Virus record (IMG/VR): IMGVR_UViG_2687453119_000006 | Coordinates: 50,544-114,543 of that record | Source of the DNA: a virus | Lineage: Duplodnaviria; Caudoviricetes | DNA: 64,000 nt | Direction: 5' to 3' (one strand) | Translations under genes and position numbers: made by a program | The notes under the pieces: generated by a model | Told to the model about the DNA's origin: nothing | The model's input: the letters and a program-made list of their open reading frames with translations, nothing else | The model's database searches: none | Shown here: piece by piece, positions 1-64,000 of the stretch | How positions within the stretch are numbered: the stretch's first letter is position 1 | Layout: every line of letters starts with the position of its first letter

Positions 1-419
1 TTGGTGACGACGTCCGCCATCAAGCGCATGGATTGCGTCTTGAGCCGGGCGAGACCATCGATAAGGCGCGACCCCTTGACCTTCTTATCGATATACTCCG
101 CCGCCGCCTTGCGCCGCGTTTCCGGCTTCATTGCCGCGAAGGCGTCGACAATGTGCGCGGTATCGCGCCAAACCGGGTTGCCCTTGAAAGCGAACTCTTT
201 CAGGAAGGCGCGGAACGTGGCCTTATTGGCCTTAATGGAAGCGTCCGACTCGAGCGTTTCGCCCGTTTCCATCCGTTCCAGCTGCTTAGCAGCCAGCACA
301 AGGCCAAGGGCCACGGTTGCGTCATAGCAGGCGGAGTCGACGTTCCCGACGCTCTTAACAGCGGCGTTAAGGGCAATCTGCCCCAGCGTCTTAGGGTTGT
401 TTGCGGGCGAGTTGGTCAT
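1..419 (-). CDS. Hypothetical protein, runs off the left edge (MTNSPANNPKTLGQIAL...)
   Basis: Manual translation: ATG at 419 with open frame to position 1; absent from the ORF track because no stop lies in the window. Confidence 0.7.
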   Translation of the reverse strand, partial: MTNSPANNPKTLGQIALNAAVKSVGNVDSACYDATVALGLVLAAKQLERMETGETLESDASIKANKATFRAFLKEFAFKGNPVWRDTAHIVDAFAAMKPETRRKAAAEYIDKKVKGSRLIDGLARLKTQSMRLMADVVT

Positions 420-444
420 GGTCTCTAGTCCTTTGCGTTTGTCC

Positions 445-861
445 GGAGGCCCGGAGGAAATTTGCCGTTTTGACAAACCTCCCCCGTTCCAAGAAACGTA
501 TGTTTCTCAGTCGGTTGCGCGTCTTGCGCGGGAGGCCCGGGCGCCGCGTTGCGTCCGTAGATCAACCATAGGACTCAACTCGATTTGATCCAATGGAAAA
601 AATCGCACCATCTAACATATTGAAAACACAACGTTATTTCAGCTTTCCATTTCGAACAATGCAAATGAAAACCAATGATTTGCGCAAGAATTCTACAGTG
701 ATATCAGAGACTTATCGGCATGGTTTGCACGATTCGAAATAGCCTTTGCAATTCGACGTCTTGACACTGTCAAGATTGAGCACAAAGAAAGAACATTTCG
801 GAATTTCATATTAGACTTTGGTCTAGTCTCAACAAAGAAAGAAAATTCCACGGAGGCCCGG
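445..861 (+). repeat. Three copies of GGAGGCCCGG (445, 531, 852) around an AT-rich intergenic stretch
   Basis: Exact 10-mers read directly. Confidence 0.6.
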
Positions 862-1225
862 TCAAGTAGAAGGATTTTTTTATTTGAGCATGCCCCTGTG
901 TGGAGCGTCACCCCGAAACTTTCGACCGCTAAAAGGCCATTTTCCAAGTCCACGCAGCATCTTCGCCAATCCCCCTCCAGGAGCATCAGCCGAGCCCGTC
1001 CATGAGCCTGGCGGCCCCGGTCCGATACTCTGGACCCCGAGCTGGAGCCACTCTGGGCGGCCCCCGCAGCGCGTCGCCGCGGCGACCCCCATTGGCGTTT
1101 GCATTAGCGCAAACGTCCGAGCAAATCAAGAGGGGGATGGCCTGAAAAAAGACCCCCTCGATCGGGAGGTTCACCCGCGCGCCGCCACCCCTAAAAGGCC
1201 ATTTGCGCCTTGGGCTCACGGCGGG

Positions 1226-1915
1226 CGTGGGTAGCGAGCGCTTCGCGCTACCGGAAGGACGCATCAATGGCCGCGTGGCCCCTGGTGGAAGGGGACCACA
1301 TCGCCGTCCGCTGCGCGGATCACGGCCCTGGCCATCGGCGTCGGGTCGAACCCGAGATCTGCGACCGCCTCGGCCACGCCCTGGCGCTGCAGCTCGGCGA
1401 CGATCGCCTCGGTCACCTTCATCAGCCTGGCCGTCTCGGCGGCGCTGTCGGTCATGGTCGTGCCCTCGGTAGAGCCGAGATCATAGCACCACGCCGGCCG
1501 TGGGTAGCGAGCGCTCCGCGCTACCGGAAAGACTCTCCCCGGAACGCGGCGGCGATCTCGTAACCCTCTCCGGGCGCACCTATATGGCCGGCACGTTTCA
1601 CGGCAGGAGGAGAACGAGATGTCGCTGAGCAACGAGTGGACCGAATGGCACCTGACGCCTGAGGGGTGGGTTCGCGGGACCGAGAAGGAAGACTTCCGAA
1701 CGATCAACCGCGAGCCTCCGCCCGATCGGGTGAAGACTGTCGTCTACAAGCAGCGCCTCGCCTCGGTCTATTCGAAGCTGGAAGAGGGCCACAGCGTCAC
1801 CTGGACCGCCAACGACAGCGCCGCGACATCCCGCCTTGAGACCAAATTCGGCCCCCGCCGCGCAATCTGTAGACCGTCGTCGTCGTCGAGCGCTTCGCGC
1901 TACTGGAAGAGACTC
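1226..1915 (+). repeat. REP-like palindromic repeat GGTAGCGAGCGCT(T/C)CGCGCTACCGGAA in three copies (1226-1260, 1499-1533, partial 1887-1915)
   Basis: Near-identical hairpin-forming copies flanking small ORFs. Confidence 0.75.
1264..1455 (-). CDS. Small hypothetical protein (MTDSAAETARL...)
   Basis: ATG at 1455 preceded by GAGGG; lies between two repeat copies. Confidence 0.6.
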   Translation of the reverse strand: MTDSAAETARLMKVTEAIVAELQRQGVAEAVADLGFDPTPMARAVIRAADGDVVPFHQGPRGH

Positions 1916-1963
1916 CCGGGCCGAGGCGGCCTCCGCGGAACCGAATCGGCTCTTTGGGCGTAA
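1619..1963 (+). CDS. Hypothetical protein; 3' end possibly frameshifted near 1850
   Basis: GGAGAG RBS and protein-like N-terminus; the tail after FGP reads through a repeat copy. Confidence 0.55.
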   Translation: MSLSNEWTEWHLTPEGWVRGTEKEDFRTINREPPPDRVKTVVYKQRLASVYSKLEEGHSVTWTANDSAATSRLETKFGPRRAICRPSSSSSASRYWKRLPGRGGLRGTESALWA

Positions 1964-1997
1964 TGTGTTTCGCGGGGGCATCCATCGGGGGAGAGCA

Positions 1998-2186
1998 GTG
2001 CCGAGTAAGGACTATCTCATCAGGCAGGTGGCCACGCTTCTCAAGTTTGCGAGGCTGACCAGCGACCCTAGCGTCGCCGCCGTGCTTCTCGACAAGGCTG
2101 CCGATCTTAACGAGAAGGTGGATGAGTTGCCGTCACTCCAGGCCGACATGAGCCCCAGTCCCCCAGACGTCCTGCCAACGGAATAG
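1998..2186 (+). CDS. Small rhizobial-type hypothetical protein (MPSKDYLIRQ...)
   Basis: GTG start after GGGGAG; amphipathic helical sequence. Confidence 0.6.
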   Translation: MPSKDYLIRQVATLLKFARLTSDPSVAAVLLDKAADLNEKVDELPSLQADMSPSPPDVLPTE

Positions 2187-2188
2187 CG

Positions 2189-2392
2189 ATGGCGCGTTTC
2201 TTCTTTAACCTTGAGGGTGGGCAAAATACGGAGGATCCAGGCGGGTTCGCATTCGAGACCGAGATTGATGCTTTCCGTGCGGCGGAAAGATTCGCGACGG
2301 AGTTGGGCAGTAGGCGGCCCACCTTGCGGGGCAATACCTGCGTGGTGGTCACCCGCAATGACCGGCGCGAGGTCTACTACGTCGGCGTGTGA
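2189..2392 (+). CDS. DUF6894-like small protein
   Basis: MARFFFNL...D..G N-terminal pattern typical of this family; 2 nt after previous gene. Confidence 0.65.
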   Translation: MARFFFNLEGGQNTEDPGGFAFETEIDAFRAAERFATELGSRRPTLRGNTCVVVTRNDRREVYYVGV

Positions 2393-2508
2393 GGGCAGCC
2401 ACCGGTCGCTTGCGTTACAGAATCCTTCACGACGACTCCAGAATGACGCCCGACTTTCGAGAACGGGGTTCATTGATTTATTAGAGTTTGGGCTTAGTGA
2501 ACTCGCTC

Positions 2509-2580
2509 ATGGAAAAGCGAGCTGCAGAGCGCAGGCGGGTGCTGAAGACCGGCGTGATAGAATTTCCCGGCGGTGCGTTT
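2509..2580 (+). pseudogene. N-terminal fragment of a PilZ-domain protein
   Basis: MEKRAAERRRVLKTGVIEFPGGAF contains an RxxxR motif, then similarity stops abruptly. Confidence 0.5.
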
Positions 2581-2707
2581 CGGCAGGGGGTCAAGCGCCG
2601 ATGGCCCGCTGTCATGAGCCACGAGTCAGCCGGCTCGATTGCGGGACGTGATGCCGCCACGTGATCGGCGAAGATGTGCCGATCACAGTCGCTGCAAGCA
2701 GCCGATC

Positions 2708-3754
2708 TTACCTTCGACGAGACCGACCTGAAGCTTTTGGAGCGGGCGTAGCGGTAGGAACAAGTGCCGCCGTCGGAGGAGGAACCGGTGTATACCGCTC
2801 TGTTGCGGCGACTCGACCACTAATGCGAATCTCAACGTCGCAATCGCCCGTCGCCGCCCAAACCTCAACGCATATTTCCTCAGGTGTATCTCTCGTTACA
2901 CTCCAGCCGCTCCGGCCTCCTGTAGAAAGATCGACCAAATGACCGCTACCTGGCTCCAGATAAGCTTCAGGCTTGCTGGGATGTATACAACCTGAGCTCG
3001 TGCGCCGCTGACACCAACCGTCTTCTCTGCCACTTCCGCCCGACGATATCGCAATGGGCTTACTTTCCGAAATTGCCACCTTGCGAGGTTCGGGGACATC
3101 ACCCAGCAGATAGAGCGTCTTTTCCTTTTTGCCGACTTCTAGCGTCACAACGGTGTCATCATAGGGAGAGTTCTTCTTAACATCGATCGGTTGGGGGTCG
3201 CCTTTTGTCCAAGATCCGGGGTCTGGCTTTCTGATCAATGTGCCGCCCGTGATATTCCAGTAAGTCTCTCTCGCTTTCGCTTCTCCAGCATTATCGCCGA
3301 TCCAGAAGGCATTGAGCGTGTAGAAGGTTTTCACGCGCTTCGCGACCCACATTCGAAGACCTGCGCCCTGCTTGTCTGCGTTCAGGCAATTCGAATACAT
3401 TTCAGCAGCCTTCTCTGACAGCTGCTGTGAGCTGTATTGGAGATACTGAGATCGTTCGTAGTCAAGCTTGCGGGTCTGAGCTTCCTTCAATGCAGCCTGC
3501 TTCGCTTCGTCATAGTTGAGAGAGCCGTTATATAGCCCGTATCCGCCGGCCACTCCCCAAGACTTCCTCGCGGCTTCATATTGCTCCTTGGTGGCTGTCA
3601 GCAGGAAGGAGATCTTCAACTGCTCGCTCCAAGTGATGTTAGTGATGTCCTTGACCATAAACTCTGCCGGGACGCACTCCGAGCGAGCGCCCGCAGTTGA
3701 AAGAAGAAGAAAACCGACGGCCGAAGCGGACTTAAATAGAGACCTCATTGCCAA
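2708..3754 (-). CDS. Secreted hypothetical protein (moron-like)
   Basis: 348-aa ORF with a signal-peptide-like N-terminus and several Cys; AT-richer than flanks. Confidence 0.75.
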   Translation of the reverse strand: MAMRSLFKSASAVGFLLLSTAGARSECVPAEFMVKDITNITWSEQLKISFLLTATKEQYEAARKSWGVAGGYGLYNGSLNYDEAKQAALKEAQTRKLDYERSQYLQYSSQQLSEKAAEMYSNCLNADKQGAGLRMWVAKRVKTFYTLNAFWIGDNAGEAKARETYWNITGGTLIRKPDPGSWTKGDPQPIDVKKNSPYDDTVVTLEVGKKEKTLYLLGDVPEPRKVAISESKPIAISSGGSGREDGWCQRRTSSGCIHPSKPEAYLEPGSGHLVDLSTGGRSGWSVTRDTPEEICVEVWAATGDCDVEIRISGRVAATERYTPVPPPTAALVPTATPAPKASGRSRRR

Positions 3755-3912
3755 CCTCCATTTTGCAAATGCACAAGGTTACGCCGATAAGAGCGATCGT
3801 AGCACGTCGTGCATCCAGCAATAGACTGGTTGCAGAAAATAATTCGTACATCCATATGGTGCGCTGCAAATGCAATCCATAGAGCTGCCGTCGTCCGTAT
3901 CAAGGAGGACGG

Positions 3913-4032
3913 ATGGTCGATCACGTCATGAAGATGGAAGATGCCGTTGCGCTGATCGATGCCCGCGCTCCGGCTCAGGTTCGCGGCTCCTACAAGAAGC
4001 GCGAAGCGGTCGAAAATTCAAACTGAGACACC
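3913..4032 (+). pseudogene. Remnant of an IS1-family transposase C-terminus with right inverted repeat
   Basis: VDHVMKMEDAVALIDARAP...RGSYKKR...ENSN* overlapping TTCAAACTGAGACAC resembles ends of alphaproteobacterial IS1-family elements (from recall). Confidence 0.5.
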
Positions 4033-4054
4033 TGCGTCGAGCGTCTCAAGAAGC

Positions 4055-4651
4055 TCAGAATTGATCTTGGACGCGACTGAAGGCTGGGTGCTGGCGGTTC
4101 TTCACCTTGATCCACTCGCAGGTCCGCGGCCGGTAGCGCCGCTCACGGTGCTTGCTCACCAAACCCTCGAGACCCATGCGGCAGGCCGCCCAGAATAGAT
4201 CTGGCCCGATCTCACCCTGCTCGAACGGCGCCACGAAGATGCCCTCGGGTCGGCGGTGCAGGAGCTTTGCCAGCCGGCTCTTGCGCTCGAACAGCGGCAG
4301 GTCCCGCAGGTCGTCGCCATCGAGCACGACCAGGTCGAAGGCATAGAGCTGGGCGTCGTCGTTGTAGTGGCCGGAGTGCAGCCAGTCGAACTGCGAGATG
4401 CCGCGCACGTCGAGCACGCAGATCTCGCCATCAATGACGAAACGCTGCTGCTTCATCTTCAGAGCCGCCTCGACGATCATCGGATAGCGCCAGGTCCAGT
4501 CGAGGCCAGCCTTCGAGAGCACCTTCACATCCTTGCCATCGCGGACCACGCGCCCGCGGTAGCCGTCGTACTTCACCTCATGGATCCAATCGGGGCCGGC
4601 CGGGACCACCTTCTTGGCCGCCGGCCGGCAGAACTCGAACTTTGTGGGCAT
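4055..4651 (-). CDS. ATP-dependent DNA ligase, LigD-like adenylation domain only
   Basis: Motifs HEVKYDGYR, IDGEI, YAFDL, EGLVSK, WIKVK. Confidence 0.9.
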   Translation of the reverse strand: MPTKFEFCRPAAKKVVPAGPDWIHEVKYDGYRGRVVRDGKDVKVLSKAGLDWTWRYPMIVEAALKMKQQRFVIDGEICVLDVRGISQFDWLHSGHYNDDAQLYAFDLVVLDGDDLRDLPLFERKSRLAKLLHRRPEGIFVAPFEQGEIGPDLFWAACRMGLEGLVSKHRERRYRPRTCEWIKVKNRQHPAFSRVQDQF

Positions 4652-4698
4652 GGCCGGTATCTATGCATTGAGCGGCAAGAAAAAAGCTATTCTCTGCA

Positions 4699-5439
4699 TT
4701 AGTCACGCGCCATCGGCTCCGTCTCCCCCCAGTCGTTTGGATCGTGTAGTTTGGGTTCGCATAATTCTCCACCAAAGCATGACTGATTGACCTCGGAGAG
4801 GTGCTTAATGTTCTCCCAACGTTGCAGTAGGCAATCAATCTGGAAGAGTTCGAATTTCGAGAAGGGTATCTCCATCACTCCCTTCTCCTCGGTTCTGATG
4901 GCCACTCTCACGATTTTCCAGCCTCCTTTTGGGTCAATACATTCGGTCCACCGCTCCGAAATCACACTCACAAGCCCGCTGAACGCCGCATCGAATGCTC
5001 TCTTCAGGGCCCACGAGGACGCTGCTGCGGTCACTACTGGATGATTTTGGGCCAAGTGCCGCGCGAAGTCCGCGTAGTAGTGGAGATCGGGAATGAACAC
5101 CTCTAGTCCGGTCTCATGCGTCAGAAGCACGAACTTCAGGCCGATCTCTTTTCCCGCATCATCCAGGCATGGCACTTGCAGGAAATAAGACCACGATGGC
5201 AGTGTACGATATTCATCCCAAAGCGTTATTTTCTCAGAAAGCTTTCTCATTTTTGCGCCGAGTTCTTGCTCTATTTCGGCAACAAGCTTTGCGTAGTTAG
5301 ACTTCTCTACGACATGAAAATCGGGAATGAACTTAATTGCAATCTTGTAATCTTTGTAGATTTCTCGCTTCGAACTGTAGATCTTGGGTTCGGTCTGATC
5401 GGTCACCATAGCAACCTCCCTAGGTTGAACCTTTGGCAA
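4699..5439 (-). CDS. Hypothetical protein
   Basis: 246-aa ORF, AT-richer; start may be about 5409. Confidence 0.65.
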   Translation of the reverse strand: MPKVQPREVAMVTDQTEPKIYSSKREIYKDYKIAIKFIPDFHVVEKSNYAKLVAEIEQELGAKMRKLSEKITLWDEYRTLPSWSYFLQVPCLDDAGKEIGLKFVLLTHETGLEVFIPDLHYYADFARHLAQNHPVVTAAASSWALKRAFDAAFSGLVSVISERWTECIDPKGGWKIVRVAIRTEEKGVMEIPFSKFELFQIDCLLQRWENIKHLSEVNQSCFGGELCEPKLHDPNDWGETEPMARD

Positions 5440-5477
5440 AACCTACCCGGAGCCGCGGTCCGGGTTGACCAACTGTA

Positions 5478-5825
5478 TCAGAACTCCCTCAGGGGCAGCA
5501 GCAGCTGCACGCCGATTGGCCGGCCGGTGAAGCGCTCGATGAACTCCCGCACCGTCTCTGTGACCTCATGCCCTTCGGCGACCCGCTGCTCCAGCTCCTT
5601 GGCGACATCTTCGGAGGCGTCGCGCGACCAGCCTTCAAGCGGATTGAACGCCACCACGCGCAGCGGATGCTCGTATTGGCCGGTGAGGAGGTCGCTGATC
5701 AGGGTCCGGTAGTCAGTCCGGTCCTCGTCCGTCTCACGCCACGCCGGGCCGCTGCTGAAATCCTCCAGCACCAGGTACATGTCCCGGTCGAGCCGGTCTG
5801 CTGGGATGATCGAGGGCGAGGCCAT
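5478..5825 (-). CDS. Conserved rhizobial hypothetical protein (MASPSIIPADRLD...)
   Basis: GGAG RBS before ATG 5825; YLVLEDF...VVAFN..EGWSRDASED pattern. Confidence 0.7.
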   Translation of the reverse strand: MASPSIIPADRLDRDMYLVLEDFSSGPAWRETDEDRTDYRTLISDLLTGQYEHPLRVVAFNPLEGWSRDASEDVAKELEQRVAEGHEVTETVREFIERFTGRPIGVQLLLPLREF

Positions 5826-5865
5826 ACGCTGAACTCCACTGACCGGAGTCCAAGGTATGGCGCTG

Positions 5866-6132
5866 TTAACCCAAATGCGAGCCGCTTCCGTCGAGAATCC
5901 TGACGTAGGTGCCGCTCTCGTGCAGGAACAGGATCTTGCGATCGACGAGGAGGTCGAGGCCGGCCTTGTACTCGGCCGCCGTGCCCTTGTCGCGGAAGAG
6001 GAATGGGTAGTTGATCTTCTCGATGTGCAGCCGGCCGTCCTGCACCGGCTCGACCTCCCGGCAAATCTCCAGGAGCCGCCTGGCAGCAGCCTCTGGCTTC
6101 GCATAAGGCCGTTCCTCGATCATCTTCTTCAT
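5866..6132 (-). CDS. Hypothetical protein, possible winged-helix fold
   Basis: MKKMIEERPY...LHESGTYVR; start overlaps the stop of the upstream gene. Confidence 0.65.
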   Translation of the reverse strand: MKKMIEERPYAKPEAAARRLLEICREVEPVQDGRLHIEKINYPFLFRDKGTAAEYKAGLDLLVDRKILFLHESGTYVRILDGSGSHLG

Positions 6133-6572
6133 GCGCCAATTCCCCGGTGGTTGGTGCGGACGTGGTCCGGAATGCCGGCATCCGTGATTTCGGCGCCGCA
6201 GAAGCATCTCGACCGGCCTGAAGTCCGCTGCGTCGGCAGCTGCAGGTGCTCGTCGTGCATCCGGCCCTTCCAGGCTTGGAAGTCGCGGTTCTGCCGCCAC
6301 AGCTCGTAGTGCGCCTCGGTACGGGTTGCTGACAGCTGCCGCCAGGCCTCCTCGAAGCCGGCGCGCGCGTCATCGAAGGTCTCGCCGGTTCCGTGGGTCT
6401 GCTGGCCGGGATCGCAGCCAGGATAGAACCCACAGCTCCAGCCCCATTGCGTGGCGTGCGTGGGCACGCCAGCTCTCCGGCCGATGTGGCCGACCCGGAC
6501 GTCCCCGAAGTAGACGAACCAGCCACCCTGGTGGTGTGGATCATTGTCCGGCCGACGTGTGAGCTGAGGCAT
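6129..6572 (-). CDS. Hypothetical protein with C-terminal CxC...H motif
   Basis: 147-aa ORF coupled to the downstream gene. Confidence 0.7.
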   Translation of the reverse strand: MPQLTRRPDNDPHHQGGWFVYFGDVRVGHIGRRAGVPTHATQWGWSCGFYPGCDPGQQTHGTGETFDDARAGFEEAWRQLSATRTEAHYELWRQNRDFQAWKGRMHDEHLQLPTQRTSGRSRCFCGAEITDAGIPDHVRTNHRGIGA

Positions 6573-6680
6573 AGTGCAGAGATCCGAAGATCCGATGATC
6601 CGATGGGGCGGGGGCGCTTCGCGCCCAGGACCGTACCGTAACAGGGCCGGCGCGCGCGGTGGTTTTCGTTCGATTGACCG

Positions 6681-6741
6681 TGTCGGCCTCGCCGACAGGG
6701 TATGTCGGTTATCCCGACACGCCGTGTCGGCCTCGCCGACA
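6681..6741. repeat. Three tandem palindromes TGTCGG-N5-CCGACA at exact 22-bp spacing
   Basis: Copies start at 6681, 6703, 6725; followed by an AT-rich tract (about 6742-6820). Confidence 0.85.
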
Positions 6742-6902
6742 TCTTGAACCGTGTATATTACTATCCGTAGATATTAGACTCCTATGGTTCAGTAGACTCT
6801 ACTTAAGAACCAAGAGTGTAATGCGCGCTGCGCGCGTTTGCATTTCCTCCTCTGTCAGAAAAAGCCGTAACCTTTTTGCAACAGTCGGCCTGGGTGCCCG
6901 CA

Positions 6903-7057
6903 TTTGCATGACTGCAAAGGTGCTCTTGACAAAACCGGGGGATGGCCGTAGGAAAGGGGCTACATTGGCATTCGTGCAAACGAGAATGGGACCAGCAGGT
7001 CGGCATCCATAACCCCCGGGCAGGGAACTCGTGTCCGGACGTTTGCACGAATGCAAG
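6903..7057. promoter_or_regulatory. Cluster of three TTTGCA-N4-TGCAAA operator-like sites (6903, 6965, 7042) in a divergent intergenic region
   Basis: tttgcatgactgcaaa, ttggcattcgtgcaaa, tttgcacgaatgcaag; TTGACA between the first two. Confidence 0.7.
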
Positions 7058-7081
7058 TATTTCGAAGGGAGCGCTCCGACC

Positions 7082-7228
7082 ATGATGACCGATCTCATGT
7101 TCGTAGCCGCACTAGGCCAACTGACGATCCAGCTTCTGACGCTGTGCTTCGGCGCGATGCTGATCCTGGCCGGAGCGCTCCTGCTGACGAGATGGATGGC
7201 CTCGGCCTCCGCCGATCTCGAAGACTGA
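7082..7228 (+). CDS. Small membrane protein
   Basis: GGGAG RBS; hydrophobic stretch. Confidence 0.5.
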   Translation: MMTDLMFVAALGQLTIQLLTLCFGAMLILAGALLLTRWMASASADLED

Positions 7229-7285
7229 GTTTCACAGAGCCCGTAGCAATGCCCTCGGCAGCTCGGGTCACCATTTGGGGGCGTC

Positions 7286-7558
7286 ATGGCCGACGACAAG
7301 GAACAGATCAGACTGCTCGACCTCGCGCTTGATGCGCTGGAGGACGAGCTGAAGAGCTGGACCCGTCTCGGCACTTGGAAGACCGGCGTCACCCGCCTTG
7401 TGCGCAATCCGCTGCGCGCCGCGCCGATCGGCGCACCGGTCGACAAGGACGCCGAGATCTCGTTCATCGACGTGCCGGACAGCGAGGTCAACGGCATCCT
7501 GACCCGCGTCGCCATGGACAAGGTCGTCACTGTGCTCCGCAAGGAGCTGCTGGGATGA
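7286..7558 (+). CDS. Phage hypothetical protein
   Basis: High-GC3 codon pattern; ATGA-coupled to next gene. Confidence 0.7.
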   Translation: MADDKEQIRLLDLALDALEDELKSWTRLGTWKTGVTRLVRNPLRAAPIGAPVDKDAEISFIDVPDSEVNGILTRVAMDKVVTVLRKELLG

Positions 7559-7794
7559 ACGTCGGCGAGTTTCTGCTGATCGCCGGCTGCTCGATCATCA
7601 TCGCGGCCGGCATCACTGCCTGGCGCTTCAGACCGAAGCCTCGGGTCTCGGGCTGGTCCGCCGAGGACGTCGAGCTGCTGACCATGCCGGCGCACGAGCG
7701 TGTCGCTCGCCAGCTCTGCTGCTTCCACGGCCAGCCCGAATGGCGCCGATACACGGCGCTCGCCGTCGCCACGATCTTGCAGAGGAAGCCATGA
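7555..7794 (+). CDS. Small membrane protein (MNVGEFLL...)
   Basis: ATGA overlaps on both sides; N-terminal TM segment. Confidence 0.6.
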   Translation: MNVGEFLLIAGCSIIIAAGITAWRFRPKPRVSGWSAEDVELLTMPAHERVARQLCCFHGQPEWRRYTALAVATILQRKP

Positions 7795-7925
7795 CCCGTC
7801 GCCGCCAGTTGCAGTTCATCCGCGCGCAAATCCGCGCAGAGTTTCACGACCGCCTGACCCGCACGGTGCTCATCGCCTTCAGCATCTGCGCCGCCGCCAA
7901 CCTCCTGTTCGGCGGCATCCACTGA
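7791..7925 (+). CDS. Small membrane protein (MTRRRQL...)
   Basis: GAGG RBS, ATGA overlap. Confidence 0.5.
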   Translation: MTRRRQLQFIRAQIRAEFHDRLTRTVLIAFSICAAANLLFGGIH

Positions 7926-7988
7926 TTACCAAGAGCCCGCTGACTGCCCCGAGCAGCGCGGGTCCACCCTTCACCAAGAGGTCTGACG

Positions 7989-8171
7989 ATGGCGAGATCG
8001 ACATACATCTACACCGTCATGACCAACGGCGCTCCTGAGGCGGCGTTCACCGTCAAGCACGAGCTGGTCACCTATCTGGGCAAGCGAGACCCAATCCGGC
8101 CGCCGTACGTCCTCTACCAGCTCCGAGACGGCGGCAAGCAACCCGAACTCACGAGGATCATCGAGCTGTGA
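7989..8171 (+). CDS. Phage hypothetical protein
   Basis: GAGG RBS; coupled to next gene. Confidence 0.6.
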   Translation: MARSTYIYTVMTNGAPEAAFTVKHELVTYLGKRDPIRPPYVLYQLRDGGKQPELTRIIEL

Positions 8172-8401
8172 CCAAGGCCGGTGCCGATCCGATCTCGACA
8201 TCACCGCTCGCCGCGATCGCGCTGCAAGCCATCACCCAGCTCGACAAGCTCGTCGGGCCGGTCGAGGCGCAGTTCTGGATGCAGCGGTCCAACGACTTTC
8301 TCGGCGGTGTCACACCGATCACCGCCATCAAGGAACGACGCACCGCCGACGTCATGTCCGCGGTGCGCCTCGTCGCCCTCGAAAAGGGGCTCTTCGAGTA
8401 G
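8168..8401 (+). CDS. MbcA/ParS/Xre antitoxin C-terminal (DUF2384-like) domain protein
   Basis: A..WM...N..LGG.TP...I pattern. Confidence 0.6.
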   Translation: MTKAGADPISTSPLAAIALQAITQLDKLVGPVEAQFWMQRSNDFLGGVTPITAIKERRTADVMSAVRLVALEKGLFE

Positions 8402-8415
8402 CCCCGCAAGGGGAG

Positions 8416-8670
8416 ATGAACTTGAAGGACCGCTACGCACTCGTCGCTGCGACCGAGCATACCGCCCGGCAATACCTCAGCGCCTTCGATCTCAAGGATT
8501 GGGAAGCCTACGGCTACACCGCCGCGGTGACCGGCGCCCGCTTCGAGCGCCTCGTCATCATGCGCCCGCACTGGAACGCAACCGGCGCAGAGCTGGCGAA
8601 GTTCGAGACCGAGTTCGTGCCCAACTGGGCCACGCGCGTACCGCCCGAGGGCGTCTACAGGGTGATCTGA
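8416..8670 (+). CDS. Phage hypothetical protein
   Basis: GGGAG RBS; codon pattern. Confidence 0.7.
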   Translation: MNLKDRYALVAATEHTARQYLSAFDLKDWEAYGYTAAVTGARFERLVIMRPHWNATGAELAKFETEFVPNWATRVPPEGVYRVI

Positions 8671-8813
8671 TGAACCAGAACATCGTCAGCATCGTCTGTG
8701 CTGCCGTCCTGGTCTTCGCGACCGCCATCAACATCTTCGCCGCGGTCAAGCTGACGCGCGCCGAGGACAAGGTCAGCAACATCTTCTGTGTCGAGGCGCC
8801 GCAAGGGCGCTGA
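8670..8813 (+). CDS. Small membrane protein (MNQNIVS...)
   Basis: TGATG coupling; hydrophobic helix. Confidence 0.5.
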   Translation: MNQNIVSIVCAAVLVFATAINIFAAVKLTRAEDKVSNIFCVEAPQGR

Positions 8814-9055
8814 GGAGCGCTCATGCCGTTTCCGTTTTCCGTATTCCTTTTCAGCTACGTCATCTGGCAGGCCTCGATCGAGCGGGCTTTCCTCTACACC
8901 CCCGTCGAGGTGCGCCAGTGAGATGCTTCAAGACATTTGACCGTCTTCTCCTCCTCGCGCCCCTAATGCTCGTCATTGCAGCCGTCGTGGCGCTGCACCT
9001 GATCTGCCTGTTGTTCGGCTAGAGCACCCCCGGCGCGCAACCGAGCCACGCCAAA

Positions 9056-9562
9056 ATGAAAGCTCTGATCAACGCCCTCGCGGGCGCGCTGATGCTGTGC
9101 GCCCTGACGCCAGCGTCGGCCAAAGACGTGCCTGTCCAGTTCACTTCTGGCCGGGCCGCGACGTTCATCACCGACGACCAAGGTGGCATCATCACCGAGT
9201 TCGTCAAGAAGTACTCCGACATGCGCGACGCCGGCACCAACGTGGTGATCGACGGCGACTGCGCATCAGCCTGCACCATCGTGCTTGGCATTCTGCGCCC
9301 CGAGAAGGTCTGCGCAACGCCCGATGCCTCTCTCGGCTTCCACTCCGCCACGGCCATCACCCGTGAGGACGGCAAGGCGCCAGTCTTCGAGCACGCCGCC
9401 GAGATCTCCAAGCTCATCTTCAACAGCTACCCGGGCAAGGTCCGGGCCTGGCTGACGAAGCAGGGCTGGAACGGCAACAACCCCCATCCGGAAGTCATCT
9501 GGGCGAGGGGAGGTCAGGTCCGGAAGTTCATCCGGCCTTGCACCGCGGCGGACCTGTCGTGA
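9056..9562 (+). CDS. Secreted protein, possibly ClpP/crotonase-like fold
   Basis: Signal peptide; D.GG...IDGDCASACT...LGFH pattern. Confidence 0.7.
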   Translation: MKALINALAGALMLCALTPASAKDVPVQFTSGRAATFITDDQGGIITEFVKKYSDMRDAGTNVVIDGDCASACTIVLGILRPEKVCATPDASLGFHSATAITREDGKAPVFEHAAEISKLIFNSYPGKVRAWLTKQGWNGNNPHPEVIWARGGQVRKFIRPCTAADLS

Positions 9563-9909
9563 GCCGCCGCCCTCTGCCTGATCGGCGCAAGCTCCCGAAG
9601 GTCATCAAGGTCGGGATCACGGAATTCGAGCTGATCCACTGGGATCCCGTCGAGGCGGAAGCCGAGGGATGCCGTGGGCTCTGCAACGTCTTCGAATACC
9701 ACATCAAGGTCCGGACCGATCTTGCGGACTCACATTTCGCGGAAGTGCTTGAGCACGAGATCAACCACGCCTGCTGGGCGGCGGCGAAGCTCAAGTTAAG
9801 AGCCAGTGAGGAGACGGTCGTCAATCGCTTGACGCCGGTCCTGATCATGGCCCGCCGCGACAACCCCGAGATCTATGCCTGGATCGATCGGGCGATCGCG
9901 AAAGCCTGA
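9559..9909 (+). CDS. Small HExxH metallopeptidase-like protein
   Basis: VLEHEINHA motif with downstream EE..V; GTG start overlapping the previous stop. Confidence 0.65.
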   Translation: MSRRPLPDRRKLPKVIKVGITEFELIHWDPVEAEAEGCRGLCNVFEYHIKVRTDLADSHFAEVLEHEINHACWAAAKLKLRASEETVVNRLTPVLIMARRDNPEIYAWIDRAIAKA

Positions 9910-9911
9910 CC

Positions 9912-10178
9912 ATGTACAAGAACGTGATGGTCGCCTCTTCCAAGAGGCAGGCCTCGGCGATGATCGCCTGGATGAAGCTCGACGCCGACGTGTGGGAGCC
10001 GCTCGCATATGGCGACCCCGTCACCAAGCTCTACGCGCACGCCAAGCTCGTGCGGCCGAGCGAGGGCGTCGACCAAGCCCATTCCGACTGGGTGTTCGAG
10101 AAGCTCGTCCCCAACCTGTGCCTGACGGCGACCACAGTTCCTCCGAACTGGAAGATCCCGCAGGAGCACGTCGAATAA
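9912..10178 (+). CDS. Phage hypothetical protein
   Basis: 2 nt after previous stop; codon pattern. Confidence 0.65.
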   Translation: MYKNVMVASSKRQASAMIAWMKLDADVWEPLAYGDPVTKLYAHAKLVRPSEGVDQAHSDWVFEKLVPNLCLTATTVPPNWKIPQEHVE

Positions 10179-10221
10179 GCCAGCCGGATCACGTCCGGCC
10201 AACAACAAGAACAACAAGCCT

Positions 10222-10395
10222 ATGGCAAAATCAGCGAAGGCGCATTGGACGCGACGTCGTCTCATCGCCTACCTCGAAAATCGTGACGACAAGAGAAAGC
10301 AGGCAACGCCGCCGAGCGGCGAAGTGTTTCTGACCGATGTCGACGGTGCGATCCTGGTCGATCCGGAAGGCTACTACCTTACGGAAAAGCAATGA
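10222..10395 (+). CDS. Small hypothetical protein (57 aa)
   Basis: Manual translation MAKSAKAHW...LTDVDGAILVDPEGYYLTEKQ; ATGA-coupled to the SGNH gene. Confidence 0.6.
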   Translation: MAKSAKAHWTRRRLIAYLENRDDKRKQATPPSGEVFLTDVDGAILVDPEGYYLTEKQ

Positions 10396-11654
10396 CCGCA
10401 AAGACGCGCCTTCTTACTTCGAGCAAGCTCTACCGTCATCCCAACACTGTCGTTGCCCTTGGCGACTCTCGAGTTGCTCAGATCCATGCGGACGGCGCCT
10501 ACCGCAATAAGTCCGCCAACAACCACTTCGGCGTCGGCAACGCTCTCGCCGGACAACGCGCCATTCTCGTCCAGAACCTCGGCTGGAGTGGAGACCGAAC
10601 CGACCAGGCGCTGGTGCGTCTACAGGCCGCGATCGATAGCGGCGCCTACGTCCTCTACATCCACCTGGGCGTCAACGACATCGCGCAGGCGTATCCGACT
10701 GCGACGACCTCTGGCATCACCGCCTGGAACAACATCAAGACGATGATCGACGCCGGCATCGCCAACGGCATGCTGCCGCTCGTCGTCCTCGATCCTGGCG
10801 CGAACAACTTCTCGGCTGCCCAGATCACGCAGCTCATCATCCTGAACGAGAACATCCGCGAATATGCGGAGAAGGTTCGGATGGTGCTCTTCGATCTGGC
10901 GGCGGCGATCTACAATCCGGCGGCGACGTCGACGACCGCGATCTCGATCCTCGGAGCGATCGACGGCGTCCACGAGGCCAACCTCGGCGGCTATCTCGGC
11001 GGCAAGGCGTTCGCCCAGGTGCTGACGGCAATCATGCCGCCCCGGGCGCACGGCGTTCGCGGCGCGTTCGAGGTGCCGAGCAACTCGCTGATCAACCTGC
11101 TGACCAACCCGATGTTCACGGGCGGCACCACTGGTACGGTTGGCGCCGGCCTCACCGGCCAGGTCGGAACCAGTTGGATCGGCTCTCGCGCGGGCGGCGC
11201 AACAGCGACCGCTTCTGTGGCCGATGCATCGGACGGATCTGGCCTCAAGGAACAGATCCTGGCTTGTACATTCACGGCGCTCAACGACGAGGTCAATGTC
11301 CATCAGGACGTCGCCCTTGCCAACTGGTCTCCGGGAGACATCCTCCAGGCCAGCGCCGAAGTCGTCGTCGACAACGCATCGTCGAACCTGGCTGGCGTGT
11401 ATCTCTACCTTCAGGCCAACGGCACCGGCAACGGCTTCGGCGCCGTTACCGCGATGGATGGCTACTGCCAAGGCACCGGGTGGGGCGCAGGCCCGACCGA
11501 GGGGCGCAAGTATCTCTTCGAGACCGAGAAGCTGATCGTGCCGAACTACACCACCAAGAGCTGGGTTACTGCTCACGTCAAGGCGATCGGCGCAGGCGTC
11601 GGCTCTGCGACCATGCGCGTTCGTCGCTTCCAGGTCCGCAAGCGGCTCTACTGA
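10392..11654 (+). CDS. SGNH/GDSL hydrolase with C-terminal beta-rich domain
   Basis: LGDS, G.SG, LGVND and DGVH catalytic blocks. Confidence 0.85.
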   Translation: MTAKTRLLTSSKLYRHPNTVVALGDSRVAQIHADGAYRNKSANNHFGVGNALAGQRAILVQNLGWSGDRTDQALVRLQAAIDSGAYVLYIHLGVNDIAQAYPTATTSGITAWNNIKTMIDAGIANGMLPLVVLDPGANNFSAAQITQLIILNENIREYAEKVRMVLFDLAAAIYNPAATSTTAISILGAIDGVHEANLGGYLGGKAFAQVLTAIMPPRAHGVRGAFEVPSNSLINLLTNPMFTGGTTGTVGAGLTGQVGTSWIGSRAGGATATASVADASDGSGLKEQILACTFTALNDEVNVHQDVALANWSPGDILQASAEVVVDNASSNLAGVYLYLQANGTGNGFGAVTAMDGYCQGTGWGAGPTEGRKYLFETEKLIVPNYTTKSWVTAHVKAIGAGVGSATMRVRRFQVRKRLY

Positions 11655-12349
11655 GACAACACCATCCCCGGAGCACAGAACAGGGAGTAGGGACATCGAT
11701 CCCTGACCGACTGCTAAGACCCGGCCTGCGGCGGGGGTTTCCTCCTCCTTTACCCCGCCGCGCCCGATGACAAATCAGCTCTGCTGCAAAACATCGGGCA
11801 CCCAACGTTTCAACTCTAACCAGATAGGTGGACTGCCGCCCCGGTAACGGGTGTCGCCTCTAACGGGTAAGCCAGTATTCCCGTAGCCCTCGTAATTCTT
11901 CAAAGCGGCCTCTGAGGAGGAACGGCTGATCCCCGTCAACGCGATGCAGTTGAGGCACCAGGTCGGTCGACTTCTGGATTGGACCGCCCCCACCTAATGG
12001 CTCGTGATGTCGCGCGGCGGCGTCATAGCGCACAGCCAATCGGCGAAGAGGTCCATGGTAAGTCGCCGACGACCGTTGTTACTATTCTGCCAGAATGGTG
12101 ACAGAAGATCAGCGTGATGCAGATCGAGGTCGAAAGGATCAGAGTCGTCGTCCTGCGGGGCGGTGACGGTCACGAGCCAACTATTACTCCCCAAGAGCGG
12201 TGACGCGACATGCGTCCAGCGCAGGAACTGCGCGATGGCGATGGTGCCCCACGAGCCCTGAGATCCGACACGAGGCGCTCCGCTCTTGCTATCTTTCCCT
12301 CGCGGATATTTGATGCTGGCCTGCTGGTCATTGAGAAAGCGAGACCGAA

Positions 12350-12988
12350 ATGGGTTGGGTCGAAGAGATGTTCAAAGCCGGACAGAGCCCATCCGTCTGG
12401 CTGTCAAGTGCCGAAAGCCTACAGGCTGCGGCCGAAACTATATTGGAGCGCGAAGAAGCGGGCGCGCCTGCCTATTTCAACGCGCTTGAGGCCGCGGGGC
12501 GTGAGGCGGTCGAGAAGTCCTATTCTTCAGAAGATAAAACGGGCGTGGCGGAGGTGCGCTGCGAACCTCCAAATTATTTGCCGGCGCAATTGCTTTACGC
12601 ATTCGCGCTTGAGAACGTTTTCAAGGGGATGATGGTCGCCAACGATCCGACCCTAGCGAACGAGACGAAGCTCAATAGTGAGCTGAAGTCGCATGAGCTA
12701 GATGGACTAGCCGCCAAAGCTGGCTTCGCCCTGTCAAACGAGGAGCAGTCGTTACTAAGAACACTGAGTGAGATCGCAATTTGGGCCGGGAGATACCCAG
12801 TGGCATCGAGATTGCGCGATCACACGTCGCCCCCAATGAGCGATCCGCACGACCTTCTAAATTTTGGAAGACAGCACCCGACGCTGCGGTCGGTTTTCCA
12901 GAGAGCCAAGGAAACACTTGTTTCCAAAATACCCCATGAGATTGCGCGGTTTGGCGTAGTCGTGGCGCTACCCTCGGAACCGCAATGA
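12350..12988 (+). CDS. Hypothetical protein, possibly HEPN-like moron
   Basis: 212-aa ORF with ALENVFKG...SHEL..L pattern; atypical codon use; hairpin at about 13067-13091. Confidence 0.6.
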   Translation: MGWVEEMFKAGQSPSVWLSSAESLQAAAETILEREEAGAPAYFNALEAAGREAVEKSYSSEDKTGVAEVRCEPPNYLPAQLLYAFALENVFKGMMVANDPTLANETKLNSELKSHELDGLAAKAGFALSNEEQSLLRTLSEIAIWAGRYPVASRLRDHTSPPMSDPHDLLNFGRQHPTLRSVFQRAKETLVSKIPHEIARFGVVVALPSEPQ

Positions 12989-13262
12989 AGTCACCCATTG
13001 GCGCGCGCAAACGACCGTCTTAGGATTCGCCATGTGTCAAGCCGAGCGTTCGCTGTTGCGAGCACAGCCCGTCACCGATTGAGTGACGGGCACCAATGGA
13101 GCCCCAGACGCGCCTCTCACGGCAAGCGCCGGCACAAGACCAGTGTCCGCGTGTGATGCTTCTGGGCCACCCGGGCCGCGGCTGGTCTCGCGGTCACGCG
13201 AGAGGGTGGGCGCTGTTGAGGAGCAGCAGGCAAGGCCCTGAGAAGGTCGTCCTCACCCATTC

Positions 13263-13337
13263 GTCAGTGTAGCTCAATGGTAGAGCAGCGGCTTCATAAG
13301 CCGCAGGTCGTTGGTTCAACTCCTCCCGCTGGCACCA
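13263..13337 (+). tRNA. tRNA with CAT anticodon (Met or Ile2); T-stem has two mismatches
   Basis: Acceptor GTCAGTG/CGCTGGC, D-arm AGCTCAATGGTAGAGC, anticodon stem GCGGC/GCCGC, TTCAA loop, encoded CCA. Confidence 0.8.
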
Positions 13338-13575
13338 ATTCGATCGAGGACGGAACGGCCTCCCGTCGCGCCATGATGACGATGGCAAAGTAGCTGACGC
13401 CGCCGCATTGCGGGTAGCGAAGAGATGCGGGACAGGGCACCCCGCCGATCGAACGAAATTCACGCCATTCTAAATTCATGCATCGGGGTCCTCTGGCGTA
13501 GGCGGCCGGTCTCCAAAACTGTGCTGCGAGAGTTGTTCAAGTCTCTCCCCCGGTGCCAAACAAAAAAGAAGAACG

Positions 13576-15459
13576 ATGGGCACGTTACGCTACCAGGTGC
13601 TGTCCCCGAGCGGCATCACCATTGGCACGGACTTCTATGCGCAGAACTCGATCGTCACGCTGACGGCAGAGGGCGCGAAGTACCTCCTCCTCAACAAGCA
13701 GATCGGTCTTGCGACTGGTCAGCAGGCGCCGGCCGGCGAACCTCCAGCTCCCAACGAGGACGACGTCTACCTCGACGTTCGATACAACGGCGTCATCGAG
13801 ACGATGTCGCTTACGAAGCTGCGCTCGATGTTTCCGAGCATCAAGGGCGATGCCGGTCCGCTTGGTCCGAAGGGGCCCGCCGGCCCGCAGGGCGAGAAGG
13901 GGCTCAAGGGCGACACCGGGCGCGGCATCGCGCTGAAGGGCATCGTCGCGACCAATCTCGATCTGCCGGCCAGCGCCGGGGAGGGGGATGTCTGGCTCGC
14001 TGAAGAGACCGGCCGCGGTTACGCCTGGTCTGACGGCAACTGGAAAGACATCGGCGCCTTCCGCGGCCCGCAAGGCGGCCCGGGTCCTGCTGGTCCTGCC
14101 GGCCCACGCGGTCTGAAAGGTGATCAGGGTATCGCTGGCCCGAAGGGCGAGCCTGGGCTGAAGGGTGATCCCGGCGATCCCGGCGATCCGACCTACGCCT
14201 ATCGGGCGGAAGCCGGCATGACGGCAGCCGAAGCATCGGCGACGTCGGCTGCTGCCAGCAACGCAGCAGCGGCGGGTCACGAGGCCAACGCGCGGTCCTA
14301 CAAGCAGGCGGCCGAGACCGCGGCAACCAACGCCGCCGCGAGCGAAACGTCAGCGAACCAGCACATGGTTGACGCAGCGGCGTCGCGAGATGCGGCTGCT
14401 GGTAGCGCGCTCAGCGCCGGCACTTCGGCAGGCGTGGCGACGACGGCGGCCAGTAATGCGCAGGGCTACGCGACCTCCGCGCAGACATTCGCTGAAAACG
14501 CGGCAAGCGCTCAGGGCGCCGCGGCCGACGCCGTGACCAAGATCAACGAGTTCAAGGGCATCTACTACGGTGGTCTAACCGTTGACCCGGCGACCGATCC
14601 GCTTGGCGCCGCGCCGAACGCTGGGGACTTCTACTTCAACACCGTGTCTAAGAAGTTCCGCACCTACGACGGCGCGGCCTGGAACGACATGGTATCCGTT
14701 GGCACGCTGAAGCGCTTCATCTTCTCTGCGACCGCCGGGCAGACGACCTTCACGGGCGCCGACGCCTTCGCCAAGACTCTGGCTTACACGGCTGGTGCCG
14801 TCGAGGTCGTGGTCAACGGCATGTGGTTGCCCTACAGCGACTACACGGCCAGCAACGGCACCTCGATCGTGCTGAACAGCGCCTGCGTTGGCGGCGACGT
14901 CGTCTACGTGTTCGCCATGAGCGCCTACAGCGCGTCCGACACACTCCAGAAGTCGACCAACGGTTCGGACATCCTCGACAAGGCCGCGTTCCGCACCAAC
15001 CTTGGGCTCACCTCCATCGCAACAGCGGCAGTCGGTCAGATCCCGGGCACCACTGGGACGACGCAGCCTGCGAGCGGCATGCGCGGAGAGCGCATCTCGG
15101 TCAGCGGCAGCTTGAACTTTGCTGGCTCTGGCACGCCGGGCAACATCTGCTTCATCGATGTGCCGGCCGGCGTTTGGGACCTCGACTTCTTCAGCATCTT
15201 CGGCGGTCCCGGCGCGACCACTTCGTCCGATTGGATCACAGCCATCAGCACGGTGAGTGCTTCGGTCGGCTCCGGCGCAATTGGGTTCACGCCGCATACC
15301 CGACACCCGTCGGGAGCTGATTACTCCATCTGCCATACGGCGCCTCGCATTCGCGTCACGCCAGCCGCCACCACCCGCTACTACCTGAACGCGCAGGCCA
15401 GCTGGTCGGGCGCCGGATACTCGGTGAGCGGGACGCTGCAAGCCACGCGGGTCAGCTAA
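13576..15459 (+). CDS. Collagen-like repeat fibre protein
   Basis: Two Gly-X-Y tracts, Ala-rich coiled coil, beta-rich fibre-type C-terminus. Confidence 0.85.
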   Translation: MGTLRYQVLSPSGITIGTDFYAQNSIVTLTAEGAKYLLLNKQIGLATGQQAPAGEPPAPNEDDVYLDVRYNGVIETMSLTKLRSMFPSIKGDAGPLGPKGPAGPQGEKGLKGDTGRGIALKGIVATNLDLPASAGEGDVWLAEETGRGYAWSDGNWKDIGAFRGPQGGPGPAGPAGPRGLKGDQGIAGPKGEPGLKGDPGDPGDPTYAYRAEAGMTAAEASATSAAASNAAAAGHEANARSYKQAAETAATNAAASETSANQHMVDAAASRDAAAGSALSAGTSAGVATTAASNAQGYATSAQTFAENAASAQGAAADAVTKINEFKGIYYGGLTVDPATDPLGAAPNAGDFYFNTVSKKFRTYDGAAWNDMVSVGTLKRFIFSATAGQTTFTGADAFAKTLAYTAGAVEVVVNGMWLPYSDYTASNGTSIVLNSACVGGDVVYVFAMSAYSASDTLQKSTNGSDILDKAAFRTNLGLTSIATAAVGQIPGTTGTTQPASGMRGERISVSGSLNFAGSGTPGNICFIDVPAGVWDLDFFSIFGGPGATTSSDWITAISTVSASVGSGAIGFTPHTRHPSGADYSICHTAPRIRVTPAATTRYYLNAQASWSGAGYSVSGTLQATRVS

Positions 15460-15468
15460 GGATCAACC

Positions 15469-16251
15469 ATGCCATTTAATGTTCTCGCGACGGCGCAAGC
15501 TCGCGCCTTCGCCCATGGCCAGGTGAAGCTGGTCTACAGTAGCGCAACGCAGCTGATCCTCACCTACGGCAACGGCGATCTGATTAAGATCAATGGAGTG
15601 TGGAGACGCCTTCCAAGCGGAGGCGTCGCCATCTCCAATGCCGGCCTCTCGGCCAGTACGGTCTACTACGTCTATGCGTACTGGACTGGCAGCGCCGTCG
15701 CGGTGGAGTTCAGCACGACGGCTCGCGCCACCAGCACCGCTGCTGGCAACGAAGGGGTTATGTCCAAGAGCGGCGACGACAGTCGTTCGCTAGTGGGCAT
15801 GGTGTACACCAATGCGTCCGGTCAGTTCGCTGATCAACAAAATGCGCGCCACACGCGCTCGTGGTTCAACGAAAGTGGACTGCTTGCAGCTGCTAATAGT
15901 GGCACCACCGTGTCCACTTCAAGCACATCGCCTATCGAGTTGGACGCTGGCGCTCGCTGCTTCGTCCTTATGTGGACCAACGAGATATGCTCTCAAACCA
16001 TCCAAGCGAACTCGTCCCATAATACGGGCGGGCAGGCCACGTATACGTCATGCTCAATAAATGGATCAGTCGTAGGAAATCCGTTCGCGTACCACGAAAC
16101 GACAGTCAACTACTACAACATCGTTGGCAACGAGTGGCTTACTGCTTCGGCCGGCGACGGACTGGCTACGTTCTCCATGTTTGGTTGGGTAAGCGCAGGA
16201 ACAGCCTCTTGGTTCAACAAAATGAACATCATCAGCACGCAGCGGAGATAA
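15469..16251 (+). CDS. Fibre-associated beta-rich structural protein
   Basis: Follows the fibre gene; Ser/Thr/Gly-rich with YYVYAY motif. Confidence 0.65.
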   Translation: MPFNVLATAQARAFAHGQVKLVYSSATQLILTYGNGDLIKINGVWRRLPSGGVAISNAGLSASTVYYVYAYWTGSAVAVEFSTTARATSTAAGNEGVMSKSGDDSRSLVGMVYTNASGQFADQQNARHTRSWFNESGLLAAANSGTTVSTSSTSPIELDAGARCFVLMWTNEICSQTIQANSSHNTGGQATYTSCSINGSVVGNPFAYHETTVNYYNIVGNEWLTASAGDGLATFSMFGWVSAGTASWFNKMNIISTQRR

Positions 16252-16650
16252 ATGATGATTCACTACGATCTTGTTCAGGCGATCGAGTCCATCCGGCCCG
16301 GCGCCAAGTTCACGCTCCGCGGTGACGATATCAGCGGGCTTGAGTGGCAGGATGCCACTCAATCTGCGCCGACATCGGATGAAATCCTGACGGCGCTCAC
16401 TGCTCTCCCGAAGCTGGTGCTTCCGCAGGATCTGATGGCGCAGTTCACCACGGACGACGCCGCAAAGATCCAGACGTTCATCGCCGGCAACACCCAGGCC
16501 TGGTTGCTCTGGATGTCCTTCACCACCCAGAAGGACGCCATGCTCACCACCAACGACCGCTTCAAGGCGGGTTGGAGCGCGCTCGTAACGATCCTCGGCG
16601 CGGAACGAACGAATGAAATCGCATCAGCACTCGGCATTACAGTAACCTGA
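16252..16650 (+). CDS. XkdW-like fibre assembly protein
   Basis: AI..IRPGAKF.L......LEW......PT..EI pattern; position after fibre genes. Confidence 0.55.
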   Translation: MMIHYDLVQAIESIRPGAKFTLRGDDISGLEWQDATQSAPTSDEILTALTALPKLVLPQDLMAQFTTDDAAKIQTFIAGNTQAWLLWMSFTTQKDAMLTTNDRFKAGWSALVTILGAERTNEIASALGITVT

Positions 16651-16684
16651 GGCCCCGCATGGTGGCCTCCTCTTTGAGGTCACC

Positions 16685-17095
16685 ATGTTCACGCTCCTGT
16701 CCCTCATCCCCGGGCTCGCGTCCGGCTTTCTGAGCTGGCTCAACAAAAAGTCCGACGCGGACTTGGAGAAGTTCAAGACCGCTGTAGGCGGCGACGTCAC
16801 ACTCAACGTGGCCGAGCTGCGCTACAAAGTCGAGGTCGCCCGAATGGCGGCCGACATGCGCAAGGGCGACCGCGAGCACTGGTTCACTGCCTGGATGGTT
16901 CCGGTCGCCTTCGCTGTCCTCTTCTTTCACGTCGCGGCGGTCGTCTTCGACTCCATGCCTCTGCTCGGTCACGAGATCGGCAGCTGGAAGATCGCCGCGC
17001 TCCCCGCTCCCTACAACACCATGCAGGAACAGATCGTCCTGACGATCTGCGGTGTCGCGGGCATCTCCTCACTCAAGAAGATCTTCTCCCGATGA
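16685..17095 (+). CDS. Membrane protein, holin-like
   Basis: Two to three TM segments, basic C-terminus. Confidence 0.5.
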   Translation: MFTLLSLIPGLASGFLSWLNKKSDADLEKFKTAVGGDVTLNVAELRYKVEVARMAADMRKGDREHWFTAWMVPVAFAVLFFHVAAVVFDSMPLLGHEIGSWKIAALPAPYNTMQEQIVLTICGVAGISSLKKIFSR

Positions 17096-17424
17096 AATCC
17101 ATCACCGATGCGACCCCGATCTCGGACGTCCTCGCCGCGCCGACACCCGTCCTCATCAAGTTCGAGGCGAGGTGGTGCCAGCCCTGCAAGGCGATGACGC
17201 CGATCATCCAGGAGATCGAGAAGGATCTCGACGGCAAGGTGGCGGTCTTCACTGCCAACGTCGAGCACTGCTCGCTCCTGGCGCAGCGCTTCAAAATCAA
17301 CCAGATCCCGGCGCTTGTCGCGATCGACAATGGAATGGTCACCGCGGTCACGACCGGCGCGGCCAAGAAGTCGGATATCCTCTCATGGATCGAGCTGGCG
17401 CTGCCAAGCCTTCAGAAGTCCTGA
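17092..17424 (+). CDS. Thioredoxin
   Basis: F.A.WCQPCK active site; cis-Pro IP motif. Confidence 0.9.
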   Translation: MKSITDATPISDVLAAPTPVLIKFEARWCQPCKAMTPIIQEIEKDLDGKVAVFTANVEHCSLLAQRFKINQIPALVAIDNGMVTAVTTGAAKKSDILSWIELALPSLQKS

Positions 17425-17657
17425 CCTACGACCCCGCCGAGGACTTCGGCTTCGAGATCAATCTCGCTGAAGGCACCATGACCTTCGAGGGCGGGTTCAA
17501 GGCCAACATCACCGAGATCCTCGACCGCTACGGCGATGAGACCGAGGATCCGGAGGAGGCCAGATACATCATCGTCGAGATGCCGCCTGACGGGCTCTGG
17601 GTGACGATCGACCTCAGCCAGGTCGGTCCCCAGCATGTGCAGGCCGCACCTCACTAA
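17421..17657 (+). CDS. Acidic hypothetical protein (start uncertain, 17421 or 17478)
   Basis: Open frame with coding-type codon bias. Confidence 0.5.
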   Translation: MTYDPAEDFGFEINLAEGTMTFEGGFKANITEILDRYGDETEDPEEARYIIVEMPPDGLWVTIDLSQVGPQHVQAAPH

Positions 17658-17681
17658 CAGTCGCAAGAAAGAACAAGAACA

Positions 17682-18224
17682 ATGACTGATCTACCGCCGC
17701 GTCGCCGGGGACGGCCGACGAACGAGGAGAAAGCCGCGCGCGAGGCCGCCGCGAAAGCCGCCGCCGAGAAGGATGCGGAGGAGGGCGCCTTTCTCGACGA
17801 GATCCTTTCGGCTCCCGTCCAGGCGCGCAAGACCAAGCTCCAGCCCGACGAAGACACGCTGCGCGCTCTCTCCGAGCTGGCGAAGCTGTTCTGCACTCAA
17901 GAGGAGGCCGCAGGCGTTCTCGGCGTCAGCCGGCGCACGCTGGTCAGCTTTCTGAGTGAGCACGAGGTCGCCAGGGATGCCTGGGACGACGGGCAGCAGC
18001 GCGCGAAGGTTTCGCTGCGCCGGAAGCAGATGGCGCTGGCCGACAAGAACGCGCCGGCCTCGATCTTCCTCGGCAAGAACTATCTCGGCCAGAAGGACGA
18101 GAACCACACCAACCTCAACGTCAAGACTGAGGCGGCTCAGATGACCGAGGAGCAGCTGCTGGAGATCGCAGCTCGAGCCCCGGCCGCACCTCGCACGCCG
18201 CCGAAGAAGGAAAGCGTCCACTGA
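17682..18224 (+). CDS. terS: Terminase small subunit
   Basis: HTH (CTQEEAAGVLGVSRRTL), SLRRKQ...IFLGKNYLGQ pattern; upstream of TerL. Confidence 0.8.
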   Translation: MTDLPPRRRGRPTNEEKAAREAAAKAAAEKDAEEGAFLDEILSAPVQARKTKLQPDEDTLRALSELAKLFCTQEEAAGVLGVSRRTLVSFLSEHEVARDAWDDGQQRAKVSLRRKQMALADKNAPASIFLGKNYLGQKDENHTNLNVKTEAAQMTEEQLLEIAARAPAAPRTPPKKESVH

Positions 18225-18362
18225 CGCCAACCCAACAAGACCCCTGACGGGATCGATCGTGGCAGCCGGAGCTTCCGTTACCCGGTGACGATCGACCGCA
18301 ATACTAAGTCCTGAACTAACAGGACGATCCTCTTGGCCAGAGGGCGTGGGGTCCTCCTTTTC

Positions 18363-18436
18363 GACGCGGTGGCCGAGCGGCCAGGCAGCGGACTGCAACT
18401 CCGCGGAGGCTGGTTCGACTCCAGCCCGCGTCTCCA
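18363..18436 (+). tRNA. tRNA-Cys(GCA)
   Basis: Full cloverleaf, GACGCGG/CCGCGTC acceptor, U discriminator, CCA. Confidence 0.95.
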
Positions 18437-18513
18437 TTCACTCTGACCGAGTTGCCGCTTCGGGGGCATCTGCGCTCGCGCCTCGGTCGGAGTCTAAACC
18501 TTCCGAGAAAATC

Positions 18514-19977
18514 GTGAACAGCATAACCGAGGTCTCCCCCGAGGAGGCCGCGGCCGAAATCCTGCGTCGTAGGAGAGGCCGCGAACGCCTCATCGACTTC
18601 ACCGAGTACACGCTCCACAAATACTACGCCGACCCATTCCACCACATCGTGGCGGATGCGCTTGAGCGCGTCGAGCGAGGCGAATGCAAGCGCCTCATGA
18701 TCTTCGCGCCGCCGCGGCACGGCAAGAGCGAGCTGTCGACCCGCCGCTTCCCGGCGTGGTTCCTTGGACGCAATCCCGACAAGAACATCATCTCGGCGTC
18801 CTACAACGGCGACTTCGCCACCACCTTCGGCCGCGAAGTCCGCGGCATCGTCCGCAGCGCCGAGTACAATCGGCTATTCCCATCCGTCGCGATCCGGTCC
18901 GACAACCGCGCAGCAGACGAGTGGGAGCTGGAAGCCGGCGGCAAATACTTCGCAGTGGGCGTCGGCACCGGTACCACCGGTAAGGGCGCCAACCTCTTCC
19001 TGATCGACGACCCGATTAAGGATCGCAAAGAGGTCAAGTCGGCCAACTTCCGCCAGGACCAGTGGGACTGGTACCGAGACGTCGTCTACACCCGTCTTGA
19101 AGAGGATGCTGCAATCGTCCTCACGCTGACGCGGTGGCACTACGACGACATCGCCGGCCGCCTCATCGACATGATGAACGACGGCAAAGGTCTCCCGTGG
19201 GAGATCCTGCTGCTGCCGGCGCTCCCCGAGGTCAAATGGGCTGAGGGTGAGGACGGCGTCAAGCGCATGATCCTCAACGAGGACGGCACGGTCCCGGGCG
19301 ACCCGCTGCGGCGCAAGCCCAAGGAGCCGCTGGCGCCGAACCGCTTCTCCTACAACGCGCTGATGGACCGCTCCGAGGTTCTCGGCGAGCGCTCGTTCTC
19401 CGCGCTTTATCAGCAGAAGCCGATGGCCGACGACGGCGGCTTGTTCCGAGCCGAGTGGTTCGAGGCTCCGACCGAGCTTCCGGCCAAGCGCGTGCGCGTG
19501 CGCGCGTGGGACTTGGCGGCATCATCTGACGGCGACTGGACGGTCGGCGTCCTGATGTCGAAGGACAGCCAAGGCATTTTCTACATCGAGAACGTCATCC
19601 GCTTCCGCGGCTCGCCGCTGGAGGTCGAGAAGAAGATCTTCGAGACGGCCAGAAACGACGGCCGATCGGTCTCGATCGTAATCCCCCAAGACCCGGGCCA
19701 GGCCGGCAAGAGCCAGGCCCAGAACTTCATCCGCCGGCTCGCCGGCTACATCGTCAAGACACCGCGCCCCACTGGTTCGAAAGAGACCCGGGCTGCCGCA
19801 TTCGCTGCGCAGGCCGAGGGGAGAAACGTGAAGATGGTGGTGGGCAGTTGGAATGACTGCTTCACCGACGAATTGGAGACCTTCCCCCTTGGCGTCCATG
19901 ACGACCAGGTGGACGCGGCTTCCGATGCCTTCAACGAACTCCTCGGTCCACGCAAGGCGGCGATCCTTGACTGGTAA
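18514..19977 (+). CDS. terL: Terminase large subunit
   Basis: PPRHGKS Walker A, LIDDP Walker B, AWDLA and HDDQVDA nuclease motifs; GTG start chosen downstream of the tRNA. Confidence 0.95.
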   Translation: MNSITEVSPEEAAAEILRRRRGRERLIDFTEYTLHKYYADPFHHIVADALERVERGECKRLMIFAPPRHGKSELSTRRFPAWFLGRNPDKNIISASYNGDFATTFGREVRGIVRSAEYNRLFPSVAIRSDNRAADEWELEAGGKYFAVGVGTGTTGKGANLFLIDDPIKDRKEVKSANFRQDQWDWYRDVVYTRLEEDAAIVLTLTRWHYDDIAGRLIDMMNDGKGLPWEILLLPALPEVKWAEGEDGVKRMILNEDGTVPGDPLRRKPKEPLAPNRFSYNALMDRSEVLGERSFSALYQQKPMADDGGLFRAEWFEAPTELPAKRVRVRAWDLAASSDGDWTVGVLMSKDSQGIFYIENVIRFRGSPLEVEKKIFETARNDGRSVSIVIPQDPGQAGKSQAQNFIRRLAGYIVKTPRPTGSKETRAAAFAAQAEGRNVKMVVGSWNDCFTDELETFPLGVHDDQVDAASDAFNELLGPRKAAILDW

Positions 19978-19995
19978 CGTCAGGACCCATTTGAA

Positions 19996-21594
19996 ATGGC
20001 CGATACCCAACTGAAATACACCCCGTCTCCGAAGACGGGTAACCCCGGTGAATTGTCGTCCGCGGCAGTCACCATGCAGCAGCGCACGCGCATGCTGCGC
20101 GCGGTCTACGGCGGCACCGAAACGATGCGCGCCATGGACAAGGAGTTCCTTCCGCAATACGAAAAGGAGTCCGACGCCCGCTACAAGTCGCGCCTGGCCT
20201 CCACGTTCGCTCTCAACAAGCTCAGGGAGGCCGTGGATGCGGCTTCCGCAAAACCCTTCCGGACGCTGCTGAAGGTCAACAACGGCGATCCTGACCTCGA
20301 TACGTGGGTCCAGGACATCGATTTGCAGGGCAACCACCTGCACGTCTTCGCCCACCAGTTTTTCAACAACGCCATGCTCGACGGCATGTGCCACATCCTC
20401 GTCGATCATCCCGACACCTACAACATGAAGAGCCTGGCGCAGCAGAAGGCATCCGGCGCCCGGCCGTTCATGAAGATGTTCAAGGTCAACGACGTCGCCG
20501 CGGCCTACGACCAGTATGTCGGTGGCGACACCAAGACCGTCCACGTCCGCATCCGCAGCCAGCGCGCCGAGCGCGACGGCTTCAAGGAGGTGCTCTACAA
20601 CCAGATGCGGGTCATCGAGATCGACCCAACCAAGACCTCCGGCATCGTTCAACTCTGGGAGCAGAAGGCGACGTCGGGCGGCTCGAACTGGGACTTCATC
20701 GAAGAGGCGCCGCTCCAGAACATGGCCGAGGTTCCGTTCGTCACCATGTATGCCGGCGAAAAGGAAGCCGACTATCTGGTGCGCCCGGTCTTCATCGATC
20801 TCGCCTACAAGCAGATCGAGCACTGGATCTCCAGCTCTGATCAGCGGTCGATCCTGTCGGCCGCCCGGTTCCCGATGCTGGCGTGCTCCGGCGTCGTGAT
20901 CGATCCGGAAGACGAGAAGCAGTTCGCGATCGGCCCGTACAAGGTGCTCTACGCGCCTGAGGCAAATGGTCGCTGGTACTACGTCGAGCCGAAAGGCACG
21001 GCGATCGAGTCCGGCGCCAAGGATCTGAACACCCTCGAAATGCAGATGGACATGATGGCGCTCAACCCGGTCACGGGCACGCACCGTCAGTACGTTCCGC
21101 AGAACGAGCGCGACATCCAGGAGACGCGCGTCCACTCGGTCGTCCACGACATGGCCATCAACTGCCAGGACTCGATCGAGAAGGCGATCCTGTTCATGGG
21201 GCAGTGGACCAACAAGGACTACACCAAGGTCCAGGCGCTCCTGAACACCGAGTTCTCGAACACGAAGGACCGGCTCGCCGAGGTCGCGCAGCTGGTAAAG
21301 ATGTGGGAAGAGCGCGGTCTGTCGCGTCAGGCCCTGTTGACCGAGGTGAAGAACCGGAACCTGCTGGGTGACGACTTCGACATGACGCAGGAGCTGGCGC
21401 TGTGGGCCAAGGTTGACGAGCTGATGCAGTCCAACGACGGCATGATGCCGGGCCGCTGGACTCAGGCCGATCCTGCGAAGGCGCCGGCCGGCGGAGGTCA
21501 GACGAGCGGTGCGCCGGCTGCAAACAGCAACACCCCGTCACAGCCTTTGCCGGATTTCGGTCCGGGCCAGCTTCGGCCGAAAAAGCAAATCTGA
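19996..21594 (+). CDS. Portal protein (DUF4055-like)
   Basis: Position after TerL; GGT..MR.....LP....E....Y..RL N-terminus. Confidence 0.85.
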   Translation: MADTQLKYTPSPKTGNPGELSSAAVTMQQRTRMLRAVYGGTETMRAMDKEFLPQYEKESDARYKSRLASTFALNKLREAVDAASAKPFRTLLKVNNGDPDLDTWVQDIDLQGNHLHVFAHQFFNNAMLDGMCHILVDHPDTYNMKSLAQQKASGARPFMKMFKVNDVAAAYDQYVGGDTKTVHVRIRSQRAERDGFKEVLYNQMRVIEIDPTKTSGIVQLWEQKATSGGSNWDFIEEAPLQNMAEVPFVTMYAGEKEADYLVRPVFIDLAYKQIEHWISSSDQRSILSAARFPMLACSGVVIDPEDEKQFAIGPYKVLYAPEANGRWYYVEPKGTAIESGAKDLNTLEMQMDMMALNPVTGTHRQYVPQNERDIQETRVHSVVHDMAINCQDSIEKAILFMGQWTNKDYTKVQALLNTEFSNTKDRLAEVAQLVKMWEERGLSRQALLTEVKNRNLLGDDFDMTQELALWAKVDELMQSNDGMMPGRWTQADPAKAPAGGGQTSGAPAANSNTPSQPLPDFGPGQLRPKKQI

Positions 21595-21632
21595 TTGACT
21601 TGCGCAAATGCGCATGATAGCAGCGACGCCCC

Positions 21633-21941
21633 ATGGCCGAGATCCGTTTGGAACTGAAAGCTGAGACCTACTACTGCGAGCCCTGCTCACTGAAGCAAGG
21701 CACGCTGGTGCAGGAACTCGTCCGGATGATCCCTCGGTCCGTGGTGCTGTTCGATAAGCTGGTGGGTGACGAGTACTACTGCTGCCCGATCTGCTTCGAG
21801 CCGAAGTTTAACGTTCGTGGCAAAACCCGGGTAAAACATGGGAAATCTAGGGGAGAAGATCGACCGGTGGCTGCAGATCAGCCCGGAGAACCAGAGGCCG
21901 GCCCCCGAAAGCCCACCGGCCCAACCCTCGTCAAAGGCTGA
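21633..21941 (+). CDS. Putative zinc-ribbon protein
   Basis: Two CxxC pairs; TTGACT promoter-like element upstream. Confidence 0.5.
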   Translation: MAEIRLELKAETYYCEPCSLKQGTLVQELVRMIPRSVVLFDKLVGDEYYCCPICFEPKFNVRGKTRVKHGKSRGEDRPVAADQPGEPEAGPRKPTGPTLVKG

Positions 21942-22068
21942 GGAGAACCTGGAGCGGATCGCCAAGCATACGGCGGACATCCGCTACCTCGGCCTCCTCG
22001 ACGCCTTCATGCCCGTAATTGCCCTGGGCCTCATCTGGCTCGGGCTGCGCTGGCTCTTCAGCCACTGA
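21838..22068 (+). CDS. Possible small membrane protein overlapping the previous ORF
   Basis: C-terminal TM helix; the overlap makes one of the two calls uncertain. Confidence 0.35.
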   Translation: MGNLGEKIDRWLQISPENQRPAPESPPAQPSSKAEENLERIAKHTADIRYLGLLDAFMPVIALGLIWLGLRWLFSH

Positions 22069-22137
22069 CCCGTTTGCAGACCGTTTGCATGCCCGGACAA
22101 GGTGGGCTTGACAAAACCGCGGTACCGTGCTTATTCA

Positions 22138-22153
22138 TTTGCTTGAATGCAAA
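22138..22153. promoter_or_regulatory. Operator-like palindrome
   Basis: tttgcttgaatgcaaa just before RBS; TTGACA upstream. Confidence 0.6.
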
Positions 22154-22163
22154 TGGAGTGACC

Positions 22164-22481
22164 GTGCGGCTCTTCGAACGCAAAACCCTCGTCCAAGCCT
22201 TCAAATTGCCCCTCTGGGGCCAGTTTGCTGAGGAGGTTCCGCCCGCCTGGCTGGTCAAGCGCCTGCAATCGGGCGAGCTGACTATGAACAGCCTCGGCGG
22301 CATCACCATGGCGAACCGATGGGGGCACCAGCAGTGCGCTGCTGGCGACGTCGTCCTGCTCACCGAGCACGACACGATCGAGTTCTCGACACCCGAGGAG
22401 TTCGGGCTTCTCAGCGAGCCCAAGCCTCATCGCGATGAAGATGGCGCCTGCTCCCAGTGCGGCTTCGGCATCGACGACTGA
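22164..22481 (+). CDS. Phage hypothetical protein
   Basis: GGAG RBS and GTG start; followed by terminator. Confidence 0.6.
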   Translation: MRLFERKTLVQAFKLPLWGQFAEEVPPAWLVKRLQSGELTMNSLGGITMANRWGHQQCAAGDVVLLTEHDTIEFSTPEEFGLLSEPKPHRDEDGACSQCGFGIDD

Positions 22482-22506
22482 CCACCGACATTTCGTCCGT
22501 ACGTCA

Positions 22507-22540
22507 CCCGCTCAGGTTTGCCTGGGCGGGTTTTTGTTTT
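22507..22540 (+). terminator. Intrinsic terminator
   Basis: CCCGCTCAGG/CCTGGGCGGG stem plus T-run. Confidence 0.8.
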
Positions 22541-22719
22541 CCTCACTCCAACTTGCTCCCCGCCGGGACCAACATCTTGGCGGGGCTTTTTGCGACACGG
22601 GTTCGCGCTCCCGTCATTGGTCGAGCGCGATTTCGGCGGTCTCAGCTCGCATCCCGCACAAGACGAGCAGGGATACCCAAGAGCGCGCCGCACGCCCGCG
22701 CCGCCGCCGAACACTTTCT

Positions 22720-22796
22720 TGGCAAGTAGCTCAGATCGGTAGAGCGCCTCGCTGTTAACGAGGATGTCGCAGGTTCGAGTCCTGCCTTGCCAGCCA
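22720..22796 (+). tRNA. tRNA-Asn(GTT)
   Basis: Full cloverleaf, U1-A72, G discriminator, CCA. Confidence 0.95.
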
Positions 22797-23015
22797 GTCT
22801 CTCCTGCCACGAGTAGGCAGAGCATACAGGGCCGCTCAGCGGTCCCAGCCAATTCGCCAGCACTGATCAACCGAGCGCCGGGACGGCCTCGAACGACGAT
22901 CTGTGCCGGCAAACCTGATTCCCCGGTCCTCGGGGATATCGCCGGCCCATCGAGCGGGATGCTTGACGGGCCTTTTATCACGAGGGGCGGGATGCCCCGC
23001 ATTTCCGGGATGGAT

Positions 23016-23903
23016 ATGCTTAAAGCAGTCGTAACTGATCTCAATGAACTCGATGAGGGCCTCCGCGGCTACTACGTGCAGAAGGACGGCAAGTTCTTCC
23101 TGAACGTGACGCCGGTCGACGGTTTCCAACTCGACAACACCCAGGGCCTGAAGACGGCGCTCGGTGCGGAACGCAACAACGTTTCCGTGCTCCAGGCGCA
23201 GCTCAAGCCCTACGAAGGCCTCGACGTCGCCGCGGCTCGCACCGCGCTCGAACGCATCACCGCCTTCGGAGACATCACGCCGGAAGCCGCGAAGACCGCG
23301 GTCGAAACGGCGGCTCGACTGACTGCACTCGATCCCGAGAAGCAGGCCGAGCAGATCGCCAACACCAAGCTCGAAACCATCAAGGGCCAACTCTCCGCTC
23401 AGTACGGACTGAAGGAGACCGAGTGGACCACGAAGGTCAAGGGTCTGGAGGACGCGAATGCCAGCCTGGTGGGGCAGCTGAAGACCATCATGGGCGAAAG
23501 CCTGATCAAGTCGGAAGTCGCCAAAGCCAACCCCCTGGACGACGCGCGGGATGCCGTTGAACTCCTGGTGGGCAAGTTCGTCCGCACGTCCATGAAGGAC
23601 GGCAAGGTCGTCACCGAAGTGATCGACACGAACGGCAACCCCCGCATCAAGGACGTGAACGGCACCCCGTTCACGGTCGCCGATCTCGTCGCCGAGATCC
23701 GCGAGAAATCCGCGTCGCTCTTCAAGCCCGAAGAGAAGCGTGGACTGGGGACCAACCCCGGAAGCCACAGCGCTGCGCCGGCCGGCGGGGTCGTGAACCC
23801 CTGGGCCGCGGAGACGCGCAACATCACCCAGCAAATGGTGCTGGAAAACACCAAACCTGAACTGGCCAAGCAGCTCAAGGCTGCAGCCGGCGTCAAGGAC
23901 TAA
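23016..23903 (+). CDS. Capsid scaffolding protein
   Basis: Coiled coil, MLKAVV..L.EL.E.LR..Y..KDGKF start, NPW C-terminal motif; precedes capsid gene. Confidence 0.8.
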   Translation: MLKAVVTDLNELDEGLRGYYVQKDGKFFLNVTPVDGFQLDNTQGLKTALGAERNNVSVLQAQLKPYEGLDVAAARTALERITAFGDITPEAAKTAVETAARLTALDPEKQAEQIANTKLETIKGQLSAQYGLKETEWTTKVKGLEDANASLVGQLKTIMGESLIKSEVAKANPLDDARDAVELLVGKFVRTSMKDGKVVTEVIDTNGNPRIKDVNGTPFTVADLVAEIREKSASLFKPEEKRGLGTNPGSHSAAPAGGVVNPWAAETRNITQQMVLENTKPELAKQLKAAAGVKD

Positions 23904-23955
23904 ACACCCAAAACGCTCATTCATTCCGACGCCGGGACGTTCTGCGCCCCCGGCG

Positions 23956-23971
23956 TTTGCGTGAATGCAAA
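23956..23971. promoter_or_regulatory. Operator-like palindrome upstream of the capsid gene
   Basis: tttgcgtgaatgcaaa. Confidence 0.6.
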
Positions 23972-24020
23972 AAGCTGCTCCCAAGAGAGCAAAGGCCAGT
24001 CATAACCTCAAGAGTGAGAA

Positions 24021-25001
24021 ATGACTGAGACTCGTCTCGCGGACATGATCGTCCCGACCAAGTTCAACAAGTACGTTCAGACGCTTTCGACCCAGAAGTC
24101 GGAGCTGTTCACGTCGGGCATCATCACCGACCTGACCAGCGTCATCGACTCGGAGATCGAGGGCAAGACGGTCAACATGCCGTTCTTCAACGACCTCGAC
24201 GCGAGCGACTCCGAGCAGGTGCTCGACGACTCGACCGACCTCACCGTTGGCAAGATGACGACCGGCCAGGACGTGGCCGTGAAGCTTCTGCGCGGTAAGG
24301 CGTTCGGTACGTCCGACCTCGCTGCGGACCTGTCGGGCGCGGACCCGATCGACGCGATCGCCAACCGTTTCGCCGACTGGTGGAACAAGCGTATGCAGAC
24401 CGCTCTGCTCTCGACCCTCTCGGGCGCGATGGGCGCGGCCTCCATGGCGGCCAACGTCAACGACATCTCCGGCCTGACCGGCGGTGCGCAGTACTTCGAC
24501 GCCGACTCCTTCATCGACTCGGCCTTCTTGCTCGGTGACGAGCAGGGCGGTCTGACCGGTGTCGCGGTCCACTCGCTGACCCTGAAGGCGATGGTCAAGG
24601 CTGACCTGATCGACTTCGTGCCCGACAGCCAGGGCAAGCTGACCATCCCGACCTACCTCGGCAAGTCCGTGCTGGTCGACGACAGCATGCCGGTGAGCGG
24701 CGCGGGCGCGACCCGCATCTTCACCACCTACATCTTCGGCCCCGGCGCCATCGGCTTCGGCGAGAAGTCGCCCAAGGTGCCGGTGGAAGTCGAGCGCCAG
24801 GCTCTGAAGGGCATGGGCCAGGAGTACATCGTCAACCGCCGGCAGTGGGTCATGCATCCCCGCGGCGTGAAGTGGCTGGGCGGCACCCAGGCCGGCGTGA
24901 CGCCGTCCAACGCCGAGCTGGCGACCGCGACGAACTGGCAGCGCGTCTATGACGCGAAGCTCGTCCGCATCGTGGCCTTCAAGCACATGCTGGCCTCCTA
25001 A
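24021..25001 (+). CDS. Major capsid protein
   Basis: T.LAD.IVP..F..Y, NMPFFNDL, DP.DAIA, HPRGVKW, NWQRVY patterns; strong codon bias; terminator follows. Confidence 0.9.
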   Translation: MTETRLADMIVPTKFNKYVQTLSTQKSELFTSGIITDLTSVIDSEIEGKTVNMPFFNDLDASDSEQVLDDSTDLTVGKMTTGQDVAVKLLRGKAFGTSDLAADLSGADPIDAIANRFADWWNKRMQTALLSTLSGAMGAASMAANVNDISGLTGGAQYFDADSFIDSAFLLGDEQGGLTGVAVHSLTLKAMVKADLIDFVPDSQGKLTIPTYLGKSVLVDDSMPVSGAGATRIFTTYIFGPGAIGFGEKSPKVPVEVERQALKGMGQEYIVNRRQWVMHPRGVKWLGGTQAGVTPSNAELATATNWQRVYDAKLVRIVAFKHMLAS

Positions 25002-25035
25002 TCGTCTGACGACGGTTAGAGCCTGAAACACAAGA

Positions 25036-25065
25036 CCCTCCTCGGGAAACCGGGGAGGGCTCTTT
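25036..25065 (+). terminator. Hairpin/terminator after the capsid gene
   Basis: 10-bp stem with GAAA loop, short T-run. Confidence 0.65.
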
Positions 25066-25083
25066 GTGACTCTGGAGACAATC

Positions 25084-25548
25084 ATGTTTGGAACGAAAGG
25101 CTACAAAGTGCGCGAAGCAGCTGCGTACCGCAAGAACCGCGTACAGCGACTGGTCTCGGAAGAGGTCAGGGCCGCTCGTTTCGCCAACTTGCACGGCAAT
25201 GCCGAGCCGAAGGCGGCGGAGCACGATCGCAAGGATCATGCCCATAAGCCGCGTGTTCACGCGCACGGCGAAGTGACCGCTCAGGTGGAGCCGGTCGAGA
25301 CGCCGGCTGGTGAGCCGGAAGTGCAGGCTCAGCAGGGCGAACAGTCGGAGCAGGCCGAACCGGCCGCTGGCGAGAATTCCGACGCTGGCGATCAGCCCGT
25401 CGAGCCGGAAGCCGACGCTGACGAAGAGGCGAAGGAAGCTGCCGCCAAGGAAGCCGAGCGGGTCGCTGCCGAGAAGGCCGCTGCCAAGGAAGCCGCCAAG
25501 GCTGCTGCGAAGGCTGCCGCCAAGGCCAAGGCCGCTGCCAAGAAGTAA
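25084..25548 (+). CDS. Hypothetical protein with acidic middle and Ala/Lys-rich tail
   Basis: GGAG RBS; AAK repeats. Confidence 0.7.
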   Translation: MFGTKGYKVREAAAYRKNRVQRLVSEEVRAARFANLHGNAEPKAAEHDRKDHAHKPRVHAHGEVTAQVEPVETPAGEPEVQAQQGEQSEQAEPAAGENSDAGDQPVEPEADADEEAKEAAAKEAERVAAEKAAAKEAAKAAAKAAAKAKAAAKK

Positions 25549-25557
25549 GGAATTGTG

Positions 25558-25974
25558 ATGGGCTACGCCAGCAAGGAAGACATCGACAAGCTGTACGGCA
25601 CCGATCTCCTAGTTCGCGTGGCCGATTACAACAAGGACGGCACCCCGGACCCCGACGTCATCGAGCGCGGTCTGGAGGCTGCCGACGAGATCTGCGACGC
25701 CTATCTGTCGGCTCAGTACACCATACCGGTCGTGCCGACGCCGGGTGTTGTGAAGAACTGCGCGATCGACATCGCCGTCTACAAGATGGCGCTCGGCCGC
25801 GGCAGCCGCACCGACGAAATGCGGCTCCGGTACGAAGATGCTCTGGCGCTGCTGGAGAAGATCTCGACCGGCAAGGTCGGTCTCGGCCTTCCTCCTGTTA
25901 CCGGAGAGGACGGAACGACGATTGACCCGAACACGAAGCGGAGCGGACGGTCGTTCGACTGCGGGCGGGCGTAA
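25558..25974 (+). CDS. Head-tail connector, Mu gp36/DUF1320-like
   Basis: YAS..D....YG, DAYL...Y..P, DIAVY.....RYEDA...L..I..GK. Confidence 0.85.
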   Translation: MGYASKEDIDKLYGTDLLVRVADYNKDGTPDPDVIERGLEAADEICDAYLSAQYTIPVVPTPGVVKNCAIDIAVYKMALGRGSRTDEMRLRYEDALALLEKISTGKVGLGLPPVTGEDGTTIDPNTKRSGRSFDCGRA

Positions 25975-26456
25975 TGCCAAGCCTCAGCGTTCGCGTCGAC
26001 CAGGCGACACTCGCGCGGGTCCACAAGCGTCTCGCCACACTGCTGCAGCAGGCGACAAATCTCGAGCCCGTGATGCGCGAAGCCGCGCAGTACATGCTCA
26101 ATTCGACGGTCAACCGCATCAAGCGCACCCGGACCGCTCCGGACGGCGAACGATGGGCTGCCCTGTCAGACATCACCGCCCAGCTCAAGGGCCACGACCG
26201 GCCACTGTTTCAGTCCGGCGGGCTGCTCGGCGGCATCCGGATCGCCGACATCAGCAGCGACGGCTTCATGATCACCTCGGACGCCCCGCATTCGTCCTAC
26301 ATGCAGCGCGGCGTCAAGAAAATGAGAGGCGCCTTCAAGTCAAAGCGCCCATTCCCACAAGTTCCAGCCCGTCCGTTCATGGGCTTTTCGGACGAGAACG
26401 TCCGGCGCATCGGCAAGATGCTGCGTGACCACATCAAGAAGGGAGGCGGCGAATGA
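25974..26456 (+). CDS. Phage virion morphogenesis protein
   Basis: PDG..WA.LS and PARPFMG motifs. Confidence 0.85.
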   Translation: MPSLSVRVDQATLARVHKRLATLLQQATNLEPVMREAAQYMLNSTVNRIKRTRTAPDGERWAALSDITAQLKGHDRPLFQSGGLLGGIRIADISSDGFMITSDAPHSSYMQRGVKKMRGAFKSKRPFPQVPARPFMGFSDENVRRIGKMLRDHIKKGGGE

Positions 26457-27034
26457 GCAAGATCGTCGCTTTCCGCGACAACATCATCGACGCGATCAAG
26501 GAGCTGATCCCTGATCTGGACGTCGAATGGTACGACGGCCTGTTCGACGAACACGATATCGCGGACTGGGTGCTCAAGACGCCCTGCGCGCGCGTGGCCG
26601 TGATGAACGTGCCAACCAACCATCTCTCGACCGGCGAGCTGAACGCGCACCTCCGGGTGGTCGTTGTCATCGTCGACGAGAACCGAGCTGTCGATCGCGA
26701 CGGGGACGCCCGTGCCTGGGAGTTCGTCGAGCAGATCGCTGTCTGGGCTAACCTCAATCAGTTCGGCAACCCCGACGCTGCGCCGGCCACGAATGTCAAG
26801 TTCCAGCGGCTCAGCCAGCCGGTCCTGCGGCGCGAAGGCGTCTCGGTCGGCGTGGTCGAGTGGCTGAGCAACCTCACGATCGGCGTGAACCGTGCGCGGC
26901 AGCGCGACATGGCGTTCCACCTCGGCCTCCCGGTCGAGAAGATGCCGCTCACCACGGTCGTCACCAGCAGCGACATCCACCAAGGGGATCGTCACCTGTT
27001 CGAGAGCGAGGACGTAACACCGGAAGAAGAATAA
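26453..27034 (+). CDS. Tail completion/terminator-like protein
   Basis: Synteny between morphogenesis and spike genes; coupled overlaps. Confidence 0.55.
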   Translation: MSKIVAFRDNIIDAIKELIPDLDVEWYDGLFDEHDIADWVLKTPCARVAVMNVPTNHLSTGELNAHLRVVVVIVDENRAVDRDGDARAWEFVEQIAVWANLNQFGNPDAAPATNVKFQRLSQPVLRREGVSVGVVEWLSNLTIGVNRARQRDMAFHLGLPVEKMPLTTVVTSSDIHQGDRHLFESEDVTPEEE

Positions 27035-28251
27035 TGCGCGCACTGCACGCCATTGAGCGACGACTCCAGGACATGGAGCGCAAGTTCCAGAACAAGGAGC
27101 GCCTCGGCAGGATTGTCGACGTCAAGTTCGAGAACCAGCGCTGGTTCGTGAAGATGAACGACGGCGAGGATCAAACGCCGAGTGGATCTGGCGGGCAGGG
27201 CGGCAGCGGTCGCACCTTCAAGAGCGACTGGATGCCGTGGAAGAGCTTCTCCCACGGCACCATCAAGATGTCGGTCCCACCGAAGAAGGGCATGCAAGTC
27301 CTGATGCGGTCGGTCGCCGGCATGCCCGAGCTGGCCACCGTCGAGCCTCACCACTACGGGCCGGACACTCCTTCGCCTCACGGCAAGGAGGACGAGGTCG
27401 TCAAGCTGATCGAAGACGAAGATCAGCAGAACGGAGGGCAGGACGGAGAGGGCGATGGCGCTGAGGCCGGCGGAGAGTCCGGCGGCGAAGAAGGCGGCGA
27501 CAAGAGGTGGAATCACTGGCTGCGTGAGACCAAAGACACGCACCACCTGATCATCCGCAAGAAGGATGATCAGCAGCAGGACGACAGCCAAGACCAGACC
27601 TCGCCGGAAGCCGGCGGAGGTGGTGGCGGCGAACTGGACGCCATGAACTCGAAAGGCGGCCAGCGCAAACAGAAGTCCCGCAAGATCCCGGAGGTCGAGG
27701 AGGATGGCGACGACGACACCACGCAGGTGAAGTCAACGAAGGAATACATCCTCAAAACGGTCGGCAAGAAGAAGTCCTACTACCGGCAGGACGGCGAGAA
27801 GGTCCACATCCGCTACGGCGATCAGGACGAGAAAGCCGACATCCTGATGGATGAGAACCAGGTCAAGATCCAGTTCAAGGACAAAAAGGCCATGGTGAAG
27901 TGGACCGAGGAAGACCTCACGGTCCAGTTCGGCGAGGACGAGAACGCCAAGATGGTGATGACCGACGAGGACATCACGATCACTCAGGGCGGCGAAGACG
28001 CCTCGAAGATCTTCATCACCGACCACGAGATCGTCGTTTCGCAAGGCGACGACGCTTCGCGCGTCACGATCCAGCAAGACTACGTCGAAGTGAAGGGCGC
28101 CACTGAGTGCTCCTGCGGCGTGGATGGTCGCTGGGTCTACATCAACCAAGGCCGGGTCAACCTCGGCGTCTCTGGTCCCAAGGAAATGGCCGACAAACGA
28201 GTGATGACCGAGGCCGGTCCCTCGCAGGTGGTCTGGGCCAAGATCGGATAA
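27034..28251 (+). CDS. Baseplate spike, GpV-like, with acidic Gly-rich insertions
   Basis: R.GRIVDV...SDWMPW...PP..G.QV OB-fold pattern and repeated short beta-strands. Confidence 0.75.
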   Translation: MRALHAIERRLQDMERKFQNKERLGRIVDVKFENQRWFVKMNDGEDQTPSGSGGQGGSGRTFKSDWMPWKSFSHGTIKMSVPPKKGMQVLMRSVAGMPELATVEPHHYGPDTPSPHGKEDEVVKLIEDEDQQNGGQDGEGDGAEAGGESGGEEGGDKRWNHWLRETKDTHHLIIRKKDDQQQDDSQDQTSPEAGGGGGGELDAMNSKGGQRKQKSRKIPEVEEDGDDDTTQVKSTKEYILKTVGKKKSYYRQDGEKVHIRYGDQDEKADILMDENQVKIQFKDKKAMVKWTEEDLTVQFGEDENAKMVMTDEDITITQGGEDASKIFITDHEIVVSQGDDASRVTIQQDYVEVKGATECSCGVDGRWVYINQGRVNLGVSGPKEMADKRVMTEAGPSQVVWAKIG

Positions 28252-28262
28252 GAGAGAGAACA

Positions 28263-28538
28263 ATGCCGAAATACACCGCTGACGTCGCCTTCTGGCACAA
28301 GGGCAACCTTGTCCCGGTCGGCGGCACGGTCTCGATGACGAAGGTCGAGGCGAAGTATCTCAAGGGCAAGGTGACCGAAGTCGTTCGGACCGCGCCCGCA
28401 ACTCCTGCGCCGGCGGTGGAAGAGCCCAAGGCCGAGGCGCCGGCGCTCGGCGCCGCTGTCGTCGAGCATCCCAATCCGCGTCCCCACAAGAAGCGCAAGG
28501 CTGAAGTGAAGGACGGCGATAATGGCGACGTCAACTGA
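28263..28538 (+). CDS. Small phage protein
   Basis: V.MT..EAKYL motif; position between GpV-like and GpW-like genes. Confidence 0.6.
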   Translation: MPKYTADVAFWHKGNLVPVGGTVSMTKVEAKYLKGKVTEVVRTAPATPAPAVEEPKAEAPALGAAVVEHPNPRPHKKRKAEVKDGDNGDVN

Positions 28539-28878
28539 GCATCTGATTGATATCGACCGCTACGCCGGGGAGTTGATCCAAGGCTGGGAGCGGATCAAGC
28601 AGAGCATCTTCGTGATCCTCACCACCAGGCTGCGCACTCGTCTGATGCGCCTGTGGTGGGGCTCCAAGTTCAACGAGATGCAGGACAAGCCCGGCAACGA
28701 GGAAGTCCTGATGAGCAGCATGATGGCTGCCATCTCGGCCATCAACACATACGAGCCGGAGTTCAAGGTGACGCGCGTCGTCATCGAGGACATGGGTCCT
28801 GACGGCCAAATCACCATCACGGTCGAAGGCGTCGATCTGGTGGACGAGGCGCTGCGCCGGCTCAAAACCACCATTTAA
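28522..28878 (+). CDS. Baseplate wedge, GpW/gp25-like
   Basis: IKQSI..ILTT...TR.MR..WGS, AI..YEP. Confidence 0.85.
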   Translation: MATSTEHLIDIDRYAGELIQGWERIKQSIFVILTTRLRTRLMRLWWGSKFNEMQDKPGNEEVLMSSMMAAISAINTYEPEFKVTRVVIEDMGPDGQITITVEGVDLVDEALRRLKTTI

Positions 28879-28888
28879 GCGAGGGTCA

Positions 28889-29758
28889 ATGCCGAGTTTC
28901 GAGTCACCCGCGCTGTACATCGACTTCGCGCGGCTGCCGCCGCCGCAGGTGATCGAGGAGATCGATTACGAGGTGCTCCTGAAGCGCTACCAGGCCAAGG
29001 TCCTGGAGCTGCGGCCGGAGCTGGCCGCCGCGATCGCGCTGGAGCAGTCGCCGACCAACGTCATTCTCGAAGCCGAGTCCTACGGCGAGATGATCGTCCG
29101 CGAGCGCATCAATGCCGCGGCTCGAGCCTGCATGCTGCCGTTCGCTACGGGGTCTGACCTCGAAGTGATCGGCGCCCGCTTCAATGTGCAGCGAATGGAA
29201 GGCGAGCTGGATCCTCGCCTCCGCCGACGAATTCAGCTCTCAATGGAGAGCTTCTCGACCGCGGGTAGCCCCGGGTCGTACATCTTCCACGCCCTGAGCG
29301 TTTCGACCCAGGTCAAGGACGTCTCTGCCGTCGCCGAGCGCGGAACGGGCAGGGTGACCGTCACGATCATGGCCGATGGCACCAACCCGGTGCCGAGTTC
29401 GACGCTTGTCGATGCCGTCTACGACCGATTGATGTCGGATGGCATCAAGCCGCTCACGGACGACATTAGGGTCCTACCGGTCACCAAGATCCCGGTGGAC
29501 CTTTCCGCCAACCTCACGCTCTACCCTGGCCCCGACGCTTCGCTGGTGATCGCCGACGTCAACAAGTCGCTCACCTCGCTGCGCAACCGCGTCAGTCAGA
29601 TCGGCATGGACCTGAAACGGTCCGCCGTCATCGCCGCCCTCACGCAGGAAGGCGTCCAGAACGTCGACATCGACTTCCTGGACGTCAACGTCGGGACGGG
29701 TGGTGTGGTCTGGATCAACTCGGCCAGCGTGAACGTGTCCAGCATCCGCGAGGAGTAA
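28889..29758 (+). CDS. Baseplate assembly protein, GpJ-like
   Basis: IDF..LP.PQVIE..DYE, FATGSDL, STAG..GSY.FHA, PLTD. Confidence 0.92.
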   Translation: MPSFESPALYIDFARLPPPQVIEEIDYEVLLKRYQAKVLELRPELAAAIALEQSPTNVILEAESYGEMIVRERINAAARACMLPFATGSDLEVIGARFNVQRMEGELDPRLRRRIQLSMESFSTAGSPGSYIFHALSVSTQVKDVSAVAERGTGRVTVTIMADGTNPVPSSTLVDAVYDRLMSDGIKPLTDDIRVLPVTKIPVDLSANLTLYPGPDASLVIADVNKSLTSLRNRVSQIGMDLKRSAVIAALTQEGVQNVDIDFLDVNVGTGGVVWINSASVNVSSIREE

Positions 29759-29761
29759 TCC

Positions 29762-30994
29762 ATGGCCGAGCGCCTTATGGAACATGTCCTGGCGCCGAAC
29801 GCGACGATTTACGAGCGCGTCCTGGCCTCCCAGGTTGATCGGCTCCTGGCACTCGATACCGATCGGCTCCGCCGGCTCTGGGATCCTTACCGCTGTCACG
29901 TCGACGACCTGCCGTACCTGGCGTGGTCGTTCTCGGCGGACATCTGGGACACGAACTGGCCGGAGGCGAAGAAGCGCAAGGCTGTCGCCGATGCGATCGC
30001 GCACCACCGCCTGAAGGGTACGAAGGCCGGCATGGCCACGTACCTCGACCTGGTTGACTGTAATCTCGATGACCTGATCGTCCCGCCTGCGCGTGGCTAT
30101 CGGATTCCGGCCATGACGAACGACGAGTTCATGTCGTGGCTGGTGCATCTGCCGCAGATCAGGATTTACCCCTTCGTGATCCGCGATCCGGCCGGGCCGC
30201 GTGACTTCCGGATGCCGACTTACACCTTCCGGAACGATAACTTCCGCGAGAAGAGCATCGGCCCGAACATCTACGGCCGGAAGGCGTCGATCTACAAGAG
30301 CGGTGTCGAGGCCTTCGTCAAGCTGGAAGCGATGACCGAGTTCGGCGGCCAAGCCGTGGAGCGGGTCTACTTCGGCGATTTTGCAAGGCGGGACTATCAC
30401 ACCGATGGCTTCCGTGGTCACAAGTTCTACGAACTGACCGACGCGACCGACAACATCGTCACCGTTCGCATCAGCCAGGCCGCCTCCGACCTCGTGTCGC
30501 TGACGCCCGGTCTGACGCCGCAGGATGTCAAGCCGGTCCAGATCGCCGAGAAGCATATCGTCCAGCCGGCGACGACGTTCCGCGCTTACAACGCCTCGTT
30601 CCGCGGCAACGGCAATTTCCGTCGTGAGACGGACGCGGCGCACTGGATCTACGATCGAGTGGCGCTGCACAACAAGGCCGACCTGCCGTCAGGTCTGTCA
30701 GCCAAGTCTTATCGCGGTCACATGCGGTACGGCATCCCGGCCTACACGGCTCAGGCGACTGTTAGCGTTCCTCTGGTCCGCTCGAATGCCCAGGGCTTCG
30801 GTGGCCGCTTCCGCAACGGTTTCCGCGTCCCCACCGACATGAAGAAGCTCGACGACGCCTGCGGGGCGATCGTCACCGCCAAGCCACTCCGCGACACCGT
30901 CCTGGTCGACACGGTCACTCACCGCGTCGTCCGACTGAAGGACCGGCGAAAGCTGGGGACGTTCAAGCTCGGCGAAATCAGAAAGGTCGCCTGA
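29762..30994 (+). CDS. Tail protein, GpI-like, with extended C-terminus
   Basis: LWDP..C....LPYLAW..S.D.W...WPE..KR...H..KGT. Confidence 0.88.
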   Translation: MAERLMEHVLAPNATIYERVLASQVDRLLALDTDRLRRLWDPYRCHVDDLPYLAWSFSADIWDTNWPEAKKRKAVADAIAHHRLKGTKAGMATYLDLVDCNLDDLIVPPARGYRIPAMTNDEFMSWLVHLPQIRIYPFVIRDPAGPRDFRMPTYTFRNDNFREKSIGPNIYGRKASIYKSGVEAFVKLEAMTEFGGQAVERVYFGDFARRDYHTDGFRGHKFYELTDATDNIVTVRISQAASDLVSLTPGLTPQDVKPVQIAEKHIVQPATTFRAYNASFRGNGNFRRETDAAHWIYDRVALHNKADLPSGLSAKSYRGHMRYGIPAYTAQATVSVPLVRSNAQGFGGRFRNGFRVPTDMKKLDDACGAIVTAKPLRDTVLVDTVTHRVVRLKDRRKLGTFKLGEIRKVA

Positions 30995-31014
30995 GGCGGC
31001 TCCCAGGAGAAAAT

Positions 31015-33273
31015 ATGGAAAACAAGATCATCTTTCATGCGAACATCGATGATGATCCTACGGACTTCACCCGTCTGCAGGACTTCGCCGAGGCCTCGCT
31101 CGACCACGTCGTCCTCGACGGCATCAGCGACCTGACGAAGTACACCGGCTTCGGTGTGACCAAGTCCGCGGTCACCCAGATTTCGGTTGCTCCGGGTCGC
31201 CTCTATTCGGCCGGCAAGGTCTACAGTTCGGGCTCGACCGCGTGGTCCAAGGACTTCATCACCCAGCTCCCCGTTGCCGGCAAGAAGATCGCCTGCATCG
31301 TGTCCTGGGGTTCGGAGTCGGACACGGACGTGCGTCCGCGTCAGTTCCTGATCAACGCTGAGACCCGTCAGGCCGAGCCGCAGGCTGTGCCACTGGTTCA
31401 CGCCCGCGTGGCGAACCTGAACGTGGTCATCGGCAACGAAGCGCCCGATCCGGTCGCTCCGCTGGTCGACGTCGGCTACACGGTCATCGCGCAGGTCGTC
31501 CTGACGCCGACCGGTGTCGACACGATCAAGATGATCGAGGACAACAAGCTTCCGAGCGTTCAGCGCCATGAAGAGCGCATCATCGACCTCGAGACGTTCG
31601 AGGAGACCGCCGGCCTCCAGATCAAGACCCTGTCAACGGACATCGCCGCGCTCAAGCAGGCGGCGAACCGCGGCGAGGTCGACCAGGCCACCATGGGTCG
31701 CACCCTGACCCGATTGGCGGTGCTCGAGTCCAAGAACGGCGTCCTCTACACGGCGATCGATTCAAGCGCGAACTTCTTCCTCGACCATTCGAAGTCGAAG
31801 CTCGACGACCCGCTGTCGCACGCGAAGGTCGAAGAGGGTATCCGTATGCCAGCGGCGGCCGAAGGGGTGTCCGCGCTCAGCATCTTCAATCCGCTGGATC
31901 CGAACGCCACGATCAAGAATGGCCTCATGCTCCCGTCCTACACCCGGGAAGCCTGGCTGCAGTCTGGCAGCATCAGCGGCGAGGTGCAGGTTGCCGCATA
32001 TTCCGTGTCGTCCTTCGACATGGTGCAGAAGACGATCGCGCGTCAGCGCATCCGTTACGGCAACGAGTTCATCGTCTGTACGAACAGCCTTTGGTGGCAG
32101 ACCGGACAGTTCGACGGCGTCAGCCGCTTCTTCCGTGCCGGTGAGATCTACGAGGTCCTGAACCCTGGCGAGGCTTGGGGTCACAGCTGGATGCGCGTGC
32201 GCCAGATCTGGATCGACACTTACGACGAAGCGTACTGGGACAAGATCACGACCACCACCACGGTGACCGGCACCCAGATCGCTGAGACTTGGCTCCAAGG
32301 CCAGAACATGTGGCTCGACGCTGTAGGCGTCTGCTTCACCCGTCTGGCGGCGTCCGGCTCAGCGCACATCGCAATCGTCGAGGTGTCTGACTATGGCTTG
32401 CCGAACCTGAAGCAGTGTATCGCCCAGACCACGCTGCTCCGCGAGAACATGAAGCTCAATGCGGAGACGGTGGTTCCGCTGCAACCGACCTATCTCTCGG
32501 CTGGTAAGCGGTACGCGCTGGTCATCACCACTGCGGCCGACCACTGGGTCGCTGTCGTTCCTGGCCAGCAGTTCACGCAGGGCACGTTCTTCTACGTTCT
32601 CGACGGCGCCTATGCGCAGGGCGATGCGTTCAAGGACCTCTGGATGCGTCTGTACCGCTGCAAATTCAACACGGCCCGTGCGGTCATCACGTTGAACCCG
32701 TTGCAGCTGCCTGGTGGCATCCTGGCGATCGATCTGATCGCCGGCACGATCATCCCGGATGGCACGTCGCTGACGTACGAGATCCAGGTTGGCTCACAAT
32801 GGTTCAACCTGATCGACGTCGACAAGTACATGCTTGGACAGGGCGGCACGATCCCGCCGCTGCTGCCTCTGCGGGCCGTCTACATGGGCTCGGTCGACTG
32901 TATGCCGGGGCTCAACCTCATCGATAGCTCGGTCCATGTGTCTCGGCCGGACGTCTACGCACAGCACGTCACCACGACGCGCACGCTGCCGGCTCCGTCG
33001 ACGCAGATCCGGGTCATCGAGCGGTATGAGGGCTTCGATCCGATCTACCACACCGCGAGCTGCAAGCTGCTCACGGGTGCGCCTGGCTTCGGAACGCAGG
33101 TCTCTCCGTCCAGCGTGTCGACCTTCATCGACCCCAACGACGGCGCATACGAGCGAACCTACGTGTTCAACCTCGGCGCTGCGGTCACGCAGTACCGAGT
33201 CCTGACGCGAACCGACACCTCGACCAACCAGCGTGTGTTCCACGTCGGTTGGCAGAAGGACTACGCGCTGTAA
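31015..33273 (+). CDS. Large baseplate/tail structural protein
   Basis: 752-aa beta-rich ORF within the tail operon. Confidence 0.7.
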   Translation: MENKIIFHANIDDDPTDFTRLQDFAEASLDHVVLDGISDLTKYTGFGVTKSAVTQISVAPGRLYSAGKVYSSGSTAWSKDFITQLPVAGKKIACIVSWGSESDTDVRPRQFLINAETRQAEPQAVPLVHARVANLNVVIGNEAPDPVAPLVDVGYTVIAQVVLTPTGVDTIKMIEDNKLPSVQRHEERIIDLETFEETAGLQIKTLSTDIAALKQAANRGEVDQATMGRTLTRLAVLESKNGVLYTAIDSSANFFLDHSKSKLDDPLSHAKVEEGIRMPAAAEGVSALSIFNPLDPNATIKNGLMLPSYTREAWLQSGSISGEVQVAAYSVSSFDMVQKTIARQRIRYGNEFIVCTNSLWWQTGQFDGVSRFFRAGEIYEVLNPGEAWGHSWMRVRQIWIDTYDEAYWDKITTTTTVTGTQIAETWLQGQNMWLDAVGVCFTRLAASGSAHIAIVEVSDYGLPNLKQCIAQTTLLRENMKLNAETVVPLQPTYLSAGKRYALVITTAADHWVAVVPGQQFTQGTFFYVLDGAYAQGDAFKDLWMRLYRCKFNTARAVITLNPLQLPGGILAIDLIAGTIIPDGTSLTYEIQVGSQWFNLIDVDKYMLGQGGTIPPLLPLRAVYMGSVDCMPGLNLIDSSVHVSRPDVYAQHVTTTRTLPAPSTQIRVIERYEGFDPIYHTASCKLLTGAPGFGTQVSPSSVSTFIDPNDGAYERTYVFNLGAAVTQYRVLTRTDTSTNQRVFHVGWQKDYAL

Positions 33274-33291
33274 GCGCAGAAAGAACCGTCA

Positions 33292-33507
33292 ATGGCAAAA
33301 GCAAAGAACGCGGCCACCGAAGAGGTGGTCGCGGTGGAGCCGCAGGCTCCCGAACCGGCTCCGATCATGTATGAGGTGACCCTGAACGGTCGCTTCACTC
33401 ACATGGACTTTCCCTACCTGCCTTCGCATCACCACATCGTCGACAAGGCGATCTACGATGCGATGGTCGAAGCGGGGGTAGTTGCCGATGTCAAGCAACT
33501 TTCCTGA
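33292..33507 (+). CDS. Small hypothetical protein
   Basis: In-operon ORF. Confidence 0.6.
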   Translation: MAKAKNAATEEVVAVEPQAPEPAPIMYEVTLNGRFTHMDFPYLPSHHHIVDKAIYDAMVEAGVVADVKQLS

Positions 33508-35182
33508 GCTTGTATTCAGCGACGACGAAGACTTCACGGCAGATCGATTGAACTTGGCGATGCAGGTGCTTGATCAGCGCCTGCGTTCGCTGGAGCCTTT
33601 TTCTCCGAGCTGGGAGCAGGCAGTCAACGATCTGCGTCTGGTCGGACTCTCTCGACTGAACGACGCCATCCTGCCGGCGTATCAGCGCATCCAGCTGCTG
33701 TCCACGCTCGGCTTCCTGTTCGCTGGCTCGTCCAGCGAAGTCGCTCTTACCCAGGACATGACCGCGACGTTTGTCATTGACGACGAGACGGAAAAGTCCC
33801 TGTTCACCCCGACGCCATTCCTGGCGCTGACCCGCTCCTCGACGATAGATGACTATGCGATTGCGCAGTTGATCTCGTATGAGCAGGCGACCGGCACCTT
33901 GATGGTGAAGGTCAAATCGATCACCGGCAGCCCTGGTCCTTTCACGGACTGGCAGATCGGCGCCTGTGCGGCGTCAACCATCGCAGCGATGGCCTACTTC
34001 ACGCAGATCGATGCGGCCCGCAACGCAGCCAACGTTGCAAAGGCAGCAACAGCTGCCGACCGCGTACAGACCGGTCTCGACCGCATCCAGACGGGTGTGG
34101 ATCGGAATGCCGCGGCGCAGTCGGCTGTAGCAGCGTCTGCCTCTGCTGACCGAGCCGGCACCTGGGATCCGACCAACTACGCCCTCAAGTCGTATGTGGA
34201 CGGCAAGATCCAAGCGCTGGTCGGCACCGCGCCGGCCACCCTCGACACGCTCGCGGAAATCGCGGCGCAGATGCAGGCGGACGAGAGCGGCTTTGCCGCG
34301 CTGTCCACCACGGTCTCCGGCAAGCTGACGGCAACGCAGAACCTGAACGACCTGACCGACAAGGCACAGGCTCGCATCAATCTGGGCGTCACTTTCGCCA
34401 ACCCGACCAGCAAGTCGGGCCTAACGGCGGCGAACGGGTCGGCCGTTACCTACATGCGGTCTGATGCTGCTCCTGCGATCGACGTTTCGATCGCGCCGAC
34501 CTGGACCAACAAGCACATCTTCCAGTGGAACTCTGGAGCGACATACTGCATCAACGTCCAGACCTATGGCGGCTTGACCATCTACGCGCCGGACCAGGGC
34601 TCGGCGTTCATGACGTTCCATCGCGGCGCATACGCGAGCCAGTTTGGGCTCGACGGTGACAACTACTACCGATGGGGTGGTTGGTCGGATGGTGCTGGCG
34701 GAGTCCGTATGTACCTGAGCCCTGGTGGCTTGTTGTACAGTGCAGGTTACGGCGCCTCGACGACGCCTGTTGGTGGTCAGGTGCGCGCGGCCGGCGACAT
34801 CATCTACGGCCTGTCGGATCAACGTCTGAAGGACGACATCCAGATCATTGAAGATGCTCTGGAGAAGATCGACCAGCTCGATGGCGTCACCTGGGTTCAG
34901 AGCGATCTGGCCCGCGAGGTTGGTGCACCGGTTCAAGACCGTCGCAAGGCCGGTCTGTTGGCGCAGCAGCTGGAGAAGGTTCTGCCCGAAGCGGTCGGCC
35001 TGGCTCCGTTCGACACGAACAAGCTGATGAAGAGCCGTACGGGCTTGAACCTGCTGAACATCCAGTACGAGCAGGTTTCTGGTCTGCTGGTGGAAGGCAT
35101 CAAGGCGCTGAAGCGCAAGAACGAGGCGCTCGAAGACCGAGTCGCACGACTCGAAGCGATCATCGAGAAGCTGGGGGTGTAA
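33488..35182 (+). CDS. Tail fibre with C-terminal S74 intramolecular chaperone domain
   Basis: AP.TLDTL.EIA motif, LSDQRLKDDI autocleavage motif, GLLAQQLEKVLPEAV, terminal coiled coil. Confidence 0.9.
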   Translation: MSSNFPELVFSDDEDFTADRLNLAMQVLDQRLRSLEPFSPSWEQAVNDLRLVGLSRLNDAILPAYQRIQLLSTLGFLFAGSSSEVALTQDMTATFVIDDETEKSLFTPTPFLALTRSSTIDDYAIAQLISYEQATGTLMVKVKSITGSPGPFTDWQIGACAASTIAAMAYFTQIDAARNAANVAKAATAADRVQTGLDRIQTGVDRNAAAQSAVAASASADRAGTWDPTNYALKSYVDGKIQALVGTAPATLDTLAEIAAQMQADESGFAALSTTVSGKLTATQNLNDLTDKAQARINLGVTFANPTSKSGLTAANGSAVTYMRSDAAPAIDVSIAPTWTNKHIFQWNSGATYCINVQTYGGLTIYAPDQGSAFMTFHRGAYASQFGLDGDNYYRWGGWSDGAGGVRMYLSPGGLLYSAGYGASTTPVGGQVRAAGDIIYGLSDQRLKDDIQIIEDALEKIDQLDGVTWVQSDLAREVGAPVQDRRKAGLLAQQLEKVLPEAVGLAPFDTNKLMKSRTGLNLLNIQYEQVSGLLVEGIKALKRKNEALEDRVARLEAIIEKLGV

Positions 35183-35183
35183 G

Positions 35184-35417
35184 ATGGCTGTTCCGTCATC
35201 TGGCGCTGTCGGCTTCTCGACCGTCAACTCCGTCTTCGGCTACGGCATCGCGATGAGCAGCTACGTCGGCCGGCCCTACTACTACTACGAAGTGAACTGG
35301 GGCGTTAGGTCCGGCACCTTCCCAGGCTCCAACTTCCCGATGTCTCTCTTCTACGGGAAATCCAACCACGACGAATGGAACTGCGCCTGCGCCTGCGCCT
35401 GCGCGTGCGGCAAGTGA
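35184..35417 (+). CDS. Putative fibre-tip protein / RiPP-like precursor with C-terminal (Cys-Ala)4-Cys
   Basis: 1 nt after the fibre stop; MAVPSSGA...MSLFYGKS N-domain then NHDEWNCACACACACGK. Confidence 0.8.
   Translation: MAVPSSGAVGFSTVNSVFGYGIAMSSYVGRPYYYYEVNWGVRSGTFPGSNFPMSLFYGKSNHDEWNCACACACACGK
35382..35408 (+). repeat. In-frame hexamer tandem repeat (TGCGCC)3 TGCGCG TGC
   Basis: Read directly; encodes CACACACAC. Confidence 0.9.
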
Positions 35418-35423
35418 GGATCA

Positions 35424-35744
35424 ATGACCAAGCCACCGAGCACCACCTTCAGCTACCGGATCAATCACTGGAGCAAGGACGGCTGGGCTCGAGTCGAGTA
35501 TCGGCACGAGACGCTCGGTAGCTTGGTCAAGCAGGTCTTCATCCCGCTGAACCATTCGGAAGAGGAGCAGCGTGGCGCCGTCATCATGCAGTTCCCCTGG
35601 CAATCCTTCCACGCCAGGTATCTTGAAATGTTGGCGCAGGCGGCTGCTCCGGCCCCCGCGGCAATGGAAGGACAATTCACGCACCGCATCGATCGTCCCA
35701 TGGAGGATCCGGTCGGTTTGCCCATGGAAACCCAAAAGGTGTAG
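35424..35744 (+). CDS. Hypothetical protein in the modification cassette
   Basis: GAGGA RBS; 6 nt after previous stop. Confidence 0.7.
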   Translation: MTKPPSTTFSYRINHWSKDGWARVEYRHETLGSLVKQVFIPLNHSEEEQRGAVIMQFPWQSFHARYLEMLAQAAAPAPAAMEGQFTHRIDRPMEDPVGLPMETQKV

Positions 35745-35746
35745 CG

Positions 35747-36292
35747 ATGCAGTTCAGGCGCATCCGTTTCGAGAACTTCACGATCACGATCTTCACGGCG
35801 CATGCCGGCGAAGAGAGGGTCTGTCCTCCGTCTGAACTAACCCGCGGCCTGACCGCGTCAGACGCTCCGGCCATCGCTCACCTGCTCGAAGGCAAGGATG
35901 ATGCTCGGCCGCTCCACACCATTCCGGTGTACACCAAGGGCGGCTTCGAGGCTCTCGGCGGCGATCACGCGCCGGACCCTCGCCCGGCTGGTAGCGGCGC
36001 CACTCAGTTCGTGAGGGGCATCGACAACTACAAGCTCCGCGCCACAGCGCCGGATAGCGAATATCACTGCATCACCCCGAAGAGCAAAGAGCCGGTGTTC
36101 TGGCAGCGCTCATTCGTCGGCGGGAAGGCCGGCGACACGTTCGAGGTTCTGCCCAACAGCTACCTCTACATCGCAGAGGGCAAGATCGAGCTGGCTCACC
36201 AGACGTTCGTCGGCCCCACGATGCTTGAGATCACCAAGCCGCACACGGCCAAGATCACCGATCCGGTGATGGGCGCCAAGCTCTGGCGCTGA
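35747..36292 (+). CDS. Hypothetical protein, cupin-like beta-barrel
   Basis: Beta-strand pattern (YHCITP, YLYIAEGKIEL); 2 nt spacing. Confidence 0.6.
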   Translation: MQFRRIRFENFTITIFTAHAGEERVCPPSELTRGLTASDAPAIAHLLEGKDDARPLHTIPVYTKGGFEALGGDHAPDPRPAGSGATQFVRGIDNYKLRATAPDSEYHCITPKSKEPVFWQRSFVGGKAGDTFEVLPNSYLYIAEGKIELAHQTFVGPTMLEITKPHTAKITDPVMGAKLWR

Positions 36293-36302
36293 AAGGAGCC
36301 CC

Positions 36303-36932
36303 ATGCCCACGATCCGCTTCCTGACGCCTGCCGACTTTGGCGATATGTGCGACATCATCGACAAGCACAGCAGCGGCATGGGCGCATGGTGCAACGATCC
36401 GACCGCCCCGGTGAAACCGAACTTCCGCCAGCTCGCGAAGGACCATGTGGACCTTTGCTTCGAGCAGGCTATGTCGAACTTCTGGGGCTATTTTGACGAC
36501 TCCGGCAAGCTCGTCGCCTGGGTCAACTTCACCCGATGGGCTGATCCGATCAACATCACCATCCGCTCCGTAATCGAAGATCCGGACGCCGACCTGCCGC
36601 GCCGCGATGGCGCTGTCTGGTCGGAAGCCGCGGTCGATCTGGCGAACTGGGGCATGGGGTACTTCTGGTCGGAGGGCGTCGAGAATTTCTGGTGCCGCAT
36701 GTATGCCGGCAAAGAGGATCGGCACATCTCGGATCACCCCAACTGCATGCTGACTCAATACCAGCGCGAAAGGGTCAAGTTCATCCGGGCCGGCGAGCAA
36801 CCGCCGCCCGAGTATCGCAGGGTCAGCTGGTCGCCGTTTGACGACGACACAGCGATCTATCGGTTCTCCGACACATTGCCGCTGCTGGCGTATCTCGAAA
36901 GTGCAAATGATCCGACTGGAAATGCTGAGTGA
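36303..36932 (+). CDS. GNAT-like fold protein
   Basis: IRFLTPADF..M..I start and WGYFDDSGKLVAW hairpin; AAGGAG RBS. Confidence 0.55.
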   Translation: MPTIRFLTPADFGDMCDIIDKHSSGMGAWCNDPTAPVKPNFRQLAKDHVDLCFEQAMSNFWGYFDDSGKLVAWVNFTRWADPINITIRSVIEDPDADLPRRDGAVWSEAAVDLANWGMGYFWSEGVENFWCRMYAGKEDRHISDHPNCMLTQYQRERVKFIRAGEQPPPEYRRVSWSPFDDDTAIYRFSDTLPLLAYLESANDPTGNAE

Positions 36933-38205
36933 GAACGGAGAGGTCGTGCCTCTGTTCTACGATCAGCACACCTCACGTCTGCTCGACAAGGACGGCTTCA
37001 AGGCCGTCGACTACACCAACAACCCGATGTATGACCCGGAGCCATCGCAGCGCCGGCCGTTCATCGCGGTGGACTACGATCAGCCAGGGCGCAAGGTCCG
37101 CGAGGTCCGGAAGCTGAAGATCCAGCTCGGCCTCGGCTGCAACAAGTCCTGCTCATACTGCCTCCAGGCGATACAGGTTCAGAAGGCCGCGGCGACAAGC
37201 ACGCGGGATGCGTCGGTATTTCTGGCGAACATCGACGGCTGGATCGTCAACCCGGAGGGGATGGAGAAGGTCGAGCTGTGGGGTGGCGAGCCGCTGCTCT
37301 ACTGGAAGAAGATCGAGATCCTCGCCCCGGCGTTGATCGCGAAGTTCCCGAACGCTCAGTTCTCGATCATCACGAACGGCGAGCTGCTCACTCGAGAGAT
37401 CGTCGATCAGCTCAAGGCCTGGAATTTCTCTCTGACCATCAGCCATGATGGCCCGGGGCAGGCGGTAAGGGGAGACGACCCGTTCGAAGACCCTCACAAA
37501 TTTGCCATGATCCAGTACGCGCAGAAGACGTTTCATCCGCGCTTCTCGTTCAACGCTGTGCTCACCCCTAAGAGCCACGACGTCAACGCCATCATCGACT
37601 GGTTCCACGATTACTTCCCGGGCTGCAACGTCGGCTTCGAGGGAGTCGTTCACAGCTACGCCAGCGACCCGGCATCGATCTTCTCGATCGAGCAGCTGGC
37701 GCAGTTCAGCGACACGCTGTCCCGACAGCTGGCCGATGGATCGGCTCTCCGATCCCCCGCGATCATGGACAAGCTGCGCAGGTCGGTGAACTCGTTCGTC
37801 AATGAGCAGTCCTCGGAGACGCTGTTCCAGAAGTGCGGCATGGACATGCCGGAGTATCTGGCGGTCGACCTGAAGGGCAACGTCATGACCTGCCAGAACG
37901 TGGGCGCCAACGGCAACCACAAGATCGGGCACGTCAGCGACTTCGAGAACATCGCGCTCAACACCTCCAAGCACTGGAGCAAGCGCCCAGAGTGCCAGAG
38001 CTGCCCCGTGCTGCAGCTTTGCCAAGGCGCCTGCATGTACCAGGGAGGGGACAACTGGACGCACAGCTGCAACGCTGAGTTCTTCTACAACCTGGCCTTC
38101 TTCAGGGCCGCGCTCTTCATCCTCACGGGACGATGGCTGGTTGGTTTCAGCGGCGATATCGTGCGTCCGAAACTGAAGAAGGATCGCGATGTCGAAGTTC
38201 GCTGA
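36907..38205 (+). CDS. Radical SAM/SPASM domain enzyme
   Basis: CNKSCSYC (CX3CX2C), WGGEPLL, ITNG, ISHDG; SPASM cysteines KCG...TCQ...CQSCPVLQLCQGAC...SC. Confidence 0.95.
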   Translation: MIRLEMLSENGEVVPLFYDQHTSRLLDKDGFKAVDYTNNPMYDPEPSQRRPFIAVDYDQPGRKVREVRKLKIQLGLGCNKSCSYCLQAIQVQKAAATSTRDASVFLANIDGWIVNPEGMEKVELWGGEPLLYWKKIEILAPALIAKFPNAQFSIITNGELLTREIVDQLKAWNFSLTISHDGPGQAVRGDDPFEDPHKFAMIQYAQKTFHPRFSFNAVLTPKSHDVNAIIDWFHDYFPGCNVGFEGVVHSYASDPASIFSIEQLAQFSDTLSRQLADGSALRSPAIMDKLRRSVNSFVNEQSSETLFQKCGMDMPEYLAVDLKGNVMTCQNVGANGNHKIGHVSDFENIALNTSKHWSKRPECQSCPVLQLCQGACMYQGGDNWTHSCNAEFFYNLAFFRAALFILTGRWLVGFSGDIVRPKLKKDRDVEVR

Positions 38206-38920
38206 ACTGGTGGGGATTCTTGACAAAATACCCCACCTGTTCTTAGAAAAGGCCTACGATGCGACACGTCTACAAACTGAGTTAGACGCCATCGATCCGG
38301 CACTTTTCGTGCCCTTCCGTTCCAAGAGCAGAAACGCTGACCACATCGCCGAGTTCTGGCGAGGTCTTTCGCTGGTCGCTCCGAGCGGATCTCTCCATGA
38401 CGATTTGACCGAGGTTCCATACGAAGGCCGCACAGGCTACGTCTGGACCCCGGTCGCCGAGAGCAGCCCCTACATCAAGCAGCTCGTGACCGAGCTTGGC
38501 GGGGAGGGGCAGCGCGCGCGGCTCATGTGCGTGAAGGCAGGCGGCAGTCTGACCTGGCACCGCCATGGATCAGAGCTTTCGATGATCGTCGGCGCCCACG
38601 GCCGGCGGCCGAACTGGTACGAGCTGATCGTCCACGTCCCCATCCGCACCAACCCGGACTTCAGCTACGAGGTCATCGACACTCGGGTCTACGAGCTGGC
38701 GGACTACTCGGCCGGGAAGCTGGAGATCCACCGGAAGAACTACCCGAAGGGCGAGGCCTGGGCGTTCAACGGTGCTCACTACCACAACGTCTTCAACCGC
38801 TCCGAGACCGAAGACCGCTACGCCATCATGCTGACCCTCGACATCAGGATGAGGAAGACGTTCGACATCGTGTCGAAGGCGGTCGAGAGCTACGAGGGGC
38901 CACTCCTGACAGGGCTCTGA
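38189..38920 (+). CDS. Asp/Asn beta-hydroxylase-like Fe(II) oxygenase
   Basis: RARLM...AGG.L.WHRH, VHVPIRTNP, GEAW.FN....H.V.N....DR motifs. Confidence 0.8.
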   Translation: MSKFAELVGILDKIPHLFLEKAYDATRLQTELDAIDPALFVPFRSKSRNADHIAEFWRGLSLVAPSGSLHDDLTEVPYEGRTGYVWTPVAESSPYIKQLVTELGGEGQRARLMCVKAGGSLTWHRHGSELSMIVGAHGRRPNWYELIVHVPIRTNPDFSYEVIDTRVYELADYSAGKLEIHRKNYPKGEAWAFNGAHYHNVFNRSETEDRYAIMLTLDIRMRKTFDIVSKAVESYEGPLLTGL

Positions 38921-38921
38921 A

Positions 38922-39344
38922 ATGGAAACCATCATCTCCGCGAAGCCGCCCGACGTGCTCGCGGACAACTTCATTGTCGCCACGAACGAAGACTGGGTTC
39001 GTGAGTGGCAAATCAAGAACAGCGGCGTGATCGTCCCGATCCAGCCCGACTGGAAGCTGTACATGCAGCTGCAGCGGACATCGACCGGCGATCTCGGCGT
39101 GACGTGCTCTACCGACAATGGCCGCCTCGTGGTCGTCGATCAGGGCGCCGGCAAGTTCGGTCTCAGGCTGAAGCAGGCGGACGCCGCCCAGATCAGCCCT
39201 GCGGGCTACCAATATGACATCGTCCTCGTTGCTGGCGATGGCATCTACCGCCTGGTGACAGGCACCATCACGGTCGACCAGGGGATCACCAACATCCCCG
39301 GCCAGGAGAAGTGGATTCACTATCCGCTGATCCTTCGACCGTAA
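38922..39344 (+). CDS. Virion structural protein, BppU N-terminal-like Ig fold
   Basis: YQYDIVL......RLV.G.ITV..GIT pattern. Confidence 0.6.
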   Translation: METIISAKPPDVLADNFIVATNEDWVREWQIKNSGVIVPIQPDWKLYMQLQRTSTGDLGVTCSTDNGRLVVVDQGAGKFGLRLKQADAAQISPAGYQYDIVLVAGDGIYRLVTGTITVDQGITNIPGQEKWIHYPLILRP

Positions 39345-39372
39345 CTCATCGCCAACAACCTTCACCTCCACG

Positions 39373-39398
39373 CCGCCCCCTTCCGGGCGGTTTTTTTG
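39373..39398 (+). terminator. Intrinsic terminator closing the baseplate-fibre-rSAM unit
   Basis: CCGCCC/GGGCGG stem plus T7. Confidence 0.85.
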
Positions 39399-39411
39399 TT
39401 TGGGAGAACCC

Positions 39412-40839
39412 ATGACTCTGCAATACCTGCACGGCATCGAGACGATCGAACTCGACAGCCCCTCCGGTCCGGTTGAGACCGTCAAGTCGAACGTGATCGG
39501 CTTGGTCGGTACCGCCCCGGACGCCGACCCGGACCTCTTCCCGCTCAACACCCCGGTTCCGGTGTTCGCTGACGCGCTTAAGGCGGGCCAGCTCAAGTCG
39601 ACCGGCACGCTGCTCGACGGCGTCGACGCCATCTACAGCCAGAAGTCGGCTGTGATCGTGGTCGTCCGCGTCGCCGAAGGTGAGTCCCAGGAAGAGACCT
39701 GGTCCAACGCGGTCGGCTCGCCCTCCGGCAAGACCGGCGTCTGGTCGCTGCTCAAATCGCGCCCGATGCTCAAGGTCATTCCGAAGCTCCTGGTCGCCCC
39801 CGGCATGACCTCGGGTCGTCCGACCAACGGCGTCAAGAACCTCGTCATCGGCGACGACGGTGAGGACTACGTGCTCGCCAGCACGACCCTGACGATCGCT
39901 CCTCCTCCGGCCGGCGGCCGACAGGCGAAGGCGGTCCCGCAGGTTGTCGGCGGCAAGCTGACCGGCGCAATCATCACCGATCCTGGCTTCGGCTACCTCA
40001 CGCCCCCGGCTGTGACGATCGGCGGCGTTGGCACTGGCGCAGCCGTGACGGCCACCCTCGGCCACGTCGCCAACCCGGTCGGCGTCTCGCTCGCCTCGAT
40101 CGTTGACCGCCTGCGCGCGGTGGCGATCCTCGATGGCCCCGGCACGACCTACGAAGATGCGATCGAGTATCGCAACGACTACGGCAGCCAGCGCATCTCG
40201 ATCGTCGACCCCGGCGTCCTGAGCTGGAACACCGAGAACTCCGTCTACGTGACCAAGCCTGCCTCGGCCTACGCGGCCGGTATCCAGGCGCGCGTCGATG
40301 AGGAGAAGGGCTTCTGGTACTCGTTCTCGAACGAGCTGATCCAGAACATCGGTGGACCCGCCCGTCCGGTCGACTTCATGCCGAACGACCGCGACTGCGA
40401 GGCGAACATCCTCAACATGAACCAGGTCACCACCATCATCCACGATGATGGCTTCCGGTTCTGGGGTCTGCGCAACACCGGGCAGGAGGCTCTCTGGGCT
40501 CAGCTGTCAGTGCGTCGCACCGCGGACATGATCTACGAGAGCCTGGAGCGCGCTGAGCGTCCGCGCCTCGACAAGCCGTTCAGCTACGCGCTGCTCGACG
40601 GCATCACCGAGGACGTGAACGCCTACCTCCGCTTGCTCAAGTCTCGCGGCGCCCTGATCGGCGGCGAGTGCTGGATCGACAAGAACGTCAACACCCCGGC
40701 GACCTTCGCCGCTGGTGAGCTGACGGTCGACTTCGATCTGGAGCCCCCGGCCTGCTTGGAGCACCTCCAGTTCCGCGCCCGTCGCAACCCGAAATACTAC
40801 AACGACTTCATCGAAGAGTTCAGCCGTCAGCTGGCGTAA
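39412..40839 (+). CDS. Tail sheath protein, FI-like
   Basis: YLHGIE, IGLVGTAP.AD, FPLNTPV, GFW.S.SN, FRFWG.R, SVRRTAD. Confidence 0.95.
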   Translation: MTLQYLHGIETIELDSPSGPVETVKSNVIGLVGTAPDADPDLFPLNTPVPVFADALKAGQLKSTGTLLDGVDAIYSQKSAVIVVVRVAEGESQEETWSNAVGSPSGKTGVWSLLKSRPMLKVIPKLLVAPGMTSGRPTNGVKNLVIGDDGEDYVLASTTLTIAPPPAGGRQAKAVPQVVGGKLTGAIITDPGFGYLTPPAVTIGGVGTGAAVTATLGHVANPVGVSLASIVDRLRAVAILDGPGTTYEDAIEYRNDYGSQRISIVDPGVLSWNTENSVYVTKPASAYAAGIQARVDEEKGFWYSFSNELIQNIGGPARPVDFMPNDRDCEANILNMNQVTTIIHDDGFRFWGLRNTGQEALWAQLSVRRTADMIYESLERAERPRLDKPFSYALLDGITEDVNAYLRLLKSRGALIGGECWIDKNVNTPATFAAGELTVDFDLEPPACLEHLQFRARRNPKYYNDFIEEFSRQLA

Positions 40840-40937
40840 GCGCTCTCGACGAAATCGCCCAAGCACCAACCCACAAGCCCAAGCAAGCCGATCCGGACTC
40901 CGGTCTGGGTCGGCTCTGTTTTTGGCCGGAGAATTAA

Positions 40938-41483
40938 ATGCCCACCACGACTCTGCGTGACTCCAACATCCTCCAGGACTTCACCGTCTGGATCGGTGAC
41001 AACGGCAAAATCGGTGAAGCTCCCAACTTCCAGCCCCCGGAAATCAACATCAACACGGAAGAGTTCCGTGGCGGCGGCATGGACGTCACCATCGAAATCC
41101 CGATGGGTGTCGAGAAGATCGAGTTCGACTTCGAACTGCACACCTGGGACGTGGACGTCTGGAACAACCTCGGCTACGGCCCCGGTTCGATCGACGTTCC
41201 CGTCAAGTTCTACGGCTACATGCTCACTCCGGGCGGCGCCGAGAAGGGCGTGCAGATCTACACGCGCAGCCTGATCAAGTCGATCAAGCCCAGCAAGGTC
41301 GAGCCCGGCAAGAAGGTGACGCTGAGCGTCCATCTCGTGGCGAACTACTACCGCCAGGTGGTCGACGGCCGGAAGGTCACCGAGATCGACGTCTTCAACA
41401 AGGTCACCATCATCGGTGGTGAAGACAAGACCGCGCGTGCCCGCACTCTGCTTGGCATCGGCGGCATCTCCAGCTCGCTCTAA
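40938..41483 (+). CDS. Major tail tube protein, FII-like
   Basis: EEFRGGGMD..IEI.MG.EK, YYR..VDG....EID. Confidence 0.92.
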   Translation: MPTTTLRDSNILQDFTVWIGDNGKIGEAPNFQPPEININTEEFRGGGMDVTIEIPMGVEKIEFDFELHTWDVDVWNNLGYGPGSIDVPVKFYGYMLTPGGAEKGVQIYTRSLIKSIKPSKVEPGKKVTLSVHLVANYYRQVVDGRKVTEIDVFNKVTIIGGEDKTARARTLLGIGGISSSL

Positions 41484-41503
41484 GAGCCTGAGCTGAACTA
41501 CCG

Positions 41504-41538
41504 AGGCCTCGCCAATCCCGGCGGGGCCTTTTCTTTTT
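41504..41538 (+). terminator. Intrinsic terminator
   Basis: GC stem plus T-run. Confidence 0.8.
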
Positions 41539-41563
41539 CTGACAACACAAGGTGTGCAATACC

Positions 41564-41848
41564 ATGTCTACCCCCACCCTCCAGGTTTTCAATCTCCAGT
41601 TCCCGTTCGAGTACCGCGGCGCGCAGTACATCGAGTTCAAGGCTCGCCGGCCCCGTGTGCGCGACCTCCGCAACTTCATCAAGAACGTGGACAAGGACGG
41701 CGTCGCCGCCATGGAGAAGGTTCTCGCTGACCTGTGCGAGGTCGACGAGAAGATCATCTCCGAAATCGACATCGAGGACTTCGCTCCGATGAAGGCATGG
41801 TTCGAAGGTTTTTTGAAGCCCATGCTGAACGAATCGACCGAATCCTAA
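41564..41848 (+). CDS. Tail assembly chaperone, GpE-like
   Basis: L..P......RRP.VRD...LADLC......I..ID.EDF pattern; between tube and tape measure. Confidence 0.85.
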   Translation: MSTPTLQVFNLQFPFEYRGAQYIEFKARRPRVRDLRNFIKNVDKDGVAAMEKVLADLCEVDEKIISEIDIEDFAPMKAWFEGFLKPMLNESTES

Positions 41849-41997
41849 ACGACTCGTTCCCCATCTTCGAGCGTTTCGGTTGGACGCTCGGAGATGTCGA
41901 GGCACTGGATTGGTTCGACTTCATGCTGGTCGCTGACGGCGTCCAGGAACTGAACAAGCGCGACGCTGAGGCTCGCGCCAGAGCGGCTCAGGGCTAA
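41809..41997 (+). CDS. -1 frameshift extension of the chaperone (E+E'-like)
   Basis: TTTTTTG at 41809-41815; -1 frame open to 41997 with FGWT...VEAL motif. Confidence 0.75.
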   Translation, partial: FFEAHAERIDRILNDSFPIFERFGWTLGDVEALDWFDFMLVADGVQELNKRDAEARARAAQG

Positions 41998-42018
41998 CGC
42001 CCTGGGCCTTTTCTTTTT
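41985..42018 (+). terminator. Intrinsic terminator
   Basis: GGCTCAGGGC/GCCCTGGGCC stem plus T-run. Confidence 0.75.
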
Positions 42019-42044
42019 GATTCTACTCACCACCGGAGCGGTTG

Positions 42045-45000
42045 ATGTCGACTGAACAGGAAATTCTCGATCTTAAGCTGAGACTATCGGCTGAAGAGCG
42101 GGATATGCAGCCGATCAAGCGCTACATGCGCGATCTGGAGCGCATGAACGAGCAGGCGAAGAAGCTCGCCAACGTCAAGCTCAGCACCAATTTTATTGAC
42201 GAGGGAACGCGCCGGAAGATTCTGGGCGCGAACCAGGCGGTCGACACCCTGTCCCGCTCGATGATGGACACAGCGCGGGCGGCAAAGGCTGCCGGCAAGA
42301 TGTCGCATTCTGCGTACACCACGCTGACCAACGACATCCTGGCCAACGCGGACAAGCTGTCCAGAGCCACCTCCAAGAAAGAAGAAAAGGACCTCACGAC
42401 CAGGCTCCGCCGGCAGATCAAGTACGCTGACGCCTACGCGGCAGTGTTCAACTCCGCCGCCGAGAGGCGTGAACAGATCGAGACCCGTATCCGTGACCGG
42501 ATCGCAAGGGCAGACGATGCGGCGGAACGCCAGCGCGAGAGGAACGTCGAGCGGACCGAGAGGGAAATCCTACGGCACCGCCAGCGCACCCAGCGCGAGC
42601 TGCTTCGAAGCCTGAAGGGCGGCTATGATGGCATGGTCGGCTTCGGCCGGAATGCCGCGCTGTATGGCGCAGCTGCTGCGGCCGGCACCGGCTACGCGGC
42701 CAAGAGCGCTCTTTCCACCCGCATGCGGATGGATACGGCCGAGACGAACATGCAGATCTTCGGCGGCCTGACGAAAGAGCAGGTCGAGAAGATGCGCTCG
42801 TCCTGGGGTGACGCCTCGGCCATCAAGTTTGGCCTTTCGCCCGACAAGATGATGGATGCCTTCACCGAAGTGGCGAAGGCAGGTATTCCTGACAGGATCG
42901 CCAAGGAAGTCACCGAGTCCATCATGAAGGCCTCGGTCGGCCTCGAAATGGATTCGGTCCAGACCACCAAGCTGGCCGGCGGCGCTGCCACCCTTCTGGG
43001 TGACATGAAGAACCTCGACCCGGCCAAGCTGACCTCGATCATGACGGCCATCGCGATCGCCGCTCGAGACTCGCGTGCGGACGCGAACGAAATCGTCGCG
43101 GCCAACCGTCGCGGTAGCTCCGTGATGAGCTTGGGCATGACCATGGAGGATCTGTCGGCATTCACAGCCGGCGGCATCTCGGCGGGCTTGCAGTCCAGCA
43201 AGACCGGCACCTTCATGGACTACATGGTCTCCGAACTCGTCAACGCGAAGTTCAAGAAGGGCGCCCGCGGTACCGCTCTCGGTGCTGCGGCTACCAAGCT
43301 CGGAATGGGCGGCAAGGCCGGTCTCTCGGCCGCCGCGGTTGCGAACCCGACCGAAACGCTCATGACCATCTTGGACAAGATGGGCGAGATGTCCGAGCAG
43401 GACCGCTCGAAGGTCGCCTACCAGATCGGCCAGCGTGAGTGGAGCGGCGAGCTGATGCAGTTCGTCCAGGTTCGCGAGAAGATCCGCGAGCTGCTCGGCG
43501 CCATCAAGGACCCGAAGAACAAGAACTACCTCGACGAAGCTTCGGAGAAGAAGCTCAAGTCGCTGAAGGGCCGCTGGAACTCGCTGATCGCTTCCTGGAC
43601 TCTGCTCTGGGAAACGATGGGCGCCGGCCTCGAACAGTCCTTCAATGAGATCGTTCCGTGGCTGACGAACTGGATCGCGAAGCTCGACAAAAGCAAGATC
43701 CGCAAGGCCGTCGAGAAGGCCATGGAGGGCATCGTCAAGGGTCTCGGCTTCGACAGCTGGACCGACCTGCTGGAGAAGACTCTCGGCGATCCGGAAAAGC
43801 TCAAGGTCAACGCGGAGCTGTTCTTCAAGGTGGCCAAGGGGTTCACCGAGGGCCTGACGAACGTCTTCACCGCCGTTGGAAAGGTGTTCACCTTCCTCGG
43901 CAAGATGTTCGGAGTCGACACCGCTGATCCGGAGGCGATGGCTCGGTTTGTCGCTGAGTTCCTCGGCTTCACGATCGCGCTGCGCTTCATTGCGCCGGTT
44001 CTCGGCACGCTGTGGACGTTGGCGGAGATCATCATCAAGATCGGCAAGGCGCTCGGCGCCGCCAAGCTCGCAAAGGGCGCGGTGGGCGCGATCGCCGGCA
44101 AGATTGGTGATGCTGGGTCTGGAGTGCTCGGCGGCGCCGGTAAGGTGCTCGGTGGCCTCGGTATCCTTCAGCTGCTGGAAGATACATTCGGCCAGGGCCA
44201 ATCCAACAGCTCCGACCAGATGAAAGGTCTGATCGAAGAGCTGAAGAAGGCTCGTGAGCAGAAGGAGAAGGAGAGGGCTGGCAAGCTCGAAAAGCAGTCG
44301 AGCATCGGCGAAGAGGTGAAGCAGCTAGGCAAGAACATCGAGAAGGTCGCCTTCCGGGGCGGCCTGACCGATTTCAGTTCCGTCAACCGCGGTGGCGGCA
44401 TCATGAACGCTTCCTACACCACCAGCTCAGGTGGCGGCGGAGGCGGGCTGTCTGGCAATGTCCTTTCGGGCGCCGGCACTCCCAACGCGCTGCTAGGCAG
44501 CACGCCGGGCCAGGCTCTTCCGAACTTCGGAGTCGGGTCTGGTGGCATCATCAAACGTGATGGCATCCCGTCGTTCAGCGGCGGTGGTGGCAGCTCGACG
44601 AGCGGCAGCGTGCCGAGCGTTGGCAGCAGCGTGCCGAGCATTGGTGGAGCACCGGCCGGCGGGCCCGCCGATATGAGTGTCGGCCAGGGTCTCAGTGGCA
44701 ATGCGTTCCTCCAAGCGCGCCGCGCCAGGTTCGCTGAGGAACTCAAGAACGATCCGAACCTGAGGCTTCACCTTGCGGCTATGCAGGCCACCGAGGGCGC
44801 CAGCAGGGGCGGTACGATCGAAAGCCTCATGAACCGTGCAGACATGCAGGGCAAGACGATGCGGCAGATGCTCGGCTTCTCCGCCGATGGCGTTCGCAGC
44901 ACCGACAAGTACGGTAGGCAGAACAGCTTCTACGGTCCCATCCGTCGAGGTGAGATCTATGGGGCAATCCGCAGGTTGCAGGCCAACCCGGCGGAGTTCG

Positions 45001-45488
45001 CGAAGTACGACGCCCTTACCAACCGCGCTCTCGCAGGCAGCCACACCATCGGTGGATATACCGACCAAGGATTGCCTACCGATCCCAACGGATCGGCGAG
45101 AACCGGTATCCCTGGGCTCAGGCTCAGAGGTCCGAACGGCAAGTTGGACGGCAACGAGTTCACCGACTGGGTTGGTCCCGGATCGAGCTGGGGTCGCGGT
45201 CGTGCTGGCGCGATCAACTACCGCAGGTTCATCGAGCAGGGCATCGCCGGCAGCGGCGACGCTCCGATCGGCTCAGTTCCGACGCCCAGCTCGATCACGA
45301 GTAAGGTGCCTGAGGTGCCGGCCGGTCAGACGCTCGGACCCGGAATGATGCGAGGCGGCTTCGGTCCCGCGACCATCAACATCAATGGCAACAGCCACGA
45401 TCCGGAATCTCTGGCGAACCTCGTGCAGCGTCGCATCGACGAGTCGATGCAGTGGCGCATGCACGACACCGAGTCCGAATACACCTAA
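42045..45488 (+). CDS. Tail tape measure protein with putative C-terminal muralytic domain
   Basis: About 1147 aa, helical and Ala-rich, after the chaperones; Gly/Ser linker then a globular domain. Confidence 0.9.
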   Translation: MSTEQEILDLKLRLSAEERDMQPIKRYMRDLERMNEQAKKLANVKLSTNFIDEGTRRKILGANQAVDTLSRSMMDTARAAKAAGKMSHSAYTTLTNDILANADKLSRATSKKEEKDLTTRLRRQIKYADAYAAVFNSAAERREQIETRIRDRIARADDAAERQRERNVERTEREILRHRQRTQRELLRSLKGGYDGMVGFGRNAALYGAAAAAGTGYAAKSALSTRMRMDTAETNMQIFGGLTKEQVEKMRSSWGDASAIKFGLSPDKMMDAFTEVAKAGIPDRIAKEVTESIMKASVGLEMDSVQTTKLAGGAATLLGDMKNLDPAKLTSIMTAIAIAARDSRADANEIVAANRRGSSVMSLGMTMEDLSAFTAGGISAGLQSSKTGTFMDYMVSELVNAKFKKGARGTALGAAATKLGMGGKAGLSAAAVANPTETLMTILDKMGEMSEQDRSKVAYQIGQREWSGELMQFVQVREKIRELLGAIKDPKNKNYLDEASEKKLKSLKGRWNSLIASWTLLWETMGAGLEQSFNEIVPWLTNWIAKLDKSKIRKAVEKAMEGIVKGLGFDSWTDLLEKTLGDPEKLKVNAELFFKVAKGFTEGLTNVFTAVGKVFTFLGKMFGVDTADPEAMARFVAEFLGFTIALRFIAPVLGTLWTLAEIIIKIGKALGAAKLAKGAVGAIAGKIGDAGSGVLGGAGKVLGGLGILQLLEDTFGQGQSNSSDQMKGLIEELKKAREQKEKERAGKLEKQSSIGEEVKQLGKNIEKVAFRGGLTDFSSVNRGGGIMNASYTTSSGGGGGGLSGNVLSGAGTPNALLGSTPGQALPNFGVGSGGIIKRDGIPSFSGGGGSSTSGSVPSVGSSVPSIGGAPAGGPADMSVGQGLSGNAFLQARRARFAEELKNDPNLRLHLAAMQATEGASRGGTIESLMNRADMQGKTMRQMLGFSADGVRSTDKYGRQNSFYGPIRRGEIYGAIRRLQANPAEFAKYDALTNRALAGSHTIGGYTDQGLPTDPNGSARTGIPGLRLRGPNGKLDGNEFTDWVGPGSSWGRGRAGAINYRRFIEQGIAGSGDAPIGSVPTPSSITSKVPEVPAGQTLGPGMMRGGFGPATININGNSHDPESLANLVQRRIDESMQWRMHDTESEYT

Positions 45489-45499
45489 ACGAAAAATCA

Positions 45500-45530
45500 C
45501 CCTGGCCCTACGGGGCCGGGGTTTCCCTTT
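45500..45530 (+). terminator. Probable terminator
   Basis: GC stem with TACG loop plus pyrimidine tract. Confidence 0.6.
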
Positions 45531-45548
45531 CACCTTTAAGAGGACTTC

Positions 45549-46073
45549 ATGGCAAACGTACTTATGGGCCTCGGCTCTTTGAACCCGGTTGCGCCGGGTG
45601 AGGACCCCACGACCGGCCTTATCCTCTTCTACGTTCCGCTGCCCGGCGTCGACACTCCGACGTTCGAGTCATTGCAGCGCGACGCCCAATTCACCTGGGT
45701 CTCCGCCGACCGACTGTCGCGAGATCCTGCGATGCAGTTCGTCGGTCCCGGCGAAGAGCAGATCGTCGTCGAAGGCAAGATGTATCCGTATCACTTCGGC
45801 GGCCTGTCCACCCTTCAGCGGCTGCGTGAGGCAGGCCGCGCCGGCAAGCCGATGATGCTTGGCCGGTTCTATCCGCTGACCGATCCGGTTGGCTACTCTC
45901 TTGAGAACCTCGGCAACTTCGTAATCAAGCGGGTGCGTTCGGTCGAGAGCAAGATCGGCGCTGTCGGAATCGCTCACAAGATCGACTTCACACTCGAGTT
46001 GAGCCGCTACGGTGACGATCTCGGCAAGAACGCCGCCGACGACGCGCCGATCGTAACGAGGATCAACACCTGA
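45549..46073 (+). CDS. Tail protein, GpU-like
   Basis: LQR....W....R....PAMQF.GPG.E.I..EG..YP. Confidence 0.88.
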   Translation: MANVLMGLGSLNPVAPGEDPTTGLILFYVPLPGVDTPTFESLQRDAQFTWVSADRLSRDPAMQFVGPGEEQIVVEGKMYPYHFGGLSTLQRLREAGRAGKPMMLGRFYPLTDPVGYSLENLGNFVIKRVRSVESKIGAVGIAHKIDFTLELSRYGDDLGKNAADDAPIVTRINT

Positions 46074-46300
46074 TGCCGACCGTCACCTACGTCACCAAGA
46101 TGTTCGATCGGCTCGATCGCATCTGTTTCGAGCGATATGGCTCGACGTCCAACCAGATCGTCGAATGGGTTATCGAGCAGAACCCAGGCATAGAGGAGCG
46201 CGGCATGGTGCTGCCCATCGGCCTCACGATCTCCCTTCCGGAGGCGCCCAAGGCGCTCACCGCACCCCCAGTGCTGAAGACGCTCTTCCTCTGGGACTAG
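46073..46300 (+). CDS. Tail protein X-like
   Basis: DRLD.IC...YG......V...NPG.......LP.G..I.LP...LWD. Confidence 0.9.
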   Translation: MPTVTYVTKMFDRLDRICFERYGSTSNQIVEWVIEQNPGIEERGMVLPIGLTISLPEAPKALTAPPVLKTLFLWD

Positions 46301-46328
46301 TTCCCCCTGGCTCATCTCTGGGTCAGAC

Positions 46329-46362
46329 AGGCCGTCCTTCGGGGCGGCCTTTTTCCTTTTTT
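46329..46362 (+). terminator. Intrinsic terminator
   Basis: Stem with TTCG loop plus T-run. Confidence 0.85.
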
Positions 46363-46373
46363 GGAGGCTGTGC

Positions 46374-47510
46374 GTGCCTACAGGTTACACCCCGATCTAC
46401 CGCATCTACAAAGGCGGGGTCGACATCACCGATCGCTTCAATGATCGGTGTACCCAGATCAAGGTCGATCTGACGGCCGGCGGTGGCGACTCCGATCACT
46501 GCACCATCACCCTCGACGATCGAGACTGGGCGATCTCGCGGCCATACCCCGGTGAAACGCTCGGCATCTGGCTGGGCTACGAGGAGCTGGGGCTTGCCTT
46601 CATGGGCACGTTCAACATCTCGGACGTGCTGTTCACCGGCCCGCCGCGCGCGATCCAGCTGGTCGGCGAGTCCGCAGGCCTGAACGACCTGCACAAGGCC
46701 CCCGTCGTCAAGGAGTTCGATAACCAGTCGATCGGCAGCATCCTCGGCAGCATGGCTGGGGCCAGCGGCATGGGTACCGCGATCAGCGGCGATCTTGCCG
46801 GCATCACGATCCCCTTCAAGAACCAGATCACCAGCAACTACCACATGATCCATGAGCTGGAGCGCATGTACGGCGCCGTTGCGAAGGTCGTGAACGGGCA
46901 GCTGCTGTTCATCAAGCGCGACGGGCTCAAGAGCGCAAGCGGTGCCGACATGGCGACGCTGATCCTCAACCCCGCGCACTTTGGCCAGTGGAGCGTCAAG
47001 CATTCCAGCCGTCCGACCGCAGGCTCTGTGCAGGCGTCGTGGTGGGACGACAAGGACATGGTCCGCCGCTGGGTCGATCATGCTGCCGGCGGCAAGGACT
47101 CCGGAGGCCAGACCTTCGGCGGCCCCGTCCAGCTGGGCGGAGTCTTCAACAGCGCCGCAGAAGCGCTGGCAGCCGCGCAATCAAAAATGGAAGCGCTCAA
47201 GCGGGCAGAAATGACCGCGAAGTTCGATCTCGCAAAGGGCGATCCCTGGATCCGAGATCAGCAAGCAATCCTCGTCACCGGAATGAGAGATGGCATCGAC
47301 GGAGGCTTCCTCGTCGACAAAGCCACCCACACGTACGTCAGATCTTCGGGCATCAAAACGACGCTCGAATGCAAGGCGTCTGGACCAGGCGATAACCTGG
47401 CGCTGGCGAGCAAGCAGTTTCTGGAGCCGATCGGGAACGAAACTGTAGGCGACCTTCTAAGTCACGGAATCGTGCCGCCAAACATCAAAGACATCTACCC
47501 GATCATGTAA
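46374..47510 (+). CDS. Late control/baseplate hub protein, GpD-like
   Basis: DIT......G..SD...ITLDD, .WLGY....L..MG.F, GIDG.F.V....H. Confidence 0.88.
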   Translation: MPTGYTPIYRIYKGGVDITDRFNDRCTQIKVDLTAGGGDSDHCTITLDDRDWAISRPYPGETLGIWLGYEELGLAFMGTFNISDVLFTGPPRAIQLVGESAGLNDLHKAPVVKEFDNQSIGSILGSMAGASGMGTAISGDLAGITIPFKNQITSNYHMIHELERMYGAVAKVVNGQLLFIKRDGLKSASGADMATLILNPAHFGQWSVKHSSRPTAGSVQASWWDDKDMVRRWVDHAAGGKDSGGQTFGGPVQLGGVFNSAAEALAAAQSKMEALKRAEMTAKFDLAKGDPWIRDQQAILVTGMRDGIDGGFLVDKATHTYVRSSGIKTTLECKASGPGDNLALASKQFLEPIGNETVGDLLSHGIVPPNIKDIYPIM

Positions 47511-47528
47511 ATCCCCAACGAGAGTCAA

Positions 47529-48695
47529 ATGTTCAGCAAAGAGATCATCGACGCCATCGTCGCGGCGGCGAATGAGAACGGCTGGCCTGCGTCCGCGCTG
47601 CTGGCCGTCGTCGAGTGCGAGACCTCGGGCAAGCCGTTCGAGCAGGACAATCGCACGCCTTCGCTGCTCTTCGAGCGGCACAAGTTCTACTCCGAGATGG
47701 CAAGCCACGAGCCGAGCAAGCTCAAGGCAGCCATCAAGGCCGGCCTCGCCATCCCCAAGTGGAGCCGGAACACCCAGTACAAGGACCAGGGCACCTCGGC
47801 TGGCCGCCTCGCGGTAATCGCGCGGGCAAGGCAGATCGACGAGGAAGTCGCCAACAGAGCGGCGTCCTGGGGCCTTGGCCAGACCATGGGCTTCAACGCA
47901 GAGCGCCTGCACTACGAGAACGCGACCGCGATGGTCGCTGAGTTGTCGAAGGGCGTCGCCGAGCAGATCGAGGCCCTGGTGCGGGAGATCAAGTCGAGCA
48001 AGCTCGACCGCTTCCTGAAGGCCAAGGATTTCGCTTCGTTCGCCAAGGGCTACAACGGCCCCGGCTACAAGCAGAACAACTACGACGTTCGCATGCGCAA
48101 CGCAGACGCTGTCTGGGCTCGCCGCCTGGCCAACGGCTTCGACGCCAAGCCGAGCAAGACCATCACCGTGATCTACCAGTCCAAGCTCAAGGAGCTGGGA
48201 TACCCGGTCGGCAAGATCGATGGCGACTGGGGCGATCTGACCACGGGCGCGACCTCCGCGTTCCAGCGGAAGGAGGGCCTCAAGATCACCGGTCACCCGA
48301 ACGACGAGACCACGCAGCATCTCGAAAATGCCACGGCGGATCAGGCTCGCGAGCCGGCCGCTGAGCGCCAGACGGCAACTGTCGACGATCTCCGGGCCAC
48401 CGGCTCGCAGACGGTCGCGGCGGCCGACAAGGGCTCACTGGTGTCGAAGATCCTGGTTGGTGCCGGCGCCGTGGGTGGCGCGTCCCAAACCGGTCTCCTC
48501 GACCAAGCTCAGGACATGGTCGGTCAGGTGCAGGCTGCCAAGAGCGTCCTCGACTCCGTCCGTGACCTCGCTACCGGCCTCGCGCCGTACTGGTGGGTCG
48601 GCGTGATCGTGGTCGGCTTCATCACCTGGCGCCTGTACGGCGACGTCATCAAGCGCCGCCTCGAAGACCATCAAGCAGGAGTCCACCTTGGATAA
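47529..48695 (+). CDS. Endolysin: DUF3380-like muramidase plus PG-binding domain and C-terminal hydrophobic segment
   Basis: AVVECE, LFERHKF, ASWGLGQ.MGFN, FAKGYNG..Y; IDGDWG..T....AFQ...GL..TG. Confidence 0.9.
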   Translation: MFSKEIIDAIVAAANENGWPASALLAVVECETSGKPFEQDNRTPSLLFERHKFYSEMASHEPSKLKAAIKAGLAIPKWSRNTQYKDQGTSAGRLAVIARARQIDEEVANRAASWGLGQTMGFNAERLHYENATAMVAELSKGVAEQIEALVREIKSSKLDRFLKAKDFASFAKGYNGPGYKQNNYDVRMRNADAVWARRLANGFDAKPSKTITVIYQSKLKELGYPVGKIDGDWGDLTTGATSAFQRKEGLKITGHPNDETTQHLENATADQAREPAAERQTATVDDLRATGSQTVAAADKGSLVSKILVGAGAVGGASQTGLLDQAQDMVGQVQAAKSVLDSVRDLATGLAPYWWVGVIVVGFITWRLYGDVIKRRLEDHQAGVHLG

Positions 48696-49116
48696 GTTCC
48701 TCGAAAAGGCGAGGGCATTCTTCGGCACCACGGCGGGCAGGGTTGTTGCAGCCCTGCTCGTCGCGGCGGCGATCCTTGCCTACACGCATCACCGCGGCGC
48801 CGTCAGCGCGACCGCAAAACTCGAGCCTCAGATCGAGCAGCTGAAGCAGCAGCTCGCCGAGGCCAAGACGAAGCCCGCAGCTCCCGATATCCCGTACTGG
48901 CAGTGCAATGGTCCGAAAGAGACCAGGCACCCGCAGTGCCGTGACGAGGAGGCTGAGGCCCAGCTCGCCGAGCGCGTCGCGCGCACGGAACAGGGCAACG
49001 AGAAACTCGCAAAGAAAGTAGCAGACTATGAAAAGCAGCTGGCTAAGCGTGCTGCGAAAGCTGGGGCTTTTACTCTGTCTCCCGCTGACGCTCGCAGCCT
49101 GTCAAACATTAAGTGA
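48688..49116 (+). CDS. Putative i-spanin (Rz-like)
   Basis: N-terminal TM plus coiled coil after the endolysin. Confidence 0.6.
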   Translation: MDKFLEKARAFFGTTAGRVVAALLVAAAILAYTHHRGAVSATAKLEPQIEQLKQQLAEAKTKPAAPDIPYWQCNGPKETRHPQCRDEEAEAQLAERVARTEQGNEKLAKKVADYEKQLAKRAAKAGAFTLSPADARSLSNIK

Positions 49117-49324
49117 AGCGCCGCGGCAGGACCGCGTGGACCTTCAGGCGTGTCTTCGGATCGCCCAGACGGTCGAGCTTCCCGCGATCAAGGCCGGCGC
49201 CGACGCGCGCGCGGTGATCGCTCGCTACCGTGCCGCGCTCATCCGCGCCAACGGCAGCATCCGAGACACCCAGGCCTGCATGGCCCTGCTCGATAGGGCA
49301 GAGAAGAGTGGCCTCCTCGAATGA
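49028..49324 (+). CDS. Putative o-spanin lipoprotein (Rz1-like)
   Basis: Lipobox LAAC; overlaps the 3' end of the i-spanin in another frame. Confidence 0.65.
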   Translation: MKSSWLSVLRKLGLLLCLPLTLAACQTLSEAPRQDRVDLQACLRIAQTVELPAIKAGADARAVIARYRAALIRANGSIRDTQACMALLDRAEKSGLLE

Positions 49325-49653
49325 GCCTCGCCGACGTCACCCTTGAAACCGTCCTCAGCCTTGCGGGGCCGATGATCGCCGCCGCCGGCCTCGTAAGCGG
49401 CGTCTGGTACCGCATGGAGAGCAGGGTGGAGAGCGTCCGTAAGGACGCTGCCGCATCCGTTCACTCCGTCGAGAAGGAGCTGGCTGACTTTAAGCTGGAG
49501 GTCACCAAGGAGTACGCCTCCTGGGACACCGTGAAGGCGATCGAGTCTCGTCTGACCGAGCGCATGGACAGCCTCTCCGAAAACGTCATGAAGATGCCGG
49601 ACCTGATCGTCGATCGCATCTTCAAAATGGTCAATATGAGCGCGGGAAAGTAA
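49321..49653 (+). CDS. Single-TM coiled-coil protein, possible holin/antiholin
   Basis: N-terminal TM; end of lysis cluster. Confidence 0.6.
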   Translation: MSLADVTLETVLSLAGPMIAAAGLVSGVWYRMESRVESVRKDAAASVHSVEKELADFKLEVTKEYASWDTVKAIESRLTERMDSLSENVMKMPDLIVDRIFKMVNMSAGK

Positions 49654-49677
49654 CCGGCGCCACTCACCTGTGACTTC

Positions 49678-49728
49678 AGCCCCTGGACTGCCGGTTTGCA
49701 CACCCCGCAGTCTAGGGGCTCTTTTTTT
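49678..49728 (+). terminator. Intrinsic terminator
   Basis: 14-bp stem plus T7. Confidence 0.8.
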
Positions 49729-49771
49729 GTGCCTTCTGGGAACCTCAAAGCGAACGCAAAAAGCCCTGCAA

Positions 49772-49787
49772 TTTGCACGAATGCAAA
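49772..49787. promoter_or_regulatory. Operator-like palindrome (perfect arms)
   Basis: tttgcacgaatgcaaa. Confidence 0.7.
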
Positions 49788-49838
49788 TAATGTGCTAGGG
49801 AAAATACGAACACAATCCACCTATCCGCAGAGGTCCAA

Positions 49839-51805
49839 TTGCCCACGCCGCCCGTGCCGAACGACGAACGTGCCCGCAGAAAAGCCGTCGTCGAGGATCT
49901 GCTCAAGCTGGGTTACCACCCGCAGGGACAGAGAGGGGGCCTGGCCTCCGCCACCAAGACCGCGGAGCGCCGTGAAGGCATCAACTACCCCCGCTGGGTG
50001 CGGGACGAAGAAGCCCAACGCGACAAGGGTAAGCCGCACTATGCGGTCGACTGGTCGCTCTACATCCCGCCTGCGCCCGCCGCCACCGTCACCCGCGGCG
50101 CTGAAGAAGCAGGCGAAGAACTGTCCGCCGAAGACCACGCGCACAAGCGCGCCGTGGATCTCTCGACGGAGGTTACCAATCTCATCACCTCATCGAACTA
50201 CCCGGTCATCAACCCGGATGCCATCTTGATCGACTCCTACCTCGTCCGCCGCTACGATCGGTCGGTCGGTGGTTACGTCATCAAGGAGGGCACCCCGCGG
50301 ACGTGGATGACCGACACCCTGCGTGTCGCCCCGATCACGAATCCGCGGAACCAGAACTTCATCTTCACGGGCGCGCAGAACGATGCGCCGATCCACGAGG
50401 AGTTCTGGGCCAACCTACTGGCCTATGCCGACTTCCTGAACGCCAAGATCGTCGTCGGCCCCTGGACCTACGAGACGCAGTGGTGGGCGGAGAACAACCC
50501 CACGGCGCGCGCGTACGCGACCGAGCTGTCGCCATATCTGTGCTTCGGCCAGATGAAGATCGGCGACAACTTCGTGTTCTGCGGCGAAATGAACACGCTG
50601 CCGACCGCGTCGCAGCCGATCTCGGACCTGGTCACCTACAGCCGGGCCGCTGGGCCGTGTTTCCGCACGCCAAGCGCCAGCTGAAGTCCGTGCCGTCCAC
50701 CGACCCGAACGTCCAGGCCCACCAGGTCATGACGTCGGGCGCTGTCACGCGCCCCAAGGTCATCCCGCGCAAGGCCGGCGTGAAGTCGATCTTCCACCAG
50801 GTGGTTGGCGCCACCGTGGTGCAGTTCGACGACGAGGGCGACGTCTTCTGCCGGCAGATCTCGGCCAGCGACGATGGCTCGTTCTATGACCTCGACGCCC
50901 GCGTGGCGAACGGGGAGGTGACGACGGGCCACCGGGTCCGCGCGATCACGTTCGCCGACATCCATGTCCGCAAGCTCGATCCCGCCAACACCATGGCGAC
51001 GTTCGGCTGGGACATGCGCGGCAACGTGGCGAAGTATCGGAACTCGGTCGTGGACGTGCTCAATCCGGAGCACATGATCTACCACGACATCTTCGATAAC
51101 GAGCCGGGCAACCATCACCACGTCGGTGACAACGCCTACAGCTACGAAATGGCCATCCGCGGGCGCGACAGCGTCGAGTGCGAGGTCCTGCAATGTGGCG
51201 ACTTCCTGCTGCGCACCCTTGGCGAGGACCGCCTGGGCATCGTGGCAGAAGGCAACCACGACCTGGCGCTGGAGAAGTACGCGCGCGAGGGCAGGTACCG
51301 GAACCACGGCATCAACGTTCGCTTCGGCCTTCAACTGGAGGATGCGTACCTCGGTCACGTCGAGGCGCGATCGCACGCGCTCGACAACGAGCTGCCGGTG
51401 CCACGCTTCTCGCTGCTGGAGCACGCTGTCCGCCTGAAGTACCCGCAGCTCGGGGACAAGATCGAGTGGTGCCATGACGGCTACAGCCGCCTGATCGATG
51501 GCATCGAGGTCGGCAACCACGGCTTCCGCGGCGCGAATGGCGCCAAGGGCACTGTGGCTGGCTTCGCCCGCATGGGTCGCAAGATGACCATCGGCGACAA
51601 GCATTCACCGGAGATCAACGAGGGAGTCTACGTGTCTGGAGCGATGAACCTGCGCCACGGCTACAACAAGGGTCCGAGCGGCTGGGCCGTCTCGCACGTC
51701 ATCCAGTATGCGGATGGCAAGCGGGCGCTGATCACGCTTCAGAAGGGCAAATGGCGACCAGAGAAGCCGGTGATCCGGATGCCGGCGCCGTCCCTTGCTG
51801 CCTAG
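49839..51805 (+). pseudogene. T5 A1-like metallophosphoesterase/nuclease split by a frameshift at about 50644-50646
   Basis: Two ORFs join as TYSR|GRWAVFPHAK if one G is added; FADIH, HD, GNHD, NHG motifs; T.AQN and KAG.K..FH patterns recalled from A1-like proteins. Confidence 0.65.
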
Positions 51806-51808
51806 CCA

Positions 51809-51824
51809 TTTGCATGAATTCAAA
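51809..51824. promoter_or_regulatory. Operator-like palindrome
   Basis: tttgcatgaattcaaa; identical to the reverse-strand copy at 63776. Confidence 0.65.
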
Positions 51825-51842
51825 TTTGAAAGGAGAGAGCAA

Positions 51843-52517
51843 ATGAACTTGGTGATCGGTCTGTCGGGGTTTGCTCAGTCGGGTAAGACGACTGCGGCCC
51901 TGTACCTGGAGCAGAAGTACGGCGTGCGCCGTAAGCACATCGCAGAACCGCTGCGGGCGATGCTCGCGGTGCTTCTGAAAGCGAACGGCATGTCGGCCGA
52001 CATGATCACTCGCTACCTGGAGGGCGATCTCAAGGAGTGCATGATCCCCGAGCTGGGCGTCACGTCCCGCTACGCGCAGATCACGCTGGGCACCGAGTGG
52101 GGTCGCGAGCTGATCAATTCCGATCTGTGGGCTGACACCTGGGCTGCCGGCGTCGCGGATGGCGAGTCCGTGATGAACGACTCCGTCCGCTTCCCGAACG
52201 AGGAGAAGGCGATCCAGCAGCTCGGCGGCTTCACCATCCTGATCAAGCGCCCGGGAACCAAGCCGGCGAAGTTCTCCTGGGGCTGGATCGGCGAGAAGCT
52301 CTACGACTGGTTCGGCGTGCTCTGGGGTGCTCACGACAGCGAGCGCACCGACCTGCTCAAGCCGGACTACATCATCCACAACGACTCGACGGTCGAGCAG
52401 CTCTACGCCGACATCGACGAGGCCGTGCGACACTGGGAGGAGCGTGGCCGCACCAGCAGCCCGAAGGGCGTGGTCGGCGGCCTGGGTGTCATCCCGCTGG
52501 CACTGGGCCGAATCTGA
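51843..52517 (+). CDS. Deoxynucleoside monophosphate kinase
   Basis: IGLSG.AQSGKTT, A.PLR.ML, LGTEWGR, D.VRF.NE, H.SE. Confidence 0.9.
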   Translation: MNLVIGLSGFAQSGKTTAALYLEQKYGVRRKHIAEPLRAMLAVLLKANGMSADMITRYLEGDLKECMIPELGVTSRYAQITLGTEWGRELINSDLWADTWAAGVADGESVMNDSVRFPNEEKAIQQLGGFTILIKRPGTKPAKFSWGWIGEKLYDWFGVLWGAHDSERTDLLKPDYIIHNDSTVEQLYADIDEAVRHWEERGRTSSPKGVVGGLGVIPLALGRI

Positions 52518-52741
52518 TGGATCAGTCCCGCGTCATGTCGCTGGTTGAGGTGGTGACGTCGAGCCTGATCGGGTTCGTCGTCTCGATCTTCGCCAACTGG
52601 GCTGTGCTGCCGTTGTTCGGCATGCACCCCAGCCTCCATCAGAGCTTCTGGATCACCACGATCTTCATGGTGATCTCGATCGTTCGCGGTTACCTCGTGC
52701 GCAGGTTCTTCGCGGCCTACGTGACGCGCTTCGCCGCCTGA
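52517..52741 (+). CDS. Small two-TM phage membrane protein
   Basis: QSR.MS..E...GF..S...SI.RGY..RR.F pattern. Confidence 0.7.
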   Translation: MDQSRVMSLVEVVTSSLIGFVVSIFANWAVLPLFGMHPSLHQSFWITTIFMVISIVRGYLVRRFFAAYVTRFAA

Positions 52742-52960
52742 TGCCAACGAATCTGCTCGCGTTCAAGAAAGCGGCCAAGCGCATTTGTGTCAGCATCTAA
52801 TCTGCCACAACCCGGCACGTTTAGCGGAAGAAGTGGAAGCTTAGATCGAAGCGAGAATCGGCAACCGCTAAAACAGTTTCTTCTAAAGGGCAGGGCCCCC
52901 GGAGTCGACCAACCCCGGGCTCTTTCTATTTCCTGTCGAAATCACTGACCGAGGTGACCC

Positions 52961-55708
52961 TCATCGACCAAATCGGGACATCAACCCGTCGAGCGTTGCA
53001 GCGCCTGCAATTTGGTCATCCGGCACAAGCGCATAACTCCAAGGCTTGCTCTTACCAGCGTTCGCGTGCGCATTCGCCGTCTTGCACCACTTGGTCGCAG
53101 CGGCGGCTTTGGCCTGCACGTCGGGATCGTCGAGTTCGTTTCGAGCCTTCACCTCCACAACAAGCGCTCGATCCTTGGTCTCAATAACGAAATCCGGCTC
53201 ATATCCCTCACCGGAACGATATTCGATCTGAAACTGCGCACGCCCCGGCTTAATCCACTTTTCGACAGACTGCTCTGCGTCAATCAACACCGCCAGTCGC
53301 CGCTCGGGGTCGGAGTCGAATTTCTGAATCGGATAACAGCAATTTTTGAAGCCGCCAAACACGTGACGCCGCGTGTCGGACATAGGGACTATTGGCTGCC
53401 GGAAATCCCGCACCTTTTGGCCGGGCGCCATATTGAGAGGCTGTGGCTTCAGTAAGGTGAAACCGCGCGTGACTCGTACATCGTAGTCATCCTCTGCGAG
53501 CGGCGTCTCATGATAGTGCTGCATCATCTGCGCGAATACGAAATCTGCGAGCTGCCTCCCGTGGCGCAGCAAGACGTTCTCTATTTCAGTATCTGTCTTC
53601 AGATAAGAGCGCACACGCTCCACGACTTGACCTGCCAGCTTGTAGAGCAAGTCCGCATGAGCATCGTAGTCAATCTCGTTACGCTCGATTAAGTAGCGAA
53701 CGAGATAGTCCTCCATCCGACTTTCGCGCGGATCATCCACGGCCTTGGCGAGATACGTACGCGCTTCCGTCCGCAACGATTGGATGACGAGCCCGTCGTC
53801 AATCGGCCTCATGTTGATCGTATCGACCTTCTGAAGGTCGAAATCGCTGAAGCGGAACGTCGTTTGCCGCTTAGGCACGACTGTAATCTGCGGGATTGAA
53901 ATGGTACGGTCGGCTACGGTCGTGGCCACAACGGCGACAATCTCTGCAATGCGTGGGCCCTCTACAATTCCGGCAAGCGTCCCCTGTTGCGGCCGAACTA
54001 GCTCGCGCACTTCATTGGCAATTTGCTCCTGAACATTCGTGTCACGGAGGCCCTCAGCACTGACAAGCTTACGCTCGAACCGCCGGATAACCTCCAACGC
54101 TACTTCCGCCGTGCGTCCTTCCTCGGGCGAGGCCAGGACGAACCCATGCTGTGGTGTATCTGCGAAACCAGGTATCTCCGGCTGCTGGCCTGTTAACATG
54201 ATCTGCGCGATCGATGGCGACTCTACTAGGACCGCGCCTTCGGCAGAGACATCACCGCCATCACCAATCTGTATTTGGCGCATGACGATGGAACCCGGCT
54301 CCTTAGCCTTTTTGATGATCTCATCAAAACGGTCATGGGCAATGACGGTGAGGCGGTCGAGCGCCGCAAACTCATCCCCTTCATTACGAGACACACGCAC
54401 CCCGTACGGAAGCCGAAGACCACGACCGAGGGTCTGCTCGGTCAAAATATCAGATGCCGAGGCACGCAGCGGCACAATCGTGTAGAGATTAGTAACGTCC
54501 CAGCCCTCCTTAAGCTTGTTGACGTGTATAACAATCTCGGTGCGCCCGTCATGCTCAAGAGCGACAAGGCGCTGCATAGCCTCTTCGCTCTCCTCTCCGC
54601 GTTGCGCCGAATGTACCTCAACCACTTTATCTTTGAAGCGCCCCTTGAAGAAGTCCTCAGATTCGATAAAGGCACGCAAGCGGCGCGCATGGTCGGTGTC
54701 TTGGGCAACGACAAGAATGAACGGCTGCACCCGGGGCCGGCCCGTTACGCGGTGATAGCGATCCAGCTCTACGGCGGTATGGTCATGGTTGTGAACGGCA
54801 TCTTCAAGCTTGATCCGCTCAAGCTCGACTTCCGACAGTTTCCTGGCATCTGCCTCCGAAAAATTCGCGCGTGAGGCAACAGCCGGCTCCTTCACGAATC
54901 CATCAGCCATCGCCTGTCCAAGATCGTAGCTGTAGATGACATTTTTGAAGGGCCGAGAATTTGCGCCAACGGTCTTGGGTGTGGCTGTCAGTTCCAGCCC
55001 CAAAATTGGCTTCAGGCCGTCAATCGCTGTCGCTCCTGCGCTCGCACGATAGCGATGTGCTTCGTCCATTAGCAAGACAAGATCGGTGAGCTTAGATAGA
55101 TATTCGTAGTAGCTCTCGCCAATCGTCTCCTGAAGCCGCTTCATCTTCGGTTTGCCGCGCGGGCTTTCTTCCTTGTTGATTTTGTCGATATTAAAGATGT
55201 TGATATGCACATCTGACCCGAACAGGTCCGAAGAGCGGCCCTTGTCGAGCCGCACGCCGCGTCCGCTTTCATAATTGTCGCCGGTGATGATGAGTGGCGA
55301 ATTCTGTGCAAACTCGGCTATGCCACGAAAAACGTATTTGGGGCTCTCGGGCGAAAAATCCGAAATGAGCTTGTCGTAAATCGTCTTATTGGGCGCGAGC
55401 ACGAAGAAGTGCCTGCTTTTGCCCATGAGATAGAGGTAGCTGATAAACGCCCCCATGAGCCGGGTCTTGCCCACGCCGGTCGCCAACGCAAAACAAAGCG
55501 ACGGAAAGTCGCGCTCGAATTCCTCAACATGCGGGTAGACGGCCTTAATGGCGTCAAGCGCAACCTTGTTGTCGGTGAGTTTGGTGATGTCTATGCGACT
55601 AACAATGTCCTCAAGGATTTCGAGTGCGTTGGCCTGCGGCGGTCGCAAAGAAAGCCGTTGCATGATAGTGCGCACGGCGCGTGCGGAGTCGTTTACAACG
55701 TCCATCAT
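52961..55708 (-). CDS. res: Type III restriction endonuclease subunit
   Basis: ATGVGKT, DEAH, LKEGWD, EQTLGRGLR, C-terminal PDF...EVK nuclease. Confidence 0.9.
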   Translation of the reverse strand: MMDVVNDSARAVRTIMQRLSLRPPQANALEILEDIVSRIDITKLTDNKVALDAIKAVYPHVEEFERDFPSLCFALATGVGKTRLMGAFISYLYLMGKSRHFFVLAPNKTIYDKLISDFSPESPKYVFRGIAEFAQNSPLIITGDNYESGRGVRLDKGRSSDLFGSDVHINIFNIDKINKEESPRGKPKMKRLQETIGESYYEYLSKLTDLVLLMDEAHRYRASAGATAIDGLKPILGLELTATPKTVGANSRPFKNVIYSYDLGQAMADGFVKEPAVASRANFSEADARKLSEVELERIKLEDAVHNHDHTAVELDRYHRVTGRPRVQPFILVVAQDTDHARRLRAFIESEDFFKGRFKDKVVEVHSAQRGEESEEAMQRLVALEHDGRTEIVIHVNKLKEGWDVTNLYTIVPLRASASDILTEQTLGRGLRLPYGVRVSRNEGDEFAALDRLTVIAHDRFDEIIKKAKEPGSIVMRQIQIGDGGDVSAEGAVLVESPSIAQIMLTGQQPEIPGFADTPQHGFVLASPEEGRTAEVALEVIRRFERKLVSAEGLRDTNVQEQIANEVRELVRPQQGTLAGIVEGPRIAEIVAVVATTVADRTISIPQITVVPKRQTTFRFSDFDLQKVDTINMRPIDDGLVIQSLRTEARTYLAKAVDDPRESRMEDYLVRYLIERNEIDYDAHADLLYKLAGQVVERVRSYLKTDTEIENVLLRHGRQLADFVFAQMMQHYHETPLAEDDYDVRVTRGFTLLKPQPLNMAPGQKVRDFRQPIVPMSDTRRHVFGGFKNCCYPIQKFDSDPERRLAVLIDAEQSVEKWIKPGRAQFQIEYRSGEGYEPDFVIETKDRALVVEVKARNELDDPDVQAKAAAATKWCKTANAHANAGKSKPWSYALVPDDQIAGAATLDGLMSRFGR

Positions 55709-57477
55709 TTATGTGCTCCCGCGAAGAAGTCGTCCTGCGCAGGATTACCGCGCTTGACTTTAACAGACGCGTCGCTCGGATCTGCTTCCTCGGACCTTGG
55801 CGCCGCCATCGGCAGATTCACGACGTTGAGGCTGTAATCGTCTTTGCCCCATTCGCATTTGCGCAGCACGGCCTGCGGGATCTTCCGCACGGTCAAATTC
55901 GGGAACGCGTCAAGATTGGCGTGGAAGGCCTTGCAACAGATTAGAAGAGTACGTTCCTCTCCTACTTCATTGGCTATTGCCTTGAACTGTTCGTGGGTTA
56001 GACTCTGCGTCGTCACAAAAATAAAATCACTCTCGGACGAACGTCCGTGCATCCAATAGGTCTCTTCGCTCGGCGCATAAGCGAAGCCCATGAGCTTGCA
56101 AATTGCTTCTGTAAGCATGGCAGCATTGTAGTCATTGCTGATGACCCAATTCCCCCAGCGATCCTTCTCAAGCAATGATGATGCAAGCCGGTAATAGCGA
56201 AATCCGCCACCACCCTGCCAATTTTCGCTTTGGGTAATCCCGCTGAGGTCCTCACCGTCAACGACTCGCTTGAGACGAGGAATAATGTGTGTGTTGCAAT
56301 GCTCCCCGAGCTCAACCATGACCCAACGCCGCCCCATCTTGTGAGAGACAGCACCCGTTGTGCCTGACCCAGCAAAGGAATCGAGCACCCAATCTCCCGG
56401 AGCGGTCGTGAGCTCGACAATCCGCTTTATGAGGGCCTCTGGTTTTTTTCCTTTCGGAAATTCCACCCCACCTTCATTATGTAGATTGTTCGAGAGTAGA
56501 TCGTCCCAAATGTTTGATAGCCCTACGCCGGCGACGCTTTGGCCGTTAATCTCCTTGACCTTGCTCTTGTAAAAGAGCAGTTGCTCGCCATTCAGAAAAT
56601 AATAATCAGACTTTCCGACTCTTTGGGACCTAGTGACTACGTCGCGGGAAACCCTCGATTTCTGAAGTGCGGCCCGCGCGTCTTCATTGACATCTTTGTC
56701 CTTTACGCGGGCAGTACGAACAACGCGCTCCGCATTGCGAAGAACAAATTCGTCTATCCGATTCTCAATATCGTCACCCAGAATGCTCTTTAGTTCATCC
56801 TTCGGAATTCCCTGCTCTAACGAGATGGCATCACGCAATCCGATTAGGCGCCAGCGCGAGAACTCGTCCTCGTAATTTTCAATAAACTTCGTGTATCGCC
56901 GATCTCGTTCAATTGGCTGGAGCACCCTGTTTGGCTTCCACTGGCTTTTATCTTTTGCGTAGAGAACGATGTAATTCGCAATCGTTACTACACCGGGATT
57001 GATCGCCTTGGGGCCTGAAACAGAGCTTTGCTTAAACGTGACCACGTAAAGGCGGTTACTTCGTCCAAAGATCTCATCGCAAAGGGCGATTAGGTAGCCG
57101 AGTTCGTTGTCGTCGATATGAACCGCAAACGTGCCGTCGGTCGAAAGAAGAGCATGCAGAATCTTGATTCGGTCACGCATAAGAGAGAGCCATATCGAGT
57201 GCTCCAGGCCGTCATCGTAGTGCTCAAACGCTTCCCCCGTATTGAATGGAGGATCGATATAGATGCATTTGATTCTGCCAATGAATTCCTGTTCAAGTGC
57301 TTTCAGCGCGAGAAGGTTGTCGCCAAATATAAGACGATTATCGAATATGTCGCCGTCCGTGACGCGCTGCTTTGCGTGATAGGACTTTTCTGCTTCCTCA
57401 AGCAGAATGCGTGGTTCGAGGCGCGGACGTTCATCCTTGCCAACCCATGTTAGCTCGAGACGCTGCTTACGGCTCAT
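55705..57477 (-). CDS. mod: Type III modification adenine methyltransferase
   Basis: GDNL, IYIDPPF, KKPE, VLDSFAGSGTT (beta-class order). Confidence 0.92.
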   Translation of the reverse strand: MSRKQRLELTWVGKDERPRLEPRILLEEAEKSYHAKQRVTDGDIFDNRLIFGDNLLALKALEQEFIGRIKCIYIDPPFNTGEAFEHYDDGLEHSIWLSLMRDRIKILHALLSTDGTFAVHIDDNELGYLIALCDEIFGRSNRLYVVTFKQSSVSGPKAINPGVVTIANYIVLYAKDKSQWKPNRVLQPIERDRRYTKFIENYEDEFSRWRLIGLRDAISLEQGIPKDELKSILGDDIENRIDEFVLRNAERVVRTARVKDKDVNEDARAALQKSRVSRDVVTRSQRVGKSDYYFLNGEQLLFYKSKVKEINGQSVAGVGLSNIWDDLLSNNLHNEGGVEFPKGKKPEALIKRIVELTTAPGDWVLDSFAGSGTTGAVSHKMGRRWVMVELGEHCNTHIIPRLKRVVDGEDLSGITQSENWQGGGGFRYYRLASSLLEKDRWGNWVISNDYNAAMLTEAICKLMGFAYAPSEETYWMHGRSSESDFIFVTTQSLTHEQFKAIANEVGEERTLLICCKAFHANLDAFPNLTVRKIPQAVLRKCEWGKDDYSLNVVNLPMAAPRSEEADPSDASVKVKRGNPAQDDFFAGAHK

Positions 57478-58349
57478 GAGGCGGACTTCCGTTCTTTTCG
57501 TTGATTCTGGTATTCGTATGAGTCGAGCAGAAATTCGCACAGTGTGAAAGCCGCATTGACCGCGAGCTTGGCGTGATGCCGTGCCGGATGGTACCGCCGA
57601 TCGTGCCGGTCACTCGCTTTGTTTGCTAGCTCGTATAGCCCGCTGACCTGTTGCTTCAGTCCCTGAAGAATTGACTTGAGGTAACTCTCAAGATTCTCAC
57701 CGGCCGGATTCAGCTTCAGCGGTTCTGACACCAGCTTATAAAGCTCTCTGATGTCACCTTCGTTCGGGTTAAAAATGACGCCAAGGCGTTCCAGCAATCT
57801 TTTCAGAAAGCCCTCTACGAGCGTATAGCTACTGCTGATTGCGCCTGCGAAGTCGTCGCTTTCGATTTTTGCGCCCGCTTTTTCAACATGCTCCATGATG
57901 CTTTGGTCGTTCAACTCGATGAGCGAAACAACTTCGATTTGCTCTCTGCGAGTTCGCACCAAAACAAAATCTCCCCCACTGAACCCTTGGAACGTATCCC
58001 CCTCTTTACGCAGTCGTATCCCATGAGGTTCGATAAGTTTATTCAGTTCATATGCGACAGCATTCGGATCAAGCCGCCCGTGTTCGTCATCCGTGCAAAA
58101 CGTGGGGAGAGCCACAAGTATTTCATCAAAAAACGGCGTCCCGTTGACGCTCTGCAAGAAGCGGTAGACATATAGTTCTGCATCGGGAGAGTGATCCGGC
58201 GGGTAGAGACCATCACCGCCAAACCGCCGAAAGAACCCTCCGATCCACCCAATCGTGTACGACACGGACACAGCTTTCGTATGCCCCGGCAATGGTCGGC
58301 CCTGGATCAGGTCGGAGAGTTTAGAAATCAACTCGTCGGGTAGTTTCAT
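57474..58349 (-). CDS. Abortive infection protein with Abi_C-like domain
   Basis: GAIS...TLVE...K, IL.GL.....L..L.N..SD.H, HAKLAVNAA.T...FL. Confidence 0.75.
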   Translation of the reverse strand: MKLPDELISKLSDLIQGRPLPGHTKAVSVSYTIGWIGGFFRRFGGDGLYPPDHSPDAELYVYRFLQSVNGTPFFDEILVALPTFCTDDEHGRLDPNAVAYELNKLIEPHGIRLRKEGDTFQGFSGGDFVLVRTRREQIEVVSLIELNDQSIMEHVEKAGAKIESDDFAGAISSSYTLVEGFLKRLLERLGVIFNPNEGDIRELYKLVSEPLKLNPAGENLESYLKSILQGLKQQVSGLYELANKASDRHDRRYHPARHHAKLAVNAAFTLCEFLLDSYEYQNQRKERKSAS

Positions 58350-61186
58350 GCCACCTCCCACCGGATGGTGAAGAGTGGCGTCAGCGTGGGCTCGATTTTT
58401 AGACTTTCTTGGATCTTGTCGAGCATTGCCTCGACTTCGGCGCGAATTGCCGCCCGTCGATCAAAAAACTCCGCCTTCATCTTGTCACGGTTGGCCTCGA
58501 GTACGCCGATACGGCGCTTCTCTGCCAGTTTCTGCGCCATCGGCTGCTGCGAACCACGTAGCGCCTTTTTGGCCTCGCGAATTTCCGCCTCAAGAGCTTT
58601 CACCTCAGTCTCGAACGCACGTTCGAGGTCGTCAGCATAAGCGTCTAGCTTTTCATTCTCATCATCTAGCCAATCCGCGTTCTGCTGTTCGGCAGCCTCC
58701 AAGAGCGTGCGGCGTTTCGCCTCCTCAAGCTTCGCCAAAGACTCCGTTGGAATAGCCGCGGTACTTGGGCCATTTTCAGTGGCCGGAACGCGAAGCAGGC
58801 GTTCGGCGACCTCCGAGTGAATTTCTTCACCATCGTCGGCTTGTACAGAAAGAATGAGTTGCTCGCGGGTAACGGCGGGGGTGGCAATGCGGAGCTTTGT
58901 CGCCCGCAGCCAGCCGGCTTTGCCGCGCAAGGGCTCTACGTCGGCCAATCGGCCGCCGTCGTACGCGGCAAGATCAAAGCGCAAATGCGCAGGTGAGGAA
59001 TAGCTGCGCGCCTTGGCGGCACTCACGGTGTCCGTCGCGAGTGTGCCCTCGGTAAGCCGGAAGAATTTCCAGCCCCTCTCGTCGGCGAGAGGCCATTCAG
59101 TTGTGTAGGTATCGCCGCGCCAGTCAAACCGGCGCTCATCGTCCTTATGAAAAGAAACATCCGGCAATTCAGAACGGGCAACGAGGAGAAGTTGCCGATC
59201 GAAGTCCGACATGTGTTTGCGAATCTCGCCTTCGCGCGTCTTGAGTTGCGCAACAACGCGCTCGTCTACTGTTTCAAGCAGTCGCTTTCGGGCATCCAGA
59301 ACTTGCTCGCTGATTTGTGCTTGCAGGTCGTCCTGGAGCTGATCGAAAGCCGCATTGATTTCGGTCTCATTGCGAGCGGATTGCACGATTTCGAGAATGC
59401 GGCGCTCGATATCGACCCCGCGTTCGATGGCGCCAAGAACTTCGTCGCTAGCACCGAACACACCCTGAAAGAGATTGAACTTCTGACTTAGAAGTTCGTA
59501 GACGCGCTGTTCAGCTCGATTTTTTAAGTTCAGGAAGTTGACGACGGTCACGTCAATCTTTTGGCCATAGCGATGACACCGGCCAATTCGCTGCTCCACG
59601 CGCTGCGGATTCCATGGAAGGTCAAAATTAACGACGAGAGAACAGAATTGAAGGTTGATGCCCTCCGCGCCTGATTCAGTTGCGATCAAAATTGACTTTT
59701 TGTCCCGGAACGCTTCGACGACCGCAGCCTTCATGTCGGCGGTTCGCGAACCGGAAACCGCCTCGGTCCCCTTATGGCGCGCCAGCCAATCCTCATATAT
59801 TGCCTTACTGGAGGGGTCGTTATTCTGGCCGTTCAAAAGAACGATGTCATTCGCATAGCCTTGGGCGGATAAAAGGTCGGCAAGGTATTGCTGGGTCCGA
59901 ACGGACTCGGTGAAGATGACAGCCTTGCGCTCGCCGCCCTTTGCAGCGATCTCAGCGAGTGCCTGGGGTAACGCCTTGACGAGCTCAAAGCCCTTGGCGT
60001 TTTGTCCTATTTTCAGGGCAAGTTCCCGGTAACCCTCCAGCTCAGCAATTTCGTCAGCCAGCTTTTTCGGATCAATTGGCGCTTCCGGCTCTTCCGTCGC
60101 CTCCCCGCCATCAAGCTCTTCGGCCGCTTCGTCGATCACGTCATAATCCACCAGCGTTTCGATGGATGGACGTTCTTGCTTCTTCAATCTCTCGATAATC
60201 TTGGCAAGCGTTTCCGTGACGGCAAAAGTTGACGACCCAAGAATCTTGCGGACAACGAGGGTAACTAAGGCGTTCGGGTGCCCACCGAAGGCGATAGTGT
60301 CACGTCGTTGCAGGTAAGCGGAGACGGACGTGTAGAGATGCATTTCATCTTGGGACGGCTCAAATTGAAGCGTTAGCGGGCATCGCTCGGTGTAGCGAAT
60401 AAGACCCGCTTGCTGTACTTGCCGCCGCAATGTGCGTTTGCAGATTACTTCGAGCCGCTTACGCAAAAACAAGAGAGCGTTGCGCCCAGCACTGGCGCTG
60501 ACATAAGTTGTGCGAAATGAAGCTTCGTCGCCGAAAAAGTGCTCATCGATCACAGACACAAGACCGTAAAGCTCCATCAGAGAATTTTGGAGCGGTGTGG
60601 CGGTGAGAAGGACCTTGAAAAAAGGCCGCGTAGCCTCCCGCAATTTCTTGGCCCGGACCGAAGCGCCCTGCTTGTAAACATTCCGCAGACGGTGCGCTTC
60701 GTCGAAGATCACTAAGTCCCAACGGCCATGTTTTATGTCGTCGGCCTTGGTCGCCGCAAATTCGTAGGAGGTGATGACGACCTTGCCATCATGATCGAAT
60801 GGTCGGGCAACGCCGCGCTTCTTCGCGTCATTATAGACCTTGGCCTCAAGGAGCACTGACGGCAGTGAAAACTTGTCGGCAAGTTCCTGGCTCCACTGTT
60901 TGCGCAAAGAAGCGGGAACGATGAGCAAAATGCGGCGGCGACGCTCCGCCCACTTCTGCGCAATGACCAGTGCAGCCTCGATCGTCTTGCCAAGACCCAC
61001 TTCATCAGCAAGCAGGACACCCTTGTTAAGCGGTGACGATAGGGCAAAGAGCGCGGCATCGACCTGATGTGGGTTCATATCGACGCGCGCCGTCGAGAGC
61101 GATTGCGCGAACGCGTCTTCGCCCAGCCCTTCGAGGGTTATGCGGTGCGCAAAGAAGGTACCCTGGTACTGAGTATAATCCGACAT
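58346..61186 (-). CDS. SNF2-family helicase/ATPase
   Basis: LADEVGLGKT, DEAH, LTATPLQN, EGINLQ, QRIGRCHR. Confidence 0.92.
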   Translation of the reverse strand: MSDYTQYQGTFFAHRITLEGLGEDAFAQSLSTARVDMNPHQVDAALFALSSPLNKGVLLADEVGLGKTIEAALVIAQKWAERRRRILLIVPASLRKQWSQELADKFSLPSVLLEAKVYNDAKKRGVARPFDHDGKVVITSYEFAATKADDIKHGRWDLVIFDEAHRLRNVYKQGASVRAKKLREATRPFFKVLLTATPLQNSLMELYGLVSVIDEHFFGDEASFRTTYVSASAGRNALLFLRKRLEVICKRTLRRQVQQAGLIRYTERCPLTLQFEPSQDEMHLYTSVSAYLQRRDTIAFGGHPNALVTLVVRKILGSSTFAVTETLAKIIERLKKQERPSIETLVDYDVIDEAAEELDGGEATEEPEAPIDPKKLADEIAELEGYRELALKIGQNAKGFELVKALPQALAEIAAKGGERKAVIFTESVRTQQYLADLLSAQGYANDIVLLNGQNNDPSSKAIYEDWLARHKGTEAVSGSRTADMKAAVVEAFRDKKSILIATESGAEGINLQFCSLVVNFDLPWNPQRVEQRIGRCHRYGQKIDVTVVNFLNLKNRAEQRVYELLSQKFNLFQGVFGASDEVLGAIERGVDIERRILEIVQSARNETEINAAFDQLQDDLQAQISEQVLDARKRLLETVDERVVAQLKTREGEIRKHMSDFDRQLLLVARSELPDVSFHKDDERRFDWRGDTYTTEWPLADERGWKFFRLTEGTLATDTVSAAKARSYSSPAHLRFDLAAYDGGRLADVEPLRGKAGWLRATKLRIATPAVTREQLILSVQADDGEEIHSEVAERLLRVPATENGPSTAAIPTESLAKLEEAKRRTLLEAAEQQNADWLDDENEKLDAYADDLERAFETEVKALEAEIREAKKALRGSQQPMAQKLAEKRRIGVLEANRDKMKAEFFDRRAAIRAEVEAMLDKIQESLKIEPTLTPLFTIRWEVA

Positions 61187-61436
61187 ACTGCCTGTTGCGC
61201 TCTCGACTACCTCGGTTTGCCGCCGGACGAACACGAGGCGGTTGGGCGCGGTTCAGCAATAGCGCCAATCATGCGAACCTTCCATGCGGCGAGCTGCTGG
61301 ACAGCCTACCTGATTTAGGCGATTCGGGCCGATTCTGCCCGCAATAGTTGTCGGCCTACTTTGGTCGAATCCAATGGACTCGATTACAACATTGGCTTCT
61401 GGAGATAAATGCCTGGGTCTACGCTCCCCCAGGCTA

Positions 61437-61781
61437 TTATTTGCTAGCTAGGTTGGGTGCATATTTCGGCAGGCGCGAAAGGCCTGGACCGATGCCGTCA
61501 GCCGGGACGACCACTGCGCGGCCACGATCCAGGGCCTGCTGAACCACGAGCAGGTCGCGCTCCACCAGCATCCTGCAGGCATCAGTGTCATCGAAATACG
61601 CCTTGCTATCCATGCTGGGAGCCCATTTGGTGACGACGCCGATTGCATTTGGCTCCCCGCGCATCTCCTTCGCCTGGCCGGCGTAGCCACGGCGCTCGAC
61701 GTTGTCACCGAAGACATAGACCTTGTCAGGGTTGGCTCTCAGGTCTTCGCGGGTGATCCAATCTTGGTAAAAGAGGGGCAT
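61437..61781 (-). CDS. Conserved phage protein (VFGDN...G..GQA family), possibly C-terminally truncated
   Basis: YVFGDN..R.GYAGQA..MR.EPNAIG, DGIG.GL..LP motifs; abuts the defence island. Confidence 0.7.
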   Translation of the reverse strand: MPLFYQDWITREDLRANPDKVYVFGDNVERRGYAGQAKEMRGEPNAIGVVTKWAPSMDSKAYFDDTDACRMLVERDLLVVQQALDRGRAVVVPADGIGPGLSRLPKYAPNLASK

Positions 61782-61782
61782 T

Positions 61783-62043
61783 TTAGTATCCGAGGTAGTT
61801 CCAGGTGTTGGGCTCGCGATCGAGGATGTCGGCGAGCTGGTGGAAGCGGAGGGGTTGGTCGATGCCGCTGGCGTTGATCGCCTCGCGGAGCCGGTTGATT
61901 TCCTTCGGGCGAAGGAGCTGGTCGTCATCAGGTGCCTGGACCACAGGGTTCGCGTGGAGCACCGAGGGGAACTGGCGATCGCCCGCGTGATGCTCGCTCG
62001 AGTATTGGCCCTGCAGCCGGTGAAGCGAGATGTGGATTCCCAT
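61783..62043 (-). CDS. Phage hypothetical protein
   Basis: Tightly packed in a minus-strand operon. Confidence 0.65.
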   Translation of the reverse strand: MGIHISLHRLQGQYSSEHHAGDRQFPSVLHANPVVQAPDDDQLLRPKEINRLREAINASGIDQPLRFHQLADILDREPNTWNYLGY

Positions 62044-62309
62044 CAGCTCTCTCCGACGTACTGGAGGAGGGCCATCCCATCGTGCGTGCAGCAGTAGCCT
62101 GCGCCCCGCATCTCACCGTCTTCGCTCCACAGGCCTTTGCCGTATTGAGCGAAGCCTTTGCGCGCCAAGGCCCGAACGGATCGCCGCACATGCTGGAGAT
62201 CGAGTCCGGACCTCTGAGCGACTGCGCGGAACGACAGGTAATTCCCGTCGTCCGCGTAGACCTGGCCGAGCGCGCGGAGAGCCTTCAGCTCTCGTTCGCT
62301 GACCGGCAT
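62043..62309 (-). CDS. Winged-helix-like protein
   Basis: SFRAVAQRSGLD...VRRSVRALARKGF. Confidence 0.6.
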   Translation of the reverse strand: MPVSERELKALRALGQVYADDGNYLSFRAVAQRSGLDLQHVRRSVRALARKGFAQYGKGLWSEDGEMRGAGYCCTHDGMALLQYVGES

Positions 62310-62311
62310 CG

Positions 62312-62860
62312 TCACGTTGGCGAGACCCACGCCCGGATGCGGCTGCGGGGGTAGGGCATCTCGGTCACCCGGTGACCGCGCGAGTTGCCGCTGATGACGA
62401 TCGGGTCGCCGCTCTTGGTGAAGCCCGAGACGACACCGACGTGTCCGCCGCCGCGCCGGCCCATGGTCACGACAGCTCCGACCTGCGGGGCGATGCGCTG
62501 CTTGTTCTCCCAGGAAAGGGCGCGGTCATCGACGCCTGAGGCGCCCGTGATCTTGCGCATGAATGCCGAGCACCACAGGGTCGAGCGAACGCCAACCTCG
62601 TGCGCTGTGGCGCCGATGAACTGGCGGGCGCGATCGACGACGCCGACGCCTGCGTTGAAGCCGCTCTGGATGCCAGAGGAGAAGCTGTCAGCGAACGACG
62701 ACTCCTGCACATGTTGGCGAACGGCGACACGCTCCACAACGCGGTGATGCGCATGGCGGTGGTGGTGATGATGGTGGTGATGCCTCGGACGGGCCTCAGC
62801 GGCCGAAAAAGACAAAGCGAGGATCGCGGCGCCGACGAGCGCCGTGTTCAGGTTTCTCAT
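62312..62860 (-). CDS. Secreted CHAP/TIGR02594-like amidase with His-rich linker
   Basis: Signal peptide, WCSAF, GHVG, ISGN motifs. Confidence 0.75.
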   Translation of the reverse strand: MRNLNTALVGAAILALSFSAAEARPRHHHHHHHHRHAHHRVVERVAVRQHVQESSFADSFSSGIQSGFNAGVGVVDRARQFIGATAHEVGVRSTLWCSAFMRKITGASGVDDRALSWENKQRIAPQVGAVVTMGRRGGGHVGVVSGFTKSGDPIVISGNSRGHRVTEMPYPRSRIRAWVSPT

Positions 62861-62886
62861 TGTTGGATAGCTCCGTTAGGGGTAGA

Positions 62887-63177
62887 TCAGACCGCTGCGT
62901 TGCGGGCGGCGATCCGTTTGCGGTCGGCTTCGACCGCAGCGTAGGTGGGACAACGGGTCCACTCGTCCTCGTGGACGATTGCGAACGCCTGCTGCACCTG
63001 GCTGGTGAAGAAGCGAGCTGCCTCTTCGCCCATGTCTGCGAGAACTTGGTCTCCGCAGATCATTCGGAATTTGAGCTGGGGCTTCTTGCCCTCGTTCTCG
63101 ATTTTTGTGGCGCTGAACCCGATGGGGCCAGCCGACACGACGATGACGTTCGTGATCTTGCTGGTGACGTTGCTCAT
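62887..63177 (-). CDS. Phage hypothetical protein
   Basis: ATGA-coupled to the MT-A70 gene. Confidence 0.6.
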   Translation of the reverse strand: MSNVTSKITNVIVVSAGPIGFSATKIENEGKKPQLKFRMICGDQVLADMGEEAARFFTSQVQQAFAIVHEDEWTRCPTYAAVEADRKRIAARNAAV

Positions 63178-63767
63178 GCTGCGATCTCCATCTGCTGCTG
63201 GTTGAACTTCGTGGTTTCGTTCCCCCAGGCGTCCCAGCCTTCACGGACCTCGCGGCTGAAGATGTCGGCCTTCGGATAAGGCCCAGCCATCTTCGCGGCC
63301 TCGACGTAGCCCTGCTCAGGCTTGCGCGAGTGTTCGCGGCGCGGCTCAAGGATCGCGGAGCGGATGTTGCGGGAGTGGATGCGCGGCTTGCCGACCTTCC
63401 CGATCAGGAAGGGCTCATGGCAGTTGCGGAGCACGTAGCCGGTACCGAAGGTCGGTCGGCTGCCGTCCTTGACCATCTTCACCCAGACGCCCTGGGTGCA
63501 GTAGTCGACGCCCCATCTGCGGAAGCATTCGCGCGCAGCGTCGTACATCGGCGCCGTGGCGTAGAGCCAAACCCACATGCCGTCGCGGTGAGCCAGATCG
63601 GCGATCGGCATCGAGAAGATCTTCTCGATGTCCCAGCACTCGTAGTGCTGCTCGGCCGACTTGGCCTTGCCTTCCTCCGAATAGGTCTCGAAGCGCCACG
63701 GCGGATCGATCTTCGCGAGGCCGTAGTGGGCTCTGTGCAGAGGGTAGAGAGGGAAGTTATCGTTCAT
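63174..63767 (-). CDS. MT-A70 family adenine methyltransferase
   Basis: DPPW, HY, GTGY..RN.HE..L.G, REHSRKP, FSR....GWD.WGN. Confidence 0.92.
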   Translation of the reverse strand: MNDNFPLYPLHRAHYGLAKIDPPWRFETYSEEGKAKSAEQHYECWDIEKIFSMPIADLAHRDGMWVWLYATAPMYDAARECFRRWGVDYCTQGVWVKMVKDGSRPTFGTGYVLRNCHEPFLIGKVGKPRIHSRNIRSAILEPRREHSRKPEQGYVEAAKMAGPYPKADIFSREVREGWDAWGNETTKFNQQQMEIAA

Positions 63768-63775
63768 TTGCTCTC

Positions 63776-63791
63776 TTTGAATTCATGCAAA
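63776..63791. promoter_or_regulatory. Operator-like palindrome next to the MT-A70 RBS
   Basis: tttgaattcatgcaaa. Confidence 0.65.
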
Positions 63792-63826
63792 CGACGGGAC
63801 ACACGTCTCCCGACGATGCGGTTGGG

Positions 63827-64000
63827 TTAGCTGAAGAGCTTGGCGAACGACTTGTTGATCCGCTCAATGCGCTCAACGTTGCAGTCGTAGCACCACGCGC
63901 CCCAGTGGGTTTTGCGGCATTCACCTTTGCAGCCGAGGCAGCGGGTGAGCTTTCCGGTCTTGTAGTGCTCCGGATCGCGCCAGGGTTCCTCGACGCTCAT
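63827..64000 (-). CDS. Small Cys-rich zinc-finger-like protein (57 aa)
   Basis: Manual translation MSVEEPWRDPEHY...CLGC...WCYDC; ATG at the window edge. Confidence 0.55.
   Translation of the reverse strand: MSVEEPWRDPEHYKTGKLTRCLGCKGECRKTHWGAWCYDCNVERIERINKSFAKLFS

What the first reader, a model, noticed from the sequence alone, without database searches (positions are those of the whole stretch)
33488..39398. RiPP-like modification cassette embedded in the tail operon: candidate system for a chemically modified receptor-binding tip
Seen: S74 tail fibre, then a 77-aa protein ending NCACACACACGK, a 106-aa unknown, a cupin-like, a GNAT-like, a radical SAM/SPASM and an Asp/Asn-hydroxylase-like gene, then another structural gene and only then a terminator. 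Gaps are about 10 nt or less, or the genes overlap, and codon style matches the structural genes, so this looks like part of the late operon rather than a recent moron. Established: SPASM radical SAM enzymes often crosslink Cys-rich peptides (sactipeptides, ranthipeptides); in T2-type phages the gene after the S74-bearing fibre (gp37) encodes the tip adhesin (gp38). Inference: the 77-aa protein is both a virion tip component and the enzyme substrate, so the phage would build its host-recognition ligand by post-translational chemistry. One possibility is a metal-chelating or siderophore-mimicking group that engages an outer-membrane transporter. No exporter or leader peptidase is visible, which fits a virion-retained product better than a secreted RiPP. 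I know of no characterised example but cannot check the literature.
Basis: partly seen in the sequence, partly recalled or inferred. Interest (0 to 1): 0.95.

Follow-up and report, generated by a model that had tools for sequence, protein, structure and literature searches.

The report
Radical-SAM cassette for cysteine-tailed fibre protein
A Bradyrhizobium prophage encodes, inside its tail-fibre genes, a small protein ending in alternating cysteines together with a radical-SAM enzyme of the peptide cross-linking kind, a pairing that recurs in many other phages and suggests that they chemically modify a part of their host-binding fibres.

Summary
In a P2-like prophage tail operon (provirus record), an S74 fibre gene is followed by a 77-aa ORF ending NCACACACACGK, a 106-aa unknown, a weakly bicupin-like 181-aa protein, a GNAT-fold 209-aa protein, a radical SAM/SPASM enzyme, an Asp/Arg-hydroxylase-like 243-aa protein, a 140-aa fibre-assembly-like gene and a terminator.

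The core is the enzyme plus the cysteine tail. Of 142 loci with distinct rSAM homologues, 105 carry a same-strand ORF whose mature C-terminus is a run of three or more alternating Cys. NCxCxC occurs 138 times on the enzyme's strand and 8 on the other. Carriers include true tail fibres. Where a self-cleaving S74 or Hint domain follows, the run lies directly before it.

The N-terminal module of the 77-aa protein recurs on long Gly-rich proteins. The other four cassette genes occur only in Bradyrhizobium prophage relatives.

Best reading: RiPP-like maturation, probably thioether cross-linking, of a virion-retained fibre accessory. The chemistry, virion location and any metal or siderophore role are untested. 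Nine full-text searches found no description. This scan has already noted the same pairing on other phage DNA (e1-5846371 and others).

The parts
33482..35182 (+). Tail fibre, 566 aa from the TTG start (ATG at 33488). It has a C-terminal S74 intramolecular-chaperone/peptidase domain. The predicted self-cleavage is before S445 (SDQRLK). There is no Cys run before the cleavage site.
   Evidence: PF13884 at 445-505, E 9.9e-14; tail-fibre PHROGs; SDQRLK at index 444; S445, D446, R448, L449 and K450 invariant.
35184..35417 (+). 77-aa protein: an N-terminal module of about 64 aa plus the C-terminal ladder N-C-A-C-A-C-A-C-A-C-G-K. It is the proposed rSAM substrate and a fibre-associated small subunit.
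   Evidence: 16 homologues at E <= 1e-3 among 1.84 billion representatives. W65, C67, C69 and C73 invariant; N66 and C71 at >= 90%. The N-module is shared with Gly-rich P0166 (467 aa) and P0170 (373 aa) and with the Hint-fused P0168.
35424..35744 (+). 106-aa protein of unknown function, specific to this prophage lineage.
   Evidence: No hits; found in 5 of 142 loci.
35747..36292 (+). 181-aa all-beta protein, weakly bicupin-like. Possible tailoring enzyme or substrate-binding partner.
   Evidence: AF2 pLDDT 73.5. Foldseek best hit 3rns at E 2.2e-4, HutD at TM 0.44-0.47. Atlas lead: Cupin_7 in 22% of one cluster at score 0.90. Only Bradyrhizobium homologues.
36303..36932 (+). 209-aa GNAT-fold protein, a putative acyl/acetyl-transferase. 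Many annotators start it 7 codons later.
   Evidence: AF2 pLDDT 86.7. Foldseek hits to RimI, ArsN and SpeG at E 1.5e-8 and up, probability 1.0. N115, W116 and G117 invariant, G119 at >= 90%. Only Bradyrhizobium homologues.
36922..38205 (+). Radical SAM/SPASM enzyme, 427 aa from the ATG at 36922. This is the conserved core enzyme.
   Evidence: PF04055; phrog_1802 at 5e-55; TIGR04085 SPASM above cut-off, with best sub-threshold equivalogs PapB and QhpD. C73, C77, C80 and C305, C324, C358, C361, C367, C371, C383 are invariant in 27 homologues. 2148 proteins at E <= 1e-30.
38189..38920 (+). 243-aa Asp/Arg beta-hydroxylase-like cupin oxygenase with an invariant W-H-x-H motif.
   Evidence: PF05118 at E 0.0026 for the window protein; 7 of 7 family members match, best 2.7e-6. 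H124, H126, H149, H181 and H199 invariant. Not detectably related to the PF13759-type oxygenases of other loci (hhalign probability 0.2%).
38922..39344 (+). 140-aa protein resembling a tail-fibre assembly protein. It is the last gene before the terminator.
   Evidence: phrog_1084 at 1.8e-9; phrog_3304 'L-shaped tail fiber protein assembly' at 5.4e-6.
39372..39401 (+). Terminator-like hairpin with a T-run, between the cassette and the sheath gene.
   Evidence: 7-bp stem with 6 GC pairs, then TTTTTTGTTT.

Best explanation
The block is a phage-encoded, RiPP-like protein-maturation cassette built into the tail-fibre operon.

Proposed mechanism:
1. The radical SAM/SPASM enzyme (36922-38205) acts on the C-terminal N-C-x-C-x-C ladder of the 77-aa protein (35184-35417). 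This pairing is shown by comparative genomics. The reaction itself is inferred.
2. The most likely chemistry is thioether (ranthionine- or sactionine-type) bonds that use the ladder's cysteines, within one chain or between chains.
3. The enzyme probably recognises the short C-terminal motif itself rather than a leader. The same tail is appended to unrelated carriers, and no RRE domain is detectable.
4. The Asp/Arg-hydroxylase-like oxygenase, the bicupin-like protein and the GNAT-fold protein add lineage-specific tailoring such as hydroxylation or acylation. This is inferred from folds only.
5. The product is not exported. It stays with the particle as a small subunit in the adhesin slot after the S74 fibre. 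This is inferred from carriers in other phages and from the shared N-module.
For: Enzyme identity:
- Full rSAM and SPASM cysteine sets are invariant in 27 homologues.
- The nearest NCBIfam models are thioether maturases: PapB at 1.2e-20 and QhpD at 4.3e-18. anSME is weaker, at 3.2e-11.

Pairing of enzyme and tail:
- From 159 fetched loci I kept 142 with distinct rSAM sequences. 105 of these have a + strand ORF with at least 3 alternating Cys at its mature C-terminus within -6.5 to +4.5 kb. 93 are upstream and 12 downstream.
- 14 of the 37 misses have less than 2.5 kb of upstream sequence.
- The residue before the first Cys is Asn in 101 of 117 motifs.
- NCxCxC occurs 138 times in 107 loci on the + strand, against 8 times in 7 loci on the - strand. 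Scanned lengths were similar, at 1.19 and 1.08 million residues.
- The pairing is seen in three named, unrelated phages. JWF, a siphovirus, has the fibre gp028 ...NCNCDCNCNCSC directly before a Hint domain. RSP15, Ackermannviridae-like, has a side fibre ending NCQCGN.

Carriers are structural proteins:
- Of 7 Cys-tail ORFs scanned, 4 match tail-fibre PHROGs or collagen repeats and 3 have no hit.
- In L055 the S74 domain starts 2 residues after the run.
- In L056 the Hint domain starts at the last Cys.

The 77-aa family:
- The ladder is conserved.
- P0168 is the N-module plus ladder plus a Hint-like region. P0166 and P0170 are the N-module plus a large Gly-rich domain.
- The related phage BDU-MI-1 lacks the cassette and has a Gly-rich 198-aa gene in the slot after the fibre.

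No secretion machinery: no protease or exporter hit in any cassette protein.

Precedent: CrpC, a SPASM rSAM, installs ranthionine cross-links on the Cys-rich protein CrpA (PMC13692751; abstract and passages read).
Against: - No experiment or structure shows any modification.
- The interleaved residues vary (N 233, A 70, D 55, R 36, K 21), so no fixed acceptor residue is evident.
- The rSAM falls far below every curated equivalog cut-off, for example PapB at 74 against 340 bits.
- 23 evaluable loci lack the strict motif. On inspection several have variants, such as L017 and L015, L018 and L155. Seven belong to a YcaO-type bacterial context.
- Small size, tandem paralogues (L013, L052, L067, L078) and that YcaO-type RiPP sister context also fit a free peptide.
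- Virion location is not shown.
- A looser test, at least 3 Cys including CxC in the last 16 residues, did not discriminate: 114 loci on the + strand against 96 on the - strand.
Confidence: 0.6

Rival explanations
1. The 77-aa protein is the precursor of a free RiPP, with the N-module as leader and the Cys ladder as core. It would be released at lysis as a bacteriocin, signal or metallophore rather than built into the virion.
For: - It is small. Relatives carry tandem paralogues (L013 has two; L052, L067 and L078 have up to three).
- The same rSAM family sits next to YcaO-like genes and short precursor-like ORFs in at least 7 bacterial loci.
- Virion incorporation is untested.
Against: - No peptidase or exporter in the cassette.
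- The identical tail is fused to collagen-repeat, S74 and Hint fibres in other phages.
- The N-module also heads 373-467-aa Gly-rich proteins, which does not fit a disposable leader.
- The gene lies between the fibre and a fibre-assembly-like gene, in one operon.
Confidence: 0.15
2. The Cys ladder is a metal or iron-sulfur binding zipper that stabilises a trimeric tip, analogous to the HxH iron sites of T4 gp37 (recalled). The rSAM would not modify it covalently. It might act on another target or only help metal loading.
For: - Alternating residues on a beta strand face one side.
- Only the Cys and the preceding Asn are conserved, while the interleaved residues vary.
- The CrpA paper also speculates about metal binding (PMC13692751, discussion passage).
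Against: - The rSAM and the tail are tightly co-located.
- The enzyme's nearest families all modify peptides covalently.
- No other conserved candidate substrate was seen in the neighbourhoods.
Confidence: 0.12
3. The rSAM and its partners modify the S74 fibre itself or another virion protein. The 77-aa protein would be only an assembly factor or chaperone that is absent from the final particle.
For: - Genes just after fibre genes are often assembly chaperones (established for P2/T4-type phages; recalled).
- The 140-aa neighbour resembles a fibre-assembly protein.
Against: - The window's fibre has 2 Cys and no Cys run before its cleavage site.
- Across loci it is the Cys tail, not any particular fibre, that tracks the rSAM.
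Confidence: 0.08

Closest known systems
CrpC/CrpA of Methanococcus voltae (SPASM radical SAM that installs ranthionine cross-links on a Cys-rich protein; PMC13692751)
   Same: A three-cluster rSAM/SPASM enzyme encoded next to a Cys-repeat protein rather than a short peptide. The Cys-rich region is C-terminal.
   Different: - CrpA has 17-residue repeats with C-X-X-Q/D motifs and an RRE-leader interaction (paper passages). Here the target is a 6-50-residue run of strictly alternating Cys at the extreme C-terminus, and no RRE is detectable.
- The hit to the TIGR04463 model is 48 bits against a cut-off of 525.
- The context here is a phage tail operon. The paper never mentions phage (0 occurrences).
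PapB/freyrasin ranthipeptide and QhpD/QhpC thioether systems
   Same: They are the best-scoring curated rSAM models (PapB 1.2e-20, QhpD 4.3e-18). Both are SPASM enzymes that link Cys sulfur to side-chain carbons. QhpC is a protein subunit that is retained, not secreted (as summarised in PMC13692751).
   Different: - Scores are far below the equivalog cut-offs: 74 against 340 bits and 65 against 453 bits.
- No Cys-X3-Asp spacing is present.
- The carrier is a virion fibre or fibre accessory.
T2/S16-type gp38 adhesin encoded after the gp37 fibre (recalled, not tested against a gp38 sequence)
   Same: - The gene sits immediately after the distal fibre gene.
- The N-module of the 77-aa family also heads long Gly-rich proteins (P0166, P0170). 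From recall, this resembles the gp38 layout of attachment domain plus Gly-rich adhesin domain.
   Different: - No sequence-family link to gp38 was found.
- Here the adhesin domain is replaced by a 12-residue Cys ladder.
- Attachment to the fibre is untested.
Earlier notes of this scan on other phage DNA (e1-5846371: Asn-Cys repeat tail proteins + rSAM/SPASM + 2OG oxygenases; e1-6048848, e1-5664647 and others)
   Same: The same rSAM plus alternating-Cys fibre-tail pairing, with oxygenase companions. I reproduced it independently from this window.
   Different: - Here the tail is on a stand-alone 77-aa protein with a distinct N-module.
- The companions are an AspH-like oxygenase, a bicupin-like protein and a GNAT-fold protein, restricted to Bradyrhizobium prophages.

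Membership tests
Radical SAM / SPASM peptide-modifying enzymes | CxxxCxxC radical SAM cluster motif | tested here: met
   C73, C77 and C80 invariant in 27 homologues; PF04055 at E 3.2e-10.
Radical SAM / SPASM peptide-modifying enzymes | C-terminal SPASM domain with the seven/eight-Cys auxiliary-cluster motif | tested here: met
   TIGR04085 at 39.8 bits, cut-off 27. C305, C324, C358, C361, C367, C371 and C383 invariant.
Radical SAM / SPASM peptide-modifying enzymes | N-terminal RRE (PqqD-like) leader-recognition domain | tested here: not met
   Only about 70 residues precede the cluster motif. No PqqD/RRE hit even at E 10. Sequence-only test; no fold was made.
PapB ranthipeptide maturase (NF047865) / QhpD (TIGR03906) / anSME (TIGR03942) / TIGR04463 equivalogs | Score above the curated equivalog cut-off | tested here: not met
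   74.1 against 340, 65.2 against 453, 42.9 against 349.45 and 48.2 against 525 bits.
Classical RiPP gene cluster | Precursor with a core next to its maturase | tested here: met
   The 77-aa ORF lies 1.5 kb upstream on the same strand. The pairing recurs in 105 of 142 loci.
Classical RiPP gene cluster | Leader peptidase and/or exporter | tested here: not met
   No protease or transporter family hit in any of the 8 cassette proteins.
Peptidase_S74 (intramolecular chaperone) tail fibres | C-terminal S74 domain with the conserved Ser/Lys cleavage motif | tested here: met
   PF13884 at E 9.9e-14. S445, D446, R448, L449 and K450 invariant.
Asp/Arg beta-hydroxylase (PF05118) cupin oxygenases | Match to the family model and conserved metal-binding His residues | tested here: inconclusive
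   The window protein scores 18 bits against a cut-off of 22.6. 7 of 7 relatives match at E <= 0.1, best 2.7e-6. H124, H126 and H199 are invariant.
GNAT acyltransferases | GNAT fold with an acyl-CoA binding loop | tested here: inconclusive
   The fold is met (Foldseek E 1.5e-8, probability 1.0). There is no Pfam hit. A conserved G117-x-G119 lies in the helix at 108-123. CoA binding was not tested.
T2-type gp38 fibre-tip adhesin | N-terminal fibre-attachment domain plus Gly-rich receptor-binding domain; binds the gp37 tip | not testable with these tools
   No family hit.

The most novel reading that the evidence does not exclude
Hundreds of phages from unrelated lineages make the business end of a receptor-binding fibre by post-translational chemistry. 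A portable C-terminal Asn-Cys ladder would be converted by a leader-independent radical SAM/SPASM enzyme, plus oxygenases and here a GNAT, into a cross-linked, non-proteinogenic and possibly metal-binding tip. That tip would take part directly in host recognition or in penetrating the envelope. In this prophage the tip would be a detachable 77-aa subunit in the adhesin slot.
Probability: 0.25. Interest if true: 0.95.

Novelty: new variant of a known kind. Interest (0 to 1): 0.8.

Why it matters
Phage receptor-binding proteins are generally treated as plain polypeptides whose specificity lies in sequence. An enzyme-installed modification on fibre ends would add a chemical layer to host recognition or fibre stability. 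That layer is invisible to sequence-based host prediction and to heterologous expression of fibres without their maturases.

It would also extend RiPP-type radical chemistry from secreted peptides to virion structural proteins, and provide a short, portable C-terminal tag with a dedicated enzyme.

The system is common. 2148 proteins match at E <= 1e-30.

It is directly testable in cultured phages such as JWF and RSP15 and in Bradyrhizobium lysogens.

Tried and rejected
Searches and comparisons that led nowhere:
- tblastn of the 77-aa protein against 50,697 phage records found nothing.
- BLASTP of the window's accessory proteins against JWF, RSP15, RP12 and BDU-MI-1 neighbours matched only the rSAM, the fibre and the 752-aa protein.
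- jackhmmer of the accessory proteins against the loci found them in only 5 of 142. They are therefore not part of the conserved core.
- hhalign of the 243-aa family against the two PF13759-type oxygenase clusters gave probability 0.2%, so they are not detectably the same lineage. The two clusters are related to each other (98.4%).
- A profile of the 243-aa family against PDB sequences gave only chance hits.
- The ESM Atlas gave weak leads only for the 181- and 209-aa proteins.
- A loose 'Cys-rich C-terminus' rule did not separate the strands, 114 against 96 loci, and was dropped in favour of NCxCxC.
- BLASTP of the BDU-MI-1 Gly-rich protein against P0166 and P0170 gave E 4e-11 and 1e-7. I had switched off the low-complexity filter and composition correction, so I treat this only as a lead.

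Literature: nine accepted full-text searches found no paper describing rSAM maturation of phage fibres. I read passages of PMC12801897, PMC10783043, PMC9228384 and PMC9959647, which were irrelevant to the question. The JWF characterisation paper (Dreiseikelmann et al., seen only as reference 42 of PMC9228384) is not in the library and may hold virion mass-spectrometry data.

Ideas considered and rejected:
- anSME-type formylglycine formation: weaker model score and no C/S-x-P/A-x-R motif (the motif is recalled).
- A moron of recent origin: GC3 and operon structure argue against it.

Full report
**What is there.** The window's record is a provirus of 114.5 kb. Homologue names point to a Bradyrhizobium host. 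On the + strand the order is: baseplate J-like gene, a 410-aa gene, a 752-aa gene, a 71-aa gene, then the fibre, the cassette, sheath, tube and tape measure.

- The fibre (33482/33488-35182) carries a Peptidase_S74 domain at 445-505. Its SDQRLK cleavage motif starts at S445.
- Next come the 77-aa ORF ending DEWNCACACACACGK, the 106-, 181- and 209-aa ORFs, the rSAM/SPASM gene (ATG at 36922), the 243-aa ORF and the 140-aa ORF.
- These genes are separated by 1-10 nt or overlap by 11 and 17 nt.
- A terminator-like hairpin follows at 39372-39391.
- GC3 of the cassette genes (0.77-0.85) lies within that of the neighbouring structural genes of at least 100 aa (0.76-0.87).

**Identities.**
- The rSAM has PF04055 and a SPASM domain above the NCBIfam cut-off. 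It belongs to phage family phrog_1802 (5e-55). It resembles PapB and QhpD most, far below their equivalog cut-offs.
- In 27 homologues the CxxxCxxC cysteines and seven SPASM cysteines are invariant.
- Sequence gives no sign of an RRE domain.
- The 209-aa protein folds confidently (pLDDT 86.7) as a GNAT.
- The 181-aa protein is an all-beta protein with weak bicupin similarity.
- The 243-aa family matches PF05118 in 7 of 7 members (best 2.7e-6; the window's own 0.0026). It has an invariant W-H-x-H.
- The 106-aa protein remains blank.
- The 140-aa protein matches a PHROG of unknown function and, more weakly, a fibre-assembly PHROG.

**The key comparative result.** rSAM homologues of 38-40% identity sit in the tail-fibre modules of Achromobacter phage JWF and Ralstonia phage RSP15. 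Only the rSAM is shared by BLAST. However, JWF's fibre gp028 contains ...NCNCDCNCNCSC immediately before its Hint domain, and RSP15's side fibre ends ...NCQCGN.

I then fetched 159 loci with an alignment of the enzyme: 79 from viral contigs and 80 from species genomes. I reduced the loci to 142 with distinct enzyme sequences.

- 105 of the 142 have a same-strand ORF whose mature C-terminus is a run of at least three alternating Cys. 93 are upstream and 12 immediately downstream.
- 14 of the 37 misses lack 2.5 kb of upstream sequence.
- Among the 23 evaluable misses, several carry variant tails. L018 ends ...NCACVPADCANCGACE, L017 ends ...ACACGDCA, L015 ends ...NEWACDCANCSMK, and L155 ends ...PCACGQGK.
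- Asn precedes the first Cys in 101 of 117 motifs.
- NCxCxC occurs 138 times in 107 loci on the enzyme's strand and 8 times in 7 loci on the opposite strand.
- A looser Cys-rich rule did not discriminate and was dropped.

**The carriers are structural proteins.**
- A BLAST cluster that includes the window's fibre spans 93 loci, and 44 of its 165 ORFs carry the run.
- Of the seven Cys-tail ORFs I scanned, four match tail-fibre PHROGs or collagen repeats and three match nothing.
- In L055 the S74 domain starts two residues after a 27-Cys (CK)n run. In L056 the Hint domain begins at the last Cys.

Whatever the architecture, the run therefore ends up as the free C-terminus of the mature protein.

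**The 77-aa protein.** An exhaustive HMMER search found 16 representatives.
- The ladder and the preceding Trp-Asn are the most conserved part.
- The N-terminal module (MAxPSSG...FG...Y.GR.YY...FP..N.S...FYGK) also heads P0166 (467 aa) and P0170 (373 aa), which continue into large Gly-rich domains.
- P0168 is the N-module plus ladder plus a Hint-like region.
- The related Bradyrhizobium phage BDU-MI-1 has the same 752-aa gene, fibre and sheath but no cassette. Its fibre has no S74 domain, and a Gly-rich 198-aa gene fills the slot after it.

It is not proof.

**Core versus accessories.**
- The 77-, 106-, 181-, 209- and 243-aa genes occur in 5 of 142 loci. A local HMM adds 77-aa relatives in L015 and L017.
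- Word-based searches find the 181- and 209-aa proteins only in Bradyrhizobium.
- Elsewhere the frequent companions are a protein of about 297 aa (90 loci) and two related clusters of PF13759/phrog_81 2OG-Fe(II) oxygenases (63 and 58 loci).

So the recurrent theme is Cys tail plus rSAM plus one or two cupin-fold oxygenases. The window carries a lineage-specific version with an AspH-like oxygenase, a bicupin-like protein and a GNAT.

**A bacterial sister context.** Seven loci from Burkholderiales and Gammaproteobacteria genomes have the enzyme beside a YcaO-like ORF of about 750-830 aa and a short precursor-like ORF with [N/D]-C-x-[A/C]-[I/V]-S-P or NCxCGCGIA. These loci fall in one contiguous 11-leaf block of a 141-leaf tree. 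This supports RiPP-type enzymology. It also keeps alive the rival that small carriers are free peptides.

**Mechanism.**
- Shown: the gene pairing, the enzyme class and the terminal position of the ladder.
- Inferred: that the rSAM acts on the ladder, that it forms thioether links, that recognition is leader-independent, that the oxygenase and GNAT tailor the same tail, and that the product stays on the virion.

The thioether inference rests on the nearest families and on the CrpC/CrpA precedent (PMC13692751; abstract and passages read). Nothing supports a siderophore mimic.

**Novelty.** Nine full-text searches found no description. The CrpC paper does not mention phage. This scan has already noted the same pairing on other phage DNA. 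I reproduced it independently from this window. I add the stand-alone carrier with its shared N-module, the Bradyrhizobium-specific enzyme set and the YcaO-type sister context.

I rate it a new variant of a known kind: rSAM/SPASM maturation of Cys-rich proteins, here applied to virion fibres. Interest 0.8.

Noticed in passing
window 13263-13337, 18363-18436, 22720-22796: The prophage encodes tRNA-Met, tRNA-Cys(GCA) and tRNA-Asn(GTT). Cys and Asn are the two residues of the N-C ladder motif, and all five Cys codons of the 77-aa tail are TGC. A link is not shown and may be coincidence.
   Followed up: partly
L097, L109, L110, L117, L119, L121, L126 (about 0-2.5 kb upstream of the rSAM): In bacterial genomes the same rSAM family sits beside a YcaO-like ORF of about 750-830 aa and a short precursor-like ORF with one to four Cys, for example ...EGC..NCxCGCGIA... 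These loci fall in one contiguous 11-leaf block in the tree, together with four loci where the YcaO pattern was not found.
   Followed up: partly
L064, L066, L069, L074, L076, L082-L086, L088, L089, L168 (ORF starting about 1.4 kb after the rSAM start): In 12 loci the Cys run lies inside an ORF of about 300 aa just downstream of the rSAM. It is followed by SKIxCAKLYExG and a hydrophobic C-terminal part. The N-terminal region weakly matches the 77-aa N-module HMM, at E 9e-7 to 5e-3. The architecture is unexplained.
   Followed up: no
L013 / L092: 4330-4563, 4567-4794 and 8256-9002, 8981-9751: A close relative of the cassette (B. hipponense type) has two tandem 77-aa paralogues and two tandem 243-aa oxygenase paralogues.
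   Followed up: no
L055 113-907; L062 976-1701: Very long (C-K)n ladders of up to 27 Cys lie directly before an S74 cleavage motif in viral contigs.
   Followed up: partly
L004 (Ralstonia phage RP12) 1991-7101: This jumbo phage has three radical SAM genes in a row next to virion structural genes. One is 27% identical to the window's enzyme.
   Followed up: no
L001 (Bradyrhizobium phage BDU-MI-1) 5323-7847: A related tail module lacks the cassette. Its fibre has no S74 domain and is followed by a Gly-rich 198-aa gene and a 146-aa gene.
   Followed up: partly
window 38189-38920; alignments A4 and A5: Both the 243-aa family (H124-x-H126 ... H199) and one PF13759-type oxygenase cluster (H129-x-H131 ... 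H203) have invariant H-x-H rather than H-x-D. The other cluster has H-K-D. The meaning for the chemistry is unknown.
   Followed up: partly

What the first reader, a model, noticed from the sequence alone, without database searches (positions are those of the whole stretch)
35184..35417. Bipartite 77-aa protein: fibre-attachment-like leader plus a (Cys-Ala)n core
Residues 1-60 (MAVPSSGA...VNSVFG...GTFP...MSLFYGKS) resemble, from recall, the short N-terminal module of proteins encoded just after phage fibres, which normally carries a large adhesin domain. Here that domain is replaced by 17 residues with five alternating cysteines. The module could serve as both RiPP leader and virion anchor. 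The Asn, Asp, His and Trp just before the core are candidate hydroxylation or crosslink sites.
Basis: partly seen in the sequence, partly recalled or inferred. Interest (0 to 1): 0.85.

Follow-up and report, generated by a model that had tools for sequence, protein, structure and literature searches.

The report
Clip-on cysteine-ladder tip for phage fibre
A 77-residue prophage protein joins a small domain typical of proteins encoded right after tail fibres to a tail of alternating cysteines, and a radical-SAM enzyme encoded nearby probably modifies that tail, so this phage may chemically finish its host-binding tip.

Summary
The ORF is real. It encodes 77 aa ending NHDEWNCACACACACGK, with five Cys at alternate positions. 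It is conserved in 22 homologues and under purifying selection (dN/dS 0.08-0.29).

Residues 1-59 are a widespread N-terminal module. In 49-51 of 79 profile hits it heads longer, ladder-free proteins, some Gly-rich. Its genes sit directly after tail-fibre genes.

The cysteine ladder tracks a phage radical SAM/SPASM enzyme (phrog_1802):
- 39 of 51 viral loci holding this enzyme carry a same-strand ORF that ends in (N)CxCxC or has the ladder capped by a self-cleaving Hint domain.
- Five of the 12 misses lack upstream sequence.
- 0 of 80 loci with ladder-free module proteins hold the enzyme.
- Ladder carriers elsewhere are true fibres (collagen-like, T4 gp36-like), so the N-module cannot be a general leader.

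Best reading (about 0.6): a clip-on fibre-tip protein whose C-terminal ladder is the substrate of the downstream enzyme, probably for thioether crosslinks, plus an Asp/Asn-hydroxylase-like enzyme.

Not shown: the chemistry, binding to the fibre, and expression.

This scan had already noted the ladder-enzyme pairing in at least 8 other genomes. I found it in no paper. New here is the ladder on a separate small module protein.

The parts
33482..35182 (+). Tail fibre, 566 aa, with a C-terminal Peptidase_S74 intramolecular chaperone. The self-cleavage motif SDQRLK starts at residue 445, so the mature fibre would end at residue 444 (about nt 34813).
   Evidence: Pfam PF13884 E 9.9e-14 at residues 445-505; 28 PHROG tail-fibre families; motif position. 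The cleavage site is inferred from what is known of S74 domains (recalled).
35171..35177 (+). Shine-Dalgarno-like GGGGGTG, 6 nt before the ATG. The fibre stop TAA ends 1 nt before the ATG, which suggests translational coupling.
   Evidence: Read from the sequence.
35184..35363 (+). Residues 1-60: the N-module shared with proteins encoded after tail fibres. The model has a helix at 11-18, a beta-hairpin at 31-45 and a short helix at 53-56.
   Evidence: Profile search; sequences; AlphaFold2 block pLDDT 70-82 for residues 1-60.
35364..35381 (+). Residues 61-66, NHDEWN: a conserved junction. E64, W65 and N66 are invariant even in distant ladder-bearing relatives.
   Evidence: Alignments A2 and A6.
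35382..35417 (+). Residues 67-77, CACACACACGK, plus the stop: the cysteine ladder, two residues from the free C-terminus. It is the presumed enzyme substrate.
   Evidence: Ladder-enzyme linkage. Low model confidence here (pLDDT 64, then 49).
35381..35409 (+). Hexanucleotide tandem repeat (CTGCGC, 4.8 copies) that encodes the ladder. The number of units differs among close homologues (5 or 6 Cys).
   Evidence: TRF; homologue sequences.
35424..35744 (+). 106-aa protein of unknown function, conserved only in the close Bradyrhizobium-type clade.
   Evidence: No family hit; found in 7 loci counting the window; Atlas scores below 0.9.
35747..36292 (+). 181-aa protein of unknown function, specific to this clade.
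36303..36932 (+). 209-aa protein of unknown function, specific to this clade.
36838..38205 (+). Radical SAM/SPASM enzyme. The start is uncertain: TTG 36838, ATG 36907 or ATG 36922. The CxxxCxxC motif reads CNKSCSYC.
   Evidence: PF04055 E 3.2e-10; phrog_1802 E 5.1e-55; SPASM TIGR04085 at 39.8 bits against a cut-off of 27. The nearest equivalogs (PapB, QhpD, nif11, geopeptide, CcpM) are all far below their cut-offs. 40% identical to the phage JWF enzyme, E 2e-82.
38189..38920 (+). 243-aa Asp/Asn beta-hydroxylase-like protein.
   Evidence: PF05118 below threshold (18 bits against 22.6). 7 of 35 homologues carry a precomputed PF05118 hit, and several are named Asp/Asn beta-hydroxylase by their sources.
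38922..39344 (+). 140-aa protein, phrog_1084; weaker match to an L-shaped tail-fibre assembly family.
   Evidence: phrog_1084 E 1.8e-9 and phrog_3304 E 5.4e-6.
39372..39391 (+). Terminator-like hairpin (7 pairs, then a T run) that closes the fibre-to-140-aa block before the sheath gene.

Best explanation
The 77-aa protein is a minimal, separately encoded fibre-tip protein. Residues 1-60 are a small domain that in many phages heads variable receptor-binding-type proteins encoded directly after the distal fibre gene. It most likely docks the protein onto the fibre (inferred). In place of a large adhesin domain it carries a C-terminal Asn-Cys ladder. That ladder is the substrate of the radical SAM/SPASM enzyme encoded about 1.5 kb downstream in the same transcription block. 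By analogy with its nearest characterised relatives, the enzyme probably activates the Cys thiols on an auxiliary Fe-S cluster and forms thioether crosslinks to neighbouring residues or to the C-terminal residue. The Asp/Asn-hydroxylase-like neighbour may add hydroxyl groups. The product would be a rigid tip that reduction cannot open, made in the reducing cytoplasm where disulfides cannot form. Shown: the gene, its conservation, the module's link to fibre genes, and the ladder's link to the enzyme. Inferred: docking, the chemistry, and a role in host binding.
For: Real, selected gene. Module: 79 profile hits; of the 52 longer than 111 aa, 49 have no ladder. Two of ten scanned carry Gly_rich_2 and one has a weak GP38 match. 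In 80 viral loci the gene lies just after another ORF. Of 66 distinct upstream ORFs, 28 match phrog_25788 'tail fiber protein' and 19 match a long-tail-fibre distal-subunit family. 19 of the 80 loci have an S74 domain upstream. In Synechococcus phage MinM2 the gene overlaps the end of an annotated tail-fibre gene. Ladder and enzyme: 39 of 51 enzyme loci hold a same-strand ORF ending in a ladder or in ladder+Hint. That is 51 of 2556 same-strand frames within 6.5 kb, against 6 of 2659 on the other strand, 1 of 1800 farther away, and 12 of 5712 in control viral loci. 11 of 18 enzyme clades score by the strict rule and 3 more carry variants. The ladder is always at or within 7 residues of the stop, or is followed by a self-cleaving domain: Hint in JWF gp028, L018 and L054, and an S74-like SDDRLK in L040. 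Carriers include collagen-repeat proteins. 0 of 80 ladder-free module loci hold the enzyme. The whole cassette recurs with the 77-aa gene in L154 and L209. Enzyme type: SPASM domain, with thioether-forming maturases as the nearest NCBIfam models and CteB among the nearest solved chains. One co-directional block ends at a terminator-like site. No protease or exporter was found in the block. Precedents read: NxxcB makes a Cys-to-Asn beta-thioether and tolerates Ala, Gln and Asp (PMC9389541, passages). PapB also couples Cys to a C-terminal residue (PMC12373016, abstract). CrpC installs ranthionine links on a 28.8-kDa Cys-rich protein (PMC13692751, abstract and Discussion).
Against: Foldseek found no match at E<=0.001 in PDB or BFVD, so no fold link to gp38, and a profile search of PDB sequences found nothing. 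The ladder is modelled with low confidence. 4 of 18 enzyme clades show no ladder nearby (L042, L044, L053, L055), so the enzyme may have other substrates, or ladders of two Cys such as NCQCGN in RSP15 gp048. Every ladder-bearing module gene with a long flank belongs to one Bradyrhizobium-type clade. All specific maturase models score far below their cut-offs, so the chemistry is open. No RRE was detected. A Cys ladder could equally bind metal.
Confidence: 0.6

Rival explanations
1. The ladder is a metal-binding or Fe-S-binding tip with no covalent crosslinks. Cys side chains on one face of a beta-strand would coordinate ions, as the His-x-His repeats of the T4 gp37 needle coordinate iron (recalled). 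The radical SAM enzyme would then act on something else or help metal loading.
For: Alternating Cys put all thiols on one face of a strand (geometry). Some carriers are trimeric collagen-like fibres. The CrpA authors suspect metal binding for their modified Cys-rich protein (PMC13692751, Discussion). The between-Cys residues vary freely.
Against: The tight, strand-specific linkage to a SPASM maturase-type enzyme is unexplained if no modification occurs. Asn before the first Cys and N/D/A between the Cys match acceptor preferences of known thioether enzymes (PMC9389541, passages). The need for a free C-terminus is not explained by metal binding alone.
Confidence: 0.15
2. The 77-aa protein is a fibre assembly factor that acts transiently. 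It docks on the fibre through the N-module but is not part of the finished virion, and the ladder serves as a Zn or redox handle.
For: Its position between the fibre gene and a protein matching a fibre-assembly PHROG. Small proteins encoded after fibres are often chaperones (general knowledge).
Against: The upstream fibre already carries its own S74 intramolecular chaperone. In other phages the ladder is part of the fibre polypeptide itself, which points to a structural role.
Confidence: 0.1
3. It is the precursor of a released RiPP, such as a bacteriocin-like or signalling peptide. Residues 1-60 would be the leader and the ladder the core, cut off and exported during lysogeny or lysis.
For: Small precursor next to a radical SAM/SPASM enzyme. 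Tandem multi-copy small carriers occur in some loci: two in L008, three in L032-L034, four in L050. The nearest enzyme models are RiPP maturases.
Against: No protease or exporter was found by Pfam or NCBIfam in the block. The gene is coupled to the fibre gene inside the tail operon. The 'leader' is a folded domain shared with ladder-free proteins of 116-535 aa encoded after fibre genes. The same ladder ends true fibres elsewhere.
Confidence: 0.08
4. The ladder is an incidental product of a slippery hexanucleotide repeat and has no function of its own.
For: The ladder DNA is a 6-nt tandem repeat, and the unit number varies.
Against: The Cys positions are invariant or nearly so across 22 homologues and in distant relatives, while the residues between them change, so the repeat is not simply copied. 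dN/dS is 0.08-0.29. The ladder recurs in unrelated carriers next to the same enzyme.
Confidence: 0.02

Closest known systems
NxxcB / NxxcA (streptococcal radical SAM RiPP; review PMC9389541, passages read)
   Same: A radical SAM enzyme acts on a Cys next to Asn. It makes a Cys-to-Asn beta-thioether, tolerates Ala, Gln and Asp as acceptor, and activates the thiol on an auxiliary cluster. The phage ladders are Asn-Cys with N, D or A between the Cys.
   Different: NxxcA is a short secreted-type precursor with one NxxC motif. Here there are five alternating Cys at a protein C-terminus inside a phage tail operon. No sequence membership was shown, and no NxxcB model was among the 25 of 40 NCBIfam matches shown.
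PapB / PapA (freyrasin ranthipeptide; PMC12373016, abstract read)
   Same: Best-scoring NCBIfam model for the window's enzyme (E 1.2e-20). It forms Cys thioethers to residues bearing a carboxylate and can couple a Cys to the C-terminal residue, which would fit the ladder's constant need for a free C-terminus.
   Different: The score is 74 bits against an equivalog cut-off of 340, so it is not a PapB. PapA uses Cys-x3-Asp repeats, not CxC. The C-terminal coupling was shown for D- or beta-amino-acid ends in vitro.
CrpC / CrpA of Methanococcus voltae (PMC13692751, abstract and Discussion read)
   Same: A SPASM radical SAM enzyme installs ranthionine links on a Cys-rich protein rather than a peptide. 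This is a precedent for protein substrates.
   Different: Archaeal and not viral. CrpC has an RRE that engages the substrate N-terminus, and none was detected here. CrpA is 28.8 kDa. Its Supplemental Data set 1 lists similar clusters 'across all domains of life'; I could not see it, so it may or may not include phage examples.
T2/S16-type gp38 tail-fibre adhesin (Pfam GP38, PF05268; its architecture is recalled)
   Same: A separately encoded protein whose gene follows the distal fibre gene, with a small N-terminal part and a variable, often Gly-rich, receptor-binding part. One long relative of the module has weak GP38 and phrog_2056 'host specificity' matches.
   Different: The 77-aa protein has no GP38 match, and no fold or sequence match to solved structures. 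It works like gp38 at most; it is not shown to be a member.
Fibre-borne Cys ladder with Hint cap plus phrog_1802 enzyme
   Same: An orthologous enzyme (40% identity), the same Asn-Cys ladder, the same strand, and a similar distance.
   Different: There the ladder is part of a 483-aa fibre and is exposed by Hint self-cleavage. Here it sits two residues from the stop of a 77-aa module protein, next to a fibre that ends in an S74 chaperone, with four extra clade-specific genes.

Membership tests
GP38-type fibre-tip adhesin (PF05268) | Match to the GP38 profile | tested here: not met
   No Pfam hit for the 77-aa protein. Relative P0035 scores 20.5 bits against a cut-off of 25, over its residues 82-214, not over the N-module.
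GP38-type fibre-tip adhesin (PF05268) | Gene directly downstream of the distal fibre gene | tested here: met
   The ATG lies 1 nt after the fibre stop. For relatives of the module: 28 of 66 upstream ORFs match a tail-fibre PHROG, 19 of 80 loci have S74 upstream, and MinM2 is an annotated case.
GP38-type fibre-tip adhesin (PF05268) | Physical attachment to the fibre tip | not testable with these tools
Radical SAM/SPASM thioether RiPP systems (sacti- and ranthipeptides) | Radical SAM core with CxxxCxxC plus a SPASM domain | tested here: met
   PF04055 E 3.2e-10; TIGR04085 at 39.8 bits against 27.
Radical SAM/SPASM thioether RiPP systems (sacti- and ranthipeptides) | Membership of a named maturase equivalog (PapB, QhpD, CcpM, SCIFF and others) | tested here: not met
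   All are far below their cut-offs, e.g. PapB 74.1 against 340 and QhpD 65.2 against 453.
Radical SAM/SPASM thioether RiPP systems (sacti- and ranthipeptides) | Cys-bearing substrate gene next to the enzyme | tested here: met
   The ladder ends at 35408 and the enzyme gene starts at 36838-36922 on the same strand. The pairing holds in 39 of 51 loci.
Radical SAM/SPASM thioether RiPP systems (sacti- and ranthipeptides) | Leader recognition element (RRE), leader protease or exporter | tested here: not met
   No such family was found in any of the seven cassette proteins by Pfam or NCBIfam. A divergent RRE is not excluded.
Radical SAM/SPASM thioether RiPP systems (sacti- and ranthipeptides) | Thioether product | not testable with these tools
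   Needs mass spectrometry.
Phage Cys-ladder plus phrog_1802 enzyme module (unpublished as far as searched) | Enzyme of phrog_1802 | tested here: met
   E 5.1e-55; 34-47% identity to the enzymes of the other clades.
Phage Cys-ladder plus phrog_1802 enzyme module (unpublished as far as searched) | At least 3 alternating Cys at a free or self-exposed C-terminus, usually after Asn | tested here: met
   NCACACACACGK followed by the stop.
Phage Cys-ladder plus phrog_1802 enzyme module (unpublished as far as searched) | The carrier is a tail fibre | tested here: not met
   The carrier is a 77-aa module protein, and the fibre is a separate gene. This is the variant feature.
Asp/Asn beta-hydroxylase (PF05118), for the 243-aa neighbour | Profile match above threshold | tested here: inconclusive
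   18 bits against 22.6 for the window protein. 7 of 35 homologues have a precomputed PF05118 hit, and six carry that name from NCBI, UniRef or JGI.

The most novel reading that the evidence does not exclude
Tailed phages of several morphotypes use a dedicated radical SAM/SPASM enzyme to weld a cysteine ladder at the free distal end of their receptor-binding proteins. This would be a covalent staple that reduction cannot open, made in the cytoplasm. In this Bradyrhizobium provirus the ladder has moved onto a 60-residue clip-on domain, so the chemically cured tip is an exchangeable module. Slippage of the hexanucleotide repeat that encodes it tunes ladder length.
Probability: 0.4. Interest if true: 0.9.

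Novelty: new variant of a known kind. Interest (0 to 1): 0.78.

Why it matters
Enzymatic post-translational crosslinking of a phage receptor-binding tip is described in none of the papers I could search. If true, it adds a chemical layer to host recognition and virion stability. It would explain why radical SAM genes labelled 'anaerobic sulfatase-maturating enzyme' sit in tail modules. It would also give protein engineers a natural system in which a short C-terminal tag (N-CxCxC) is recognised on very different carrier proteins. The 77-aa protein is the smallest natural carrier seen here, and so the most convenient substrate for working out the chemistry.

Tried and rejected
- Family libraries: Pfam, PHROGs and NCBIfam gave nothing for the 77-aa, 106-aa, 181-aa and 209-aa proteins.
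- tblastn of the 77-aa protein against annotated phages gave only a chance-level hit, E 3.
- Profile search of PDB sequences with the module alignment: one hit at E 0.65, a haemagglutinin, taken as noise.
- Foldseek of the model against PDB and BFVD: no match at E<=0.001. The best BFVD rows are uncharacterised phage proteins and a 'phage tail protein' at E 0.15 and 0.74, probably relatives of the module.
- hhalign among the accessory families of different clades (106, 181, 209, 243, 140 aa, the 30-locus accessory family, the L016 oxygenase, JWF gp029): all probabilities were at most 1.9%. Only the enzyme and the ladder are shared between clades.
- ESM Atlas for the 106-aa protein: best score 0.81, no named family.
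- The exact DNA pattern for EWNCxCxCxC in species-representative genomes gave 65 stretches. Only 2 are true family members (L154, L201, both Bradyrhizobium); the rest are out-of-frame or chance matches.
- The metagenome scan with A6 gave 5 loci, and only one new locus had a long flank (L209).
- The viral scan with A6 returned only loci or contigs already in hand.
- Expression: no RNA holder listed.
- Literature: searches found no paper on a radical SAM enzyme acting on a phage fibre or on a Cys ladder in phage tail proteins. The SPASM and tail-fibre passages of PMC7159879 concern other systems. Supplements were closed. Supplemental Data set 1 of PMC13692751 could bear on priority.
- I considered the phage tRNA-Cys and tRNA-Asn genes as support for ladder translation and rejected this as too weak to use.
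Full report
THE OBSERVATION

The last 17 residues, NHDEWNCACACACACGK, hold five Cys at alternate positions. The ATG lies 1 nt after the TAA of the upstream gene and is preceded by GGGGGTG. The next gene starts 6 nt after the stop.

The ladder DNA is a 6-nt tandem repeat at 35381-35409, 4.8 copies. That raised the question of whether the ladder is just a slippery repeat. It is not:
- A search of 5.8 billion proteins found 22 full-length homologues of 72-82 aa, where named all from Bradyrhizobium, plus one 101-aa chimera, P0023.
- In their alignment D63, E64, W65, N66, C67, C69, C73, C75 and K77 are invariant, and C71 and H62 are present in at least 90%. The residues between the Cys vary among A, D, N, M, T and V.
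- Eight genes taken from loci give dN/dS of 0.08-0.29 at dS 0.5-2.8 in 27 informative pairs; the 28th pair is identical.

SURROUNDINGS

The window is part of a 114.5-kb provirus record rated 94% complete. Around the ORF lies a contractile-tail module:
- Baseplate genes.
- A 752-aa protein (phrog_17470).
- A 566-aa tail fibre with a C-terminal Peptidase_S74 intramolecular chaperone (PF13884, E 9.9e-14). Its SDQRLK motif starts at residue 445.
- The 77-aa gene.
- Three unknowns of 106, 181 and 209 aa.
- A radical SAM/SPASM enzyme: PF04055; phrog_1802 E 5.1e-55; SPASM TIGR04085 above its cut-off.
- A 243-aa protein with a sub-threshold Asp/Asn beta-hydroxylase match.
- A 140-aa protein (phrog_1084; weaker match to a fibre-assembly family).
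- A terminator-like hairpin at 39372-39391, and then the sheath gene.

Homologues of the 243-aa protein are named Asp/Asn beta-hydroxylase by several sources, and 7 of 35 carry a precomputed PF05118 hit.

The enzyme's best NCBIfam models are PapB (ranthipeptide), QhpD, the nif11 and geopeptide maturases, and CcpM. All are far below their cut-offs. Its nearest solved chains include CteB, 5wgg. It is therefore a peptide- or protein-modifying SPASM enzyme of no named subfamily.

THE N-TERMINAL MODULE

An hmmsearch with the family alignment against 1.84 billion representatives gave 79 hits at E<=1e-3. I fetched all of them (two were already held) and sorted them with a crude length and regex rule:

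| Class | Count |
|---|---|
| Short (111 aa or less) with a ladder of 3 or more Cys | 15 |
| Short with only CxC | 4 |
| Short without Cys, some with a Gly-rich tail | 7 |
| Module + ladder + Hint (P0038) | 1 |
| Longer proteins, 116-535 aa, without a ladder | 49 |
| Flagged as possible Hint (P0093 confirmed by Pfam; P0068 not checked) | 2 |
| False positive (P0097) | 1 |

In the long proteins the match is profile positions 1-59, mostly at the very N-terminus. Of ten long proteins scanned, two carry Gly_rich_2 (PF21722). One has a weak GP38 adhesin match below the cut-off and a phrog_2056 'tail fiber protein; host specificity' match.

A scan of IMG/VR with nine close long members gave 80 loci, with these results:
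- None of the 80 module ORFs has a ladder.
- Of 66 distinct ORFs ending just upstream, 28 match phrog_25788 'tail fiber protein', and 18-19 match long-tail-fibre distal-subunit and tail-fibre families.
- 19 of the 80 loci have an S74 domain upstream.
- In the annotated Synechococcus phage MinM2 the module gene overlaps the end of a 'tail fiber domain-containing protein' gene.

AlphaFold2 with 99 sequences models residues 1-60 at block pLDDT 70-82, with a helix, a hairpin and a short helix. The ladder comes out at 64 and then 49. No fold or sequence match to solved structures was found. I therefore do not file the protein under GP38. It may work like a gp38-type tip protein.

THE LADDER AND THE ENZYME

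The lead came from Achromobacter phage JWF. Its enzyme gp030 is 40% identical to the window's (E 2e-82). Two genes upstream, the 483-aa fibre gp028 is annotated with T4 gp36 and Hint similarity. It contains N-CNCDCNCNCS followed at once by the CFPAGT start of its Hint domain. Two further cases:
- The jumbo phage RP12 has an unannotated 65-aa ORF (L003:2837-3034) ending NCNCNCACTRGSL, upstream of three radical SAM genes.
- RSP15 gp048, 'putative side tail fiber', ends NCQCGN.

I then fetched 51 IMG/VR loci by the enzyme alone and scanned all six frames. 39 of the 51 hold, on the enzyme's strand, a frame of at least 50 aa that ends in 3 or more alternating Cys within 10 residues of the stop, or that has such a ladder followed by a Hint start. 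The 12 misses break down as follows:
- 5 have under 2 kb of upstream sequence (L006, L009, L014, L043, L045).
- 3 carry variants. L036 has a Cys-rich tail 22 residues from the stop. L040 has a ladder followed by an S74-like SDDRLK. L049 has a ladder followed by a Gly-rich tail.
- 4 show nothing (L042, L044, L053, L055).

Counts by frame:

| Set of frames | Hits | Frames |
|---|---|---|
| Same strand, within 6.5 kb of the enzyme | 51 | 2556 |
| Opposite strand, within 6.5 kb | 6 | 2659 |
| Farther away, same strand | 0 | 863 |
| Farther away, opposite strand | 1 | 937 |
| The 80 control loci | 12 | 5712 |

At 60% enzyme identity there are 18 clades: 11 score by the strict rule, 3 carry variants and 4 show no ladder.

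Carriers differ widely:
- The 77-aa family.
- Proteins of about 95-110 aa ending NCNCNCRC.
- Three or four tandem small or medium proteins.
- Proteins of about 615 aa with collagen repeats, ending NCNCNCNCNCDCSNCSNCK.
- Collagen+Hint fibres.

Only the enzyme and the ladder are shared between clades; the accessory genes are clade-specific. An oxygenase recurs in a second clade as an unrelated 2OG-Fe(II) family, just below its threshold.

Conversely, 0 of the 80 ladder-free module loci (776 kb) hold the enzyme. Where the 77-aa family was found independently of the enzyme and with enough flank (L154, L209), the whole cassette is present. L201 is cut before the enzyme's position. L207, L210 and L211 are short contigs. 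In L211 a divergent ladder protein again follows an S74 fibre.

The adhesin domain is indeed replaced by a ladder, and ladder versions do track the radical SAM gene. But the same ladder is served by the same enzyme family on carriers that have no N-module. So the module is unlikely to be the leader the enzyme reads. The constant features are the Asn-Cys ladder and a free C-terminus: either a stop 0-7 residues away, or a self-cleaving Hint or S74 domain that would expose one. That these domains self-cleave is recalled knowledge, not tested here.

MECHANISM

This is inferred. The nearest characterised enzymes make thioethers from Cys:
- NxxcB links Cys to the beta-carbon of Asn and accepts Ala, Gln and Asp (PMC9389541, passages read).
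- PapB links Cys to Asp or Glu, and even to a C-terminal residue (PMC12373016, abstract read).
- CrpC modifies a whole Cys-rich protein (PMC13692751, abstract and Discussion read).

I therefore think the enzyme crosslinks the ladder, and the hydroxylase-like protein may add hydroxyl groups. The result would be a covalent knot at the distal end of the fibre apparatus, made in the reducing cytoplasm where disulfides are not available. In this provirus the knot sits on a clip-on protein rather than on the fibre itself.

The main rival is a metal-binding needle, by analogy with the recalled His-x-His iron sites of T4 gp37. A transient assembly factor and a released RiPP are less likely, for the reasons given under the rival explanations.

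LIMITS

- Neither binding to the fibre, presence in virions, nor expression could be tested.
The divergent short ladder proteins therefore lack genomic context, and all long-flank examples of the ladder-bearing module gene come from one clade.

PRIOR KNOWLEDGE

Nine literature searches found no paper on this pairing. Supplements were closed.

After my own analysis I looked up the scan's notes. Follow-up agents had reported the fibre ladder + Hint + radical SAM pairing in at least 8 other genomes, also as unpublished. Those notes also gave me the CrpC and NxxcB papers, which I then read myself. New in this window are the ladder on a separate 77-aa module protein beside an S74 fibre, and the extra hydroxylase-like and unknown genes.

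Noticed in passing
window 13263-13337, 18363-18436, 22720-22796: The provirus encodes tRNA-Met(cat), tRNA-Cys(gca) and tRNA-Asn(gtt). Cys and Asn are the two residues of the typical ladder, though this phage's own ladder is Cys-Ala. This may be coincidence.
   Followed up: partly
L003:2837-3034 (Ralstonia phage RP12, NC_041911): An unannotated 65-aa ORF ending NCNCNCACTRGSL lies between ORF074 and ORF075, upstream of three annotated radical SAM genes (ORF076, 077, 079).
   Followed up: partly
L040 about 6050-6076; L049 about 6334-6384: In two clades the ladder lies downstream of the enzyme and is not terminal. In L040 it is followed by an S74-like SDDRLK motif, a third kind of self-cleaving cap beside a plain stop and Hint. 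In L049 it is followed by a 125-aa Gly-rich tail.
   Followed up: partly
L008:7165-7629 (same contig as L138); L201:5911-6336: Two tandem paralogues of the 77-aa gene (77 and 72 aa, about 46% identical) occur in the Bradyrhizobium hipponense-type prophage. L032-L034 have three tandem small carriers and L050 has four.
   Followed up: partly
L008:11837-12583; L009:3585-4502: A second, diverged copy of the 243-aa hydroxylase-like gene follows the first in two related loci.
   Followed up: no
P0046, P0052, P0076 (representatives): Short module proteins of 75-76 aa have a Gly-rich tail in place of the ladder, after a similar NEW junction. This suggests the C-terminal tail is swappable.
   Followed up: no
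P0023 (101 aa): Its first 26 residues match the family, and the rest is unrelated sequence. It is probably a frameshift or assembly chimera on a 750-bp contig.
   Followed up: no
L114:1089-1613; L115:1789-2313: There is a weak similarity (25% identity, E about 3e-5) to the 243-aa hydroxylase-like protein just upstream of a ladder-free module gene, without any radical SAM gene.
   Followed up: no
L016:7276-8184 and 29 further loci (e.g. RSP15 gp047, L002:6146-6958): An accessory family of about 240-340 aa with a conserved C-terminal part lies between ladder carrier and enzyme in 30 of 52 loci, but not in the window's clade. It has no Pfam match.
   Followed up: partly
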